Origin: Candidatus Hodarchaeaceae archaeon | Lineage (GTDB): Archaea > Hadarchaeota > Hadarchaeia > Hadarchaeales > Hadarchaeaceae | NCBI GenBank assembly: GCA_030016755.1 | Contig: JASEJC010000002.1 | Location: 1-45,182 of the forward strand | Direction: 5' to 3' | DNA length: 45,182 nucleotides | Part shown: positions 1 through 45,182 of the stretch, one piece after another | Layout of the letters: every line of letters begins with the position of its first letter | Numbering within the stretch: the first letter of the stretch is position 1 | Program-made: the position numbers and the translations under genes | The notes under the pieces: model-generated | Seen by the model: the letters and a program-made list of their open reading frames with translations, nothing else | Database searches by the model: none | What the model was told of the DNA's origin: nothing

Positions 1-270
1 CTTGCCGGTCTCGTAGTCCTTCCGGCGGTTGAGCATCCAAGCGGGGACCCCGTGCTCGATTGGATTTTTTAGGATTTTTTCGAGGAGCTCGATCTGGCTC
101 TTGTTAAGGTCGCCCAACTTCGCAAAGGGATCGACATCTGCTGCGTAGGCAACCGCCCGGGCGTATGCGACGCTCACGCCCTTCAGGTCAGCTAGGGCTA
201 AGTGAACTCGCCTCTCACCCCGCAGGTCCTTTCCCGCAATTCTCACGATGTGCTTGAATTCCTCTGGCAT
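1..270 (-). CDS. rps13: 30S ribosomal protein uS13, N-terminal part (gene runs off the left edge)
   Basis: Hand translation from the ATG at 268-270 gives MPEEFKHIVRIAGKDLRGERRVHLALADLKGVSVAYARAV...AWMLNRRKDYETGK, a typical archaeal S13 N-terminus. GAGGT lies just upstream. Absent from the ORF track because it is truncated. Confidence 0.85.
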   Translation of the reverse strand, partial: MPEEFKHIVRIAGKDLRGERRVHLALADLKGVSVAYARAVAYAADVDPFAKLGDLNKSQIELLEKILKNPIEHGVPAWMLNRRKDYETGK

Positions 271-332
271 GTTTTACCTCTGTTACCATTCTACCGTTAA
301 ACTTGTTTGGCGTCCTATTAAGTCATTTACCA

Positions 333-420
333 TGGCGCCGGGGCAGGGATTCGAACCCTGGAGGCCCAAAGGGCCACACGCTCTCCAAGCGTGCGCCTTA
401 CCTGGCTAGGCTACCCCGGC
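333..420 (-). tRNA. tRNA-Ser(GGA), 88 nt, CCA encoded
   Basis: Reverse complement is GCCGGGGTAGCCTAGCCAGGTAAGGCGCACGCTTGGAGAGCGTGTGGCCCTTTGGGCCTCCAGGGTTCGAATCCCTGCCCCGGCGCCA. It has a 7-bp acceptor stem, anticodon stem CACGC/GCGTG with loop TTGGAGA, a long variable arm, a GTTCGAATC T-loop and discriminator G. Confidence 0.9.
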
Positions 421-445
421 ACCGGATAAAATATGGGGCTATTCA

Positions 446-455
446 CCATATATCC
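446..455 (-). promoter_or_regulatory. putative TATA box for tRNA-Ser(GGA)
   Basis: The minus strand reads GGATATATGG, centred about 30 nt upstream of the mature tRNA 5' end. Confidence 0.3.
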
Positions 456-480
456 GCTTCCGCAATAGCATGGGCTAAAA

Positions 481-1494
481 TTATTTCCACTTTCGGGGAT
501 AAGTCCCGGGCGACATCACCACGCGCTCGGGCTTCGCGACGATTCCGTGTTCGGCCTCGTAGATTTGTTTGGAGTTCATCGTCGCCCTCGCTAGTCCCAC
601 GAGTTCGCCCTTCAGCGTGAAAAGTGCGACGAGGTCATCGGGGGAGATGCCCGTTTCGACCGTTAGTACCCCGGGGGCCGCCAAGCTTGCCCCATGGCAG
701 AGGGCATCCACCGCCCCATCCCGCACGACTATCTTGGGCAAATGCTGTGCCGCGGCCTCGACGAACAACACAACCTCGCGCAGATGCTTCTCTTTTCCTT
801 CTTCACGCCAAAACACATATGCGTCGGCGAGATCGTGGAGCTTCACCGCAGTTTCCTCGCGGAAGGGCCCAGTTCGCGTCCTCCGCAGCTCGCGCATGTG
901 GGCTCCGCACCCCAATGCCTCACCCACGTCATAACACAGCTTCCGGAGATAGGTTCCCGCCTCGCAACCAACGCGCATGAGCACATCACGGCCCTCTCGC
1001 TCGAGCGATTCGAGGTAGTAAATTTGTCGGATGCGCAGTTGCCGTCTCACGGCCGCGCGCAGAGGTGGACGTTGATAGATCTCGCCCTCGAACTCTTGGA
1101 GTACCCGCTCTAAGCGAGATTGGGGAACCTCGCCGTGCAGGCGCATCACACAGACATACTCCTTGCCCGCAGGAAGCAACGTTTGGATAATTTTTGTCGC
1201 ATCCTCCAACGCCACAGGTAGCACTCCACTCACTCCCGGGTCTAGGGTGCCGCCATGCCCGGCCCGGCGGAGGTCGAGCACGCGCTTCACCCACGCCACT
1301 ATTTCGTGAGATGTCGGTCCGGGCGGCTTGTCGAGGTTAACTATCCCTAGACGGATGTGTTCTCGAATCGGACGCTTGGAGGGCTCGCATCCATGGTGAG
1401 GGTCAGTCGTGTCGTGGGTTCTGATAAGCGTTTGGCGTTCGACGTCAGAAGGAAGCTTGCCCAATCTCAACACCAGCTTAACCAGCAGCCTCAA
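481..1494 (-). CDS. cbf5: tRNA/rRNA pseudouridine synthase Cbf5 (TruB family with C-terminal PUA domain)
   Basis: Motifs KRPIREHIRLGIVNLDKPPGPTSHEIVAWVKRVL and GHGGTLDPGVSGVLPV match archaeal Cbf5. The reading frame is uninterrupted. Confidence 0.9.
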   Translation of the reverse strand: MRLLVKLVLRLGKLPSDVERQTLIRTHDTTDPHHGCEPSKRPIREHIRLGIVNLDKPPGPTSHEIVAWVKRVLDLRRAGHGGTLDPGVSGVLPVALEDATKIIQTLLPAGKEYVCVMRLHGEVPQSRLERVLQEFEGEIYQRPPLRAAVRRQLRIRQIYYLESLEREGRDVLMRVGCEAGTYLRKLCYDVGEALGCGAHMRELRRTRTGPFREETAVKLHDLADAYVFWREEGKEKHLREVVLFVEAAAQHLPKIVVRDGAVDALCHGASLAAPGVLTVETGISPDDLVALFTLKGELVGLARATMNSKQIYEAEHGIVAKPERVVMSPGTYPRKWK

Positions 1495-1705
1495 GGGCCC
1501 GCTTTACCTCTTCGTCTGTGGCTCCTTTCGAAATATCTAATTTTTTGTCAGTGGGTTCGAGGTGTGAAATGTTACAACGCCTTCGCTTTACCCCCAGCCC
1601 GCTCACGATTACGTAGGTGGAGTCCAACACCTCAACGATGACGCATCGCTTGCCGGCCTCATGCCCCGCAAGCTTTACGCAAACTCGTCCGACCTCCATG
1701 ACCAT
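1478..1705 (-). CDS. rpl14e: 50S ribosomal protein eL14
   Basis: VGRVCVKLAGHEAGKRCVIV...GVKRRRCNISHLEPTDKKLDISKGATDEEV is the archaeal L14e signature. Confidence 0.85.
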   Translation of the reverse strand: MVMEVGRVCVKLAGHEAGKRCVIVEVLDSTYVIVSGLGVKRRRCNISHLEPTDKKLDISKGATDEEVKRALEAAG

Positions 1706-1706
1706 C

Positions 1707-2243
1707 CTAAGATCTCCTCTTCATTGCAACGGCGACCGCAGTTTCCAATATCCGCACCATCTCGCGAATAGAAAGGCGCCCCGTGTTCAGCACGAGATCG
1801 AAGGGTGAATGGTCGTTCACGTCGATGCCATAAAATTTCTGAAAGCGCTTTATCTCGCTTCGCTCCCGCGCCACGGTTTCCCTCATGACCTCCCTAAGCC
1901 TGCGTTTCTCACGTCGGGCTATCCGCATGACCCTCACTTTAAGAGGAGCGGTAAGCAAAATTTTCACGTCGGCCTTCTTTGCCATCCACCCCGCGAGGCG
2001 AGCGTCGATGAGTACCCTGTCGTTCCTCGCGGCATCTGCGGTTCGGCGATCTATCATTCGATCTATGTTCGGGTGGCGTTCCGCGTATTTTGAAAACTCA
2101 TCGAGTGCCATCCCGCGCTCCTCTGCGAGTTGTCTGAACATGGAACCAGCGCAAACATACTGTAACCTAAATTTTTTGACAAGGGTTTTAGCAGCTGTGG
2201 TCTTGCCCGCGCCGTGCAAGCCGCTTATCGCGACGACGACCAT
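1707..2243 (-). CDS. cmk: cytidylate kinase, archaeal type
   Basis: P-loop ISGLHGAGKTT and QYVCAGSMFRQLAEERGMALDEFSKYAERHPNIDRMIDRR. It sits in the conserved position between eL14 and eL34. Confidence 0.85.
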   Translation of the reverse strand: MVVVAISGLHGAGKTTAAKTLVKKFRLQYVCAGSMFRQLAEERGMALDEFSKYAERHPNIDRMIDRRTADAARNDRVLIDARLAGWMAKKADVKILLTAPLKVRVMRIARREKRRLREVMRETVARERSEIKRFQKFYGIDVNDHSPFDLVLNTGRLSIREMVRILETAVAVAMKRRS

Positions 2244-2247
2244 TTTC

Positions 2248-2514
2248 TCACACCCTCGCTGCTTCCTTTATCACTTGCCGCGTGCAGGCCGGACAGAGGT
2301 ATCCACCAAACGGCCGATTTGGCATGCGGGAACTCCGGGGGAGGGACTGCAGCCTGCTTGCTCTTACCCAAGGAACGCCCCCCAGCGGACGACCACACGA
2401 AGCACACTTGGGCTTGCCCGAACGTTTTTCTTTATAGTGAACCAACACCCGCCCGCCAGGGGTATGCACGCGCCTCCCGCCGTAGCTCTTGGTCCTGTAT
2501 CTCCTCGCCGGCAT
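2248..2514 (-). CDS. rpl34e: 50S ribosomal protein eL34
   Basis: MPARRYRTKSYGGRRVHTPGGRVLVHYKEKRSGKPKCASCGRPLGGVP, including the zinc-ribbon cysteines. Confidence 0.85.
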   Translation of the reverse strand: MPARRYRTKSYGGRRVHTPGGRVLVHYKEKRSGKPKCASCGRPLGGVPWVRASRLQSLPRSSRMPNRPFGGYLCPACTRQVIKEAARV

Positions 2515-2515
2515 G

Positions 2516-3334
2516 TTATTCCCTGATCAATATTTTTCGGAAGATCTGGGAGAATCCTATGTAGGTGAGGAAGTACCACCACCCTATGCCGAACGCGACC
2601 AACCTACCAAAAACTGGAAGGTCTATGGTAAAAGGCAACCAAGCGACGACCCACCCGCTGTACACCGCACCCAAGAGGTTCCAAATGAGTATCAGGGGGA
2701 TGAAATAGAAGATGGCAGGTTTAAACGTTTGTGAGAGCACCTGTCCTTGGAGTTTGGCTATTTCACCTTGGCGCTGCTGAATTTTGTGTAGCTGCTTCAT
2801 GTCTCGTTTGCTTCGGGCATCGCGGAGCTCCTTCTGAAACTCCGCAATCTTTGCCTTGTTTTCCCTCACCAGATCCCAGTTTACCACGCGCTTGTTCACC
2901 AGCGTTATGAGCAAAGCCATCACCACCCCCACACCCAAAATGATGAACATAGAGTACGTGTAGATCGGGGATAAGGAGACGCCTATCAAGTTCGCGGCTC
3001 GAGAAACGTCCGCCCTTAATACAAATATATTTTCCTCGACGGGAGTTTGGGCAAGGGAGCTGAAGGCTTGGGTAATTTTGGTGTCGAGCTGGTTATCAAT
3101 ATTTTCGACGCGGGAACTGAAGTTACTCTCGTATACCGTTGATGCGTTTGATACAGCTGTCGAAGCGCCACCACTATCCCCTCTTCTGAGCGATGAAATG
3201 GCCGAATCGAGCTTGCCCAGTAAGTCTTTCAGCGCTGCTTGGTCATTTCCCCCTTGGGCTTGAACGGTCCCCACGCTGAGGATGGGTACGGTCAATGTGG
3301 CCATGATAAACAAGACGATTATTTTTTTGCGCAC
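2516..3334 (-). CDS. DUF106/EMC3-TMCO1-like membrane protein insertase homolog with an N-terminal signal peptide and extra domain
   Basis: The C-terminal 150 aa has a TM helix, the coiled coil NKAKIAEFQKELRDARSKRDMKQLHKIQQRQGEIAKLQGQ, and two more TM helices. The gene occupies the conserved slot after adk. The N-terminus MRKKIIVLFIMATLTVPILSVGTVQAQG looks like a signal peptide. Confidence 0.6.
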   Translation of the reverse strand: MRKKIIVLFIMATLTVPILSVGTVQAQGGNDQAALKDLLGKLDSAISSLRRGDSGGASTAVSNASTVYESNFSSRVENIDNQLDTKITQAFSSLAQTPVEENIFVLRADVSRAANLIGVSLSPIYTYSMFIILGVGVVMALLITLVNKRVVNWDLVRENKAKIAEFQKELRDARSKRDMKQLHKIQQRQGEIAKLQGQVLSQTFKPAIFYFIPLILIWNLLGAVYSGWVVAWLPFTIDLPVFGRLVAFGIGWWYFLTYIGFSQIFRKILIRE

Positions 3335-3338
3335 AATT

Positions 3339-3917
3339 TCACCTTAATGCCAACACCAACTCTTTTACGGCTTCGTTTAATTTTTTATCCCTATTTTGAA
3401 TTATCCTCACTGGGGCCCCCGAAAACGCAGCGTATGCCGCGGCCGCCGAGCGGTTCAGTAGCTGGTGCTCTTCTATTTCTTGTATGAGCTCTTTGTCCCG
3501 CCGTCTAGTTGCATCCTTGATACGCCGTCTAGCGACCTCCTCCGGTGTTGCCTCTATTATGATAATAGACTCTGGCTTGAGTTCCTCTAACACCCATCGG
3601 GGTAAGCCGGGGTAGTATCCCTCCGGTTTCCTGACAAAACAGTGGGTGTCGACAAGGACGGGTTTCCGTTCTGCCGCGCGAGCGATTCGCTTACCTGCCT
3701 CGCGCTGAATCTCGCGGTATGGGCCAGTCGAAACTTTCCGCATGTCATCACGGTCGCTGACCCCCTCGCGCTCGCGCATGAGTTCCAGCATGATATCACC
3801 ATAGTTCAAAAACTCATAAGTGATTCCCTGTGTCTTGAGCTGTTTAAGCGCCGCTTCTATTACTGTGGTCTTCCCGGACCCAGGCACTCCGGTTACGACC
3901 ACTATTTTCTCACCCAC
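3339..3917 (-). CDS. adkA: adenylate kinase, archaeal type
   Basis: VVVTGVPGSGKTT P-loop. The DRDDMRKV, VDTHC and PGLPRWVLEEL pattern matches archaeal AdkA. Position is directly after secY. Confidence 0.85.
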   Translation of the reverse strand: MGEKIVVVTGVPGSGKTTVIEAALKQLKTQGITYEFLNYGDIMLELMREREGVSDRDDMRKVSTGPYREIQREAGKRIARAAERKPVLVDTHCFVRKPEGYYPGLPRWVLEELKPESIIIIEATPEEVARRRIKDATRRRDKELIQEIEEHQLLNRSAAAAYAAFSGAPVRIIQNRDKKLNEAVKELVLALR

Positions 3918-5352
3918 CCAAGAACCTCCTAACAGCTGGAAACATCTCCGCTACCCGCTCTTTCGCTATCTCTTGGTAAAGGCTATGCATAATACTAACG
4001 GCCAGCAGGATGCCAGTCCCACTGCCCAGGGCGCCAAGGGCGTCGGCACCCGCCGAAAGCAACCCGACGGATGCTCCGCCCAACAGAGCCACGGTCATGA
4101 TGTACCTGCTCAGCACCCATTCCATCACCCTTGTATCGCGGCGGAAGCCGGGGATAAGCATGCCTGCTCGGTCCAGCTGCTGCGCTATGTCTCGTGGGCC
4201 CATCCCTGTCATGTTAACCCATAGCCAAGAGAAGCCCATGCTGAGAAGAACCAAAAGCGCAATATATACAACGGCATGGATCGGGTCGGCCGCCACACCA
4301 GATATGCCTGCCGGGGCAGAGGTGTAGTAAGCAATCCAAGGGGCGTGGAGAACTGCGCCGACTATCCTCAAGTTCGCAAACACCACCATTGCAAGAATTA
4401 CCGGGATAACTGATGTGTAGAGGAATTGGATTGGGTAGCGCCCCCTAATCCCCCCAAACCTGCCATAGGCGAGGGGGATTTCGATCCGCATGTTTTCGAC
4501 ATAGACCACGATGAAGAATATCAAAATTGTCGCAAACAATCCCATCATGTTGGGTAGTCCAGGCCTAAAGAAAGCGTCCCCGAAACTTTCTCCGCCCAGC
4601 ATCGCCCCTGCGAAATTTGGGATGACCCCGGTTGCTGGGTTCAGAGCCTGCCAGATCACCGTCATCGCGACGCCCCCAAGTATGAAGAGACTGATCCCGC
4701 TTCCGAATCCATACTTTGAGACCAGCTCATCCAAATAGATCACGATAACTACCCCGAGCGTTAGCTGGAACAGGATGAAAAGGCCAGCCGGGGTTCCCAA
4801 TCCAATGCCAAAGCCATAGTGCCCCGCGAGCACGAGCATAGCTCCCTCGAAGAGCCCCATGAGTAGGGCCCCAAATTTTTGGACTCCAGTAAAGAGGGCG
4901 CGATCATCAGAGTTGGTGAGATCGAGCCCGATGATTTTGCTTCCCACGAGCAATTGCATTATAATGCCAGCAGTGACAATGGGGCCTATCCCCAGCTCCA
5001 TTAAACTTCCAGCGTGGCTAGCCAACACATATCTCAATTGCCCAAAAAACTCCTGGACCCCGGCGTCCCAGACCCCGTTGCCGTTAAGGTCGGTGAAAGT
5101 GTCTATTCCCTCGTCGTATATACCATTCCCGTTTACATCCTCGAACGGCTCGCGAGCAGCTGGGCCGTAGAGCGGAACCTGGGTCAAGATGAAGAAGATG
5201 AGGAGCGCTATCCCGGTCCACATGAACCTTTCCCTGAAGGAGACACGCCGCTTCGGGACCGCAACCTCCGGCATCCTGCGCACGAGAGGCTCCAACGCAT
5301 AGAGACTTGACCGCGGCCTCTCCTCCTTCTCCGCCTTCTCCATCGCCTTCAC
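3910..5352 (-). CDS. secY: preprotein translocase subunit SecY
   Basis: LGIGPIVTAGIIMQLLVGSKII plug/TM2 motif, ten predicted TM segments, and the conserved position after uL15. It carries an unusual insert of about 30 aa (see findings). Confidence 0.95.
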   Translation of the reverse strand: MKAMEKAEKEERPRSSLYALEPLVRRMPEVAVPKRRVSFRERFMWTGIALLIFFILTQVPLYGPAAREPFEDVNGNGIYDEGIDTFTDLNGNGVWDAGVQEFFGQLRYVLASHAGSLMELGIGPIVTAGIIMQLLVGSKIIGLDLTNSDDRALFTGVQKFGALLMGLFEGAMLVLAGHYGFGIGLGTPAGLFILFQLTLGVVIVIYLDELVSKYGFGSGISLFILGGVAMTVIWQALNPATGVIPNFAGAMLGGESFGDAFFRPGLPNMMGLFATILIFFIVVYVENMRIEIPLAYGRFGGIRGRYPIQFLYTSVIPVILAMVVFANLRIVGAVLHAPWIAYYTSAPAGISGVAADPIHAVVYIALLVLLSMGFSWLWVNMTGMGPRDIAQQLDRAGMLIPGFRRDTRVMEWVLSRYIMTVALLGGASVGLLSAGADALGALGSGTGILLAVSIMHSLYQEIAKERVAEMFPAVRRFLGG

Positions 5353-5789
5353 CTGGAGATGGCCTTGCCGCCAGCTTCCTCGAGCTTTCGCTTAGCCGAC
5401 TCGACAAAATTCTTGGCTGTAACATCCATTGGGCGCGTGACTTTACCACCACCCAGAACCTTCTCGAAACCGAGCTTTCCAACGTCGACCATAAATTTTT
5501 CACCTTCTTGTCTTGCTACACCAAGCTGCAATAGTTCCTCCATGCGTTCATCGAGATCTCCGACATTTATCGCTTTAACCTCCTTCCGTACAGCAGCCGG
5601 GCGCGTGAAACCGTGCTTGCCGAAGTAATCGGGCATGTACCTGACGACGTATGCCCACTTGTGCTTGTGCCCTCCACTCATCCCCCTGCCTCCACTCTCC
5701 CCGCCGCCGCGCCCTCGTTTTGAACACCCCCTTCCGTAAGTGCGCGTGCCCCGCTGCCCCCTGACCTTTCTCCGCCTCCTCACAACCAT
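5349..5789 (-). CDS. rpl15: 50S ribosomal protein uL15
   Basis: RRRKVRGQRGTRTYGRG...GGGESGGRGMSGGHKHKW glycine/arginine-rich N-terminus, with conserved synteny. Confidence 0.9.
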   Translation of the reverse strand: MVVRRRRKVRGQRGTRTYGRGCSKRGRGGGESGGRGMSGGHKHKWAYVVRYMPDYFGKHGFTRPAAVRKEVKAINVGDLDERMEELLQLGVARQEGEKFMVDVGKLGFEKVLGGGKVTRPMDVTAKNFVESAKRKLEEAGGKAISR

Positions 5790-5797
5790 GCGATCAC

Positions 5798-6265
5798 CTA
5801 AGCCATCCTGAGGATCAGTTCATTTATCAGCTCGCCGCGGTAACCGAGGTCCCCGCGGTCTTTGAACGGGCGCTTTGTCGCTTTGTACCCTTTGTGTGGT
5901 GGGTTGAGTCTAAAGACTTTTTTTAACCCGGGAAGCGCCCCCAGCCCTGCCTCACCGGCGCATATCGCAGCGGCCAAGGCACCGATTGATGAGAACTTGG
6001 TCTTGGATCTCACAAGTTCGTCTGTCAGGCGCTCGTCGCCGGGCAACCTCCCGCGCTTTCGCAGAAGATGCTCAAGCACACTGGGTTTAACCTCACCCCA
6101 AGTGACGAAATCTTTTATTTTTTGAAGCATCCCTCGATGGGACGAAATGTCATCGATTATAACACAATGATTGACGCGCGTCAGCCCAATCATCCCTAAC
6201 GTTTCCTTGGCATCTCTCCGGATGTTAATTCCGCCGCGGATCCTGATCACAGCCAGCTTAACCAC
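5798..6265 (-). CDS. rpl30: 50S ribosomal protein uL30
   Basis: LAVIRIRGGINIRRDAKETLGMIGLTRVNHCVIIDD. The start is trimmed to the GTG at 6263-6265, which overlaps the uS5 stop (GTGGTTAA). The longer track ORF overlaps uS5. Confidence 0.85.
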   Translation of the reverse strand: MVKLAVIRIRGGINIRRDAKETLGMIGLTRVNHCVIIDDISSHRGMLQKIKDFVTWGEVKPSVLEHLLRKRGRLPGDERLTDELVRSKTKFSSIGALAAAICAGEAGLGALPGLKKVFRLNPPHKGYKATKRPFKDRGDLGYRGELINELILRMA

Positions 6266-6920
6266 TTTCCTCACCAGGCATCCCGATGACAATGTGTTTC
6301 TTGGATTGTTCGCGCAGTGATATCCGCGAGGTCTGCTTAAGAGCATCCAGCGTGGCAAGGGCGAAGTTAATAGTCGTGCGCGTCTGTCCCTCTGAGCGAG
6401 TCCAGGCGTCTTTTATCCCGGCCATGTGGAGGATTGACTTTGGAACCTCAGCTGCAGCTACGCCGAGTCCTCTTGGCGCCGGCTTTATGGTCACGCTTAC
6501 GCTTCCACTTCTTCCAATGACCTCAAAGGGCACTGAGTGATGGCGACCACAACCACACTCCCAGCTTCCACATCCCCGCGCGACCTCTGTGATATTCAAC
6601 CTCGCGGCCGTCATGGCTTTTCTGACGGATGAACTAATCTCCCTGGTACTCCCGATCCCAACCCCAACGATACCATCTCGGTTCCCGACAACTCCCACGA
6701 CTCTAAATTTAACCCGCCTGCCGGATTTATGCATCCGTTGGACCAAGCTCACCCCCAAGATATCCTCTTCTAGGTTTGGCACGAGGGCATCGACGATTTC
6801 GGGCTCTTTGATCGGCTTTCCCTGCCGCAAAATCTGTGAAATTTTAGTTATCTGCCCTTCCTTTATCGCTCGCCCAACGCTTGTGCGTGGTTGCCAAAGA
6901 TCTATATTGAACTTTTCCAT
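6258..6920 (-). CDS. rps5: 30S ribosomal protein uS5
   Basis: KFRVVGVVGNRDGIVGVGIGSTREISSSVRKA and TIKPAPRGLGVAAA motifs. Confidence 0.9.
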   Translation of the reverse strand: MEKFNIDLWQPRTSVGRAIKEGQITKISQILRQGKPIKEPEIVDALVPNLEEDILGVSLVQRMHKSGRRVKFRVVGVVGNRDGIVGVGIGSTREISSSVRKAMTAARLNITEVARGCGSWECGCGRHHSVPFEVIGRSGSVSVTIKPAPRGLGVAAAEVPKSILHMAGIKDAWTRSEGQTRTTINFALATLDALKQTSRISLREQSKKHIVIGMPGEESG

Positions 6921-6922
6921 TT

Positions 6923-7519
6923 TTAACCACCGAACTTCGTAATTATTGCTTGTCTTATCTCATTAAAGTGCTCTGAGATCCGTTCGGGTGGAAGCCCTCG
7001 CGCGAGGTAACCAGAGAACCTCGCTTGGTATCCCTTTGCGTTCTTTTCCTTTAGCTCGGCGGCATACCGGGAGATATGCGTTCCCTTTATCCTGTCCTCT
7101 GGGGGTAGAACTTCTGCCTCGTGAGGGATCTGTAGGCCTGCGTCGAGCGCGCCCTTCAAGATAGCAAAGACTTTGGCTTGCCGAGTGGGATTATGCGCGC
7201 CGATATCAAGTGCACATTCTTTCACGCCGGCCTTAACTGCGCGATATCCGCAAAGCAGACCAACTAAGTAAGCTGTGGGGATATTTGAGGTATGACCCTT
7301 CCAGCCGAACCCCCCCAACTGTTTCGAGTGAGCCGATGCTAAAGTCATATCACCGACTGGGGTTGCCCGCACGACTTGAGTTATAGTGTGTTTAAGGGAG
7401 ATTCGCGTGACCAAACGTGGCACCCCAGAGCGGAGCAGCCTGAGCCTGCGCCGGTAATCGGTCTTGCCCTCCCGTTTTCGTCTGAACTGAACCCTGTACC
7501 TAGGTCCGATTTTTGGCAT
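6923..7519 (-). CDS. rpl18: 50S ribosomal protein uL18
   Basis: GPRYRVQFRRKREGKTDYRRRLRLL. The ATG at 7517-7519 is preceded by GAGGTGAT. The track start at 7528 is a GTG inside that Shine-Dalgarno sequence. Confidence 0.9.
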   Translation of the reverse strand: MPKIGPRYRVQFRRKREGKTDYRRRLRLLRSGVPRLVTRISLKHTITQVVRATPVGDMTLASAHSKQLGGFGWKGHTSNIPTAYLVGLLCGYRAVKAGVKECALDIGAHNPTRQAKVFAILKGALDAGLQIPHEAEVLPPEDRIKGTHISRYAAELKEKNAKGYQARFSGYLARGLPPERISEHFNEIRQAIITKFGG

Positions 7520-7524
7520 CCTTA

Positions 7525-7971
7525 TCACCTCAACAATCCTCGCTCCCTGAGGTAGGTCTCGAGATGGGCCCTGCTCCTAAAGGCACCGCCCCTGACCATG
7601 TTGTAAAGCCGGCGGTACTCCCTCGGCCCAATTACACCTTCCTTCTTCAACTCCCGCAGCCTGAAACGCAACGGGCGAACGGTTCGAATCCAGCTGGCTT
7701 TTTTCGGGAGCCTCGCATGCTTCGCGCCTTTTCTGCTACCAACACCGCGCCGCCTACCCTTCTTGCGTTTGACGGCTCGCTCCCTGAACCTCCCACGACT
7801 TGACCCGCGTTCCGGTTTCGCGCGGATGACCCCCTGACTGATTAGGTCCCTGATATCCTGACGGGTGATCGCGACTGAGACGTCGGCGGCTCGAGTTGGG
7901 TCTATCCAAACCCTGTTGACGCCAACCTTGAGTATTTCAGCTGCCAGTCTCTTCTTTAGGTTCAACTTCAT
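7525..7971 (-). CDS. rpl19e: 50S ribosomal protein eL19
   Basis: KKRLAAEILKVGVNRVWIDP. Start taken at the ATG at 7969-7971, with an alternative TTG at 7980. Confidence 0.88.
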   Translation of the reverse strand: MKLNLKKRLAAEILKVGVNRVWIDPTRAADVSVAITRQDIRDLISQGVIRAKPERGSSRGRFRERAVKRKKGRRRGVGSRKGAKHARLPKKASWIRTVRPLRFRLRELKKEGVIGPREYRRLYNMVRGGAFRSRAHLETYLRERGLLR

Positions 7972-8320
7972 GTTTTTCAACTCCTGGATTCAACACTCGG
8001 ATGCCGAGCTCCTTAGCTTTAGCTATAATTTGTTCCCGCTTCCGTCTCCCAACACTTGAAGCAACCCGGGCTGCCTGCGTGGTTGTATCTATTCCCTCGA
8101 GATCTTGTGGCCTATAAACCAAAACTTCTGAGAACCCCGATGGGTGAATCCCTCTAATTCGCTTAGGTTGTCTATACCCTACTGAGACTGCTGCAGGCTT
8201 CCCGCGGCGGCCGACGCGCATTTTGCTATCTCGCCCTCTGGGCTTGCGCCACTTCTCACCTAGTCTCTTGAACCTAAACCACTCCTGTCTTCTAAACCTC
8301 GGCAAACGCTTTTTCCTCAT
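7937..8320 (-). CDS. rpl32e: 50S ribosomal protein eL32
   Basis: MRKKRLPRFRRQEWFRFKRLGEKWRKPRGRDSKMR. The ATG at 8318-8320 is preceded by GTGAGG and lies just after the uL6 stop. Confidence 0.85.
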   Translation of the reverse strand: MRKKRLPRFRRQEWFRFKRLGEKWRKPRGRDSKMRVGRRGKPAAVSVGYRQPKRIRGIHPSGFSEVLVYRPQDLEGIDTTTQAARVASSVGRRKREQIIAKAKELGIRVLNPGVEKHEVEPKEETGS

Positions 8321-8325
8321 TGTCC

Positions 8326-8856
8326 TCACGTTCGCTCCACTATGTAGCATCCGTCCTGAAAAATTCTCAAGTCTCGGTATTTAACAAAAGTCGCCTGCTC
8401 GATGTTGAATGCCGTCTGTCCGACTTCTTCCTTGTCTGCTCCACTAACGAGAATCTCGTCACCACAGACCTCGACATTGACATCCCCGACGATCCTTGCC
8501 ACTCGGGGGGCGCGCTCTCCAAGGAAATTTTGGATGAGTACTCGTTTGCCCTCAACTTTAACGGTGATAGGAAAGTGAGAATACACGATGCGCAATTTGT
8601 AAACGAAGCCGTTGGTCACGCCTTTGAACATGTTTTGTAGGTGCGCCTTGACCGTGTTGACGGCTGCTTTGTCCGTGCGGCGCGTAGAATCAGTTTCGAT
8701 CAAGACTTTTCTCCCTTCCACTCTTAGCATCAGGTTTGGAAAATCAAAGGTTCGTATGAGCTTGCCCTTCGCTCCACTGACTTCGACAGTCCTGCCTGAG
8801 AGTTCGAGCTTCACGCCTTCGGGCGCCTCGATTTCTTCTTTTATGGAAAGTGGCAT
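8326..8856 (-). CDS. rpl6: 50S ribosomal protein uL6
   Basis: Two-domain L6 pattern (VEVSGAKGKL, YSHFPITVKVEG, FLGERAPR) with conserved synteny. Confidence 0.9.
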   Translation of the reverse strand: MPLSIKEEIEAPEGVKLELSGRTVEVSGAKGKLIRTFDFPNLMLRVEGRKVLIETDSTRRTDKAAVNTVKAHLQNMFKGVTNGFVYKLRIVYSHFPITVKVEGKRVLIQNFLGERAPRVARIVGDVNVEVCGDEILVSGADKEEVGQTAFNIEQATFVKYRDLRIFQDGCYIVERT

Positions 8857-8933
8857 CGACTGTACTCCCCAAGTTGACTCCGTCTAACCTCAGCGTTTCT
8901 TTATTAAAAGGGTGAGGAAAAAGAAATGCCTTG

Positions 8934-9329
8934 CTAATAAACGTATGCCAAAAGTCTTCCGCCTAGCCCGAGTTCCATCGCCTTTTTGTGCGTCATTACT
9001 CCTTGCTGGGTCGAAACCACTAGCGACCCGAAACCCGCCGCTGGAAGATAACGTTTTTCCCACCCTTCGTACTCGTCCTTTTTCGTGGAATGTCGGGGTT
9101 TTATCACGCCGCACCCGTTTATCTTGCCTTGAAGTGTCACTCTGAACTTCCCTGCCTTGCCGTCATCGATAAACTCGAAGTCCCCCACGAAACCCTCGGC
9201 TTGCATGATGCGCAGGATCTCCCCCACAAGCTTGGAGGCTGGAGCGAGGATAACTTCCCGCTTTCGGGCCCGTTCATAATTTTGGATTTTAGAGAGCGCG
9301 TTGGCCAATGGGTCTAGCAACATCTTCAC
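8934..9329 (-). CDS. rps8: 30S ribosomal protein uS8
   Basis: [20 protein letters not shown] and the C-terminal GGRLLAYVY. Confidence 0.9.
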
Positions 9330-9331
9330 AC

Positions 9332-9478
9332 CTAGCTATATTTTTTGAACCCCATCTTTGGGGCGAGCTCTCGAAAACAACGCCTGCATAGCTTCAACCC
9401 GTGCTGTTGATAAACGTGCCCATAGCTACCGCAGTGTACGCACCTGTGGGCGCCCTTTCCGAATCTTCTTTTTGGCAT
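9332..9478 (-). CDS. rps14: 30S ribosomal protein uS14, zinc-binding type, 48 aa
   Basis: Hand translation gives [48 protein letters not shown], with CxxC...CxxC. The ATG overlaps the uL5 stop (ATGA). It is below the ORF-track size cutoff. Confidence 0.85.
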
Positions 9479-9984
9479 CATACCACCTGAACTCCAAATT
9501 TGGTGATCATGAAATTTACAGCCTCTTCCTTAGTAATTCTATGGCTCGGTGGGATTGACTTGGCCAAATGCCTCCTCCTACTTATCCTGTAGCCGGGTCT
9601 CGCCAGCGCAACGCAGACATCCATGCCGAATATCCCTATTTCGGGGTCGTAGGAAATGCCTGGGATGTCTATGTGCTCTTTAATGCCGAATGAAAAATTG
9701 CCGCCGTTGTCAAATGAATCCTTCTTAATGCGCCGCTCAACGGCATCGAGAATTCGCTTCAAGACCTCATCCGCTCGCGAGCCACGTAAGGTCACCATGC
9801 AACCTATGGGTGCCCCGCGCTTTACTCCCCACTCTCGAACCGCTTTCTTTGCGTAGGTACGTACAGGTTTTTGTTTGGTGACGCTTTCAAGCACTTTCTC
9901 GGCCTTGACAAGCTTATCACCACCTTCACCAACGCCCACGTTCAAAACAACCTTCTCAATTCGAATTTCACGCATCGGATTCAT
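9478..9984 (-). CDS. rpl5: 50S ribosomal protein uL5
   Basis: [24 protein letters not shown] and [13 protein letters not shown] motifs. Confidence 0.9.
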
Positions 9985-10712
9985 TATCTCACGCCCGGTA
10001 GTGTGATAGATGGTTTTTTCTTGCCCACGACGAACACATAGTCTTCTGGAGCTTGGAACTCTTCCCCATCTGTTTTTAGAATCACGATGTTTGGTTGTGC
10101 GCTGGTGACCCGCTTGATTTCAGATATCCTACCGATCTTGCCGACATTAGTTCCGCCTGTGATCAATGCCATCGCGCCCACCTCAAACGGAAAGCGTTCT
10201 AGCACCTTCAGGTCAGGCAATGCCAGTTTAGCGACATCTCTTGGCTTGAACTCGTTCAGGTCGCCTACGAGCGTTTTGCCGTCATGAAATGTCAGCTGGA
10301 CCTTTCCCCCTCGCACAATTTGCTTACGCACCACCTCACAAAGTTTAACGGATGCCTCGGACTGATTTATCTCACTAACAATCAAGCGTTTCCTGTGGTC
10401 CAAAAGCACGCGATAACTACGGCCGAGCGCAGGTAACTGTACCACATCCATTATTCCAACCGGGAACTTGGGCTCCCGCCTGACCTTCCCATCCACCAAA
10501 ACGTTTCCTTTAGAGAGAATGTGGTCGATAACTCTGCCCTCGTGCCCGACCGATAGGTAATCACGTAGGAGAAGGCGCAAAGGGATGGCACCTTTGCTGG
10601 GGTGGGGGCCGGGTGCAGCCTTCGTCGTCCAAGTGAACGATTTGCGAGGTAGCTTGAGAGCCCTCGACGCAGCATAGCGTTTCAGATGCCTGCTTCCGCC
10701 TTTTTTAGCCAC
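9984..10712 (-). CDS. rps4e: 30S ribosomal protein eS4
   Basis: KKGGSRHLKRYAASRALKLPRK...PGPH. Start placed at the GTG at 10710-10712, overlapping the uL24 stop, with an alternative TTG at 10730. Confidence 0.85.
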   Translation of the reverse strand: MAKKGGSRHLKRYAASRALKLPRKSFTWTTKAAPGPHPSKGAIPLRLLLRDYLSVGHEGRVIDHILSKGNVLVDGKVRREPKFPVGIMDVVQLPALGRSYRVLLDHRKRLIVSEINQSEASVKLCEVVRKQIVRGGKVQLTFHDGKTLVGDLNEFKPRDVAKLALPDLKVLERFPFEVGAMALITGGTNVGKIGRISEIKRVTSAQPNIVILKTDGEEFQAPEDYVFVVGKKKPSITLPGVR

Positions 10713-11067
10713 TTTTAGCCACCCTTTCAAGAGCTTGCATGCGTTCCTTGTCTTCGGCGAGCTTCAGCAGCATAACATTTGAAGGTCGAATGGGTCTTGG
10801 AACTTGGGTCCCATCGGCTTTGGTAATAGATGCCCCCTCAACGTAAAGCGATCGACGTTTGGAATCTATGCCCACAACCTCGCCCTCAAGTTTCTTGAAA
10901 TCGCCACGTAGGACCCGCACGCGGTCGCCCTTCCTTAGAGGTAGTGCCCGGGTTTTGTATTTTTCCTTTAGCTCCCGGCTGAGAGGGGCCGAGAGAAACC
11001 TATGCCTAAGGTGTAGGGGGGCGGAATAAAGCGCCAAACGTTGTTTTCTGGGTTTGCTTGTCACCAT
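10705..11067 (-). CDS. rpl24: 50S ribosomal protein uL24
   Basis: KPRKQRLALYSAPLHLRHRFLSAPLS and the KOW motif LRKGDRVRVLRGDFKKLEGEV. Confidence 0.9.
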   Translation of the reverse strand: MVTSKPRKQRLALYSAPLHLRHRFLSAPLSRELKEKYKTRALPLRKGDRVRVLRGDFKKLEGEVVGIDSKRRSLYVEGASITKADGTQVPRPIRPSNVMLLKLAEDKERMQALERVAKSG

Positions 11068-11070
11068 AGG

Positions 11071-11496
11071 TCAAACCACCATCGAAGCTATCCCCGCTAC
11101 CCGCGGCCATCTCTCAGCGGCCTCCCTCGCCATGGGTCCCTTGATTTCGGAGCCACGGGGGGCGGCCTCAGGGGTGATGAGTACAGCTGCATTGTCCTCA
11201 AATTTTACGCGCATGCCGTCCGCGCGGCGGTACTCCTTTGTCTGCCGGATGATGACTGCTTGAACGAGTTGAGCTCTGAGCTCGGGGGTTCCTTTCTTGA
11301 CCGATGCAACAATGCGATTGCCAACGCCAGCATTTGCCATGCGCGCGCGTCTACCCTTGTAGCCCATCACACTTATAATCTGCAACTCCCTAGCCCCGGT
11401 GTTATCCGCACATATGAGGGTCGCCCCTACTGGCAGTGCACGCACAGGAGCCACTGCAGAGACCCCTATTGAAGTGGCAGCTCCTTTTTTCCCCAT
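11071..11496 (-). CDS. rpl14: 50S ribosomal protein uL14
   Basis: [26 protein letters not shown] and [15 protein letters not shown] motifs. Confidence 0.9.
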
Positions 11497-11498
11497 TT

Positions 11499-11825
11499 TT
11501 ATGCCCCCAATTTCTGCACGACGACAAATGCCTTGGTCTTGCTAAGTCGCCGGCATTCCATGATCCTGACCCTGTCGCCCGCCTTTGCCGCGATGCAGGG
11601 AGGGTTGTGGGCATGGAACTTTGAGGTACGACGTTCGTATCTCTCGTATTTAGGGATGTGGTGCATGCGCTCGAGCTCCACGGTCACCGTGTGAGCCATT
11701 TTGTCGCTCACGACTACCCCCTCGAATGCTCGCCCTCTCACCGACAGCGTGCCGTGAAACGGACACTTCTGGTCCAAGCATTTTTCCTTTGGTGGTTCAA
11801 TTCCCATGCCAACCATTTTTTTCAC
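11499..11825 (-). CDS. rps17: 30S ribosomal protein uS17
   Basis: [28 protein letters not shown] and [16 protein letters not shown] motifs. Confidence 0.9.
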
Positions 11826-12094
11826 CTCTTCCGCCTGACCCGCTCCTCAGGCCGCCCAATCAGCTTTTTGCCTTCAACTGTTACTCCCTTGCCGTTTGAC
11901 ATGGCAATCAAGAAAGTCGAGCTCGATTTTGGGATAATTTTGTCCTTGCCCGCCTGCTCCACCACTAGCATGTCCCGCGTTTCATCGACTATCTTTCCAT
12001 GGATGCCGACCAGCGTGGGGTCCGAACTATTCACGACTCTAGCCTCGAGCCCTATAAGCTCGTGCCGCATCGGGTTTTGTTTAGTCACAGACAT
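11822..12094 (-). CDS. rnp1: RNase P protein component 1 (Rpp29/Pop4 homolog)
   Basis: [35 protein letters not shown], in the conserved slot between SUI1 and uS17. Start trimmed to the ATG at 12092-12094, preceded by GGTGG and just after the SUI1 stop. Confidence 0.75.
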
Positions 12095-12102
12095 TGAACC
12101 AC

Positions 12103-12411
12103 CTATCTTACGTCGACCATCTCGGGGGAGAACCCCATCACCACGAGCACATCCTTGACGCGCGATTTGTGGTCGCCTTGTAGTTCGATGCGTCCATCTT
12201 TTGCTGTCCCTCCACATGCGAGTTTTTCTTTGAGGCTCTTTGTCAGCTCCTTCAGGTTCAACTGTTTTTCGTCCAGCCCTTCGATGACTGTCACGACCTT
12301 GCCGAATTTTCGCTTCTCAGAGAACACGTTTATTCGCTGTTGTTCGCGTGCTATCTCCTGACAGACGCAGAGTTCCTTTGGCAAACCACAAACCTTGCAT
12401 ATTTCTTGCAG
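12103..12411 (-). CDS. sui1: translation initiation factor aSUI1/eIF1
   Basis: GLPKELCVCQEIAREQQRINVFSEKRKFGKVVTVIEGL...LACGGTAKDGRIELQGDH. The 5' end is extended to the CTG at 12409-12411 so that the conserved EICKVCG zinc-knuckle half is included. The track start is the TTG at 12384. Confidence 0.75.
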   Translation of the reverse strand: MQEICKVCGLPKELCVCQEIAREQQRINVFSEKRKFGKVVTVIEGLDEKQLNLKELTKSLKEKLACGGTAKDGRIELQGDHKSRVKDVLVVMGFSPEMVDVR

Positions 12412-12414
12412 CGC

Positions 12415-12624
12415 TCATGCACCTCCTTTTTGTTTTTCCTTCAATATCGTAAGTATCCTTGCGATAGTGCGCCTGAGCTCCTTGATTCGCGCAGGGTTCT
12501 CCAGCGAACCGCCTGCAGTTACGGTCGCCCGTGCCCGCGCCAATTCGGCCCGCAGCTCCCTGAGCTTCTCGAGCATCTCCTCGGGGTTCATCGCCCTAAT
12601 CTCGTTAGGTCTCAGTATCGCCAC
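12415..12624 (-). CDS. rpl29: 50S ribosomal protein uL29
   Basis: LRPNEIRAMNPEEMLEKLRELRAELARAR. Confidence 0.85.
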   Translation of the reverse strand: MAILRPNEIRAMNPEEMLEKLRELRAELARARATVTAGGSLENPARIKELRRTIARILTILKEKQKGGA

Positions 12625-13291
12625 TCGCCTCGCCTTCTTTAGGTGCTAGTTTTTCCTCTTCTTCAGGTTTGGGCTGTGGTGCCTCAGCTGGCTTGGTCTC
12701 TGCTTCTACCTTGATTTCGTCAGGCAATGAGACATCGGGGAGCATTATGCTGACTTTGACTCCGGCCACCCCGGGCTTGAGTTTCGCTACGGCATAGCCA
12801 TGACTCACGAGTTTCTCAGCGGGTACGCCGGCTTTGCTGAGATAGCCCTGATAAAATCTCTCGCTCCTCGATCGCTCCCCGGCTATCCTTCCTGAAACCA
12901 CGATCTCAACGCCGCGCGCGCCCGCACCCATTATTCGCCTAATCATGCCGCGACAGGCCCGCCTCACGCGTATCCCGCGCTCGATGGCGAAGGCGACTCG
13001 CTTGGCCATAATCGGACCTGATAATTCAGGTTTCGGAATTTCGACCACTTCCACCTGCGGGTTTTCCAGCCCAAATTTTTTTTCTAACTCATCGGTGAGC
13101 TGTTTGATGCTCTTTCCCTTACGCCCTATCACCATGCCCGGCCTCTCCACATATAGGGCCACGTGTGTGCCAGTCGGAATCCGCCTCACATCCGCGCCGC
13201 TGTAACCAGCCCGCTCTAGCTCTGCCTCCAAAAATGACTCGAGTTCGACGCGCTTCATGCCCAACTTTATGAAGGTTCGCTCCACTGGCAC
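12605..13291 (-). CDS. rps3: 30S ribosomal protein uS3
   Basis: KH domain VIGRKGKSIKQLTDELEKKFG and GVEIVVSGRIAGERSRSERF, followed by an acidic, proline-rich C-terminal tail. Confidence 0.9.
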   Translation of the reverse strand: MPVERTFIKLGMKRVELESFLEAELERAGYSGADVRRIPTGTHVALYVERPGMVIGRKGKSIKQLTDELEKKFGLENPQVEVVEIPKPELSGPIMAKRVAFAIERGIRVRRACRGMIRRIMGAGARGVEIVVSGRIAGERSRSERFYQGYLSKAGVPAEKLVSHGYAVAKLKPGVAGVKVSIMLPDVSLPDEIKVEAETKPAEAPQPKPEEEEKLAPKEGEASGDTET

Positions 13292-13752
13292 TAGGACGCC
13301 TCCTTTAGGACTATCTCGATATTTGTAAGCGGCTTGTTGAATGATGTAGCCCGCCCGAAAGCCCGCGGGAGAATTCCTGGAAGGGTGATGCCTTTGTAAG
13401 CGCTGGCGTGTACGATCAGGAGCTTTTCGGCATCCAGCCCTTTGTAGCTCGCGTTGGCCTCCGCGTTTTTTAACACCTTTAGGATCTCCCGGGCTGCTTT
13501 GACAGGGTACTGTCCGCTGCCATGGCCCCCTTTCCTATGGGCAAGTTTCTTTCTGTGTCGTACGAAGGAAACTGCTTTTCGCTTAGCTCGGACTGCTTCC
13601 AAATATTCCTTCGCGGCGTTCAAACGCATGCCCCGTATGGCACGACAGACCTCCATCGCGTGCTTGGGTGAGATCCTCATTTCCTTACCGAATGCCCTCG
13701 CGCATGGCTCATTGATTTTAGCAGAGTAACCAAACTTGGGCATTGACATCAC
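13291..13752 (-). CDS. rpl22: 50S ribosomal protein uL22
   Basis: [28 protein letters not shown]...[12 protein letters not shown]. Confidence 0.9.
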
Positions 13753-14144
13753 TTCAGTGGGATGTACATTGAGCTGCGGGTAGCCCCTATGCCTGGAGTG
13801 CCGTGGATAACCTTCTTTCGTGTCTGAGAGAATTCCCCTAGGCGGTGGCCAATCATCTCCGGCGTCACCTCGACGACGATGAATTCCTTTCCGTTATGGA
13901 CGGCAAACTTTAGACCTACCATCTCAGGTAGCACTATCATCTCTCTGCAATGAGTTCGAATAGGACCCTCCCCGCCCGCCGCCCTTGTTCTCCTGATGTG
14001 CTCCATCAATTTTTTCTCCATTGGGGTGAGGCCTCGAACCAACGAACGTCTTTGGCGAGCCGGTAATAGCTTCGCAAAATCATCTAGGGGGAGCTTTTGG
14101 AGCTCCTCGAGTGCGTAGCCATGGAAGGTGAACTTCTTGGGCAT
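13749..14144 (-). CDS. rps19: 30S ribosomal protein uS19
   Basis: [36 protein letters not shown]. Confidence 0.9.
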
Positions 14145-14148
14145 AGTC

Positions 14149-14856
14149 TTACCTCTTACCTGTTCTCCTAGCCGATATTAACCCCACTTTCTGTCCCGGT
14201 GCAGTGCTCCTCGCGATCGTTTTTGGTCTGCCGGCGTGTTTTCCCCTGCCTCCCCCAAATGGGTGGTCTACGACGTTCATCGCCACGCCTCGGACATGCG
14301 GATAGGGTTTGCCCTTGGCGAGCAGGATGTGGTAGCGCTTCCCAGCCTTGGTTAAAGGTTTCTCCAAGCGTCCGCCCCCAGCGACAACCCCGATGGTCGC
14401 GCGGCAGCGGGGGTTGAAGTCCCTGAGCTCACCGGATGGAAGCTGGACGGTGGCGCGGCCGACATCGTGGGCGATCAAGGTGGCGCAAGTGCCAGATGAC
14501 CTCGCAAACCGTCCTCCATCCCCCGGCCGAGATTCGATATTGTGGATGGGAGTGCCTTCGGGTATCTCGGCTAACGAGAGGGTGTTTCCGGGCTTTGCGG
14601 GGGCAGAGATCCCCGCTGCTATCCGCTCCCCTAATTTTATTCCCTCTGGCGCGAGGATCAAGCGCTCCTGGCCGTCACCATACCTTACCCTAGCGACCGG
14701 AGCGTTTCTGCCGGGGTCATTTAGAATGTCGATTACCACCGCCTCGCCAGTTTCCTCAGGTGGGGGCAGCCTTATCTCACCCAGCCTGCGCCAATGTTTC
14801 GCTCGATAGGTTGGTGAACCTTTTCCACGACGTTGGGCTCTGATCCGCTTGCCCAT
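14149..14856 (-). CDS. rpl2: 50S ribosomal protein uL2
   Basis: [22 protein letters not shown] and [18 protein letters not shown] motifs. Confidence 0.95.
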
Positions 14857-15120
14857 TTAAATCATCCCCAATTTTGCGGCTATCTCGTCCGCCATGAACT
14901 CGGGGGCGAGCCTCACGTAGGCACGCTTCCGTCCGTCAGGGGTTATCTCCACCTTCACGTTGTTTACCCGCACCTCAAAAAGGGTCTCGACCGCGCGTTT
15001 GACATCGGATTTTGATGCATCATTGGCTACTATAAACACGAGTTTGTTTTCAGACTCAATCAATTTCACGACCTTCTCCGTAGCTTGGGGGTAAAGCAGC
15101 ACTTTGTGGGGATCCTTCAT
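14857..15120 (-). CDS. rpl23: 50S ribosomal protein uL23
   Basis: LLYPQATEKVVKLIESENKLVFIVANDASKSDVKRAVE. Confidence 0.9.
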   Translation of the reverse strand: MKDPHKVLLYPQATEKVVKLIESENKLVFIVANDASKSDVKRAVETLFEVRVNNVKVEITPDGRKRAYVRLAPEFMADEIAAKLGMI

Positions 15121-15896
15121 GTAAATAAACCTCCAAGTTTTTGAATAGCCCCCTTAGTCCATAGGATAAGCCGGCCCGGCACGCCTCCGGGGGCAAGCAG
15201 TTCCGCGTTGAGTTCCGCCACCCTCGCGACTTTCGTACCAGGGATATTTCTCGCCCCACGACCGATACCCCTGTCCTCCCCGACCACGATGAGAGGACCA
15301 ACCGCCAATTTATACCTCCTACCCCGCATCTTGCCGCGCCCGCTTCGTACCCGCTTGCTGGAGATCACGCGCTCGATGTCACTCCAGAGCCCCAGCTTTT
15401 GAAGCACGCCTTTGATCTCGCTTGTCTTTTTCATTCCCTCGAGTTCATCGCTCACGATGAGAGGGAACCCAACAACTTTGTCTACAGCGTGTCCCCTAGA
15501 CGCGACAAGTTTTTTCTCTTTAGTGGCGGCTATGGCAGACCGGATTGCAAGGCGGCGCTCCTTTTTATTTATGCGCTCGCGGAGCACTTTTTCAACCTTT
15601 GGTGGATGCGCCCGCCTACCACCCACCGTGTGAGGCGAAAATGCACCCTTGCCCGCGGCGGGATACCGGGTTCCCTTCACTCTGCGCACGCGGGAAACGC
15701 CAAAACCCTTCCCCCAAGTCTCCGCGGATGTTCGTTTGCCGGCCATCTCGTCTGCCCCCCACGGCTGGAGCCTAGCGGTTTGTGCGGCCAAGACTGCGCG
15801 CCTTATCAAGTCCGGCCGCAACTCGGTCTGAAAAACAGGCGGGAGCTCAACTTCTTCGGCTGGTTGACCTTCAAGGGAAAAAACCTGAACCTTCAT
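15117..15896 (-). CDS. rpl4: 50S ribosomal protein uL4
   Basis: PWGADEMAGKRTSAETWGKGFGVSRVRRVKG and synteny between uL3 and uL23. Confidence 0.9.
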   Translation of the reverse strand: MKVQVFSLEGQPAEEVELPPVFQTELRPDLIRRAVLAAQTARLQPWGADEMAGKRTSAETWGKGFGVSRVRRVKGTRYPAAGKGAFSPHTVGGRRAHPPKVEKVLRERINKKERRLAIRSAIAATKEKKLVASRGHAVDKVVGFPLIVSDELEGMKKTSEIKGVLQKLGLWSDIERVISSKRVRSGRGKMRGRRYKLAVGPLIVVGEDRGIGRGARNIPGTKVARVAELNAELLAPGGVPGRLILWTKGAIQKLGGLFT

Positions 15897-15897
15897 T

Positions 15898-16908
15898 CTA
15901 CGCCCCCTGGTGTGATCCCGTGCTTATGTATGTGATGGATGGCGGCGAGGTCGGAGCGCCCGGGGGCAGCCTGAGGGGTCGCCTGAGCTGCACGAGGCGC
16001 TTCGTTGGGCCAGGGACAGACCCAGCTAGCATCACGAACTCCCCCTTGATGGGGCCATAGCGTAGGAACCCCCCGCTCGGCGTAATCTTCTTGCCATCGC
16101 TTCCGATTTTCAAAATTCGTTTGTTGAATTCAGTGCGCTGGTGATATCCCATCTGACCCGGGGCGGGGACCGTCCACATGACTCGCGCGGGAGACCACGG
16201 ACCGAGTGTACCAACTTGGCGCCTGCCCTCATCGCTCTTGCGTGGCAGAATTTTGATCCCCCAGCGTTTGACAGGTCCTTGAAATCCCTTCCCCTTTGTG
16301 ATCGCGAGGACATCGACGAATTCCCCTTCTTTAAACACATCAGCAACCCTGACCTGCTTCCCCAGTAGACTTTTTGAATAATTCCAGCGCTCTTCGACTG
16401 AGCTGCCTCCGACGCGAATCTCGAGTAGGTCTGGCTTTCTCTTGGGGACGTTACTGGCCCAAGGCTGGGTGCAGGCTATCACGCGGATGTCGGCGACCTT
16501 GCCATCCTTGATGAGGGCTTCCGCCCGCTCGATGACCTTCTGCGCTTCGTATTTTTTAGGCAGGTTCAGTGCACGCGAGAGCTCTTTGGGTAGCTCGCTT
16601 GCCCAAACCTCAGTAACTGCGTTCAGCCCCATCGCGCTTGAGTTATAAAGACGAATTGCGCAGACAACGAGCGGCGGGGTTTCAATCACCGTCGCGGGGA
16701 TGTTTATCTCCTGCCCTGCGGTCGGGCTGCCTTTGCGATCATCAATCATGAAGAGATTGATCATGCCCGCCTTGTAGCCTGCGATCGCTTGGAGACCAAG
16801 CCTAGCTTCCGCTGGCCAAGCCCGCACTTGGGCTATCGGCCGTGGGGCCCGCACGCGAGGCATGTATGCGAGCGAGCCCCGCTTCGGGCGGTGCTTTCGT
16901 CTTCCCAT
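15898..16908 (-). CDS. rpl3: 50S ribosomal protein uL3
   Basis: HRPKRGSLAYMPR, ITKGKGFQGPVKRWG and GQMGYHQRTEFNKRILK motifs. Confidence 0.95.
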   Translation of the reverse strand: MGRRKHRPKRGSLAYMPRVRAPRPIAQVRAWPAEARLGLQAIAGYKAGMINLFMIDDRKGSPTAGQEINIPATVIETPPLVVCAIRLYNSSAMGLNAVTEVWASELPKELSRALNLPKKYEAQKVIERAEALIKDGKVADIRVIACTQPWASNVPKRKPDLLEIRVGGSSVEERWNYSKSLLGKQVRVADVFKEGEFVDVLAITKGKGFQGPVKRWGIKILPRKSDEGRRQVGTLGPWSPARVMWTVPAPGQMGYHQRTEFNKRILKIGSDGKKITPSGGFLRYGPIKGEFVMLAGSVPGPTKRLVQLRRPLRLPPGAPTSPPSITYISTGSHQGA

Positions 16909-16909
16909 T

Positions 16910-17758
16910 CTATCCCCTTATGAGCAGGTTCAGCAGCGCGAGAGTGGCCACGAGCGCCTCCTCAGTCCGAACCGTTGCGGTGCCCTGGCTCGGGATTGTA
17001 TTTATCACGACGTCGAAGAGTTCCTGCGCATCGACGCCTTGGCGCTCGCAGATCTCAAAGAGGCCCGCGTAAGGGCCCCCGAAGGCCACCGCCATGCTGC
17101 GAGGGTTGCTACTCTTTATCGCCTGCGTGGCCTCATATAAATTTTGGCCGCGCCGCGAAGTCCCAATAGAATAGTCAGCTTTCAAAACTTTTAAGCTCTC
17201 TCTAAGCGTTTTTGCCTGCAACACCTCGTAGCCCCAGTACTCGGGGACTTCAGCCCGCGTCACGGGGGTGGCAGGTATGCGGCCGCCGGTTCGTTTCCCC
17301 AGTCTGACCGTCAGCCGCTGACCGACCCTGAGCTTTTCGTTTATCGTGGCCCTTTCTGGCAGGCCGATCTCCAACAAGCTTTGGTCCCCATGGGTTTCGA
17401 TGATGACCCCTTCACGGCAATCTCCCGGTTTGTCTTTCTCGCCTTCAAGCGGGTGATTAGGTGTTCTTAGGGGAGGGAGCAAGCCAGCGTAGCGGAGCTC
17501 GGGTACGCGTTTGAAAAGCAGCTTGCGCAGGTATTGTGGCGTTTCCATGTATTTCAAAAGCGTCGTTATGAGCCTGGTCTCGACCGCTTGGTTTTTCACA
17601 TATGGATCATCATCGTTGTAGATGCAAACCTGCTCCACACGAAAAATTGCGAGCGCGCGCCCAACCGAACCAATTTTGATGGTTTTCTGACGAAGGTCTG
17701 AAGCATCGTTTACCAGTGAGGCAGGTAAGAGAACCGATATGGAGGGTTTAGGTCTCAT
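16910..17758 (-). CDS. putative SPOUT-class RNA methyltransferase (COG2106/DUF171 family)
   Basis: ISVLLPASLVNDASDLRQKTIKIGSVGRALAIFRVEQVCIY, and the conserved archaeal position immediately upstream of uL3. Confidence 0.6.
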   Translation of the reverse strand: MRPKPSISVLLPASLVNDASDLRQKTIKIGSVGRALAIFRVEQVCIYNDDDPYVKNQAVETRLITTLLKYMETPQYLRKLLFKRVPELRYAGLLPPLRTPNHPLEGEKDKPGDCREGVIIETHGDQSLLEIGLPERATINEKLRVGQRLTVRLGKRTGGRIPATPVTRAEVPEYWGYEVLQAKTLRESLKVLKADYSIGTSRRGQNLYEATQAIKSSNPRSMAVAFGGPYAGLFEICERQGVDAQELFDVVINTIPSQGTATVRTEEALVATLALLNLLIRG

Positions 17759-17763
17759 GGCTA

Positions 17764-19248
17764 CTATCCCTTGGCGACACCCATTGGTACCAATCTTGCT
17801 ACCTTTCTGGCGATTCCCGCTTTGTGAGATATTTCGCAGACCTTGTCAACGCTTTTATAGGCCTGCGGACTTTCCTCTGATATCACCGATAGCTTGGCCG
17901 CCCGCACTATAATGCCTCTCGACTCCAGCTCTCTTTTGACAACATCGCCTCGAAAACGATTGAGCGCCGCGGTGCGGCTTAGGTGGCGTCCCGCCCCGTG
18001 GGCTGTCGAGGCAAAGGTCTCCTGCATCGCCTGCTCGGTTCCCACGAGCACGTAGGAGGCGGTGCCCATGTCGCCCGGGATGAGCACGGGCTGGCCAACG
18101 CTACGATAGATTGGCGGGATATCTGGGTTCCCAGGTCCAAACGCCCGTGTGGCCCCCTTCCGGTGTACCACGACTTTCCGGTCCTCGCCATCGATGCGGT
18201 GTGTTTCAAGTTTTGCGATGTTGTGTGCGACATCATATATAATGTGGAGGTTCAAGCTCTCAGCATCGCGTCCGAAAACTTGTTCGAAGCTCTGCCTGAC
18301 CCAGTGTACGATCATCTGCCGGTTCGCCCAAGCGTAATTGGCCGCGCACGCCATCGCTGAAAAGTAGGCCTGCCCCTCCGGTGACGTGAATGGAACGTTC
18401 ACCAACTCTCGATCTGGCAACATGATTTTGTATTGGTGAACAGCTCGCTCCATCGTACGAAGGTAGTCGGAGCAGACTTGGTGGCCCAGCCCTCTGGAAC
18501 CTGTATGAATCATCACGGTGACCTGCCCTTCGTAGTCAATGCCGAATTTGCGCGCGACCTCGGGCTCGTAAATTTTGTCTACAACTTGAACCTCGAGGAA
18601 GTGATTTCCGGACCCTAGGCTGCCAAGCTGTGGGAAGCCACGGTGCTTCGCCTCCGCGCTCACTTTTTTAGCGTCCGCGCCCGCCATGCAGCCCCCCTCC
18701 TCGAGCCTGTCCAAGTCCTCGCGCCAACCGAAGCCGTTCTCGACAGCCCACCGCGCGCCATGCTCGAGCACATCGTCAAGCTGGGCGGGTGTTAGCTTAA
18801 CGTGGCCCGTGCTGCCCAAGCCGGATGGCACGTTCCTGAACAACGCCTCGACTATCTCGCGCAGCTTGGGTTCGACGTCCTTTTTTTCCATATTTGTCTG
18901 CAACAGCCGCACGCCGCAGTTGATGTCGTACCCCACCCCCCCAGGGCTTATGACGCCGGTCTCAGCGTCGGTCGCTGCGACCCCGCCGATCGGGAACCCT
19001 TAGCCCGAACATGCTCAAGCATGTATCGTATAGCCCTGATGCCCGTCGGGGAGTGTTATCGCGTACTTGTAGATGCCCTGGAGGAAAGCCACATTTGCGG
19101 TCTGCTCGAGGGTCAGGTCCCTGCGCATCTCGTTCAGCATCTCAGCGTCAGCATAAACCCTCGCAGGCACGCGCATACCACGCTTATAATCTTGTGGGAT
19201 TTCCCATCGCAGCTCGTCAATTTGCTTTATCTTGCCAGTCCACGGCAT
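17764..19248 (-). CDS. rtcB: RNA-splicing ligase RtcB, interrupted. Proposed join of exon 1 (19248..19030) and exon 2 (18999..17764) gives 484 aa.
   Basis: ORF 19015..19248 ends ...[16 protein letters not shown] then TIHA*. In the same frame, after ACSG*, the sequence continues [33 protein letters not shown] into ORF 17764..18936. That ORF carries [29 protein letters not shown] and GVAKG. Removing 19000..19029 restores the canonical PDGHQGYGFPIGG motif and a typical RtcB length. Confidence 0.85.
19000..19029 (-). other. putative bulge-helix-bulge (relaxed HBh') mini-intron in the rtcB mRNA, 30 nt
   Basis: RNA: ACGAUACAUGCUUGAGCAUGUUCGGGCUAA. Both junctions read GGCU followed by a 3-nt bulge (GGCU-AU|A and GGCU-AA|G). 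The two GGCU copies can pair with each other (2 GC plus 2 GU pairs). The interior forms CGA/UCG plus ACAUGC/GCAUGU stems around a UUGA loop. Length is a multiple of 3 and it contains TGA and TAA in frame. Confidence 0.55.
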
Positions 19249-19309
19249 TTTTCCACCTGAATAAGGGAGGTGTTATACTACTAATTACCTTTTGGTTCAA
19301 AAAGCACAC

Positions 19310-19735
19310 CTAAATATCAACAACCGCTTGCACCGAGCAACGGTCTTTCTCGTGCTTGATTTCCATCATATGATAGGTCATCGCTTTGACTGCAGTTCGT
19401 TCCGGGTGCCTAGCGGGGTCGAACGGTTCTCCCTTAACTTGGGCCTTGAGCTTTAGGCCGCCCTTGGTTTTAGATATCGCCACGTCGAACTTTGACATCA
19501 CCAAGTTCCGAGCGTCGTGAAGATAAAGCAGCCGGTCGAGCCAATCATAGAGCAGCGCCCCCTCGTCCTCGGCCTCCAGCTCGACCTCGACCTCCTCACG
19601 CGGCTCGACCTTGTTTGTATCGACCATCACCTCGAACAACGCGAGCGCGGCGTTCTCGAAGGCCTCAGCTAAGTCACGGCCGTAGGCCTTAAAGCCGATG
19701 TCCGATGGGTGCTCGACCCACTCGAAGCGCTTCAT
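19310..19735 (-). CDS. archease (RtcB activator)
   Basis: MKRFEWVEHPSDIGFKAYGRDLAEAFENAALALFEVMVD...VKAMTYHMMEI...AVVDI. Start trimmed to the ATG at 19733-19735 by comparison with known archease N-termini. Confidence 0.85.
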   Translation of the reverse strand: MKRFEWVEHPSDIGFKAYGRDLAEAFENAALALFEVMVDTNKVEPREEVEVELEAEDEGALLYDWLDRLLYLHDARNLVMSKFDVAISKTKGGLKLKAQVKGEPFDPARHPERTAVKAMTYHMMEIKHEKDRCSVQAVVDI

Positions 19736-19790
19736 TTTATCACTGGTGTTAAATCTGGTTGACACTTGTTAAGAGTTTCTAACGCTCGTC

Positions 19791-19798
19791 CATATAAC
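19791..19798 (-). promoter_or_regulatory. putative TATA box for the archease-rtcB transcription unit
   Basis: The minus strand reads GTTATATG, about 55-60 nt upstream of the archease ATG and directly downstream of tRNA-Ser(UGA). Confidence 0.3.
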
Positions 19799-19817
19799 AT
19801 GCCAATTTTTAGTGATT

Positions 19818-19905
19818 TGGCGCCGGGGAAGGGATTCGAACCCTTGAGGCCCAAAGGGCCACACGCTCTCAAGGCGTGCGCCTTACCTGGCTTGGCTACC
19901 CCGGC
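19818..19905 (-). tRNA. tRNA-Ser(UGA), 88 nt, CCA encoded
   Basis: Reverse complement is GCCGGGGTAGCCAAGCCAGGTAAGGCGCACGCCTTGAGAGCGTGTGGCCCTTTGGGCCTCAAGGGTTCGAATCCCTTCCCCGGCGCCA. Anticodon loop is CTTGAGA, with a long variable arm and discriminator G. Confidence 0.9.
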
Positions 19906-19927
19906 ATCAAATAATCCTCGCTCCAAA

Positions 19928-19935
19928 GTTATATG
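19928..19935 (-). promoter_or_regulatory. putative TATA box for tRNA-Ser(UGA)
   Basis: The minus strand reads CATATAAC, centred about 26 nt upstream of the mature 5' end. Confidence 0.35.
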
Positions 19936-20011
19936 CCCTTTCCGCTCTTGGCGCGACTTTTCCTTACCACAAGGTTTTTGTCTGCCGAAGAAACACGTTT
20001 CTGGGATCAAC

Positions 20012-20590
20012 GTGGTGGTCCTTTCCGGAGACCAGATCCGCGAATACCTGAAGATGGGCAAGATTGTAATTGAACCGTTTGACGAAAAGCTTGTGGGGCC
20101 CAGCCAAGTCGACCTCTGTCTAGGGAGCAAGTTCAGAGTCTTCAAGGAGAGCGGGGTTGTCGATCCCTTTGATCAAAAATCAATCGAACGGAACACCGAA
20201 CTCGTCGACACCAAGGGAAAACCATTCGTCCTACAACCCAAGCAGCTCGTGCTGGGGGTGACGCGTGAGCGAGTCGCGGTACCTAACGACCTAGTTGCCT
20301 CTATCGAGGGCAGGTCATCGGTTGCCCGGATGGGTGTCTTCATTCACATCTCCTCGGGTCATGTAAATCCTGGCTCGGGGGTGAAAGGAGCATTCCCGGT
20401 GACGCTGGAAATCCTGAACATGAACCCGTCCCCAGTCAAGCTCTACCCAGGGATGAGGATATGTCAGCTCCTATTTTACACGATGGACCGAGCCGTGCGC
20501 AAGGGCTACGACGAACTCCAGGGGAAGTACGCGGGGAAGGTCGAGCCCTCAGAGAGCATGGCGTTCAAGGATAATAGGGGTACGCCTTAG
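20012..20590 (+). CDS. dcd: dCTP deaminase
   Basis: LSGDQIREYLKMGKIVIEPFDEKLVGPSQVDLCLG, EGRSSVARMGVFIH and ICQLLF motifs. Start trimmed to the GTG at 20012 because the track ORF's 5' extension runs through the tRNA-Ser gene. Confidence 0.85.
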   Translation: MVVLSGDQIREYLKMGKIVIEPFDEKLVGPSQVDLCLGSKFRVFKESGVVDPFDQKSIERNTELVDTKGKPFVLQPKQLVLGVTRERVAVPNDLVASIEGRSSVARMGVFIHISSGHVNPGSGVKGAFPVTLEILNMNPSPVKLYPGMRICQLLFYTMDRAVRKGYDELQGKYAGKVEPSESMAFKDNRGTP

Positions 20591-20602
20591 TTTGGTGCGG
20601 TC

Positions 20603-21133
20603 ATGTACGCGCGGTTGCCGAAAGAGCGGATAGGAGTCGCGGTCGGCCCTGAAGGCCAGACAAAGCAGGAGATCGAGCGACGCACTGGCACAAAGCTCAC
20701 CATCGATAGCGAGACCGGAGAAGTACGGATTGAGTCCACGACCGAAAACCCGCTCGGGGTGCTGAAAGCGAGAGATGTCATCAACGCCATTGCGCGGGGG
20801 TTCAGTTCGGAGCGGGCCCTTCGCCTGCTCAAGGACGATCAGCTATTCGAAATAATCGATATAAGAGACTTCGCTGGTGACTCGGACCGTGCGCTAGTAA
20901 GGCTCAAGGGGCGGGTGATAGGTGAGCAAGGAAAAACTCGGCAAATCCTCGAGCAGACAACCGGTACCCACATATCGGTCTACGGAAAAACTATTGCGTT
21001 AATTGGGACGGCCGAACAACTCGCAGTTGTGCGCGAGGCCCTCAATATGTTGTTGGTCGGCGCCAAACACTCCACCGTCTATCGATTTTTGGAACGAAAG
21101 CGGGGTAAAAGCAGAGCGACCCTAATTCGGTGA
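20603..21133 (+). CDS. KH-domain RNA-binding protein (archaeal Dim2/Pno1-like)
   Basis: Two KH-like modules: RIGVAVGPEGQTKQEIERRTGTKLTID and LKGRVIGEQGKTRQILEQTTGTHISVYG. Confidence 0.7.
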   Translation: MYARLPKERIGVAVGPEGQTKQEIERRTGTKLTIDSETGEVRIESTTENPLGVLKARDVINAIARGFSSERALRLLKDDQLFEIIDIRDFAGDSDRALVRLKGRVIGEQGKTRQILEQTTGTHISVYGKTIALIGTAEQLAVVREALNMLLVGAKHSTVYRFLERKRGKSRATLIR

Positions 21134-21200
21134 ATCAAAAATGGACTAAAACACATCTCATATTAGGTGAAAATCAATAAATCTGGTCGAAAGCAGGCAT

Positions 21201-21212
21201 ATTTAATTAAAA
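21201..21212 (+). promoter_or_regulatory. putative TATA box within the AT-rich top6B upstream region
   Basis: ATTTAATTAAAA lies in a 130-nt AT-rich intergenic stretch. AAGGTGAT follows at 21253-21260, before the start codon. Confidence 0.3.
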
Positions 21213-21273
21213 TGGCTAAAAAAAGCTTATAAGACAAGAAAATAAAGAATATAAGGTGATATAATTGAAAACC

Positions 21274-22848
21274 ATGGCAGAAGAACTTTTTAAAGAGTTC
21301 AGAGAGCATAGTGTCAGCGAATTTTTCCGAAAAAACGCTGCAATGCTAGGTTATACGGGTAAAATTCGCTCGCTCACCACAATCGTCCACGAGGGGGTGA
21401 CAAACGCCATCGACGCAGCGGAGGAAGCGGGGGTCCTGCCCAAAGTTAATGTAATAATTAAGCGGGTGAACGAGGAACCCGAGCATTTCAAGATAGTAAT
21501 TGAGGATAACGCTGCGGGCATCCCGAAGGAGTATATCCCAAACGTTTTCGGAAAGATGCTCGCCGGCACAAAGTTACACCGCTACATGCAGAGCCGGGGC
21601 CAGCAGGGGATCGGAATCTCAGGCAGCGTGATGTATGGTCAGATAACATCTGGAAAACCAACCACCGTAGTCACCTCAACGGGAAACGGCGAGATCGTGC
21701 GTGCCGATGTCATGATAGATGTGGATCGGAACGAGGGCAAGATCCTCAACGAGGAGAAGTTCAAGGGCAAATGGCAAGGCACCCGTGTGGAAATCGATGC
21801 CAAAGATGTCTCATACATGCGCTCCCGATATGGTCCCTTTAACTACCTCCGCATGACCGCAATCGCAAACCCCCACACCCACATTACCTTTGTCGAACCC
21901 GACGGCACGCTCACCGTGTTCGAGAGGGGCACCGACAAGGTGCCCGAGCGCCCCAAGCCTATGCCGCTCCACCCTTGGGGCATCATGTCGGATGATCTGC
22001 TGGTCTTGGCTAAACATACGAAGGGCCGAACTGTTGCCAGCTTTCTCTCCGCTGAGCTGTCTCGGGTCAGCAAGCGGAAAGCGGAGGAGGTATGCAGGCT
22101 CGCCGGCATCTCCCCTAACAAGAAGCCCTCCGAGCTAACGTGGGAAGAAGCAGAGCGCATAGTTTCGGCTTTCAAGCAGGTCAAGCTATACGCCCCGCCG
22201 ACATCTGGGCTGCGGCCGATAGGTGCGGTTGATATAGAGAACGGGATGCGGAAGATTTTGAACCCTGAGTTCACTTACTCGATCACTCGCCCCCCAAAAG
22301 TCTACCGCGGCGGTTTGCCCTTCATCGTTGAGGTGGGCATCGCCTACGGTGGAAACGCTGGCAAGGTGGCTGAGGGGAAGGGCGAAGGCGAGGAAGGTGA
22401 AAACGAGGTTGGGATGGAACTAGTCCGATTTGCTAACCGTGCGCCCCTCATCTTCGACCAAGGCGGCTGCGCGATAACCGCCGCCATACGGAGCATCGAA
22501 TGGCGCCGCTACGGGGTCGACCCCGCAACGGCTCCCATAACCCTTTTTGTAAATGTCGTCTCGGCCTATGTCCCCTACACATCGGCGGGCAAACAGTCGA
22601 TAGCCGACGAACCCGAGGTCCTCAACGAGATAAGGGCCGCTGTCATGGAGGCTGCTCGCGAGCTCCGGAGGTTCCTCTACCGGAGGATAAGGCTCAAGGA
22701 GCGGCAGGAGCGGGCGGGGATATTCGAGCAGTACTTGCCGATTATCGCCAAAAAGGCCGCGGTGCTAGCTGGGGTGAAGGAACCTGATATTAAGCTCCTG
22801 TTGAAAAAGGTGACTGGTGTCGAACATGCCAAAGAGGGAGAAAACTAG
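21274..22848 (+). CDS. top6B: DNA topoisomerase VI subunit B
   Basis: [15 protein letters not shown], the Bergerat ATPase fold motifs [20 protein letters not shown] and GQQGIGISG, and [10 protein letters not shown]. Start at the ATG at 21274, with an alternative TTG at 21265. Confidence 0.9.
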
Positions 22849-23920
22849 GATAAAGCCAGAACGGGAGCACAGGCAGATAGCCTCTGCGAAGCTTACCGAG
22901 ATGGGCCGGGAAGTGGTGAAGGATATCCAAGAGGTCCGCCCGCCCAAACTGAGGATTCCATCACGAAGCACCTCCAACATCATCTACGACGAGGCAAATC
23001 GGTATTTCGTGCTCGGACCGCGGTATGGGGTACGATCTGCGGCGAGCATAAAACAGGTGAAGAAGTTCGCCCAGTTTTTGTGCACGGCTGACTTTGCGAA
23101 GAAGCTCATCGAAAGTGGGAAATTCGCGACGCTCAGGGAGATGTATTACACCGCCGAGGGTTGGGATGCTGGACCATTTTCCGACCAAGGGGAATCCGAC
23201 ATGATCATAGAGGACCTAGAGGCGACCTTTGGGCTCAAGCGCGAAAACCTAGGCCTGACTCCTGAGGAGGACGGGGCCGCGGTTTTCGGAAAGCTCATGG
23301 TCAACGAGGACGGTGTGGTGATAGATGCAACAAAAGCCGGACGCGCAGGCTACACAATCCCGCCGACCATCGATGACGTAGAATTCCTCAAGTGCAAAGC
23401 AAAACGAGTTATCGCGATAGAAACGATGGGTATGTACCATCGTTTCGTTCAGGAGCAGGCCTGGAAGAAATTTGATGCGCTTATCGTGGGTCTAAAAGGA
23501 CAGGCTGCCAGAGCGACTCGACGCTTTTTGAAGCGAGCGCATGACGAGCTTGGACTCCCTATCTACCTGTTCACAGACGGCGACCCCTTCGGCTTTCACA
23601 TCGCGATGGTGGTTATATCAGGGAGCGCAAAACTCGCATACATCAACCACGAGCTAGCGGTACCAGATGCACAATTTTTGGGCGTCACGGCGAGCGATAT
23701 AGTAGATTACAAACTGCCGACCGACAAACTGCGCGAACTCGATGTCGCGCGCCTCAAGCAGTTGATGAAGGATCCCCGCTACAACACCGAGTTTTGGCAG
23801 TCTGAGATTAAGAAGATGCTCGAGCTGGGGAAGAAGGCGGAGCAGCAGGCTTTTTCTAAATATGGCTTGAGCTACGTGGTCAAGGAGTATCTACCCGCGA
23901 AGTTAGGACTGAAAAGCTAG
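22817..23920 (+). CDS. top6A: DNA topoisomerase VI subunit A (Spo11 family)
   Basis: [10 protein letters not shown] contains the catalytic Tyr region. The Toprim region is [12 protein letters not shown]...[12 protein letters not shown]. It overlaps the top6B 3' end. Confidence 0.9.
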
Positions 23921-26391
23921 CGTTTGTATGCCCTTTTTATCTCCCGCAAAATTCGTTTCGCTGTTTCCTTTGGATTCGCAGAGTTGTAAATCGCGCTTCC
24001 GGCTATGCAGATGTCAGCACCTGCACCTGCGACATCCTTCGCGACGCCCTCCTTGATGCCACCTGCTACCGCGAGCGGGAAGCGCCCCGCGCGAGCCTTG
24101 GCCTCCGAGATGAGCTGCGTCTGCTCGTAGATACCCCGCCCCTTCAGCTGCTCGCTTATCCCGCGGTGCAGGCAGAACACCACCCGGGACTCGTGCCCCT
24201 TGAGGTCGCGGGTCAGGCCCTCAAGCATCTCGAGCGGGTCAGGGCAGTCGATTAAGTCTATGAGCACAGCCCGGTTCCATCGCGCGGCCTCGCTCACCGC
24301 CTCGAGTATCTTCGTCCGCCCACCGAGCGCCAATACCGCCGAGATGTCCGCTCCGGCTCTGAAGGCTATCCGCGCCTCGAGGTTCCCAACGTCCATAGTC
24401 TTCAAGTCTGCGACGAGCAGAGCCTTCGGGGCTACCTTCCGCAGGGCAGGTAAAAGTGAATCGACTCCATGCCGCTTGACCGAAGGTGTGCCCGCCTCGA
24501 TGATTTTAGCTCCACCGGTGTAGACCTTCTTTGCCATTGCCGCAATCGTTTGCACATCAGCGTCCATGTCGAGCGCCACCTGAAGCTGCGGGAACTCGAT
24601 TCGCTCGAGCGGGCTTGCGACTATCTCGACCCGCTTTACCCGCTTGGGCTTTCGAGATGGCGGCGGTGCCGTGGGAATCCCCTTCCTACTCCAACCTCTC
24701 TCCTTGTAATACTCGCGCAGCATGGGGTTTAGGTTTACGCCAAACTGTCGAGGGAGCGAGTCCTGCAAGGAGCTGAACCCCTCACGCACGTTGAACATCC
24801 TTTCCACCGTGTAGATCCTCGACCCGACCTCACGGAGGTGCTGACCCGTCCACTCCAGACCCGTCACCGCCGTCAACAGCCTCCCGATATCGTCGAGCTC
24901 GTAGTCGAGCGTGCCAAATAGGGCAAATCCGTGGAACTTGCATGCGATCAGCGAGTCATAGACTGCAAAGGCGTCCTGCATCCGCCGTACCAGTCCCGCC
25001 TTCCCCGCGCTGGCGCCTGGGTCGACAAATTCAGGATTGCTGAGAATTTCCGGGGCAATAGTGTAAGCTCGCAGGTGGCAGCCCCCGCGGTTCGATGTCG
25101 CGTAGGCAAGCGCAATCCCCTTCGCGCCCCGCGGGTCGTATGCCGGGAGTTCGAGACCCTTCACGTGGGCAGCAAGCGCTTTTCGGCTGGCCTTTCTCGC
25201 AACGGCGGCCAGCCCCTTTGAGAATTCAGACCTGCCACTCGCTATCTCTTGAACGAGCCGCTCCGCGTCCTTGAAATCCTTGACATCTCCGACAGCTCGA
25301 GCAAAGCCCAAGATGTTACCGACTGAGATGGTGTCGAGCCCGAATTCATCGCAGAGCTTAGAGAGCGGCAGGATCTCCCGTTCGTAATCATGGAACCCAG
25401 AGTTTGGCCCAAGCATCGCTATGCTTTCGTACTCGGGCCCTTTTCCCTCCCAATCTCCAACTTTTATCCACCGTCCGCAAGCGGTGGTGCAGGCGAAGCA
25501 TGCTGTCCTCCGGAGGAGGTAGCGCTCCTTGACGGTTTCACCTGAATAAACATCCACGTCCTCGAAGCTGAGCGGGCCACCAGAGAAATTGTCGCGGGGT
25601 AGCATTCCCGCCGCTGTGATGCGGTGCACGAGGAGCGCCGTGCCGAATCTGGCGAGGCTGCCGTCGGTTCCGGTGATGGGGTGAGTATCGATGGTTTGTC
25701 TAATTTTTTCGAGAATTTTCCTATATTCGGCTTCATGCGCGATCTTGATTTCTCCATCGCCGCGGACTACCACAGCCTTGAGCCGCTTAGACCCCATCAC
25801 TGCTCCGAGACCACACCGCCCCGCCACGCCCTCCCTTCCAGTACGAGCACCAGAGATTATGCATGCGATGTGAGCCAGATTTTCCCCGGCAGGACCTATC
25901 GTGGCGGCCCAGGAACCTTCGTGCTTCTCCACGAGCTCGCGTCGGGCATCGGAGGTGCTCATACCCCAGAGTGAACTCGCGTCCTTGATAGATACCCTGC
26001 CCCCGTCCAATAGCAGGTAAACTGGCTTGCTCGATCGCCCCTCGAAGATAATGCCGTCAAACCCGGCCCGCTTTAGGTAGGCGCCGAAGGAACCGCCCAT
26101 CTGGGAGTCCGCCACCGTGCCTGTCAGGGGTGACTTCGAGCACACCGCGGTCCTCCCAGCTCCCGGAAACGCGGTTGCGGTGAGGGGGCCCGTCATAAAG
26201 ATGAGCTTGTTCGCGGGGGTCAGGGGATCGATGCCGGGCTTGAGTTCGTCGTAGATGAGCTTGGCCGCGTAGCCCCGACCGCCTAGAAAGTTGTAAGCGA
26301 TTTTCTCGTTTATTTTTTCAACTGTAAACGAGCCTTTCGAGAGGTTCACGCGCAGGAGCTTGCACGTGTATCCGCCAAGCATGGACCCCAC
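23917..26391 (-). CDS. fusion protein: tungsten/molybdopterin aldehyde:ferredoxin oxidoreductase family (about 600 aa N-terminal) plus 3-hexulose-6-phosphate synthase (about 210 aa C-terminal)
   Basis: The N-terminal part has AOR motifs: GGRGYAAKL, the 4Fe-4S cysteines [10 protein letters not shown] plus DSLIACKF, and [10 protein letters not shown]. The C-terminal part has [34 protein letters not shown] and IAGSAIY, matching HPS of the OMP-decarboxylase suprafamily. It is one uninterrupted 824-aa ORF. Confidence 0.8.
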
Positions 26392-26412
26392 AAGCTAACT
26401 AAACCTCGCGCC

Positions 26413-26420
26413 TATAAAAT
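26413..26420 (-). promoter_or_regulatory. putative TATA box for the AOR-HPS gene (implies a leaderless or near-leaderless mRNA)
   Basis: The minus strand reads ATTTTATA, centred about 25 nt upstream of the ATG at 26389-26391. No Shine-Dalgarno sequence lies between them. Confidence 0.4.
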
Positions 26421-26488
26421 CACTTCAGAGTTGATATTGTTCAATTAAGTTAAAATTGTCCACCCACACAGGTAAACTGTTGAGTAAC

Positions 26489-27340
26489 ATGGAGAAAATA
26501 ACGGCGGCCGCCATCCGTGATATGAAGGATCGCGGCGAGCGCATCGTGATGCTGGCGACATACGACTACCTAACCGCCCGTATGATAGATGAGGCGGGGG
26601 TCGACGCGGTCTTGGTCGGGGACTCGGTAGCAAATGTCGTCCTCGGTCACAGGGACACGCTTGCCGTCTCGATGGACGAGATGATCCACCACACGAAAGC
26701 CGTTGCCCGGGGAGTGAAGCGAGCTCTCGTGGTGGGTGATATGCCCTTCATGTCGTATCAAGCCAGCGCCGATGACGCTATCCGAAACGCGGGGCGCTTC
26801 TTGAAGGAGGGACACGCGGAGGCCGTGAAAGTGGAAGGTGGCCGGAGCATGATAAAAAAAATCAATGCAATCATCGAGTCAGGCATCCCTGTGATGGGGC
26901 ACCTCGGGCTGACCCCCCAATGGGTTCATCAGTTCGGGGGTTTCAGGGTCCGCGGAAAAACCGAACCAACCGCTCGAGCGATCCTTGAGGATGCGCGGAG
27001 ACTTGAGCGCGCGGGGGTCTTCAGCCTCGTCCTCGAGTGCATCCCGTGGCAGCTGGCAAAGCTAATCACCGAAAAGGTCGGGGTTCCAACGATAGGGATT
27101 GGAGCGGGGCCCTATTGCGATGGCCAGGTGTTGGTGCTTCACGACCTCTTGGGCCTCACTGGTCCCCACGTGCCGAAATTCGTCAAGCGCTACGCCAAGC
27201 TCGACGATGCGATAACCAAGGCACTGGCAGATTTCAAGCGGGAGGTCAAGGCGGGCAAGTTCCCGACGCTCGAGCACAGCTATGACATGCCGCGCGAGGA
27301 GATGCGGAGATTGCTCAAAAGCTTCAGGCGCGGGCGATAA
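26489..27340 (+). CDS. panB: 3-methyl-2-oxobutanoate hydroxymethyltransferase (ketopantoate hydroxymethyltransferase)
   Basis: IVMLATYDYLTARMIDEAGVDAVLVGDSVANVVLGH, VVGDMPF, VKVEGG and GHLGLTPQ motifs. Start at the ATG at 26489. Confidence 0.9.
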   Translation: MEKITAAAIRDMKDRGERIVMLATYDYLTARMIDEAGVDAVLVGDSVANVVLGHRDTLAVSMDEMIHHTKAVARGVKRALVVGDMPFMSYQASADDAIRNAGRFLKEGHAEAVKVEGGRSMIKKINAIIESGIPVMGHLGLTPQWVHQFGGFRVRGKTEPTARAILEDARRLERAGVFSLVLECIPWQLAKLITEKVGVPTIGIGAGPYCDGQVLVLHDLLGLTGPHVPKFVKRYAKLDDAITKALADFKREVKAGKFPTLEHSYDMPREEMRRLLKSFRRGR

Positions 27341-27411
27341 GCCGCACATCCACAACACGCTTAAATACCCCAAAAATTCAGGATAAAGCAGCTAAAAACG
27401 GAGGTGGACAA

Positions 27412-27576
27412 ATGGCTTATATTGTGAAGTCTGCTGTTAGGGGTCTTCTCAAAGGGATGAGGGCGAGTGAAGATTTCTTCAAGGAACTGGATGCGCTGAT
27501 AGTGAGAAGGACCAAGCGAGCTATCGAGAGGGCAAAGGGGAACGGAAGAAAGACCTTACGCGGAGTCGACGTGTAA
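27412..27576 (+). CDS. small histone-fold-like protein (DUF1931-like), 54 aa
   Basis: Hand translation gives MAYIVKSAVRGLLKGMRASEDFFKELDALIVRRTKRAIERAKGNGRKTLRGVDV. A strong GGAGGTGG lies 5 nt upstream. Below the ORF-track size cutoff. Confidence 0.5.
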   Translation: MAYIVKSAVRGLLKGMRASEDFFKELDALIVRRTKRAIERAKGNGRKTLRGVDV

Positions 27577-27590
27577 AATCTTCCTTTTTC

Positions 27591-27630
27591 AGTGGTGGCT
27601 TACGGGGCTGCCACTCTTTTTCATTTTATT
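27591..27630 (+). terminator. hairpin plus T-tracts between convergent genes
   Basis: AGTGGTGGC (27591-27599) pairs with GCTGCCACT (27607-27615) for 9 bp including 2 GU pairs. It is followed by CTTTTTCATTTTATTT. Confidence 0.35.
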
Positions 27631-27635
27631 TAACC

Positions 27636-28028
27636 CTAACCTTTGACTCGCTCGATCTTCCTTCTGCCGAGAGCCTGGATGTACTCTACCTCGACGCCTT
27701 CGCGTACCTCGCCGCGAAGCCCGACTGGAATTGGTAGCTCAAATGTCTCGTAGGTCGTAAGGTCCATCAGTTGCGCGTTGTTTGCCACGACCGCGAGCAC
27801 TTGCGCGCTTCCCCGCTCGATCACCGGTACCTCGATTTTAGCGCTGGTGGGGCGGACCACGGTGCGTTTTTGGGAGTCAAACAACCCGATCGCATCCACC
27901 TTTGCTTTCGCGTGTCCGTGCTTGCCGGGGGCAGAGGTGGAAAAGCCGACAATGCGGCACGGCTCGTCGTCAATTACTATGAAACGCCCCTCCTTGAGCT
28001 TCCCGACCTCGGTCATCTCCCTCGCCAT
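27636..28028 (-). CDS. eif5a: translation initiation factor 5A (aIF5A)
   Basis: LKEGRFIVIDDEPCRIVGFSTSAPGKHGHAKAKV contains the hypusine-site lysine context. Confidence 0.9.
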   Translation of the reverse strand: MAREMTEVGKLKEGRFIVIDDEPCRIVGFSTSAPGKHGHAKAKVDAIGLFDSQKRTVVRPTSAKIEVPVIERGSAQVLAVVANNAQLMDLTTYETFELPIPVGLRGEVREGVEVEYIQALGRRKIERVKG

Positions 28029-28102
28029 AAAGATACCTTTTGATTGTTTTCGGCGCGTGCTTAAAAATCTGGCGCCAATGTTAAATCCCCCGAGGTGGGA
28101 GT

Positions 28103-28918
28103 TTGGCTGGTGGAAAATTGCGGATAGGGATTGTCGCTCGCTCAGAGATCCCCAGGGTACCCAAAATGGTCAGGGAAGTGGTGAGGGCCCTGAGGGGAGA
28201 AGAGGTACTACTTGAGCCAAGCTTAGCGAGAAATCTCAGGAAGCGCCCGGGAACGGTACAGGCGCTTAGGAGATCTGACGCCATCATCACGGTGGGCGGC
28301 GACGGCACGGTCCTGTTTGCCCAGCGGCTGGCGCCAAATGTCCCAATCCTGGGCATTAACCTCGGAGGGCGAGGCTTCCTAGCTGACGTCAGCCCGAACG
28401 ATGCTCAACGGGCGCTCAGGATGCTTCGGGCGGGAAAGCTGCAACTCGTCGAGCGGGAGCGATTGGCGGCCGTGGCTCGCGGCAGACGGTTGCCTGACGC
28501 GCTGAACGATGTGGTTGTGTGCTCGGCCCAAGCCGGAAAAACAGTTGCGCTGAGGGTTTCGATTGACGGCAAGCTGGCGATGGAGGTGCGTGGCGACGGC
28601 GTGATCGTTGCCACACCAACTGGGAGCACGGCATACGCTCACGCGGCGGGCGGCCCGGTGATCGACCCGCGTCTCAAGGTCGCCTTGGTAGTGCCCATCT
28701 GCCCATCCCACCCAGGGCCCAGCCCCCTGATTGCGCCGGTGGACAGCCGCATCGAGGTAGAGCCAACTCAGCCGGGGCGGGATGCGCTAGTAATCGTCGA
28801 CGGCAACCCTGCAGCCAAGCTCAGGTACAGGGAGAAAATCAAAATACACCGCTCCGACAATCCCGCTCGCTTCTTCGAGTGGAGCGAGTTCTACCGCAAG
28901 TCAAGGGAGAAACTCTAG
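28103..28918 (+). CDS. nadK: NAD kinase
   Basis: GGDGTVLFA, INLGGRGFL and ATPTGSTAYAHAAGGP motifs. TTG start preceded by GAGGTGGG. Confidence 0.85.
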   Translation: MAGGKLRIGIVARSEIPRVPKMVREVVRALRGEEVLLEPSLARNLRKRPGTVQALRRSDAIITVGGDGTVLFAQRLAPNVPILGINLGGRGFLADVSPNDAQRALRMLRAGKLQLVERERLAAVARGRRLPDALNDVVVCSAQAGKTVALRVSIDGKLAMEVRGDGVIVATPTGSTAYAHAAGGPVIDPRLKVALVVPICPSHPGPSPLIAPVDSRIEVEPTQPGRDALVIVDGNPAAKLRYREKIKIHRSDNPARFFEWSEFYRKSREKL

Positions 28919-29406
28919 TGGCGCGAAGGACCTTGGTTCTCGACACCTCTGCGGTGATTGCGGGTTTCGTGCCCGGGCTAGCGAATGCCGAGCAGATCAC
29001 CGTCTCGGAGGTACTCGAAGAGGCCCGCGACCTGTGTTCCAAGCTTGAGCTGGAGACCGCAGTGCTGGCGGGGAAAGTCAAGGTTGCGGAGCCATCCGAG
29101 AACTCGCTCGCCGAAGTCCGGGCTAAAGTCAAAGACACCGGCGACACTGTATCCAGAACCGACATCAAACTGCTTGCGCTCGCCCTAGACCTCAGGGGCA
29201 AGGGGGCCGAGCTAGTGACCGATGATTACGCGATTCAGAACTTGGCAAGTCTTCTCGATATTCCCTACCTCCGTGTAGCCATGCCGGGGATTAAGGAGGT
29301 GCTTCGCTGGGAGGCTGTTTGCCCTGCCTGTGGACGCAGGTACCCCCCTTTGACCACCAAGTGCCTGACATGTGGTTCGAAGCTGGGGAGAAGACCAAGA
29401 AGGTAG
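28918..29406 (+). CDS. nob1: PIN-domain endonuclease with C-terminal zinc ribbon (archaeal Nob1-like)
   Basis: LVLDTSAVIAG is the PIN N-terminal acidic motif. Also LVTDDYAIQNLA and the C-terminal CPACGRRY...CLTCGSKL. The GTG start overlaps the nadK stop (TAGTG). Confidence 0.7.
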   Translation: MARRTLVLDTSAVIAGFVPGLANAEQITVSEVLEEARDLCSKLELETAVLAGKVKVAEPSENSLAEVRAKVKDTGDTVSRTDIKLLALALDLRGKGAELVTDDYAIQNLASLLDIPYLRVAMPGIKEVLRWEAVCPACGRRYPPLTTKCLTCGSKLGRRPRR

Positions 29407-29448
29407 GGCTTTAAAACCACGCGATGATATACGGAGGAAGGTGAGGCT

Positions 29449-30156
29449 GTGGAAGTTTTTGCAATCGCCATCCTCGGCGGGAAAAGGGAACGGGAGGCCT
29501 TCGAGATCTTGAAACGAAACGCCAAGGCTATCACAAACGTCGTTAAAAAGTTTGAGGAGCTCGTCATCACCTACTTCTCTAAACGAGACATGGACCAAGC
29601 AGAAAGGCTGGGGAGGGAGCTCTCGGAATTGGAGACAAAAGCCGATAAGGGTAGGAGGGACTTCCTGCGAATACTCCATGAGGGGGCCTTCCTGCCGGCT
29701 TTCCGCGGCGACTTGGCCTGGCTCGCTGAGAGGCTGGATAGGGTCGCGGATACCTCAGAGGGTGCGATGCGTGCGATTTTGCTTAGGGAGCAGCTCTCGA
29801 CCGCGCTCGCGAAGGCGGAGAGAAAAAGCAAGAAGATTAAAGAGTGGAGGTCTAAGTTTGTCGAAATGGCCAAGCTCACGACTCGAACAGTTGAGGTCCT
29901 AGAAGAATCTGTTGAAGCGCTGGCGACAAACATCGATGTTGCCCTGAGAAAAGCCAGCGAAGTCGACAAGCTTGAGCATGAAGTTGATCTTATCGAGCAG
30001 GGGCTCATCAGTGACCTTTACGAGCTTGAGAAACTCTTAGACCCCATAAGCGTCGTTCAACTTGCCGACGTGCTTCGGAGATTCGGCAACATCAGCGACC
30101 GGGCCGAGGACATGAGCGATTCGATAGCGATATTGGCCATGACGCTTACCGCGTGA
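29449..30156 (+). CDS. DUF47 / PhoU-like phosphate-transport regulator family protein
   Basis: All-helical, with LETKADKGRRDFLRIL and a C-terminal FGNISDRAEDMSDSIAILA motif. It neighbours a PiT transporter. Confidence 0.65.
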   Translation: MEVFAIAILGGKREREAFEILKRNAKAITNVVKKFEELVITYFSKRDMDQAERLGRELSELETKADKGRRDFLRILHEGAFLPAFRGDLAWLAERLDRVADTSEGAMRAILLREQLSTALAKAERKSKKIKEWRSKFVEMAKLTTRTVEVLEESVEALATNIDVALRKASEVDKLEHEVDLIEQGLISDLYELEKLLDPISVVQLADVLRRFGNISDRAEDMSDSIAILAMTLTA

Positions 30157-30187
30157 GTCTATTTTTCCTCGCGCCAAGCGCTTCTAA

Positions 30188-30373
30188 CAAGATGTAAATG
30201 ATCCCCATGCTACCATTTTTCACAACCTCAAAAACAACCACCCAATCACAAATGAGAGCACGCACGCCACGGCGGAGGTCAAAACCCAAGCTCGGGGAAT
30301 AGGCGATATCTCAGATCGTGCAGAAGATGCGGGCGATGTGATCTCGATTGTCAGCTACACCTTCAGGGCCTGA
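30188..30373 (+). pseudogene. start-less relic resembling the C-terminal helix of a DUF47/PhoU-type protein
   Basis: The frame reads ...THATAEVKTQARGIGDISDRAEDAGDVISIVSYTFRA*. Compare FGNISDRAEDMSDSIAILAMTLTA* at the end of the upstream gene. The open frame contains no ATG, GTG or TTG. Confidence 0.3.
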
Positions 30374-30536
30374 GTTTCTTCTTCGATGCTTTTGGACGGC
30401 TTTTCCGGAATGGGAACGCTTCGATTAGGACTAGAACCACCACGATAACCACGAGTCCGAGTAATGGACCAAATACCCACCCGATGACCAAACCGGTGAA
30501 GATCACCGCAAGGAAGGCAACTTTCCATAATTCCAT
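30363..30536 (-). CDS. small hydrophobic protein (57 aa, two predicted TM helices), hypothetical
   Basis: MELWKVAFLAVIFTGLVIGWVFGPLLGLVVIVVVLVLIEAFPFRKSRPKASKKKLRP. The ATG lies 2 nt after the PiT stop. The longer track ORF overlaps the pit gene. Confidence 0.3.
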   Translation of the reverse strand: MELWKVAFLAVIFTGLVIGWVFGPLLGLVVIVVVLVLIEAFPFRKSRPKASKKKLRP

Positions 30537-30538
30537 CC

Positions 30539-31624
30539 CTAAACCCCCGTCAACAACATCGCCAATCCAAACGATATCGCCATCGTTATTAGCGGTGTGA
30601 AGACCCAAGCGAGCGAGATCCATCTAACCCTTCGTCCACTAACCGCTGAGGTCCCTCTCACCAGCCCGGCCCCGATTACCCCTCCAACCGCCGCGTGGCT
30701 AGTAGAAACCGGTATGGCGAGCATGGTGAAGATGTACACGGTCAAGGCGGCGCCGAATTGTGCCGCAAAAGCAGTTGCCGGCGCGAGGACCGTTATGCGC
30801 TTGCCTATGGTATCGATGACCCTCTGACTATACAAAATCGCCCCGCAGGCTATCGCGACCCCCCCGAAAAGCCCTAGGAGCTGCTTGTCGGCTCCAGGAC
30901 ATGCCGCAACGACGACGCCAGCCGCGTTGCCTACATCGTTAGCCCCGAAGGAATACGCCATGAAGCTTGCCGTTATGATTACCAGTGTTGAGTAAATTGT
31001 GTTGAGCAGCGCGATGTTTTTCACGCGCCTTAGCGGGCGGTTGGAGGCGTGATAAATTAAATAGGCAAAGGCTATCGCGCCGATGGGAGTTATAATCCAA
31101 GAGAAAGCGATCTGAACGAACTTGGAGTATCCAATCTGAACACCTGCACCTGCAAGTGCAGGCGGGCCGATAAACATTAATGCGAATCCAGCTCCCATCA
31201 CCGCGCCGACTATTGAGTGGGAAGTGGAAACGGGCAATCCGAGGCGAGTGGCAACAATCACCCAAATCGCTGCAGCCAGTATTGCTCCGAGCGCCGCGAT
31301 CGGAACCAACGTGAAAGGCGTTGGCTTAGCTCCCGCGGGAAGAGAAATGTTTTCTGCTAGCGCGATATTTTCAGCAGCATTTTCGTTTTCAAAGAAGACG
31401 ATCTTCTCCCCAACCGTGTGCATCACGTAGCCCCCTTGAAGCACCGCCCCAGCGATGGCGAAAATCGCTAGCAGGAGCATCGCCCGCCGTAGGGTCAAGA
31501 TCCTTGCCCCAACCGAAGTGGCCATAGAGTTAGCCGCATCGTTCGCCCCCATGCCCCAGCCCATGAAGAACGCAACGCCTAAGACGGCCAACAACACTAG
31601 TGTGACCAAATCATCACCTGCCAA
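30539..31624 (-). CDS. inorganic phosphate transporter, PiT family
   Basis: Duplicated GANDAANSMATSVGA and GANDVGNAAG signatures, with about 10 TM helices. Confidence 0.9.
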   Translation of the reverse strand: MAGDDLVTLVLLAVLGVAFFMGWGMGANDAANSMATSVGARILTLRRAMLLLAIFAIAGAVLQGGYVMHTVGEKIVFFENENAAENIALAENISLPAGAKPTPFTLVPIAALGAILAAAIWVIVATRLGLPVSTSHSIVGAVMGAGFALMFIGPPALAGAGVQIGYSKFVQIAFSWIITPIGAIAFAYLIYHASNRPLRRVKNIALLNTIYSTLVIITASFMAYSFGANDVGNAAGVVVAACPGADKQLLGLFGGVAIACGAILYSQRVIDTIGKRITVLAPATAFAAQFGAALTVYIFTMLAIPVSTSHAAVGGVIGAGLVRGTSAVSGRRVRWISLAWVFTPLITMAISFGLAMLLTGV

Positions 31625-31668
31625 CTAACAAACTAACTTGCTTAGTTGTTAAAAAAAGATACACCAGT

Positions 31669-32163
31669 CTAGAGTTCAACGATTTCAGCTCGCAACTCTT
31701 TTGGGTCGAGCATCGCTACGGTCCGCCGTCCGCTTAGGTAGCCGCAGACCTCGCCGGGGTTGATAAGGAGGGGTTTTTGTCCAGATATCCCGGCCCGATG
31801 CGTGTGTCCTCGAACAATAACATCGTAGGAACCGGATTTGACCAACGCGTCAATGATTTCTTCGTGGGTGCCGTGCAGCAATGCTATCTTCCGCCCACGC
31901 AGCTCCAGCGATGCAAAGTTCCCCAGCGGTTTCACCCCCAGCTCACCAAACTTCACTGTGATGAACTCCTTATCTCCCTCGTTGTTCCCCCAGACGTAGT
32001 GCAGCTTCGCCTTCAGCTTCGAGAACTTGGGCGCAACGAACGGTGATACCAAGTCACCGGCGTGAAGGACGTGTTCTACCTCTGCCTTGTTGAAGAATTC
32101 GATGGCCCGTTCCACCGCGTCGATTCGGTCGTGTGTGTCAGCCATCAGCCCGATCTTCATCAT
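31669..32163 (-). CDS. metallophosphoesterase, MJ0936/YfcE family
   Basis: MKIGLMADTHD, HAGDLV, GNNEGD and VRGHTH motifs. The ATG at 32161-32163 is preceded by GGAGGTGG. Confidence 0.8.
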   Translation of the reverse strand: MMKIGLMADTHDRIDAVERAIEFFNKAEVEHVLHAGDLVSPFVAPKFSKLKAKLHYVWGNNEGDKEFITVKFGELGVKPLGNFASLELRGRKIALLHGTHEEIIDALVKSGSYDVIVRGHTHRAGISGQKPLLINPGEVCGYLSGRRTVAMLDPKELRAEIVEL

Positions 32164-32193
32164 ACCACCTCCACCGCTACTTGTCAATCAGGC

Positions 32194-33360
32194 TTAAATT
32201 GTTTTCACGAAATCGAGCACCACAGCCCCCGCTCGCGCGATGTTTTCCAGTCCGATGCTGTCTGGGAGATCATCGGGGGTGTGGATGTAGCGGTAGCCCC
32301 GAACCCTAGCGTTTGGCAACCTGAATGTCCTTGAGATGAAACGACCGAGCTTGTCCTCCCCCCCGATATCTGTGGTGAAGGTTGTTGTCTGTATTTTGGC
32401 CCGCACGAGGGGGATGTGGTCGTGCTCGGCAAGCGCGGCCCACCAGACCCTTGGATTCAACCCGGTGGTCTTGATGGAGTTCATGAGCGCTTGGTTGAGT
32501 TGGGGTGAGGTTCTGGTCCGCCTGAGGATGCCGTTGCCCTCTATCACGTAGGCGTGGGGACCGGCCCCAACCCCGTCCAAGTTGAGCACAAGAATCTCCG
32601 GCGGCAACAACTTTTCCTTCACCAGCCTGCGTGCCCCCACCAGCCCCTGCTCCTCGGCCCCGGTGGCGATGAAGCTCAGCTCGATGTCCGCGGGCGGGTC
32701 TTCAGCAAGCGCGCGGGCGGCCTCAAGCATCACCGCCACACCAGATGCGTTGTCGTCAGCACCGGGAGAAACGCGCCTACTGCTAGCGGTGATGAACATG
32801 CTCGCACAAACAGGAAGGAAGGCAAGTGCCAGCACTACCCACACCACCGGCCAAGCTTGAACCCATCCCAACGCACGGAAGACTAGGACAATCAATATCA
32901 CGACGATGACCGGCAGGAACGTGAACTTCAGGAGGAGTTGCAGTCGATAGCTCACCATGCAGGGAGCTGAGTCGTAGTGGGCGGTCACCGCGACCCGCTT
33001 TTTGGGCTCTCCGACCTTGCAGACGGCGATAATGTTTCGACTCGAGCGCTTTGGCATCAGTCTGCCCAGTGAATACCAGACAACTATCGCGACGAACCAT
33101 GTCAAGAGGGCAAACAATGGCGGGAGGAACAGCGATGCGATGAAAGCTGCAGCGAGCAAGCAGGCGGCGACTTTCTTTCGAGTCGCACGATTCACGAACT
33201 TGAACTCTTGCACTCGCGTTTTGAGTCCGTAGCTCTCAAATTGCTTACGGATGTAATCTGCAGCCATGCCATCGCCTCGCGTACCAGCCAATCGAGGCCC
33301 AATCTCATAAGCGAGCTTGTCTATGTGCTCAAACGCGCGCCTGGGCTCGAATTCCGCCAT
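32194..33360 (-). CDS. M28-family zinc peptidase with membrane-spanning insertions
   Basis: TAHYDS, PGADDNASGVAVMLEAARAL, GAEEQGLVGARR and YIHTPDD motifs. Hydrophobic blocks lie between them. Start at the ATG at 33358-33360; the TTG at 33372 overlaps the tRNA-Leu TATA box. Confidence 0.75.
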   Translation of the reverse strand: MAEFEPRRAFEHIDKLAYEIGPRLAGTRGDGMAADYIRKQFESYGLKTRVQEFKFVNRATRKKVAACLLAAAFIASLFLPPLFALLTWFVAIVVWYSLGRLMPKRSSRNIIAVCKVGEPKKRVAVTAHYDSAPCMVSYRLQLLLKFTFLPVIVVILIVLVFRALGWVQAWPVVWVVLALAFLPVCASMFITASSRRVSPGADDNASGVAVMLEAARALAEDPPADIELSFIATGAEEQGLVGARRLVKEKLLPPEILVLNLDGVGAGPHAYVIEGNGILRRTRTSPQLNQALMNSIKTTGLNPRVWWAALAEHDHIPLVRAKIQTTTFTTDIGGEDKLGRFISRTFRLPNARVRGYRYIHTPDDLPDSIGLENIARAGAVVLDFVKTI

Positions 33361-33372
33361 GGACTCCCGCAA

Positions 33373-33381
33373 CTTAATTAA
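33373..33381 (+). promoter_or_regulatory. putative TATA box for tRNA-Leu
   Basis: CTTAATTAA, centred about 28 nt upstream of the mature 5' end at 33406. Confidence 0.4.
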
Positions 33382-33405
33382 CCCGAAGCAAAAAACCTTT
33401 CACTT

Positions 33406-33508
33406 GCGGGGGTAGCCAAGCCAGGTTAAAGGCGCCAGTCGCACACGGGCGAAACTCAAGATCTGGTCCCGAAGGGGTTCGCAGGTCCGAATCCTGCCCC
33501 CCGCACCA
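33406..33508 (+). tRNA. tRNA-Leu(CAA) with a 15-nt intron, CCA encoded (88 nt mature)
   Basis: GCGGGGGTAGCCAAGCCAGGTTAAAGGCGCCAG[tcgcacacgggcgaa]ACTCAAGATCTGGTCCCGAAGGGGTTCGCAGGTCCGAATCCTGCCCCCCGCACCA. Removing the bracketed part gives anticodon stem CCAGA/TCTGG and loop CTCAAGA. It has a long variable arm and discriminator A. Confidence 0.85.
33439..33453 (+). other. BHB intron of tRNA-Leu at a non-canonical position (within the 5' strand of the anticodon stem, about 30/31)
   Basis: The central 4-bp helix CGCC (33433-33436) / GGCG (33448-33451) is flanked by 3-nt bulges AG|T and AA|A. The intron interior forms CG-CACA-CG. Confidence 0.75.
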
Positions 33509-33554
33509 TCCTGCCCTTTTATATGGGTGTGGTCAAGAGCTTTCGGGGAGGGTG

Positions 33555-34130
33555 ATGGCTCGCGAGGTAGACGTTCGTAGCGTGGTGGTTCAAGGGCTGT
33601 CGATTCTGTTACTCTGTGCGCTTATTGAACTTGGCGCTGGCGGGGTCTTCACTGGGATGCAAGAGGGGTTTACGGCCTTTTTACCCGGGCTTATCGTAAT
33701 GGTGCCGCCATTGCTAGATCTTAGGGGCAATATCAATGGTGCCCTAGCATCCCGCCTTGGCACGGGGCTTAATGCTGGTCTGATTCGGCCTCGCTTGAGA
33801 TTATCCGCCGAGATCAGGGTGAACTTGGCTTCCTCGCTTATCCTCAGCGTCATTGCATCGGCAACCATCGGGATTTTCTCCTTCGTGGTAAACCTGCTGA
33901 CGGGGCCCCCTACGATAAACGCGATACAACTACTGATCCAACTCATTGCGATAGCCGTCATCGCTGGTTTCACCTCGGGGTTGATTTTAGCGTCCTTGAC
34001 CGTTGTGATGGCAATTTTTACCTTCAAGCATGGGTGGGACCCGGACAACGTCACGGCCCCAGCGATGACCTCCATCGGGGACTTCGTGACAATTGCATGC
34101 ATCTACCTAGCCGTTCTTTTGGTGATCTAA
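33555..34130 (+). CDS. MgtE/SLC41-type divalent cation transporter membrane domain protein (half 1)
   Basis: PPLLDLRGNINGALASRLGT and DPDNVTAPAMTSIGDFVT motifs with 5 TM helices. The ATG at 33555 follows GGGGAGGG. Confidence 0.7.
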   Translation: MAREVDVRSVVVQGLSILLLCALIELGAGGVFTGMQEGFTAFLPGLIVMVPPLLDLRGNINGALASRLGTGLNAGLIRPRLRLSAEIRVNLASSLILSVIASATIGIFSFVVNLLTGPPTINAIQLLIQLIAIAVIAGFTSGLILASLTVVMAIFTFKHGWDPDNVTAPAMTSIGDFVTIACIYLAVLLVI

Positions 34131-34691
34131 ATGGCCGTTTATAATATCAAGCACATAATTTTGGAGAGCTACCCTGTCCTCACCGCCTGCATTATCATCG
34201 CGTTGGCTGCCGGGTCCCTGTTGAAATCTAGCATTGTTGAGATATCAGAGGTTCCGCTTATCCTGATGATGATACCGCCGATAAACGGAATGGGGGGCAA
34301 TATAGGGAGCATCTTGGGGGCCAGACTCACTTCAGCGCTCCATATGGGTACCTTGGAGCCGAAACTGAGAGGGCAACGAGTGTTACGAGGAAACTTGGCG
34401 GCAACGGCGCTCATCAGCATCGCAATTTACTCGCTCATCGGCGCAGCATTTATCGTGATAGCACTCTCGTCCGGCATGCCGCTTGCCAGCTCGCTTTCGC
34501 TGGGGCTGGCATTCTTTATCGCGGGGATGGCGTTAAGCACCGCGCTGATGTTTATAACTATTGCATCGGCATTCGTCTCGTTCAAAGGAGGCCTTGACCC
34601 TGATAATATGGTGATCCCAATTGTGACAGCAGTCGGAGATGTTCTAGGCGTAACGTGTTTATTGCTAGCGATAAAGATAGTTGGGGTATAG
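34131..34691 (+). CDS. MgtE/SLC41-type divalent cation transporter membrane domain protein (half 2, paralog of the preceding gene)
   Basis: PPINGMGGNIGSILGARLTS and DPDNMVIPIVTAVGDVLG motifs. It starts immediately after the preceding stop. Confidence 0.7.
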   Translation: MAVYNIKHIILESYPVLTACIIIALAAGSLLKSSIVEISEVPLILMMIPPINGMGGNIGSILGARLTSALHMGTLEPKLRGQRVLRGNLAATALISIAIYSLIGAAFIVIALSSGMPLASSLSLGLAFFIAGMALSTALMFITIASAFVSFKGGLDPDNMVIPIVTAVGDVLGVTCLLLAIKIVGV

Positions 34692-34694
34692 GGT

Positions 34695-35858
34695 ATGGAA
34701 AAAATCGATTACAAACCAAGGAGCGTGCGGGAACTCCTGACCGAGATGAAAAACACATCAGATTTAATGGTTGACCTAGCCTACACCACGGTCCTCTTTG
34801 AAAGCAAGGAGCTCGCCGATATTGTGCATAGACTCGAGGCTCGGATGGACGAGCTGATGTACACCATCAGGATAATGGCGGCGGTCGCAGCGAGAAATGT
34901 CAAGGAAGCCCGAAAAATAACCGGCATTTTGCAGGTAGCGAGCGCAGCTGAGGCGATTTCAAATGCGACCGGCGATATCGCAGACCTCGTCCGAAGGGGG
35001 ATGAGGATACACCCCGTGATACACAACGCCCTGCGCGCGGCAGACGAGAAGGTGGTCAAGGTCAAGGTCGCCAGTGGCTCGGTCTTGGCTGGTAAAAGAC
35101 TCCACGAACTCAGGCTACCATCTACTCTAGGGGTATGGGTACTCGCCATGAAGCGGAAAAAGGAGTGGACGGTCGCCCCAACAAGGGAGACCCAGCTGCT
35201 CGTTGGGGATGAGCTGGTCGCGAGGGGACCATGGCATGGTGTAAAAACGCTGGGGGAGATGGCGGGCACGCGCATCGATGCTTACACGCCGACCAAGGAA
35301 CTCGAGCCCATCTGCAACGAACTCGCGGAGATGCGCGACCTCAGCAGCGTGATGGTGGACCTCGCTTATTCATCCATCCTGCTTGGATCCCGCGAGGTTG
35401 CTGAAGAGGTGAGAGAGATTGAGGAGGATTTCGATAAGCTCAACTACAAGCTCTGGCTCGACACCCTCACCGTTGCCGCGAGGCTCGAGAGCGACGTGCA
35501 TAGGCTCAACAGCGTGCTGCAGATGGTGAAGTGCATGGAAAAGATATCCGATGCCGCGGACTCCATAGTTGATGTCGTGCTGCGGGGGGTTGAGCTGCAT
35601 CCGGTCTTCGCGAAAGCGCTGGGCGAAGCGGAGGAGAAGATAAGCAGGGTCGAGATCTCGAAGCGCTCGAAGATGGTGGGCAAAACACTTGGGGAGCTAA
35701 ACCTCTGGGCAACGATGGGGATCTACGTTTTGTTCATCAAGCGAGGAAGGCAATACATCATCGACCCAGGAAGGGATGTTAAAATCAGAGCTGGCGATTT
35801 AGCGATGGTGCGCGGTTCCTTCTATGGTGTTGAAAAATTCAAAAAAGAGGCTGGTTAG
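34695..35858 (+). CDS. cytoplasmic regulator with a duplicated PhoU-like plus TrkA-C (RCK-C) architecture
   Basis: Two repeats of a helical module (SDLMVDLAYTTVLFES and SSVMVDLAYSSILLGS), each followed by a TrkA-C-like beta domain (GKRLHELRLP...VGDELVARG and GKTLGELNLW...AGDLAMVRG). Confidence 0.7.
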   Translation: MEKIDYKPRSVRELLTEMKNTSDLMVDLAYTTVLFESKELADIVHRLEARMDELMYTIRIMAAVAARNVKEARKITGILQVASAAEAISNATGDIADLVRRGMRIHPVIHNALRAADEKVVKVKVASGSVLAGKRLHELRLPSTLGVWVLAMKRKKEWTVAPTRETQLLVGDELVARGPWHGVKTLGEMAGTRIDAYTPTKELEPICNELAEMRDLSSVMVDLAYSSILLGSREVAEEVREIEEDFDKLNYKLWLDTLTVAARLESDVHRLNSVLQMVKCMEKISDAADSIVDVVLRGVELHPVFAKALGEAEEKISRVEISKRSKMVGKTLGELNLWATMGIYVLFIKRGRQYIIDPGRDVKIRAGDLAMVRGSFYGVEKFKKEAG

Positions 35859-35880
35859 GCGTGAGCTTTGGGTGATGCTG

Positions 35881-36168
35881 ATGAAAATTGTGTGGTGCAA
35901 GGAGCTTGAGGATGTGGTAAACATCGCGCGAAACCAAGGGTGGCTATTCTACAGCAACCTCGGAGGCAAGCACTACTTTTACGTCTATGCCGGGACTGAA
36001 GCGGAACTCCTATGCATCGCGGTCGAGGGGAAAGAGCCTCTGAAAGCAAAGTATGTTTCAATCGACGATGACGGCAACCTCAAGACCTCGAACAAACCGA
36101 TCATGCCGACGTGCGCGAAGATCATGAACGTGGTCAAGGACGAGGGTTTCGAGGGGCTCCTGAAATAA
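35881..36168 (+). CDS. hypothetical protein, 95 aa
   Basis: ATG preceded by GGTGA. MKIVWCKELEDVVNIARNQGWLFYSNLGGKHYFYVYAG... No family recognised. Confidence 0.4.
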   Translation: MKIVWCKELEDVVNIARNQGWLFYSNLGGKHYFYVYAGTEAELLCIAVEGKEPLKAKYVSIDDDGNLKTSNKPIMPTCAKIMNVVKDEGFEGLLK

Positions 36169-36171
36169 GGC

Positions 36172-36717
36172 CTATTTTTCCAGCGCCAGAAGGGCCACTC
36201 GCTCTAGCACGAGTTTTTGAATTGGCGCGATCTTCAGCTCATCTTTTGATATCGAAAACGCCTCAGAGATCTCCGAAACTTTCTGGGGTACCAGCTCAAG
36301 CACGTCATCCTTCCGCTCGATTTCCAGCCTGCGGGTAATGTCGACCATCGTGCGCTTTACCTGCATTCGTGTGGCCCCCAACGTTAAAATTGCTAGATTT
36401 TTGTCACCTCTACACAAGCCGACCTTTTCAAATGCACGTGAAATCTGTCGCTCCGCGGCTGCCCAGCAGACGAGCTCGACATTCAGCGAATCGGCGAAAT
36501 TTCTTCCTGTAGAATGGGCGATTAGGGCGAGACGGGCGGCGTGCACCAAGTGCTCCTTACCCGCTATCCGTGAAGCGTTGAAAAGTTGGCTGGTAGTCCG
36601 GTTTTTTCTATCCACGTTTGTAAGCTCCCTTAAGTACCCATCGATACCAGTCACGCTGGCCCTCCCTCCAGCAATATCCACCACGCGCTTGCCAAACGGC
36701 CCCCTCAGCTCAAACAT
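36172..36717 (-). CDS. cgi121: KEOPS complex subunit Cgi121
   Basis: QLFNASRIAGKEHLVHAARLAL...ELVCWAAAERQISRAFEKVG and the C-terminal KLVLERVALLALEK parallel archaeal Cgi121. The start is uncertain: ATG at 36717 chosen, with upstream alternatives to 36786 that overlap the divergent gene. Confidence 0.6.
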   Translation of the reverse strand: MFELRGPFGKRVVDIAGGRASVTGIDGYLRELTNVDRKNRTTSQLFNASRIAGKEHLVHAARLALIAHSTGRNFADSLNVELVCWAAAERQISRAFEKVGLCRGDKNLAILTLGATRMQVKRTMVDITRRLEIERKDDVLELVPQKVSEISEAFSISKDELKIAPIQKLVLERVALLALEK

Positions 36718-36770
36718 GCCAGACACCAAGAAGGTCTTTAAGGATTTGCCCCAAATACTCATTGGTAACG

Positions 36771-37502
36771 ATGCGCTCAACTGCATATAAACTCAAAATT
36801 GAGGACCTCGTGCGGGGGGAGTACATCCGATCCCCTGAGGGGACCGAGCCCAGCTATCTCCTCACCCCGTGGGGACAGCATGTGACTCGTGCCCGGGTGA
36901 TGGGTACTGTAATCGACAAGTTCATACGAGAGGATCAAGGTTATGCTGCTCTCCGCATCGATGATGGGAGCGAGACGATAAGCCTTCGAGCGTGGCGCGA
37001 GGGGGTGCCAGAACTCGACCGCTTCAGCGTGGGCGACTTGGTCGACGTCGTGGGCAGGGTAAGGGAGTTCGAAGGAGAGATTTACTTGGTTCCAGAACTC
37101 CTCCTGCGGGTAGAGGATCCTAACTGGGAACTGGTCAGGGAACTTGATATCATCGACTTAAAGAGGGAGGCGTTATCGAGAGGGGTGCAGCCGCGGCACA
37201 TACATGCGGAAAAGCCGGAGCCGAGCAAGTTGAAGCTAGAGTTACCTCAGCACGCAGAAACCGCTGAGCCTGCCCCTGAGGAAGCCGTGGAGGAGCCTCC
37301 GCTACCAGAGGTCCCGGACGAAATAAAGAAGCGAGTGATATTAGCGATTGAAAAACTTGACAAGGGCAAGGGGGTCACGCCTGCTGAAACAGCAATTGAA
37401 CTGAACCTGCCGCAGGCACAAGTGGAAGATGCCCTCCGCGTCATTTTCGTCGAGGGCGATGTCTTTGAGCCCACGGCTGGGAGGTTCAAGTTAGCGAGGT
37501 GA
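36771..37502 (+). CDS. OB-fold nucleic-acid-binding protein with an acidic linker and C-terminal winged-helix-like domain (RPA32/Stn1-like architecture)
   Basis: VTRARVMGTVIDKFIREDQGYAALRIDDGSETISLRAW...DLVDVVGRVREFEGEIYLVPE is a tRNA_anti-type OB fold. The C-terminal KKRVILAIEKLDKGKGVTPAETAIELNL resembles a winged helix. Confidence 0.5.
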   Translation: MRSTAYKLKIEDLVRGEYIRSPEGTEPSYLLTPWGQHVTRARVMGTVIDKFIREDQGYAALRIDDGSETISLRAWREGVPELDRFSVGDLVDVVGRVREFEGEIYLVPELLLRVEDPNWELVRELDIIDLKREALSRGVQPRHIHAEKPEPSKLKLELPQHAETAEPAPEEAVEEPPLPEVPDEIKKRVILAIEKLDKGKGVTPAETAIELNLPQAQVEDALRVIFVEGDVFEPTAGRFKLAR

Positions 37503-37506
37503 TCCA

Positions 37507-37917
37507 ATGGGTGAGAGCTACGAGCAACTGCTTGACCGCGCTCTGGAGCAGGTGCCTAAAGCCGTCTTCGAGAGCGCCCGCTTCCAGATCCCAGATGCAG
37601 ATGTGGTGACGGCGGGTAACCGCACGGTTTTCCGAAACTTCCGAGCTGTCGCCACCTCCCTGAACCGCGAGCCGGACCACCTCGCGAAGTACCTCCTCAG
37701 GGAGCTTGGCGCAGCTGGGGAAGTCAAGGGCGCACAGGCAATATTTCAAGGGAAGTTCTCGAATGCCACGATCGACGAGCGCATCAAGCGCTATGCTGAG
37801 GAGTTCGTGCTCTGTCGCGAGTGCGGCAAGCCCGACACCAAACTTGAACGCCGCGAGCGCGTATACATACTGCGATGCGAGGCCTGTGGGGCCCGCGCTT
37901 CGGTGAGGAGCGTCTGA
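37507..37917 (+). CDS. eif2b: translation initiation factor 2 subunit beta (aIF2-beta)
   Basis: YEQLLDRALEQVP, EPDHLAKYLLRELG and the zinc ribbon CRECGKPDT...CEACGA. Confidence 0.9.
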   Translation: MGESYEQLLDRALEQVPKAVFESARFQIPDADVVTAGNRTVFRNFRAVATSLNREPDHLAKYLLRELGAAGEVKGAQAIFQGKFSNATIDERIKRYAEEFVLCRECGKPDTKLERRERVYILRCEACGARASVRSV

Positions 37918-37919
37918 AT

Positions 37920-38210
37920 TTGCCTCTTTTGAAAACAATTCGCACACAAGGGGAGGTATTGGTAATAATCTGCGACGCGGAGCTCCTGGGGAAGAAGTTC
38001 AAGCAGGGAAAGTTCAAACTCGAGATCAAGAAATCTTTTTACGGTGGAGAGGAGGCGAGCGTGGAGGAGTGTATCGCTGCCCTGCGAGGCGCGACCATCG
38101 CAAACCTCGTGGGCTCAATCGTCGAGCACGCTGTGAAAGCCGGGATAATCGAACGGAAAAACGTCCTACATTTTCAAAAAGTGCAGCACGCGCAACTCGT
38201 CAGGATTTGA
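37920..38210 (+). CDS. DUF424 family protein
   Basis: GEVLVIICDAELLGKKF and the conserved position after aIF2-beta. The start is ambiguous (TTG at 37920 or 37929). Confidence 0.55.
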   Translation: MPLLKTIRTQGEVLVIICDAELLGKKFKQGKFKLEIKKSFYGGEEASVEECIAALRGATIANLVGSIVEHAVKAGIIERKNVLHFQKVQHAQLVRI

Positions 38211-38298
38211 ACTCTGCGCTCAATATCCTTATCATTTCCCGGTAAACTTCCACACTCAAGTAAAAACCTTGATCCATCAAAGCGTCGACAAGTGTAAA

Positions 38299-39087
38299 CT
38301 AATAAACAATGACGCTCCGCACACTTGGTATCTTGCGAAGTGCATCGATCACGGTTCCCCGCACGGGCTCGTCTGTGATGAGGGTGAGCTTTGGTTGCGG
38401 CACGAAGTAAGGGTCATCGGCCACAGCTTGGCGGATGCTGATGCCGAACTTCGATATTACGCTAGTGACCTCTTTTATGATGCCGGGTTTTGCCGCGTCC
38501 TCGGGCAATATCTCAATCACCCCCAACCCGAGCTGCTGCGCCACCCCCTTCAAATATGCCAGTGGTTCGAGGTTCCCGAAAATCCCGTAAAGCTCCCTAT
38601 TTTTCAGAATTCTCTGGGCAGTGGCGTCTATCACTCGCCGGTCCACCCCTGCCTCCTTGGCGATTTGAACGGCCGGGATTCGGATGTCGCCGCACGCAAT
38701 CTCACCATCCTCCCTTACCCGCAACCCATACTTGAATAAGATTCGTGCGACGCTCAGCTGGGCGGGGTATTCCTCGAAAGCCTTCTGAATCCTCGACCAC
38801 ATCCCGACGGCGCCCAGGCGCTCGCGCTCCTCCCCAGTCATCTGTGCCATCACTAGCCGCCACACATCTTCCGCAAACGTCGGGTCCATCTTGAGCTCTC
38901 GCGCACGTTTCCGCACGCGGTCGATAATTGCCCGCTCCCTGGCCTCGTCCCTTACCCCGAGCTTGAGTTTTCGTTTGAGCGATGCTAGCTCATCGGCTAG
39001 CTTCAGGCGCTGGGCGAGGAGGGAAATGAGTTGCTCGTCGATTTTGTCTATTTCCTGTCTAAGCCCCTGTAACTTTTTGTCGCTCAT
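38299..39087 (-). CDS. chorismate mutase (AroQ class) fused to an ACT-containing regulator domain (COG2150-like)
   Basis: The N-terminal part LQGLRQEIDKIDEQLISLLAQRLKLADELASLKRK...RDEARERAIIDRV is AroQ chorismate mutase. The C-terminal part ARILFKYGLRVREDGEIACGDIRIP...GISIRQAVADDPYFVPQPKLTLITDEP matches the archaeal ACT regulator family. The ATG at 39085-39087 overlaps the shikimate kinase stop (ATGA). Confidence 0.75.
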   Translation of the reverse strand: MSDKKLQGLRQEIDKIDEQLISLLAQRLKLADELASLKRKLKLGVRDEARERAIIDRVRKRARELKMDPTFAEDVWRLVMAQMTGEERERLGAVGMWSRIQKAFEEYPAQLSVARILFKYGLRVREDGEIACGDIRIPAVQIAKEAGVDRRVIDATAQRILKNRELYGIFGNLEPLAYLKGVAQQLGLGVIEILPEDAAKPGIIKEVTSVISKFGISIRQAVADDPYFVPQPKLTLITDEPVRGTVIDALRKIPSVRSVIVY

Positions 39088-39968
39088 GGGCGCTCCACCT
39101 GCGCACCTTTTACTGTGGGCTTGGTAACTATAACCTTTCCCGGCCGCGCCCGCCACGCCCGTTCTATCGCGTTCGCCGCGGCTGGTTTGGCTATGGCCAC
39201 CGTCGCCGGCCCAGTTCCGGTGAGGCCAGCCGCCAGCGCTCCCCTTGCCATCGCCTCTAGGGCGGGTAGTGGGTCTTGACCCAGCGCGCTCGAGTAAAGC
39301 AGCCCGTTGAACGTCAGCGCGCCCCAGACCTCCCCGCGGAGGGCCATGCAGTGTGCGAGCTCAACCCCAGCCCTTATCGGCCTAAGCCGCGCCCGATTTA
39401 TCTTCGACGTGTACGACCTGCTTGGGGGCACATAGATCACCACCTTCAACTTGGGGTCAACTTTAAATCGCCTAAGAACGCGCCGCTTGAGATTGTCTGT
39501 TACCACGCCGCAGCCGTAGAGTGAGGCCGCTGCGTCGTCGAGGGCCCCGGTTATGGTGACGCCAGCCTCGAACGCCGCATCTATCCCCAAGTCCAGCACG
39601 AGCTTTGGCCGTGGCTTCCTGCCGAGCGCCGCAAATGTCGCTAGGACCGCCGCGTTTGCCGCTGCGCTGCTGCTCGACAGCCCTACCGCAATTGGAACCT
39701 CTGACTTCGTCTCCACCCGTGCGTCATAGGTTCGATCCAGTCCAAAGTGTTTCAAAACTTTTTGCACGCAGATCTCAATCAACTTTGGGCTCTCCATCCG
39801 CTCGCCCACCACCCGCCCGGTTATTTTCCCGAATCCCTCTACGAGTTCGACCTTAGCCTGGACCTTGAGCTTTACCCCAAAAGCTGCGCCTTTCCCAGCG
39901 GCGATAGCGTTGACCACCGTGGCCGAACCCCAAGCGGAGGCGACCCCCACTCGCTTGTCCAACTTCAC
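39084..39968 (-). CDS. shikimate kinase, archaeal GHMP-kinase type
   Basis: ASAWGSATVVNAIAAGKGAAFGV and the GHMP motif PIAVGLSSSSAAANAAVLA, within an aromatic amino-acid cluster. Confidence 0.85.
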   Translation of the reverse strand: MKLDKRVGVASAWGSATVVNAIAAGKGAAFGVKLKVQAKVELVEGFGKITGRVVGERMESPKLIEICVQKVLKHFGLDRTYDARVETKSEVPIAVGLSSSSAAANAAVLATFAALGRKPRPKLVLDLGIDAAFEAGVTITGALDDAAASLYGCGVVTDNLKRRVLRRFKVDPKLKVVIYVPPSRSYTSKINRARLRPIRAGVELAHCMALRGEVWGALTFNGLLYSSALGQDPLPALEAMARGALAAGLTGTGPATVAIAKPAAANAIERAWRARPGKVIVTKPTVKGAQVERP

Positions 39969-39975
39969 ACCTCAA

Positions 39976-41073
39976 TCACTTGAATCGATTTGGGTCGATC
40001 TTTCCAGCCCTAAGCATGTGATCGGCTAGGACAAGCGCAAGCATTGCCTCAGCGACGGGAACTATCCGCGGGCAGATGTTGGGGTCGAATCGCCCCTTGA
40101 GTTGGATTTCGGTTTCCTTCATGCGGGCCAAGTCGACTGTCCGCTGCGGCTTGGTGATCGATGGGGTGGGTTTGACAGCAATTCGAGCCACAATTGGCAT
40201 GCCTGTACTTATCCCGCCCAAAATTCCTCCAGCCTTGTTCGTCTCCGTGACCACCTTGCCCCCACGCAGCACGATCGGGTCGTTAGCCTCCGACCCCCGC
40301 ATCCGGGCAAACTTGCAGCCGGCCCCAATCAGGACGGCCTTGACTGAACCTATTGACATCAAGGCATGCGCGACTTCCGCGTCGAGCTTGTCGAACACCG
40401 GGTCCCCAAGGCCTGCCGGGACCCCTAGTGCTCGGACCTCGACCACCCCCCCTGTGCTGTCGCCGTCTGCCGCCGCCTCGAGGACGGCATCCTTCATCCG
40501 CCCAGCGACTTTCAGGTCGGCGCATCGCATCGGGTTTCGCTCCACATTTTTTCTGATTTCTGCGGGCGATAGCTCCCGCTCGACCGCTATCCCGGCCGCC
40601 TCGACTGTGTGGCCGAGGATTTCGACGCCGTGGGCAGCCAGCAACTTCTTCGCTATTGCTCCGGCCGCGACCCGCCCGACTGTCTCGCGCGCCGCTGCCC
40701 GCCCCCCGCCGCGGTAGTCTACATGCCCGAACTTGAGCCAGTACGCAAAGTCAGCGTGGCCTGGGCGGGGTTTGGTCTTGATCGCCTCATAGGGTGCCGA
40801 GTCGACATCCACGTTGCGCACGAGCATAGAGATTGGCGTGCCGAGGGTCTTGCCCTGGAAAACCCCCGACAAAATCTCGACTCTATCACGTTCCTTACGA
40901 GGAGTAGTGAGGATTGATTGTCCTGGGCGCCTGCGGTCTAGCTCACGCTGGATATCGGCCTCGCTCAGCGGCATGCCTGCGGGGACGCCATCGACGACTA
41001 CCCCGATTGAATTGCCGTGACTTTCTCCCCAGGTCGTGACTCTCAGTATTTTTCCGAAAGTATTTCCACCCAT
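39976..41073 (-). CDS. aroC: chorismate synthase
   Basis: [34 protein letters not shown] and GGISTGMPI motifs. Confidence 0.95.
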
Positions 41074-41250
41074 TTGAGCACCGCTTTGAAAACTCGCCGC
41101 TTACTCTATAAATCCTTGCGCTGGAGCGGCATGGTCGTGTCATTGGAAGTGATGCATGTGTGTCACGCTCAACCACTTGGAGAAAATCCAGCGCGTTGTT
41201 CCTTTATAAATAACCCCCACCCAAAGCCTCGGCGGGAAAGATGATATCCA

Positions 41251-41487
41251 ATGAAGTCAGAAAACGCCAAGTTCATAGACCGGAGGCTTGAGCAGGAATT
41301 TTACGGGCTTAAAAAAAGAAACCCGTTACTTTACGAGTGGCTGGAGAGACCTATCAGAAGATTATTAGAAAATCCATTTATAGGCATACCCATTCCTAAG
41401 AAAAAATTCCGAAAGATCTTCCCTTTCATTTTTGTCTCACGATTTGGAGTTCTTTGTCCTACGAAGTATGCCTCCAGCGATACATGA
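41251..41487 (+). CDS. hypothetical small protein, possibly a degraded RelE/ParE-like toxin remnant, in an AT-rich island
   Basis: LKKRNPLLYEWLERPIRRLLENPFIGIPI resembles the helix plus ENPxxG segment of RelE/ParE toxins. By eye the local GC looks well below the window average. A different frame continues LSYEV, which suggests a frameshift. Confidence 0.3.
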   Translation: MKSENAKFIDRRLEQEFYGLKKRNPLLYEWLERPIRRLLENPFIGIPIPKKKFRKIFPFIFVSRFGVLCPTKYASSDT

Positions 41488-41492
41488 GCACA

Positions 41493-42782
41493 TTATTCAA
41501 CGAGTTCCATCTTCGCCCCGAGCTTCCGCATGTCCTTGACGAACCCCGGGTAGGAAACTGGGATGCTCTCGGCCCCGTCGACAATCGTCTTCCCCCGTGC
41601 AGCAAGACCAGCCACGGCAAAAGCCATCGCCATCCTGTGGTCGCCGTATGAGCTTAGCCTCGCCCCCCTCAGCTGCCCCACGCCCTCCAGCCTCAGCTCG
41701 TCCGGCAGCTCCTCCACCTCCGCCCCGAGCTTCCTGAGCTCGGTCGCTAGTGCCCGGAGGCGGTCGGTCTCCTTGAATCTCAGGTGCGGGATGTTCGTGA
41801 GCCTCGTCCGCCCATCCGCGACCGACCCCAGAACCGCGAGCACGGGGACCAGATCCGGGTTGTTGCCGCAGTCCGCCTCGATGCCTGAAAGCTCCCCGTT
41901 GCCCGAGACCTCAACAGTTTTTCCTTTAACCCTCACCTCCGCGCCGAACTCGTCTAGAAGGTCCACTATCCGACGGTCGCCCTGAGCACCCCTGACATCG
42001 AGGTTGTTGACCCTGACTGTTGAACCCGTCAGTGCCGCGGCCCCTAGCACGAAAGCAGCAGACGAGAAATCGCCGGGAACCGTGAGCTCGAGCGGCTTGA
42101 AGACCTGCCCGCCAGGGATTTTGAACTCAGTCAGGCTCCTGTTTCGCCTGATCTTCACGCCAGCCGAGTCGAGCAGCTCGAGCGTGATTTCGACGTAGGG
42201 CTTCGAGCGCAGCTCCTCGGTTATCGTTAGCTTCACGTCCTCCAGCGCGTAGGGTGCAGCGAGTAGCAAAGCTGAGATGAACTGTGAGCTGACCGCGCCT
42301 GTTATCTCGACCTCACCTCCCCTCAGCCCCCCTCCGACAACCACGGGCGGCCTGCCATTTGCCCCCTCGCAGCGGGCCTTCGCCCCGAGCTTCTCGAGCG
42401 CCTCGACCAGCGGGCCCATCGGGCGCTTCAAAATTGATTCATCACCGGTCAGGTGCACGGGCTTGGGTGAGAGGGCTGCGATAGCGCTCATCATGCGAAT
42501 CGTTGTGCCAGAGTTTCGGGCATCAATCAGGTCTACACGGGGCTTGAGCCGCCCGCCCGTGCCGCGAACTCGCCAGACGTTGCCTTCTCTAGCAATCTCC
42601 GCACCAAGCGCTCGTGCCGCCTCAATTGTTGCCTCGGTGTCGAAGCCCAACAGCGGGTTGGTGATCTTGCTTTCACCCCGGGCCAGCGCCGCTATCATGA
42701 ATGCCCGGTGGGTGTAGGATTTGGAGGGGGGCGCCGTGACCTCTCCCGAGAGCTTTGAGGGCTTGACTTTCAGCTGCGCCAT
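41493..42782 (-). CDS. aroA: 3-phosphoshikimate 1-carboxyvinyltransferase (EPSP synthase)
   Basis: PPSKSYTHRA, NSGTTIRM, LKRPMGPL, GDHRMAMAF and YPGF motifs. Start taken at the ATG at 42780-42782. Confidence 0.95.
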   Translation of the reverse strand: MAQLKVKPSKLSGEVTAPPSKSYTHRAFMIAALARGESKITNPLLGFDTEATIEAARALGAEIAREGNVWRVRGTGGRLKPRVDLIDARNSGTTIRMMSAIAALSPKPVHLTGDESILKRPMGPLVEALEKLGAKARCEGANGRPPVVVGGGLRGGEVEITGAVSSQFISALLLAAPYALEDVKLTITEELRSKPYVEITLELLDSAGVKIRRNRSLTEFKIPGGQVFKPLELTVPGDFSSAAFVLGAAALTGSTVRVNNLDVRGAQGDRRIVDLLDEFGAEVRVKGKTVEVSGNGELSGIEADCGNNPDLVPVLAVLGSVADGRTRLTNIPHLRFKETDRLRALATELRKLGAEVEELPDELRLEGVGQLRGARLSSYGDHRMAMAFAVAGLAARGKTIVDGAESIPVSYPGFVKDMRKLGAKMELVE

Positions 42783-42993
42783 GGGGCTCCCGCTACACAA
42801 TCTCCGAAAGGTTTAATATAGAGTTTGACACGAGGTGGGCTAACATGGTGAAGGGTATGGTGAACCCAAGGAGTTGCGGCGGCGGTAATTGCCTTTATCG
42901 CTAGAGTAGCCATACCTAGACCCTCTGCAAATTCGCATCTTTTGGCACACTTTTTAATGTCCCTGTGGCATACTTCAAAGGGAGGTGGTGCGG

Positions 42994-43794
42994 TTGTCTG
43001 AGGTAGGAAAGCGCATCAGGCTCGAGCGGATTATCAACCGAAAGACGAGGCGAACTGTGATCGTCCCTATGGATCACGGTCTCTCGATGGGTCCGATTGC
43101 AGGCCTGGAGAACATGGCAGCAATCGTCGACAAGGTTGCCGATGGGGGGGCGAACGCGGTCGTCCTTCACAAGGGTATCGTGCGGGCCGGGCACCGCGGC
43201 TACGGGAAGGATATAGGGCTAATCATCCACCTGTCGGGGAGCACCTCGCTGGGGCCAGACCCAAACAGCAAGGTTCCAGTAGCGACGGTTGAGGAAGCGA
43301 TAACCCTCGGGGCGGACGCGGTCTCCGTGCACGTCAACCTGGGCGCAGCGAACGAGCCGGAGCAGCTGCAGAACCTGGGTGAGACGGCCGAGGCCTGCGC
43401 AGCTTGGGGGATGCCGCTGTTTGCGATGATGTACCCGCGAGGACCGAAGATAAAGACCCCCCACGACCCGGCGTTAGTTGGACACGCTGTTAGAGTAGGA
43501 GCAGAGCTTGGCGCGGACATCATCAAGACCGTGTATACCGGAGATGTCAAGTCCTTCCAAAAGATCGTACAGGGGTGCCCAGTGCCCATCGTGATTGCAG
43601 GTGGTCCAAAGATGGCGACGGATCGGGATGTGCTCAAGATGGCCTCCGAGGTTATGGAGGCTGGCGCGATAGGTGTTTCCATCGGGCGCAATGTCTTCCA
43701 GCACCGAAACCCGACCGCGATGACTCGTGCGTTGGCACAAATCGTACATGACGGCGCCCCTGTTGAAAAGGCAATGCGCGAACTTAAAAGGTGA
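42994..43794 (+). CDS. 2-amino-3,7-dideoxy-D-threo-hept-6-ulosonate (ADH) synthase, class I aldolase family
   Basis: [66 protein letters not shown] and IKTVYTGD closely parallel the Methanocaldococcus MJ0400-type enzyme. TTG start 6 nt after GGAGGTGG. Confidence 0.88.
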
Positions 43795-44915
43795 CGCCGT
43801 TGCGTAGGCTTGTCTGGGTTAGGGCTGACTGGGATGAGCCCTGGGAGCGCCGAAAACCCTTCGTGTCAGCTGCAATCGAGGCCGGAGCCGATGCGGTTCT
43901 GGTGAAACCCAAAGAAGCCCAAGATGCCCTCAAGCTAGGGGCTATAACGGTGGCCGCTGGTGAACCAGCCCCCGGTGTGAGGGTGGTGGTCCTCAGCGCC
44001 AGGAGCGCTGCCGAAGTAGAGAAAATGCTGAAGCAGGTTGAGAGGTTACATCAGGACGGGAAGAAAGTCGCGGTGCTCATCGAGGTAGCGAGCAAGGAGC
44101 TGGAGCGAGCCGCGGTTATGGCCGGGAAGTCCGCAGATTTCCTCGTCGCGGTAACGCCCGACTGGAGAGTTATTCCCCTCGAAAATCTCATCGCGGAGCT
44201 CCAGCGCGCCGAGGTCAAAGTCCTCGCTGGGGTGAAGGATGCAGCAGAGGCGAAGGTCGCGGCTGAAACCCTAGAGGTAGGGACTGCAGGGGTGCTGTTA
44301 GATCCGAGGGAGCGGGGGCCCGGCGAGGTCAAGAAGGTTTGCGAGACCTTCGAGCGGCTCACCCTCGAGAGGTTAGAGCTAGTGTCCGCCAAGGTGAAAA
44401 CTGTCCGACCCGTTGGAACCGGAGACCGAGCATGTGTAGACACAACTTCCTTGATGAGCATCGGAGAGGGAATGCTCGTGGGGAGCCAAGCGAGCGGCCT
44501 ATTCCTTGTGCACTCGGAGACCCTCCCCAGCGAATTCGTGGAGCCTCGGCCATTCCGCGTGAACGCCGGAGCGGTGCACGCTTACATCCGGCTCCCTAGG
44601 GGCAAGACCAAATACATGTCCGAGCTAGGGGCTGGCGACGAGGTGCTGATCGTCAGCGCTAGAGGCGATGCTCGTGTTGGCGTGGTCGGGCGCGTGAAGA
44701 TAGAGCGGCGCCCACTTCTGCTGGTTGAGGTCGAGCGCGAGGGGGAAGTATACAGGACGCTGCTCCAGAACGCCGAAACGATAAACCTCGTCGGCAAGGA
44801 CGGCAAGCCGATCTCGGTAGCGAAGCTCAAGCCCGGCGACGAGGTGCTGCTGCATGTCGAGCGGGCTGGGCGGCACTTCGGCGTCAAGGTCGAAGAAACC
44901 TTGGTGGAGAAGTAA
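43791..44915 (+). CDS. 3-dehydroquinate synthase II (archaeal type)
   Basis: [59 protein letters not shown] and [15 protein letters not shown] match the MJ1249-type family. Confidence 0.9.
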
Positions 44916-44965
44916 ACAGGGGTGTTGACAACCAGCACGAAGAGCTGTCAGCAGGGGTGTTTACA

Positions 44966-45182
44966 TTGAGTGAGCTGAGACTGGGCAGGCACAAGCTGTC
45001 AACCCCGGCCATCTGCGGTTCGGTGGTCGGAAAAAATCTGAACGAGATGCGGGCAGGGGTAGCTAGGGCTCTCAAACAGGGCGCGGATTTGGTGGAGCTC
45101 CGAGTGGACGGCCTTCGAGACCAAACCGGGTGGGGGGGCCTGCTTCGAAAAGGCCTGCCGATTATCCTCACAAATAGGCCCA
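44966..45182 (+). CDS. aroD: 3-dehydroquinate dehydratase type I, N-terminal part (runs off the right edge)
   Basis: Hand translation gives (M)SELRLGRHKLSTPAICGSVVGKNLNEMRAGVARALKQGADLVELRVDGLRD...PIILTNRP. Start is the TTG at 44966 or the GTG at 44957. Confidence 0.7.
   Translation, partial: MSELRLGRHKLSTPAICGSVVGKNLNEMRAGVARALKQGADLVELRVDGLRDQTGWGGLLRKGLPIILTNRP

Follow-up and report, generated by a model that had tools for sequence, protein, structure and literature searches.

RtcB is the ligase that re-joins RNA after archaeal bulge-helix-bulge (BHB) introns have been excised, and archease is a known cofactor of this enzyme. In the 45,182-nt stretch of DNA analysed here (the window), an archease gene lies directly upstream of rtcB, a gene order also found in two relatives (L115 and L121), and rtcB itself is interrupted by a 30-nt insert with two in-frame stop codons. 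The question raised by this locus is how a full-length ligase could be produced from such a gene. Sequence comparison and predicted RNA structure lead us to conclude that the insert is very probably a BHB-type mini-intron of the rtcB pre-mRNA, which would be spliced by the tRNA-splicing endonuclease EndA together with RtcB and archease.

An interrupted gene for RNA ligase

Coordinates of the gene and of its predicted RNA elements are collected in Table 1. Across the interruption the minus strand reads CCC GAC GGG CAT CAG GGC TAT ↓ ACG ATA CAT GCT TGA GCA TGT TCG GGC TAA ↓ GGG TTC CCG ATC GGC GGG, arrows here and below marking the predicted cuts. The initial annotation had described rtcB as split by a stop-containing insert in frame, and this is confirmed, the stops being TGA (19017-19015) and TAA (19002-19000). 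In the unspliced gene the upstream ORF (19248..19015) encodes 77 aa. Its further claim, that deletion of the 30 nt yields a contiguous GHQGYGFPIGG block and a protein of 484 aa, is borne out by alignment. Removal of 19029..19000 restores GHQGY↓GFPIGG exactly, and the resulting protein matches the Pfam RtcB profile PF01139 over its full length (profile positions 1-426 of 426, E=1.8e-178) and Pyrococcus horikoshii RtcB (1UC2/4DWQ) from residues 7-484 against 5-481 (E=5e-216), with a gapless junction and a 16-residue segment identical in both proteins.

Table 1. Positions of rtcB, its neighbour and the predicted RNA elements in the window.
Feature	Position	Strand	Basis or remark
Archease gene, directly upstream of rtcB	19310..19765	minus	Pfam PF01951, E=7.5e-49
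rtcB, whole interrupted gene	19248..17764	minus	45,182-nt window
rtcB exon 1, Met1-Tyr73, 3' end ...CAG GGC TAT	19030..19248	minus	aligns to P. horikoshii RtcB residues 5-70
Putative BHB-type mini-intron, 30 nt, ACGAUACAUGCUUGAGCAUGUUCGGGCUAA	19000..19029	minus	covariance-model (CM) match 92.1 bits; 20 distinct versions among relatives
rtcB exon 2, Gly74-Gly484 + stop, begins GGG TTC CCG ATC (GFPIGG)	17764..18999	minus	reading frame, Pfam, PDB matches
Outer exon-exon helix, 5' strand, L-P-D-G-H codons: ACUCCCCGACGGG c AUC	19038..19054	minus	MFE, homologues
H1, exon-side strand of 4-bp central helix, GGCU (Gly GGC + U of Tyr UAU)	19032..19035	minus	MFE
5' bulge A-U↓A, predicted cleavage 19030/19029	19029..19031	minus	unpaired in MFE; cbf5/BHB rule
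Inner hairpin h', CGA(U)ACAUGC - UUGA - GCAUGUUCG, stacked directly on the central helix (H)	19006..19028	minus	MFE, homologues
H2, intron-side strand of central helix, GGCU	19002..19005	minus	MFE; homologue alignment
3' bulge A-A↓G, predicted cleavage 19000/18999	18999..19001	minus	faces unpaired AG 19037-19036
Outer exon-exon helix, 3' strand, G-F-P-I-G-G-V codons: GGU u CCCGaUCGGcGGGGU	18980..18998	minus	MFE, homologues

In-frame stops within an essential gene of metagenome-derived sequence might suggest a pseudogene, or an artefact of assembly or sequencing. Numerous independent assemblies, produced by different projects, nevertheless have the same interruption, with inserts that vary in sequence yet keep their structure, and among the 80 best RtcB loci no second rtcB came from the four intron-bearing reference assemblies. 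Further decay, which the initial annotation had named as grounds for doubt, is absent; comparison of the spliced coding sequence with its relatives gives a dN/dS of 0.04-0.055, with no other lesion in 484 codons. Judged by this low ratio (around 0.05) and the lack of other defects, the interrupted rtcB is functional and no pseudogene, and we regard inactivation or artefact as extremely improbable. A divergent second ligase gene may lie elsewhere in the genome, of which the window spans 45 kb. Look-up of the spliced 484-aa protein in the protein collection, for a transcript-derived or intronless twin, gave no exact match.

Predicted RNA structure at the exon boundaries

The unconstrained MFE fold of the insert and its flanks (-39.8 kcal/mol, z=-2.67) contains every part of the inner motif that had been proposed from the sequence. 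GGCU at 19035-19032 pairs antiparallel with GGCU at 19005-19002 to form the 4-bp central helix, which includes two terminal G.U pairs; each junction consists of GGCU and a 3-nt bulge (AU↓A and AA↓G); and the inner hairpin, CGA/UCG plus ACAUGC/GCAUGU with one bulged U and a UUGA loop, has 9 bp and directly adjoins H2. Two properties of a BHB are therefore present in the MFE fold, namely 3-nt bulges (AUA and AAG) on opposite strands with 4 bp between them, and an inner helix h' stacked on the central helix. In cbf5, cleavage is predicted between the second and third bulge nucleotides (PMC2738675). A cut at the corresponding position of each rtcB bulge would join UAU↓GGG and so create the functional junction GHQGY-GFPIGG, the predicted spliced mRNA reading ...CAGGGCUAU↓GGGUUC....

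The outer part of the structure departs from the initial annotation, which had seen no convincing exon-exon helix and had classed the site as a relaxed HBh'-type motif. Such a helix is found in the MFE fold and is kept among homologues, with 3 bp (AUC/GGU) and a further 13 bp (19054-19042 with 18994-18980). An unpaired 2-nt AG opposite the 3' bulge separates it from the central helix, and the 3' site sits within a 2x3 internal loop rather than a clean 3-nt bulge, unlike the strict hBHBh' form with its flush outer helix. The motif is relaxed, then, in respect of this offset and loop, but its outer helix is not missing.

Simple versions of the motif are frequent. A relaxed bare motif has 12 matches in the window against 8.8 expected (0.43 per window are expected if the hairpin is to have at least 9 bp), while a generic BHB scan of the window, combined with a crude ORF-rescue test, returned hundreds. 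Because the bare motif is common by chance, the significance of the rtcB site derives from its exact protein-restoring boundaries, from conservation with covariation, and from a second site to which the same rule applies. A tightened BHB scan recovered the rtcB site and found no second interrupted gene in the 45-kb window. The one other match of comparable strength lies inside an intact dCTP-deaminase ORF. Scanning of 37 related loci for tRNA introns found none, the only tRNA-Ser genes there being intronless.

Inserts and exons among relatives

In Hadarchaeota, and in a lineage that resembles Aenigmatarchaeota, 20 distinct insert sequences (26, 29 or 30 nt long) interrupt the same codon boundary. 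The carriers include more than 15 metagenome contigs and five Hadarchaeota reference genomes (L002, L012, L026, L033 and L114). No version can be read through, since nine of the 20, those of 26 and 29 nt, are out of frame and the remainder contain stops. Approximately 23 protein-database clusters are N-terminal stubs with GHQGY and junk at the end, and the window's own stub cluster is represented on over 20 contigs, drawn from three sources. Other matches to the junction pattern were rejected, those in bacterial loci (L083-L086, L088, L090 and L113, with L084 a glycosidase gene) as chance, and those in L095, L097, L101, L098, L104, L109 and L110 as not being rtcB.

All inserts keep one layout, in which a 4-nt helix strand and AU↓N are followed by a hairpin and then by a second 4-nt helix strand and AA↓N, with AG↓G as a variant 3' bulge in L120. 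The central helix is present in the unconstrained MFE of 21 of 22 homologous sequences, the 5' bulge being unpaired in 21 and the 3' bulge in 19; in L091, the most divergent carrier, the MFE fold departs from the BHB register. In a CM-guided alignment, 92.6% of cells are paired, compared with at most 55% for slid controls, and the covariation score is 0.215 against 0.123+-0.009 (0/500 shuffles). Across the 22 distinct sequences the central helix is paired throughout (100%), as are 90% of cells in the inner hairpin and, among homologues, 92% in the outer helix. Compensatory change, which had been suggested as a check, is evident in the hairpin, where seven of nine pairs have double changes (the closing pair, for example, is CG, UA or GC), but not in the GGCU/GGCU helix. 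The latter is invariant within Hadarchaeota and therefore gives no covariation signal there, part of the allele sample having been retrieved with patterns that fix GGCTAT...GGCTAA, although nine alleles from protein searches and the window have these same bases. In the Aenigmatarchaeota-like L124, H2 is changed to GGCC, which turns a G.U pair into G-C and keeps the pairing.

An inverted repeat within a 6-nt direct repeat also resembles a miniature element with its target-site duplication, and rtcB is a hot spot of insertion for mobile elements, inteins among them. The insert could be a short palindrome of DNA, mobile or repetitive, tolerated or inactivating, that is flanked by a duplicated GGGCTA target site; its structure would then belong to the DNA and be no splicing signal. 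We consider this highly unlikely. The second copy of the repeat is followed by A or G, where a true duplication would give T; the pairing relies on G.U pairs and is strand-specific, the sense strand folding better than the antisense in 22 of 22 cases, as would be expected of a G.U-dependent RNA structure; and the hairpin drifts with compensation and has no conserved terminal repeat. Moreover, rtcB is under strong purifying selection, and the second-site inserts described below have the same RNA geometry without such a repeat. A mobile origin would be compatible with an element that is spliced today.

Codon usage in the exons adds a further line of evidence. GGC TAT occurs in 21/21 intron alleles, against 13/34 for GGC and 17/34 for TAT in intronless alleles; GAT is found in 20/21 compared with 17/34, CCC in 18/21 compared with 12/34, and ATA in none of 21 compared with 11/34. 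The outer duplex has an energy of -25.8 kcal/mol in intron alleles and -18.2 kcal/mol in intronless ones (p=8.5e-9). Intron-bearing and intronless sisters are intermingled on the tree, and in 13 of 14 comparisons the outer helix was more stable than in the nearest intronless neighbour. Intron-bearing alleles alone maintain the outer exon-exon helix through biased synonymous codons, and the helix is under selection at synonymous sites.

In four lineages (L115, L117, L091 and L124) rtcB has a second, independent putative mini-intron, located within the Tyr/Phe codon of GGVG(Y/F)DINC. The sequences of these inserts are unrelated, yet the rule of four helix nucleotides and two bulge nucleotides before each cut holds, with bulges AU↓N and AA↓N and a central helix of UUGG/CCAA, UCGG/CUGA or UCGG/CCGA; a G-C to C-G swap in this helix separates L115 from L117. 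The predicted cuts restore the motif in all four lineages, splitting the codon in phase 1. In two of the four examples the MFE is another fold, the BHB register falling within 1.2-1.6 kcal/mol of it. Alternative boundaries for the L091 insert, which would give GGVG-I-DINC, lack BHB geometry and were discarded; a shift of +1 nt provides both the geometry and the canonical Phe. P0030/L118 was also discarded, being a plain frameshift with no insert.

The second site bears upon two further explanations. The first is programmed translational bypassing, in which the RNA would never be cut and ribosomes would take off at GGC-UAU, skip the hairpin, land at GGC-UAA and resume at GGG. As in phage T4 gene 60, the coding sequence is broken by a brief stretch that is not translated, which contains a hairpin and lies between copies of a direct repeat, GGGCUA(U/A). 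The hairpin is stable and follows the take-off site, and the second insert of L091 and L124 starts with GGA-UAG, resembling the gene 60 take-off site. In contrast to gene 60, take-off and landing codons are not cognate, since UAA (UAG in L120) does not suit peptidyl-tRNA-Tyr, and no stop or hungry codon follows take-off, that position being an ordinary sense codon (ACG, UCG, AUG or GGC) in all versions. Hopping could not build the second-site Tyr/Phe codon, which is assembled from U and AC/UC across the insert, nor does that site have a matching landing codon. The GGGCUA repeat is accounted for by the self-complementary central helix and two bulges, and bypassing has no role for codon bias in the outer helix; its probability seems to us slight indeed.

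The second explanation is a split gene, the 77-aa N-terminal peptide assembling with a separately initiated C-terminal protein and the insert serving as an intercistronic spacer. Gene callers do annotate two ORFs, and split enzymes are known in archaea, but no start codon lies at or near GFPIGG, and translation from the first in-frame start (GTG, 18936) would lose 21 conserved residues. The break would fall in an invariant active-site motif, and the strict geometry of helix and bulges, the covariation of the hairpin, the synonymous constraint on the exons and the codon-splitting second site would be left unexplained. We therefore hold a split enzyme to be very improbable, and return to the mini-intron.

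Proposed splicing and its relation to known systems

Under the proposed mechanism EndA would cut each bulge after its second nucleotide, so that exon 1 would end in a 2',3'-cyclic phosphate and exon 2 would begin with a 5'-OH, and the exon-exon helix would keep the two halves of the cut mRNA together. RtcB already in the cell, with the archease encoded just upstream, would then seal the exons at UAU↓GGG, and the joined mRNA would be translated through ...DGHQGY-GFPIGG... into the full-length 484-aa ligase; unspliced mRNA would yield the 77-aa stub only. Splicing of this kind would make synthesis of the ligase dependent on the endonuclease and on pre-existing ligase protein. The unusual feature is that the mRNA of the ligase should need the ligase to mature. 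For a ligase to join its own mRNA is a bootstrapping dependence, a point that counts against the intron reading.

The initial annotation was aware of no BHB intron in rtcB, and this agrees with the literature searched, in which neither an rtcB intron nor a BHB intron in any protein-coding gene besides cbf5 came to light. In the papers found, PMC2738675 among them, the cbf5 gene of Crenarchaeota (Watanabe 2002; Yoshinari 2006; Yokobori 2009) is the sole archaeal protein-coding gene cited as having an endonuclease-spliced intron. Both introns are too short to encode anything (16-44 bp in cbf5, PMC2738675; 18-30 nt in rtcB), lie in or beside an active-site codon of an RNA-processing enzyme, and have a relaxed BHB-like motif, which many non-canonical tRNA introns share, with the same predicted cut position (PMC2738675). 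Both are also patchily distributed, implying gains and losses. They differ in that the host here is the ligase of the same pathway, with two intron sites, sometimes an intein in addition, and a long exon-exon helix maintained by synonymous-site selection; furthermore, splicing of cbf5 was shown experimentally, whereas that of rtcB is predicted from sequence and comparison. The carriers belong to Hadarchaeota and an Aenigmatarchaeota-like DPANN lineage rather than Crenarchaeota, and the endonuclease is a heterotetramer in the cbf5 case but reportedly a homotetrameric alpha4 EndA with an L3 loop in the rtcB lineage (PMC5829648). This EndA type is described for Hadesarchaea and several DPANN lineages, where it is linked to more disrupted tRNA genes (PMC5829648), and at the level of lineages it fits the carriers found here.

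Archaeal tRNA and rRNA introns share the succession of helix, 3-nt bulge, 4-bp helix, 3-nt bulge and helix, and presumably the use of EndA followed by RtcB and archease. The rtcB substrate, by contrast, is an mRNA; it lacks the tRNA body that keeps the cut halves in place, a role which seems to have passed to the outer exon-exon helix.

HAC1/XBP1 splicing in eukaryotes involves cleavage by IRE1 and ligation by Trl1 or RtcB. It likewise removes a short mRNA intron with a protein endonuclease, leaves 2',3'-cyclic phosphate and 5'-OH ends (as we infer for rtcB), is sealed by RtcB in metazoa, and alters frame or product. It differs in its endonuclease IRE1, its twin 7-nt loop motif and its use as a stress-regulated switch, and in rtcB the spliced mRNA would encode RtcB itself.

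RtcB inteins, for example that of P. horikoshii, are also intervening elements in a conserved active-site motif of rtcB, and they co-occur with the mini-introns in L026, L093, L100, L114, L091 and L124. Inteins, however, are in frame, approximately 460 aa long with Hint and LAGLIDADG domains, and are removed from the protein, whereas the 30-nt insert has stops, or causes a frameshift in relatives, so that any removal must be from RNA. As an intein the insert was rejected, since it has two stops, is 26 or 29 nt long in relatives and encodes no in-frame Hint domain.

If the reading is correct, rtcB would be the second such gene family, two decades after cbf5, and would bring in two further phyla, two intron sites and dozens of natural variants; archaeal mRNA splicing would then be no one-off, and would not depend on the crenarchaeal heterotetrameric endonuclease. 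With the ligase of its own pathway as host, the system would be self-referential, which raises questions of bootstrapping, feedback, persistence and spread. A tentative and rather doubtful extension is that the intron is no mere passenger but constitutes an autocatalytic, protein-inherited loop dependent on EndA, RtcB and archease, which would couple ligase output to the state of the splicing machinery, with the exon helix as a selected splint; the family of elements might then be ancient or horizontally mobile, because the same codon is shared by Hadarchaeota and a DPANN lineage. The natural variants (hairpin swaps, G.U to G-C, AA↓G versus AG↓G, and synonymous tuning of the exon helix) would show what an mRNA BHB substrate requires. 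In practice, annotation pipelines divide intron-bearing rtcB into a 'hypothetical' stub of 77-110 aa and a truncated RtcB, which can make an essential function seem missing or broken in uncultured lineages.

The interrupted rtcB gene and its recurrence

The minus-strand rtcB gene (19248..17764) carries a 30-nt insert at 19029..19000, at the codon boundary GHQGY↓GFPIGG (site 1; ↓ marks a predicted cleavage point throughout), where CCC GAC GGG CAT CAG GGC TAT is followed by ACG ATA CAT GCT TGA GCA TGT TCG GGC TAA and then by GGG TTC CCG ATC GGC GGG. Sequence and translation confirm this stop-containing insert as described in the initial annotation, and the two stops met on direct translation of the gene both fall within it. 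Its removal yields, as had been claimed, a 484-aa protein with a contiguous motif, which matches Pfam RtcB from end to end (E=1.8e-178) and aligns with P. horikoshii RtcB (1UC2/4DWQ; E=5e-216) with a gap-free junction and a 16-residue stretch identical in both. The gene for archease, a cofactor of RtcB, is a neighbour, with a tRNA-Ser(UGA) farther upstream beyond it; downstream of rtcB are a PF02598 RNA methyltransferase and then ribosomal protein L3. Further decay of rtcB was looked for as the mark of a pseudogene, which is ruled out because dN/dS of the spliced coding sequence against four relatives is 0.04-0.055 and there is no other lesion. A divergent second ligase may be present elsewhere in the genome.

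Among the 80 best RtcB loci, the closest genes all belong to metagenome-assembled genomes (MAGs) of Hadarchaeota (Hadesarchaea), with up to 89% amino-acid identity. Reference genomes interrupted at the identical codon boundary have inserts of 30 nt (locus L002) or 29 nt (L012, L026, L033), and a further Hadarchaeales genome (L114) has one of 30 nt. When the 77-aa upstream stub was used as a protein query, only short proteins were returned, in approximately 23 clusters that end at GHQGY and then continue into varied, meaningless tails through shifted-frame read-through or an early stop; the cluster of the window's own stub comprises 9 members found across more than 20 contigs (JGI, Logan, ENA). 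With extra DNA copies from one metagenome pattern scan and four contig look-ups, site 1 is represented by 20 distinct insert sequences (eleven of 30 nt, eight of 29 nt and one of 26 nt). Inserts of 29 and 26 nt shift the frame and those of 30 nt carry stops, therefore read-through is possible in none. Recurrence at the same site across genomes, contigs and data sources also settles the earlier concern that the 30 nt might be an assembly artefact, which is excluded.

Of some 37 Hadarchaeota species representatives, about 5 carry the insert, and site 1 is contiguous in 78 of 80 other, diverse archaeal rtcB loci. Two contigs, L091 and L105, encode a divergent RtcB with PDMHFGY↓GFPIGG at site 1, whose nearest reference relatives are from Aenigmatarchaeota (84% and 78%). 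The carrier groups found are Hadarchaeota and one DPANN lineage. An alpha4 EndA (tRNA-splicing endonuclease) that has an additional L3 loop and is linked to a greater number of disrupted tRNA genes has been described from Hadesarchaea and several DPANN lineages (Kaneta et al. 2018, PMC5829648).

Several side observations concern this position. L003 and L004, intronless sisters of L026, keep CAG GGC TAT followed by GGG or GGA TTC, the exact central-helix exon bases of carriers, which would fit recent, precise intron loss. One Hadarchaeota contig begins exactly at GFPIGG (L025:1-5), the intron position, perhaps because the hairpin interrupted assembly. In the window (19015-19248, minus strand) and in database entries P0002-P0025, exon 1 is annotated in its own right, as a 'hypothetical protein' or a short 'RtcB' (76-113 aa), and the remainder of such genes as a truncated RtcB (e.g. 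108 aa and 382 aa in L123); these separate-gene calls are a systematic mis-annotation.

Predicted RNA structure and exon tuning

The unconstrained fold of 19070..18970 (-39.8 kcal/mol, z=-2.67) contains all the elements first proposed by eye: a central helix of GGCU (19035-19032) with GGCU (19005-19002), paired G.U, G-C, C-G and U.G; unpaired triplets A-U-A (19031-19029) and A-A-G (19001-18999), each 3' of its own strand of the 4-bp helix; and the intron hairpin CGA(U)ACAUGC-UUGA-GCAUGUUCG. On both sides, the protein-restoring boundary follows the second bulge nucleotide. The initial annotation had called the motif relaxed, without a convincing outer helix; relaxed it is, and an exon-exon helix is present in the fold, consisting of AUC/GGU (3 bp) and then 13 bp joining the L-P-D-G codons (19054-19042) to the P-I-G-G-V codons (18994-18980). 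The outer helix is offset from the central one by an unpaired AG (19037-19036) that opposes the 3' bulge; the 3' site lies within a 2x3 internal loop, not a clean bulge, and therefore the predicted motif is a relaxed bulge-helix-bulge (BHB).

Folded singly, 22 distinct flanked sequences have GGCU/GGCU in the minimum free energy (MFE) structure in 21 cases, with the 5' bulge unpaired in 21 and the 3' bulge in 19. A covariance model was built from the proposed structure and 25 copies (22 distinct) were realigned to it; standard pairs occupy 92.6% of cells, a share that drops to 55% or less once partners are displaced by 1-3 columns. Covariation scores 0.215, compared with 0.123±0.009 in shuffles (reached in 0/500), and both sides have changed in 31 cells against 9.7±2.7. 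Compensatory change among relatives, named earlier as a check on both helices, is borne out for the hairpin, where both partners vary in 7 of 9 pairs and still pair (the pair adjoining the 5' bulge is C-G in 15 sequences, U-A in 6 and G-C in 1). The central helix is invariant within this set, part of which was retrieved with patterns fixing the junction bases; nine alleles found via proteins, plus the window, likewise have GGC-TAT and GGCUA, and in the Aenigmatarchaeota MAG L124 the intron strand is GGCC, one G.U becoming G-C.

A palindromic DNA element with target duplication could also leave a hairpin between repeats, but the nucleotide following the second copy of the repeat does not fit, the hairpin sequence diverges in a compensated way, and pairing depends on the strand and uses G.U. 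In 22/22 sequences the sense strand gives a better fold than the antisense (-36.2 against -28.1 kcal/mol), which points to RNA structure using G.U pairs and not to a DNA palindrome. A mobile origin of the insert is compatible with present-day splicing.

Exon bases were compared between intron-bearing and intronless alleles encoding the same PDGHQGY-GFPIGG peptides.

Codon use and exon-exon pairing in 21 intron-bearing and 34 intronless rtcB alleles
Property	Intron-bearing	Intronless
Gly codon in central helix GGC	21/21	13/34
Tyr codon TAT	21/21	17/34
Asp codon GAT	20/21	17/34
First Gly codon GGG	20/21	19/34
Second Pro codon CCC	18/21	12/34
Ile codon ATA	0/21	11/34
Mean exon-exon duplex energy (kcal/mol)	-25.8	-18.2

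The difference in duplex energy is significant (p=8.5e-9, Mann-Whitney; 21 vs 34 alleles). These biases are not explained by shared ancestry, because carriers are scattered among intronless sisters on the RtcB tree (L093 by L001, L026 by L003/L004, L100 by L027/L006), with L033, L012 and L123 in other clades; in 13/14 nearest-neighbour comparisons the stronger duplex is that of the carrier. In the window itself, a GAU to GAC change is accompanied by a matching CCC to CCG change and a shift of register. Codon comparisons clearly point to selection on the exon-exon helix. In tRNA splicing the halves are held by the tRNA body; here the outer helix would hold the two mRNA halves together for ligation.

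A bare BHB motif is not rare, and the weight of evidence comes from recurrence, covariation, exon tuning and a second site. When the search of the window was tightened to require AU↓N and AA↓N or AG↓N bulges, a 4-bp central helix and a hairpin of at least 5 bp, it gave 12 matches against 8.8±2.6 in Markov-shuffled sequence, the chance expectation at hairpins of at least 9 bp being about 0.43 per window. One 10-bp hairpin with BHB-like flanks (20350-20386, plus strand; TCAC AT↓C ... GTGA AA↓G) falls within an undisrupted ORF for dCTP deaminase (19766-20590) and is treated as a chance or ordinary mRNA hairpin, because its removal would break the frame.

A second site and comparison with the cbf5 intron

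Several relatives are interrupted a few codons downstream of site 1, inside GGVG(Y/F)DINC (site 2), next to the metal ligands Asp95 and Cys98 (Pyrococcus RtcB numbering); the window's rtcB has no site-2 intron.

Features of the window's rtcB region and predicted site-2 mini-introns of related loci (layout: central-helix strand, bulge, hairpin, central-helix strand, bulge)
Feature	Position	Strand	Layout	Length	Remark
rtcB upstream ORF (window)	19248..19015	(-)			ORF reading
Archease gene (window)	19765..19310	(-)			directly upstream of rtcB, same strand
Site 2, L115/L116	L115:1379-1406		UUGG, AU↓U, CGGUGGGG-GUUAA-CCCCGCCG, CCAA, AA↓A	28 nt	spliced GGA-UAC-GAU (G-Y-D)
Site 2, L117	L117:1262-1289		as L115 except for two hairpin pairs, one swapped from G-C to C-G and one changed from G-C to G.U	28 nt	spliced GGA-UAC-GAC (G-Y-D)
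Site 2, L091/L105	L091:227-247 (same in L105)		UCGG, AU↓A, GGCUC-UUAA-GAGCC, CUGA, AA↓U	21 nt	spliced GGA-UUC-GAC (G-F-D)
Site 2, L124	L124:1137-1154		UCGG, AU↓A, GGC-CUUAA-GCC, CCGA, AA↓U	18 nt	spliced GGA-UUC-GAC (G-F-D)

These inserts are unrelated in sequence and share their geometry, with a UUGG/CCAA, UCGG/CUGA or UCGG/CCGA central helix and AU↓N and AA↓N bulges. Two of the four have the BHB register as their MFE structure; in the others it lies within 1.2-1.6 kcal/mol of the MFE. At the predicted junction the conserved aromatic codon (Tyr/Phe) is rebuilt from two exons, which argues strongly against translational bypass, since a ribosome hopping over the insert cannot resume inside a codon; bypass also lacks cognate landing codons and a stop after take-off. 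A split gene, with rtcB encoded as two separate parts, would break within an invariant motif, has no start near GFPIGG and leaves the RNA constraints unexplained. Jointly, bypass, a split gene, a palindromic DNA element and a pseudogene or artefact seem improbable beside splicing of a BHB intron.

The nearest precedent is the crenarchaeal cbf5 intron, which is 16-44 bp long, lies within the catalytic Asp codon, has an unconventional BHB and a patchy history of gain and loss, and is cut by EndA (PMC2738675). Judged from sequence and predicted fold, the rtcB intron would work alike; it differs in host gene, in phyla, in the EndA architecture reported for the carrier groups, in occupying two sites of one gene beside inteins, and in an exon-exon helix that appears clearly to be under selection. 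The initial annotation was aware of no BHB intron in rtcB, and our literature search likewise found none, within a partial coverage of journals that makes an unseen report possible; a 2025 paper on archaeal splicing endonucleases still refers solely to the work on cbf5 when it turns to pre-mRNA introns in archaea (PMC12397907). What is unusual is that the putative intron lies in the mRNA of the very RNA ligase that would have to rejoin the exons. Should no other ligase be suitable, new RtcB would be made only where RtcB is already present, and this loop may serve regulation or may only be tolerated.

Inteins and neighbouring elements in rtcB relatives

An in-frame insertion of approximately 463 aa between DIN and C of rtcB (L026:~1618-3000) is an intein, because it contains Intein_splicing, Hint and LAGLIDADG_3 domains; it is also found in L027, L031, L032, L037, L091, L093, L100, L114 and L124, and is absent from the window's rtcB. 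Intein and mini-intron(s) occur together in L026, L093, L100, L114, L091 and L124. In the Aenigmatarchaeota-like L091/L105 and L124, both introns and the intein fall within about 100 nt of rtcB coding sequence, all three in active-site motifs. In lineages with the site-2 intron, a PIN_3-domain gene lies between archease and rtcB (L115:587-1054, L116, L117:517-927). A free-standing 317-aa LAGLIDADG_3 ORF occupies the usual place of archease directly upstream of one intron-bearing rtcB (L122:72-1025), and could encode a homing endonuclease or belong to another intein. Unrelated to the introns, a simple 1-nt frameshift without any insert occurs at GGIGFDINCG in L118:2700-2780 (and L119), and may be a sequencing error or real.

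Follow-up and report, generated by a model that had tools for sequence, protein, structure and literature searches.

A family of predicted BHB mini-introns in the RNA ligase gene rtcB of Hadarchaeota

Introduction

The rtcB gene examined here lies on the minus strand of an archaeal contig of 45,182 nucleotides, which in its whole length is called the window in this work. From position 19248 to 17764 it encodes the RNA ligase RtcB, and it is interrupted by a 30-nt in-frame insert with two stop codons. Two questions arise from this arrangement: how a complete ligase can be obtained from such a gene and, as the ligase which completes tRNA-type splicing is itself the product of the interrupted gene, whether the synthesis of RtcB is tied to RtcB that already exists. 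The analysis described below suggests that the 30 nucleotides from 19029 to 19000 are probably an archaeal BHB intron in the rtcB mRNA of a Hadarchaeota archaeon, which would be spliced by the mechanism proposed in a later section.

The interrupted rtcB gene and its product

Exon 1 extends from 19248 to 19030 and comprises 73 codons (MPWTG...LPDGHQGY), and exon 2 extends from 18999 to 17764 with 411 codons and the stop (GFPIGGV...GVAKG), both on the minus strand and in one shared frame. Between HQGY and GFPIGG stands the putative BHB-type mini-intron of 30 nt (19029..19000, minus strand) with the sequence ACGATACATGCTTGAGCATGTTCGGGCTAA = ACGAUACAUGCUUGAGCAUGUUCGGGCUAA. On either side of it stands the direct repeat GGGCTA, and it holds a palindrome as well as the two stop codons. 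Its translation reads TIHA*ACSG*, with TGA at 19017-19015 and TAA at 19002-19000. An unspliced message would hence yield 73 plus 4 residues, which agrees with the fragment of 77 amino acids foreseen in the preliminary description.

The same description had placed archease next to rtcB and in the same direction, and this arrangement is confirmed by the coordinates of the open reading frames. Archease, a known activator of RtcB, is encoded upstream on the minus strand from 19735 to 19310 (141 amino acids from the ATG at 19735 in the open reading frame listing), and a gap of 61 nt separates it from the ATG of rtcB. In the Pfam search it matched PF01951 over profile positions 1-136 of 136 with E = 5.8e-49. 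The synteny of archease and rtcB is also found in two relatives, L001 and L002, but with an extra open reading frame between the two genes.

Joining of the exons gives a protein of 484 amino acids, the same length as that of the closest Hadarchaeota homologues, and the closest uninterrupted RtcB homologues are 80-89% identical to it. The predicted junction in the spliced message is ...CAGGGCUAU|GGGUUC, which gives ...HQGY-GFPIGG.... The joined protein matched PF01139 in a single stretch over profile positions 1-426 of 426 with 594.6 bits in the Pfam search, and it aligned to Pyrococcus horikoshii RtcB (1UC2) over residues 5-481 with E = 5e-216 and no gap at the junction. Identical residues in this alignment include D98 and C101 (D95 and C98 in P. 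horikoshii), the NH of GSGNHF, and the histidines of IHTGS, VAHN, and TAHGAGR. The spliced product is thus a full-length member of the RtcB family with its metal-binding and guanylylation residues in place.

Predicted fold of the insert and its borders

The MFE fold of the region yields a 4-bp central helix between two 3-nt single-stranded stretches. Its 5' strand is the GGCU at 19032..19035 (minus strand, codons GGC-U for Gly-Tyr), which pairs with 19005..19002, i.e., with the intronic 3' strand GGCU at 19002..19005; the latter was recovered in the MFE fold, in the folds of homologues, and by RNAalifold. The 5' bulge A-U|A occupies 19029..19031 and the 3' bulge A-A|G occupies 18999..19001. 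When the canonical BHB rule is applied, according to which cleavage occurs after the second nucleotide of each bulge, the predicted cuts fall between 19030 and 19029 and between 19000 and 18999 (UAU|A and AA|G). They excise exactly the 30 nt from 19029 to 19000 and restore HQGY-GFPIGG. Inside the intron an inner hairpin is predicted at 19006..19028 (CGA-U-ACAUGC / UUGA / GCAUGU-UCG), which is supported by covariation and RNAalifold. Outside of it a long exon-exon helix is formed by 19038..19053, with the codons for L-P-D-G-H, which pairs with 18998..18981; this 3' strand (18981..18998, codons for G-F-P-I-G-G) was again found in the MFE fold, the homologue folds, and by RNAalifold.

The fold therefore contains two 3-nt bulges on opposite strands with a 4-bp helix between them, as in a BHB motif, in a relaxed form: the 3' bulge is opposite two unpaired nucleotides (A-R, 19037-19036), which makes a 2x3 internal loop, and the central helix GGCU/GGCU consists of two G-C and two G-U pairs. 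EndA of the alpha4 type is classically strict for the canonical BHB, and this counts against the reading of a relaxed motif as an intron. In its favour, the EndA of Hadesarchaea, which is of the alpha4 type, has an extra L3 loop that goes along with a large number of disrupted tRNA genes (PMC5829648). The free energy of this fold, -27.7 kcal/mol (z = -1.8), was equalled or surpassed by 11 of 200 shuffles; this is modestly above chance, so that support beyond chance has to come from comparative data. When the window was scanned naively for BHB motifs whose removal would merge open reading frames, about 1,000 candidates came up, which was uninformative.

The insert in related genomes

A survey of relatives for the same insert had been suggested as a check, and it was positive. 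Including the window, an insert at the same site of rtcB is present on 23 contigs with 19 distinct sequences; the 22 other contigs were found by look-ups of truncated protein calls, by a protein-based genome scan, and by a metagenome scan with a pattern that left the intron sequence free. The samples behind the intron-bearing alleles include JGI 3300059600 (L001), 3300035099 (L002), and the Ga0315280/Ga0315282 series. The lengths of 29, 30, or 32 nt imply that the insert is not translatable by read-through, and the stop codons inside the intron vary among the alleles as its length does.

All 19 distinct sequences adopt the same architecture in unconstrained folding, and the RNAalifold consensus predicts it independently. 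The pairing of the central helix is seen in each of them and in the consensus, with only three pairs in the introns of type C. Across the 19 sequences 93.7% of the cells are paired, and sliding the partners lowers this value to 58% or less. Compensatory changes occur in five of eight tested pairs, all of them in the inner hairpin, an example being the change from C-G to U-A at the hairpin base (13 versus 6 sequences). RNAalifold gives six covarying pairs, and none of 500 shuffles reached the observed covariation score. Covariation is confined to the inner hairpin; the central and the outer helix, being coding or invariant, show none.

The exons nevertheless differ between intron-bearing and intronless alleles. 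The codons GGC TAT are found in 19 of 19 intron-bearing alleles versus 5 of 31 intronless ones, and in the outer helix 13.1 of 14 positions are paired in the former versus 10.1 of 14 in the latter (Mann-Whitney p = 5e-9), a pattern from which the exon codons appear to be constrained by the BHB structure. Both exons are under purifying selection. For the last 70 codons of exon 1 a dN/dS of about 0.07 was found among the intron-bearing alleles, which shows that rtcB is not a decaying pseudogene. A seeming fourth interruption in one relative (L036), near residues 415-451, turned out to be a masked run of N and not an intron.

The BHB-like insert of the preliminary description is thus substantiated by a conserved structure, by covariation, by canonical cuts which restore the frame exactly, and by the purifying selection on the exons. 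From these comparisons of sequences we conclude that the rtcB inserts represent what appears to be a genuine family of BHB pre-mRNA introns, the excision of which is predicted.

Further insertion sites and distribution

In relatives the 28 codons after the first site hold an intein and two further BHB mini-introns. At site 2 (GVGY|DINCG) the helix is UUGG/CCAA and the bulges are AUU and AAA, and the cut GGA U|...|AC GAC restores the frame. At site 3 (DI|NCG) the helix is ACAU/GUGU or ACAU/AUGU, the cut AUA A|...|AC UGC likewise restores the frame, and the folds have z-scores of -3.2 to -5.5. At most two of the three alternative sites are occupied in any one rtcB gene. RtcB inteins occur in seven of the related loci (L029, L030, L034, L035, L040, L085, and L090).

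The hosts of the rtcB introns are Hadarchaeota plus a DPANN-like lineage. Presence is patchy: among close relatives, alleles that have the intron are mixed with alleles that lack it, and in the genome scan the intron was found in 4 of about 35 Hadarchaeota species representatives among the best 80 of 345 matches. L005, L015, L029, and L036 are examples of loci from intron-bearing Hadarchaeota. The three intron sites and the intein all lie no farther than about 30 codons from the best-conserved motifs of the active site. Clustering of this kind usually marks elements that are selfish or neutral, and the intron of the window is best seen as one of several such mini-introns, which form a family in the region of Hadarchaeota rtcB that codes for the active site.

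Neighbouring genes served as controls. In the fetched loci neither internal stops nor split matches were seen in archease, the RNA methyltransferase, L3, or L4 (32-39 copies each), and all partial matches of these four genes are cuts by the ends of the loci. A candidate intron in rpl3 of L002, with 288 amino acids versus 336 elsewhere, was rejected: the gene is intact, and a later start had been chosen by the gene caller. No intron-containing tRNA was found in 44 related loci, the tRNA genes there being intronless tRNA-Ser genes.

Proposed splicing and alternative explanations

In the proposed mechanism the codons for LPDGH in the rtcB pre-mRNA would pair with those for GFPIGG to form the outer helix, and the GGCU of the Gly-Tyr codons would pair with the GGCU near the 3' end of the intron to form the central helix of 4 bp. 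The remainder of the intron would fold into the hairpin, leaving A-U|A and A-A|G as two single-stranded sites of 3 nt, each of which would be cleaved by the splicing endonuclease EndA after the second nucleotide. The two halves of the mRNA would be held together by the long exon-exon helix until a 3'-phosphate/5'-OH ligase, most likely pre-existing RtcB with archease, seals them to give the message for the RtcB of 484 amino acids. EndA and RtcB are present in all near-complete archaeal genomes that were examined in one study (PMC12918454), in whose wetland RNA data the expression of Hadarchaeota genes was high. Cleavage by EndA and ligation by RtcB, and with them the dependence of RtcB on itself, are what we infer from the fold and its conservation.

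Two explanations do without an intron. The insert might be a disabling lesion or an artefact, either an assembly error or a palindromic element with a 6-bp target duplication (GGGCTA...GGGCTA), which would leave rtcB a pseudogene. The direct repeat at the flanks and the palindrome with its stops fit such an event, but the repeat is accounted for by the GGCU-GGCU pairing and is absent from the introns of type C (GGGCTAT... versus ...CAGGCAAA). The occurrence on 23 independent contigs from many samples, the strong purifying selection on both exons, the covarying hairpin, and the lack of frameshifts or stops elsewhere in the intron-bearing alleles, the break in L036 being masked N, make this very improbable. 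Even less credible is that the insert is dealt with during or after translation, by ribosome bypass of the type of phage T4 gene 60, by recoding, or by assembly of two polypeptides of 77 and about 390 amino acids. A hairpin after a potential take-off site and a repeated GGGCUA are what one might look for in a bypass, but bypass of the gene 60 type has matched take-off and landing codons and a fixed gap, and the rtcB insert does not: landing on the second GGC would directly meet UAA, and, with gaps of 29, 30, and 32 nt, the relative frame of the exons differs from allele to allele. As to separate polypeptides, exon 2 has neither a conserved start codon nor a conserved ribosome-binding site in front of it, and in two-intron alleles a piece of about 25 amino acids would be left over. 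Translational handling also leaves the conserved 4-bp helix and the 3-nt bulges unexplained.

A further alternative accepts the intron but opens the loop, in that the halves would be ligated by the product of a second, uninterrupted rtcB, or by a heal-and-seal pathway of kinase, phosphoesterase, and ATP-dependent RNA ligase. Nothing direct speaks for it; the data bearing on it come from the window, which is the whole 45-kb contig, and from a genome scan queried with six peptides of the RtcB of the window, which reaches close relatives and not divergent paralogues. Within this scope a single rtcB locus was found in the entire contig by tblastn, and none of the about 35 Hadarchaeota assemblies appeared twice among the best 80 of 345 matches. 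To our knowledge, RtcB is also the only archaeal ligase demonstrated for products of EndA. The open loop is thus unlikely, with some weight left to it.

Possible self-dependence of RtcB synthesis

With the BHB intron as the preferred reading, a need for existing RtcB in the synthesis of new RtcB would be a logical, if unproven, consequence, as it holds only if the intron is spliced out of the RNA and RtcB is the sole ligase for 2',3'-cyclic-phosphate/5'-OH ends in this organism. The synthesis of RtcB in archaea already depends on RtcB indirectly via intron-containing tRNAs, so that the self-reference of rtcB is one of degree and poses no new paradox.

The preliminary description went further and saw an evolved positive-feedback or quality-control circuit, and here it is not followed. 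If the intron were a regulatory device, the activity of RtcB and EndA would gate the output of RtcB by positive feedback, bistability, or quality control. The position of the intron in the 5' part of the mRNA, which lets unspliced or cleaved RNA yield only an inactive peptide of 77 amino acids, and the gene for archease immediately upstream would suit such a role. Against it stand the patchy distribution among close relatives, with the few carriers among the species representatives given above, the missing conservation of in-intron stops and of intron length, and the fact that further intron sites and inteins crowd around the very same conserved motifs, as selfish elements typically do. An essential enzyme, moreover, would have no obvious benefit from a positive loop. 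We regard an evolved device as quite unlikely. A bolder idea, to be taken as a long shot, is that the introns are not passive, the synthesis of RtcB being directly autocatalytic and the 5' clustering of the sites being a trace of intron mobility. If true, autocatalytic RtcB could create a bistable and heritable on or off state of tRNA splicing, e.g., in the commitment to dormancy, and BHB introns could be inserted by a reversed EndA/RtcB reaction which prefers the mRNA nearest to newly made RtcB.

Comparison with known systems

A BHB intron in the pre-mRNA of cbf5 is said to have been described by Watanabe in 2002 and by Yoshinari in 2006. Such introns are known for cbf5, the gene of a pseudouridine synthase, in Desulfurococcales and Sulfolobales (PMC2738675, Yokobori 2009). 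They resemble the rtcB case in being short, of the BHB type with an often relaxed motif, and located in a protein-coding gene for an enzyme of RNA processing, in their patchy gain and loss, and in being mis-annotated by gene callers as split or frameshifted genes. In rtcB, by contrast, the host gene encodes the ligase of the same pathway, and the hosts are Hadarchaeota and a DPANN-like lineage; the reported EndA is of the alpha4 type with an L3 loop and not the crenarchaeal heterotetramer. Up to two of three sites per gene and a long exon-exon helix are further differences, and the rtcB case is known from sequence alone.

The BHB introns of archaeal tRNA and rRNA share with it, as predicted for rtcB, the motif of two 3-nt bulges and 4 bp, the cut positions, and the enzymes EndA, RtcB, and archease. 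The rtcB substrate, however, is an mRNA in which the role of the tRNA body is apparently taken by a helix of up to 14 bp between codons of the two exons, and its 3' bulge sits in a 2x3 internal loop. In metazoan XBP1 and yeast HAC1 a small mRNA intron (26 nt in XBP1) is likewise removed by a protein endonuclease, and for metazoan XBP1 the exons are sealed by RtcB and archease and held together by RNA structure. There IRE1 acts on twin stem-loops, whereas EndA is predicted to act on a BHB in rtcB; the reaction is a stress-regulated frame switch, and neither of the spliced mRNAs encodes the ligase itself. Archaeal RtcB inteins, finally, are selfish inserts in the same active-site region (DIN|C) and must also be removed precisely for the enzyme to form, but they splice themselves out of the protein and not out of the RNA, and pre-existing RtcB is not needed. 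P. horikoshii PH1602 is such an intein-bearing RtcB, with Cys98 at DIN|C (P. horikoshii numbering) as a metal ligand.

Implications

Introns of the tRNA type in genes for proteins are extremely rare in archaea. No report of an rtcB intron was found in the literature searched, which was a limited library. Within it cbf5 of some Crenarchaeota is the sole confirmed prior case, and no work other than that on cbf5 is cited in reviews up to 2025, so rtcB would be only the second kind of archaeal protein-coding gene with tRNA-type introns. It adds a second host gene from a different phylum with a different type of endonuclease and three insertion sites. The rtcB introns could serve as a natural system for studying how mRNA is spliced alongside coupled transcription and translation, how exon halves stay together, how BHB introns are gained and lost, and what physiological effect, if any, the autocatalysis of a ligase has. 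There is also a practical side for annotation: gene callers break intron-bearing rtcB into calls of 77 plus 390 or 408, of 392, or of 398 amino acids, by which genome inventories can wrongly score the ligase as damaged.

Organization of the interrupted rtcB gene

On the minus strand of the window a tRNA-Ser(UGA) gene (19905..19818) is followed by archease (19735..19310), an interrupted rtcB (19248..17764), a putative RNA methyltransferase gene and the rpl3 ribosomal-protein operon. Exon 1 of rtcB (19248..19030) ends with the residues LPDGHQGY and is separated from exon 2 (18999..17764), whose residues start with GFPIGGV, by an insert of 30 nt, ACGATACATGCTTGAGCATGTTCGGGCTAA (19029..19000), which is in frame and contains a TGA and a TAA. 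The 77 amino acid product which the preliminary description had given for the unspliced mRNA, 73 RtcB residues plus TIHA, was confirmed from the reading frame of the window. Joined without the insert the exons encode a protein of 484 amino acids, which covers the entire Pfam RtcB profile in a single stretch and aligns to Pyrococcus horikoshii RtcB with a gap-free junction and conserved catalytic residues. Its nearest relatives are uninterrupted RtcB proteins of identical length from Hadarchaeota/Hadesarchaea MAGs, with 80–89% identity.

Automatic gene calling splits or truncates intron-bearing rtcB genes, both in the window and in three fetched relative loci (L001–L003), where the calls read 77 + 390 or 408, 98 + 392, and 398 amino acids. 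The nonhomologous N-termini of such calls (LAAKN-, MDSARKLVAKN-) are translated intron sequence, and owing to these miscalled genes the ligase may be mis-scored in MAG inventories.

Some close database homologues are called as truncated genes of 379–398 amino acids and lie on contigs with a window-like arrangement. When one genome each of the GTDB species was scanned at the protein level, and the best 80 of 345 matches were examined with motif scripts, 4 of the roughly 35 species representatives of Hadarchaeota proved to carry the same-site insert. Metagenomes were then searched for any insert of 20–50 nt between the HQGY and GFPIGG codons, with the insert sequence and the wobble positions of Gly and Tyr left unconstrained, which added 15 further contigs. 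Together with the window, the proposed survey of related genomes yielded a total of 23 contigs interrupted at this site, with 19 distinct sequences and insert lengths of 29, 30 or 32 nt.

Structure and conservation of the insert

Unconstrained minimum free energy (MFE) folding of 91 nt spanning the window insert paired exon sequence of both flanks to an outer helix, followed by a 4-bp helix between GGCU of the Gly-Tyr codons and GGCU close to the insert's 3' end, three bulged nucleotides A-U-A and a hairpin, with the three nucleotides A-A-G on the opposite strand. In a canonical BHB each bulge lies 3' of its central-helix strand, and cleavage takes place behind the second bulge nucleotide, a rule which rests on the location of tRNA introns at 37/38 and on the anticodon-intron pair. 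Applied to the window fold it places the cuts at UAU|A and AA|G and excises exactly the 30 nt. The motif is relaxed, with two unpaired nucleotides opposite the 3' bulge and G-U in two of the four central pairs, and the fold is weakly better than that of shuffled sequences (z = -1.8). Apart from the comparative data this fold would not be convincing as a BHB.

Unconstrained folding gave the same architecture for all 19 sequences, and RNAalifold predicted it independently. On the alignment 93.7% of the cells were paired, as compared to at most 58% when the partners were slid. Compensatory changes occurred in five pairs, all within the inner hairpin, at whose base 13 sequences have C-G and six have U-A, whereas the central and outer helices lack covariation because they are coding. 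Gly-Tyr is encoded by GGC TAT in 19 of 19 intron-bearing alleles but in only 5 of 31 intronless relatives. The exon-exon helix of 14 pairs has on average 13.1 paired in intron-bearing and 10.1 in intronless alleles, a difference of which the search pattern explains at most one pair. A dN/dS of about 0.07 for exon 1 of intron-bearing alleles indicates that this exon is translated, is linked to functional sequence and is no remnant of a broken gene. What had been noticed as a BHB-like insert is a conserved, covarying, relaxed BHB structure, the canonical cut sites of which restore the frame of an intact RtcB under selection.

An artefact, a pseudogene or the footprint of a small transposon is contradicted by the 23 independent contigs, by the purifying selection and by the covariation. 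The GGGCTA repeat flanking the insert might recall such a footprint, but it is accounted for by the GGCU-GGCU pairing and is missing in type C introns, a sequence class among the introns of this site. Neither translational bypass nor a two-piece enzyme fits the data. As the insert length varies among alleles the exons stand in differing relative frames, which excludes read-through or recoding; moreover, a stop immediately follows the would-be landing codon of a bypass, and exon 2 carries no start signal which a separate second piece would require.

Further introns and inteins

Two further mini-inserts were found in rtcB of relatives within the same 30 codons as the insert at HQGY (intron 1). 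Site 2, within GVG-Y|DINCG, holds 25–26 nt (L002, ~3986–4011; L003, ~76–100) and forms a canonical 4-bp central helix UUGG/CCAA with bulges AUU and AAA; compensatory changes in its hairpin stem distinguish the two loci. Site 3, which follows intron 1 after about 100 nt in the DI|NCG codons, holds 31 nt (L015, L036/L091, L096) with a central helix ACAU/GUGU (AUGU in L096) and a strong hairpin; its fold z-scores range from -3.2 to -5.5. At both sites the cut rule of intron 1 restores the frame exactly. In-frame inteins of about 1.4 kb occur in several loci at DIN|C, which is Cys98 of P. horikoshii RtcB: about 1.38 kb lies between the exon matches in L029, L030, L034, L035 and L040, the beginning of the insert is visible in L085 and L090, and the database homologue P0109 has an intein at this position. 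One database RtcB homologue of 820 amino acids contains intein and LAGLIDADG domains.

In some rtcB genes intron 1 occurs together with intron 2 (L002, L003), intron 3 (L015, L036, L091, L096) or the intein (L029, L085, L090), and in the last case both RNA splicing and protein splicing would be needed. The insertion positions flank the metal ligands Asp95 and Cys98 (P. horikoshii numbering). No interruptions were found in archease, the methyltransferase, L3 and L4 of the same loci (32–39 copies each). Between archease and rtcB, L001 has a free-standing LAGLIDADG_3 homing-endonuclease-like reading frame of 315 amino acids (2712–3659) and L002 an unannotated one of 154 amino acids on the opposite strand; in L029 about 1.1 kb separates the end of archease from the start of rtcB.

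A rough tree built from exon 2 by neighbour joining shows intron-bearing and intronless alleles intermixed among close relatives. In two contigs, L089 (360–389) and L093 (7667–7698, both on the oriented strand), the intron at the HQGY site belongs to a different sequence type and measures 30 and 32 nt, respectively (AUGUUKACAC...GACAGGCAAA). Their RtcB is 58–60% identical to that of the window and has its nearest named relatives, with about 62% identity, in DPANN archaea (Aenigmatarchaeota, Nanoarchaeota), to which the two contigs may tentatively be assigned. These findings suggest either an old intron or lateral spread.

Possible self-dependence and origin

EndA of Hadesarchaea is reported to be of the alpha4 type, with an additional L3 loop that is associated with numerous disrupted tRNA genes (PMC5829648). 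In the proposed mechanism EndA would cut the rtcB pre-mRNA at the BHB, the long exon-exon helix would hold the two halves together, a role which in tRNA splicing falls to the tRNA body, and RtcB with archease would seal the exons. If RtcB is the only such ligase of the cell, new RtcB would be made only where RtcB is already present; a second ligase or an rtcB paralogue encoded outside this contig of 45 kb, which the window covers entirely, would open this loop. The self-dependence would be no paradox, since RtcB protein is passed to daughter cells. Archaeal RtcB synthesis already relies on RtcB-spliced tRNAs, so that the dependence created by the intron would be direct rather than unprecedented.

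The suggestion that this dependence is an evolved feedback or quality-control circuit is not supported. A regulatory role of the intron is improbable in view of its patchy distribution, its variable length and in-intron stops, the clustering of alternative sites and inteins at the most conserved motifs, and the lack of an evident gain from positive feedback on an essential enzyme. The same features point to selfish or neutral elements, which are maintained where an imprecise loss would be lethal.

Searches of full-text literature brought no earlier account of an rtcB BHB intron to light. The sole confirmed archaeal pre-mRNA intron in the literature searched is that of cbf5 in Desulfurococcales and Sulfolobales (PMC2738675), and a paper from 2025 on BHB-cleaving endonucleases still cites only the cbf5 work for pre-mRNA introns. 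While the rtcB insert belongs to this known class of BHB introns in mRNA, it differs from the cbf5 intron by a new host gene, which encodes the ligase of the pathway itself, a new phylum and multiple sites. Hadarchaeota genes are strongly expressed in wetland total-RNA data (PMC12918454).

Elsewhere in the window (23917–26391, minus strand) a single reading frame of 824 amino acids contains the aldehyde:ferredoxin oxidoreductase domains AFOR_N and AFOR_C (residues 11–575) and an OMP-decarboxylase/HUMPS-family domain (601–814), and represents either an unusual fusion or two genes run together.

Follow-up and report, generated by a model that had tools for sequence, protein, structure and literature searches.

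The 45,182-nucleotide stretch of DNA analysed here (the window) comes from a small, uncultured Hadarchaeota archaeon with a genome of 0.83 Mb that is 87% complete. It contains an open reading frame in which a module of the aldehyde ferredoxin oxidoreductase (AOR) family is followed by a barrel resembling HPS (3-hexulose-6-phosphate synthase). The locus raises the question of whether the two are truly parts of one protein and, if so, what an oxidoreductase would do for an enzyme of the ribulose monophosphate (RuMP) pathway.

The gene and its product

The reading frame comprises 824 codons, from a GTG at 26391 to the stop at 23917, and is open throughout, as judged from the ORF list and the translation. 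Translation probably begins three codons further in, at the ATG at 26382: the database gene call (P0002, 100% identical) gives a protein of 821 residues, in agreement with it, and a TTTATA box is found approximately 31 nt upstream. The gene lies on the minus strand; the original prediction had named none. The features of the locus are as follows.

23917..26382, minus strand: gene of the AOR-HPS fusion, start at ATG 26382, 821 aa (ORF list, translation)
24667..26361, minus strand: AOR-family module, residues 11-575 (Pfam, PDB sequence search, residue mapping on 1aor, Foldseek)
24592..24669, minus strand: linker, residues 575-600, basic and proline-rich (the DNA reads through without a stop)
23920..24591, minus strand: HPS module, residues 601-824, an OMPDC-suprafamily (beta/alpha)8 barrel (NCBIfam, PDB search, UlaD alignment, Foldseek)
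26383..26455, no strand: intergenic region common to the fusion gene and the divergent panB (sequence; TTTATA at 26418-26413, minus strand)
26456..27340, plus strand: panB (ketopantoate hydroxymethyltransferase), divergent neighbour (Pfam Pantoate_transf, 389 bits)

The claim of the original prediction that AOR and HPS share one uninterrupted frame was borne out, in that the junction contains neither a stop nor a frameshift and homologues retain the architecture. The three-domain make-up, in proteins of about 800-860 residues, recurs in over 100 database clusters (41-81% identity), and the genomes of 22 other Hadarchaeota species have the same ORF, so that an assembly error does not account for the junction. 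Pfam profile searches placed the domain borders at residues 11-211 for AFOR_N (261 bits, cut-off 29.8), 225-575 for AFOR_C (313 bits, cut-off 27) and 601-814 for OMPdecase (84 bits), in line with the division first proposed. The motifs quoted at that time are likewise all present, namely [10 protein letters not shown] at residues 298-307, ACKF at 483-486, the linker motif [16 protein letters not shown] at 574-589 and, in the HPS module, LQVALD (603-608), ADLKTMD (661-667) and AVAGGI (774-779). Automated names of the protein vary from 'orotidine 5'-phosphate decarboxylase' to 'aldehyde ferredoxin oxidoreductase' and need correcting. A full-text literature search found no published description of an AOR-HPS fusion.

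No operon context for the gene was found within the window, where it is flanked by convergent genes for topoisomerase VI A and B and by the divergent panB. The divergent pair of panB and (AOR-)HPS is kept in 13 further Hadarchaeota loci, as detected by tblastn synteny, and is conserved within Hadarchaeota only. The idea that PanB uses HPS-derived formaldehyde was set aside: SHMT is encoded in 64 of 66 Hadarchaeota genomes including this one, so that a normal methylene donor is available.

The AOR module

PDB sequence searches with the AOR module returned 9mqx (407 bits), 1aor (382 bits) and the FOR 1b25 (291 bits), with identities of 38-39% to AOR proper and 34% to 1b25, and Foldseek gave TM-scores of 0.89 to both 1aor and 9mqx and of 0.85 to 1b25. 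By mapping on 1aor, the [4Fe-4S] cysteines C298, C301, C305 and C484 align to C288, C291, C295 and C494 of Pyrococcus furiosus AOR, and E322 and H439 align to the active-site E313 and H448; the pterin motifs are D348-E-F-G-L-D353 and D479-S-L-I-A-C484. All four cluster cysteines are invariant among 110 full-length homologues, as are E320, E322, G351, D353, H439 and D479 in the 74-110 fusions and homologues compared on the AOR side. Of the initial identification as an aldehyde/formaldehyde oxidoreductase, membership of the AOR family stood (Pfam, Foldseek), but the module is not an orthologue of the Pyrococcus FOR, being closer to AOR proper. Its greater proximity to broad-specificity AOR than to FOR means that formaldehyde specificity is not implied by homology. 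With this proviso, formaldehyde would be the substrate of the module, ferredoxin its electron acceptor and W, rather than Mo, its metal; MoeA is encoded in this genome, in which the WtpA tungstate-binding protein was not found.

The HPS module

On the HPS model TIGR03128 (RuMP_HxlA) the C-terminal domain scored 132-136 bits; Fae-Hps and Hps-Phi models gave 136-138 bits, whereas those for KGPDC/UlaD gave 39-61 bits and those for OMPDC/pyrF 30-40 bits. The TIGR03128 value is below the curated equivalog cut-off of 200 bits, and the subgroup to which the module belongs forms a long branch in the HPS tree; fused HPS modules of sister groups, several of them in the genomes from outside the phylum discussed below, reach 204-217 bits, above this cut-off. 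In the PDB, the best sequence matches were the HPS structures 3ajx and 9lj9 (98 bits), and Foldseek gave a TM-score of 0.92 to 3ajx.

Alignment to E. coli UlaD showed that the catalytic and Mg residues D608, E632, D662, K664, D667 and H742 correspond to KGPDC D11, E33, D62, K64, D67 and H136. The substitutions that shift KGPDC towards HPS (E112D/R139V/T169A, taken from the titles of PDB entries 1xbx and 1xbz) fall here on D712, I745 and A776, that is, the HPS state, and the engineered KGPDC mutants 1xbx and 1xby outscore wild-type 1kv8 against the fusion protein in the PDB search. Among homologues, the six catalytic and Mg residues, D712 and A776 are invariant, while position 745 is I or V. 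Thus, model scores, PDB matches and specificity residues agree with the original assignment of the domain as HPS-type rather than OMPDC or KGPDC, and the barrel is predicted to be an active 3-hexulose-6-phosphate synthase. As far as conserved residues can tell, both halves of the protein look catalytically competent.

Linker and domain arrangement

The length of the linker varies, with a gap at residues 577-585 in 42% of 110 homologues. The AlphaFold2 (AF2) model of all 824 residues has a mean pLDDT of 94 and a pTM of 0.90, and the 10-residue blocks over the linker retain mean pLDDT values of 86-88, so that the modelled arrangement of the domains is rigid rather than that of beads on a string. 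When the AOR module (1-575) and the HPS module (598-824) were submitted to complex prediction, each with its own alignment, the score was 0.56 (best control, 0.00), which amounts to a verdict of weak support and is counted neither for nor against contact of the domains. Of the solved complexes, 58 of 80 scored this high, as did 2 of 110 mismatched pairs; at 0.60 or below lie both of these mismatches and only 7 of the 80 solved complexes. At least 98% of contacts recurred between runs, with a partner pLDDT of 91 or more. The rigid model would be compatible with the direct hand-over of formaldehyde between the two active sites that the original prediction put forward.

Distribution and origin of the fusion

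The phyletic survey took in 66 Hadarchaeota genomes. The fusion was found in 23 of them, none with Mch, and Fae-Hps in 7, of which 6 have Mch, a contrast (0/23 versus 6/7) that rests on few independent events because related genomes are not independent. A single genus (g14) contains both states: G048 and G049 have the fusion without Fae or Mch, while G050-G054 have Fae-Hps and Mch. One genome, G058, has both the fusion and Fae-Hps. The functional analogy to Fae-Hps drawn in the original prediction is supported by this pattern; Fae was not found in the genome under study. In none of the 66 genomes was fusion-type HPS found together with a canonical standalone HPS, and across the phylum the presence of PHI follows that of HPS, whatever its type, while genomes without HPS have no PHI either.

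There are departures from a simple exchange of one system for the other. In G028, G043 and G052 the fusion-type HPS is kept as a standalone gene, with no cognate AOR found within 3 kb upstream, which indicates that some genomes can do without the AOR part. Seven further Hadarchaeota genomes have canonical standalone HPS only, without Fae, Mch or fusion, so that the latter is not the sole solution in carrier-poor genomes.

Beyond the Hadarchaeota, the survey covered 15 genomes in which a match runs across the junction; their labels are Bathyarchaeia, Methanomethylicota, Nitrososphaerota, Thermoprotei, Hodarchaeota and others. Of these genomes, 12 encode a separate PHI that passes the cut-off, and 14 lack Fae. 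The fusion is widespread in archaea without the usual formaldehyde carrier pathway.

Some Bathyarchaeia (loci L029-L032) encode an unfused 562-residue AOR followed, after 0-1 nt, by a separate HPS gene, the products being 55-60% (AOR) and 53-54% (HPS) identical to the protein studied here. The AOR and the HPS trees agree in placing the pair with the same fusions; being nested among fused forms, it is probably the product of secondary fission. FastTree recovered all HPS-linked AORs as one clade (SH-like support, 92), placed closer to AOR proper than to FOR, whereas in a quick free IQ-TREE search the clade was broken by two unlinked AORs, beside which no HPS neighbour was found. Constraining the HPS-linked AORs to one clade gave a tree better than the free quick one by 61 lnL units (p-AU 0.93), and a single origin of the lineage and of the fusion is thus favoured by the AOR phylogeny. 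The backbone of the HPS tree lacks resolution, and the canonical standalone Hadarchaeota HPS groups there with one set of fused modules. The next-best AORs beyond the HPS-linked ones are at most 46% identical, which, along with the single clade, points to an AOR lineage specialized for partnership with HPS.

Proposed function and alternatives

The fusion gene is the sole HPS gene, and the sole gene of the OMPdecase family, found in this genome. The PHI gene that the pathway calls for was looked for in the same genome and found as a separate gene on another contig (G000:C6:14047-14607; 200 bits on TIGR03127, cut-off 160), and RpiA is also present. Searches of the genome returned no Fae, Mch, transketolase, transaldolase or pyrE and, as sinks for formate, neither FTHFS nor an FDH-type Mo-bisPGD enzyme (PF00384), absences that are provisional because the genome is 87% complete. 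Since no transketolase or transaldolase was found, reverse RuMP is the only pentose route found, and it yields one formaldehyde per pentose.

We consider it probable that the protein serves reverse RuMP pentose synthesis and that the formaldehyde formed is oxidized on the spot to formate with reduction of ferredoxin, so that it would be a carrier-independent counterpart of Fae-Hps. The separate PHI would convert fructose-6-P into hexulose-6-P, which the C-terminal HPS, with its flux presumably in the direction of cleavage, would split into ribulose-5-P and formaldehyde; RpiA would then form ribose-5-P from ribulose-5-P, and this route would apparently be the sole source of pentose phosphates of the cell. 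The N-terminal pterin-metal/[4Fe-4S] module would oxidize formaldehyde to formate, the two electrons passing through the [4Fe-4S] cluster to ferredoxin. Formaldehyde removal would detoxify it, pull the otherwise unfavourable cleavage forward and recover low-potential electrons; the task for which Fae-Hps relies on tetrahydromethanopterin would thus be performed by the fusion with no carrier. That an AOR oxidizes RuMP-derived formaldehyde has already been put forward in two MAG papers, which leave the fusion unremarked (PMC9723716, PMC8065059).

The same two activities could be run in the opposite direction, with the AOR module reducing formate to formaldehyde at the expense of strongly reduced ferredoxin and HPS at once condensing the formaldehyde with ribulose-5-P in an assimilatory or detoxifying module. 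AOR-family enzymes are reversible in principle and HPS thermodynamically favours condensation; moreover, the fusion would keep free formaldehyde low either way, and the rigid two-domain AF2 model is neutral with respect to direction. The AOR step is called formaldehyde/formate 'interconversion' in one MAG paper (PMC9723716). However, in the genome under study the lack of a detectable transketolase or transaldolase would leave the cell with no other source of pentoses and, with nothing to regenerate ribulose-5-P, a fixing cycle cannot close, while the anticorrelation with the Fae/tetrahydromethanopterin system suits a role in disposal, which makes this reading quite improbable. [quoted passage not shown] The similarity of the module to broad-substrate AORs, the three further AOR paralogues of the genome and the occurrence of the HPS subtype without AOR would fit with it, as would a related AOR that in G009 and G010 forms a gene string together with one aldolase-family member and two isomerases resembling PHI, which shows that AORs in Hadarchaeota are linked to sugar-phosphate genes in more than one way. 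Against it are the fusion or strict adjacency of both subtypes across several phyla, with the split form congruent in both trees, the best fit of HPS-linked AORs as a distinct clade and the fixed inter-domain geometry of the AF2 model, along with the fact that formaldehyde is the sole aldehyde made by the HPS partner.

That the barrel is instead an OMP decarboxylase, a KGPDC or non-catalytic, or that the ORF is an assembly or frameshift artefact, has next to no probability and is already refuted as far as sequence reaches. The TIGR03128 score under the curated cut-off (132 versus 200 bits) and the lack of a separate pyrF among the genes found in this genome could be taken in its favour, but the HPS models score two- to three-fold above those for KGPDC and OMPDC, the three specificity positions carry HPS-type residues, all catalytic residues are invariant, and sister fusions pass the HPS cut-off. 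Furthermore, pyrE is missing as well, so that there would be no OMP to decarboxylate and the barrel is no stand-in for pyrF; an artefact is at odds with the recurrence of the ORF in the other clusters and species genomes of the phylum. Finally, where ribulose-5-P is regenerated, the enzyme might be reversible in vivo and provide an entry point from formate, through ferredoxin-driven formation of confined formaldehyde, to hexulose-6-P. We regard this as very improbable, and it is unlikely for this archaeon in particular because no transketolase or transaldolase was found; if true, it would be a one-protein 'reductive formate-RuMP' route, so far only sought by design.

Returning to pentose synthesis with oxidative formaldehyde disposal, which we favour, its significance lies in that the way archaeal reverse RuMP disposes of formaldehyde without tetrahydromethanopterin or Fae has so far been a matter of guesswork in MAG papers, while the fusion and its split form are direct genomic evidence for a specific answer. 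To our knowledge, the AOR family largely lacks a defined physiological role, and one would be assigned to a whole AOR-type subfamily. A site that makes or uses formaldehyde, held beside a low-potential redox site, would also be a natural scaffold for synthetic one-carbon assimilation.

Comparison with known systems

A close functional parallel is Fae-Hps of methanogens and other tetrahydromethanopterin users (NF009833/PRK13307), in which HPS is also fused to a remover of the formaldehyde of reverse RuMP, the role in which it is described in PMC9723798; the present HPS module scores 136 bits on NF009833. HPS is C-terminal in both proteins. However, in place of Fae the present protein has, N-terminally, a redox enzyme of the AOR family with approximately 575 residues and metal cofactors, the products would be formate and reduced ferredoxin instead of methylene-tetrahydromethanopterin, and a pterin C1 carrier is not needed. 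Hps-Phi of Thermococcales (NF041755; PDB 9lj9) is likewise an archaeal HPS fusion for pentose synthesis by reverse RuMP, and among PDB sequences its HPS part matches the HPS module best (98 bits), but there HPS is joined to the preceding enzyme of the pathway and not to a formaldehyde sink, while here PHI is separate, on another contig.

On the oxidoreductase side, the tungsten AOR (1AOR) and FOR (1B25) of P. furiosus adopt the same three-domain fold as the AOR module, to which they are 38% and 34% identical, and share with it the four cluster cysteines, the pterin motifs and residues matching E313/H448. They are standalone proteins, whereas the module belongs to a separate, HPS-linked clade and is about 30-40 residues shorter; by Foldseek, none of the solved chains has a C-terminal HPS barrel like the one joined to it. 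Also close in organization is the split AOR and HPS pair of some Bathyarchaeia, with the same subtypes in the same order, but encoded by two genes with a stop codon between them.

The fused gene and its reading frame

On the minus strand of the window, positions 23917-26391 form 824 codons in a single open frame, in agreement with the original prediction of an ORF free of stops and frameshifts, and the DNA of the suspected frameshift region (24540-24700) is read through without interruption. The database copy of the protein (P0002, 100% identical) begins at the ATG at 26382, three codons after the start of this frame, and a TTTATA element lies approximately 31 nt upstream of the same ATG, so that 23917-26382 is taken as the probable gene span. 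All the motifs quoted in the prediction were found in the protein, and Pfam profile searches placed the borders of all three expected domains.

Features of the AOR-HPS gene and its neighbour

23917-26382, minus strand: AOR-HPS fusion gene as adopted, start ATG at 26382
Residues 11-211, minus strand: AFOR_N (Pfam)
Residues 225-575, minus strand: AFOR_C (Pfam)
Residues 601-814, minus strand: OMPdecase-family barrel (Pfam)
26456-27340, plus strand: panB (ketopantoate hydroxymethyltransferase), divergent neighbour of the AOR-HPS gene

Elsewhere in the window, the Pfam match at 17764-18936 spans only positions 46-426 of the RtcB profile, a partial coverage consistent with a split gene.

Properties of the two modules

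The AOR module aligns over its full length with solved AOR-family enzymes in a search of PDB sequences, with the best scores for aldehyde:ferredoxin oxidoreductases (407 bits for 9mqx, 382 bits for P. furiosus 1aor) as opposed to 291 bits for P. furiosus FOR and 142 bits for WOR5, against a FOR label for this half. Alignment with 1aor places C298, C301, C305 and C484 on the cluster ligands C288, C291, C295 and C494, and E322 and H439 on E313 and H448, and both D-x-x-G-L-(D/C) pterin motifs are found.

The C-terminal module scores 132-138 bits on the NCBIfam HPS models (standalone, Hps-Phi and Fae-Hps) versus 39-61 bits on those for KGPDC and 40 bits for OMP decarboxylase, confirming its predicted HPS-type nature, and its closest solved relatives are the true HPS enzymes 9lj9 and 3ajx (98 bits). 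The catalytic and Mg residues common to E. coli UlaD and the module are all retained in the alignment. The E112D/R139V/T169A mutations push KGPDC towards HPS activity (PDB titles 1xbx, 1xbz), and the window protein carries D712, I745 and A776 at these positions of E. coli UlaD. The catalytic and cofactor residues of both modules are invariant in 110 full-length homologues, with the exception of I745, which is I or V. On TIGR03128 the module reaches 132 bits, below the curated cut-off of 200 bits. More distant fusions score 204-217 bits on the same model, and the subgroup of the window protein has a long stem in the HPS tree; thus, from these sequence comparisons, the module is read as a fast-evolving HPS rather than as a different enzyme.

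The AF2 model of the whole chain (74-row alignment; mean pLDDT, 94.1; pTM, 0.90), in which 10-residue blocks over the linker average 86-88, speaks for a fixed domain arrangement rather than two tethered bodies. A separate prediction of contacts between the AOR and HPS modules gave weak support, and is not part of the argument. Barrels of the HPS type form obligate dimers. Structure comparison against the PDB returned no solved chain covering both modules.

Conservation of the fusion

Judged by sequence, the AOR-HPS fusion is a real, conserved protein. More than 100 clusters found by word-indexed search share the three-domain architecture at 41-81% identity, with source labels of Hadarchaeota, Bathyarchaeia, Nezhaarchaeota, Methanomethylicaceae, Thermoprotei and Heimdallarchaeota. 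When species genomes were scanned with the junction region, the matches listed included junction-spanning ones in genomes labelled Hadarchaeota, Bathyarchaeia with Hecatellales, Methanomethylicota, Nitrososphaerota, Thermoprotei and Hodarchaeota, in a Methanomassiliicoccales MAG and in a Nanohalarchaeota-labelled MAG. A longer fusion of about 990-1000 residues (G079:C121, 998-aa open frame; P0122, 992 aa), observed in a Nanohalarchaeota-labelled MAG, has a complete HPS-like stretch and a partial one after its AOR module. In a close relative (L025, G006:C14:9500-13500), the HPS part of the fusion is frameshifted at approximately residue 665, and the gene there is a pseudogene or the shift an error of sequencing.

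On clustering at 50% identity the fusions merge to a handful of representatives, and the next AORs reach just 46% identity. FastTree recovers the HPS-linked AORs as a single clade (SH-like support, 92); a quick IQ-TREE search broke this clade weakly, and a constraint holding it together led to a tree better by 61 lnL units (p-AU, 0.93). On four contigs, each set coming from different samples, the closest unfused AORs (562 aa, 55-60% identity to the window AOR module) have a separate HPS gene 0-1 nt downstream. This HPS is 53-54% identical to the window HPS module, versus 31-36% for canonical HPS and Fae-Hps of the same phylum. In the AOR tree as in the HPS tree, the partners of the split pair are an identical set of fused proteins (P0061, P0063 and P0065), indicating that the two parts travel together; the split form looks like a secondary fission.

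Among 66 Hadarchaeota species genomes, the fusion is present in 23 (some copies are cut by contig ends, and one is frameshifted), canonical standalone HPS (206-230 bits) in 11, none of which has the fusion-type HPS, and Fae-Hps in 7. PHI accompanies nearly every HPS of any kind, and is missing from genera without HPS. Mch, which marks the H4MPT C1 pathway, occurs in 0/23 fusion genomes versus 6/7 Fae-Hps genomes, a pattern rather than a statistic, the genomes being related. Both states occur within one genus: the fusion is carried by G048 and G049, where neither Fae nor Mch was found, and Fae-Hps with Mch by G050-G054. Outside Hadarchaeota, in 15 genomes among the junction-spanning matches listed, a standalone PHI exceeds the cut-off in 12 and Fae is missing from 14. 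Exceptions are G058, with both Fae-Hps and the fusion; seven Hadarchaeota genomes with plain HPS only and no Fae, Mch or fusion; and G028, G043 and G052, where the fusion-type HPS (59-73% identical to the window module) stands alone, the 3 kb upstream of it containing no AOR. These standalone genes (L021/L054 in G028:C14, L022 in G052:C4, L023 in G043:C4) encode 232-247 residues from their own start. That of G028 still adjoins panB, suggesting an in-place deletion of the AOR part.

Genome context

A divergent panB neighbour is found in the window and at 12 further Hadarchaeota loci (L010, L011, L014-L016, L018-L020, L048, L050, L051 and L054), from at least 6 genera; in loci of other phyla panB is not adjacent to the fusion. 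PanB, a formaldehyde-level C1 transferase, need not rely on free formaldehyde, since SHMT is present in 64 of the 66 Hadarchaeota genomes. At two other loci (L033, G010:C16:57500-62500; L034, G009:C97), a DapA-family aldolase, an AOR of a different clade (44% identity to the window module) and two genes for SIS isomerases resembling PHI (TIGR03127 scores of 147 and 133 bits, under the cut-off of 160) form one same-strand string, in genomes with canonical standalone HPS only.

The genome of the window (0.83 Mb, 62 contigs) is 87% complete, and every absence from it is conditional on that value. It encodes the expected separate PHI, above cut-off, RpiA, MoeA and three further AOR paralogues besides the fusion. 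At this completeness, no second HPS or OMPdecase-family gene, Fae, transketolase, transaldolase, pyrE, pyrF, Mch, FTHFS, WtpA or Mo-bisPGD enzyme such as formate dehydrogenase was found. That the barrel doubles as pyrF was rejected, given the lack of a detected pyrE. With PHI and RpiA present and transketolase and transaldolase not found, conversion of F6P through hexulose-6-P to Ru5P and formaldehyde would be the sole pentose route found. The missing pyrE/pyrF, transketolase/transaldolase, FTHFS, Mch and Mo-bisPGD enzymes, set against four AOR-family genes, suggest a very reduced metabolism reliant on ferredoxin and aldehydes.

Proposed function and relation to known systems

In the proposed mechanism, the HPS half would split hexulose-6-P, and the AOR half would oxidize the formaldehyde to formate with reduction of ferredoxin. 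HPS thermodynamically favours condensation, so that an irreversible formaldehyde sink would drive the pathway in reverse, an argument also made for Fae-Hps; in the present fusion the sink would be independent of a C1 carrier, which fits the occurrence of the fusion in genomes without Mch and Fae. In the reductive direction, formate would be reduced to formaldehyde and fixed into sugar, but the window's genome could not regenerate Ru5P, and this direction is therefore disfavoured there. For formate produced by the oxidative reaction, excretion is the default guess in this genome, where no consumer was identified. Apart from the FOR label, which does not hold, and a putative direct hand-over of formaldehyde between active sites, the original interpretation, drawn by analogy with Fae-Hps, is supported.

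Two MAG papers raise the possibility that AOR oxidizes RuMP-derived formaldehyde (PMC9723716; PMC8065059). No mention of the fusion or of a dedicated AOR clade was found in the literature searched, whose coverage is thin for subscription journals, and the fusion is provisionally regarded as undescribed. Its nearest known counterparts are Fae-Hps and Hps-Phi, to which AOR-HPS adds a third type of HPS fusion, one with a redox enzyme as the partner.
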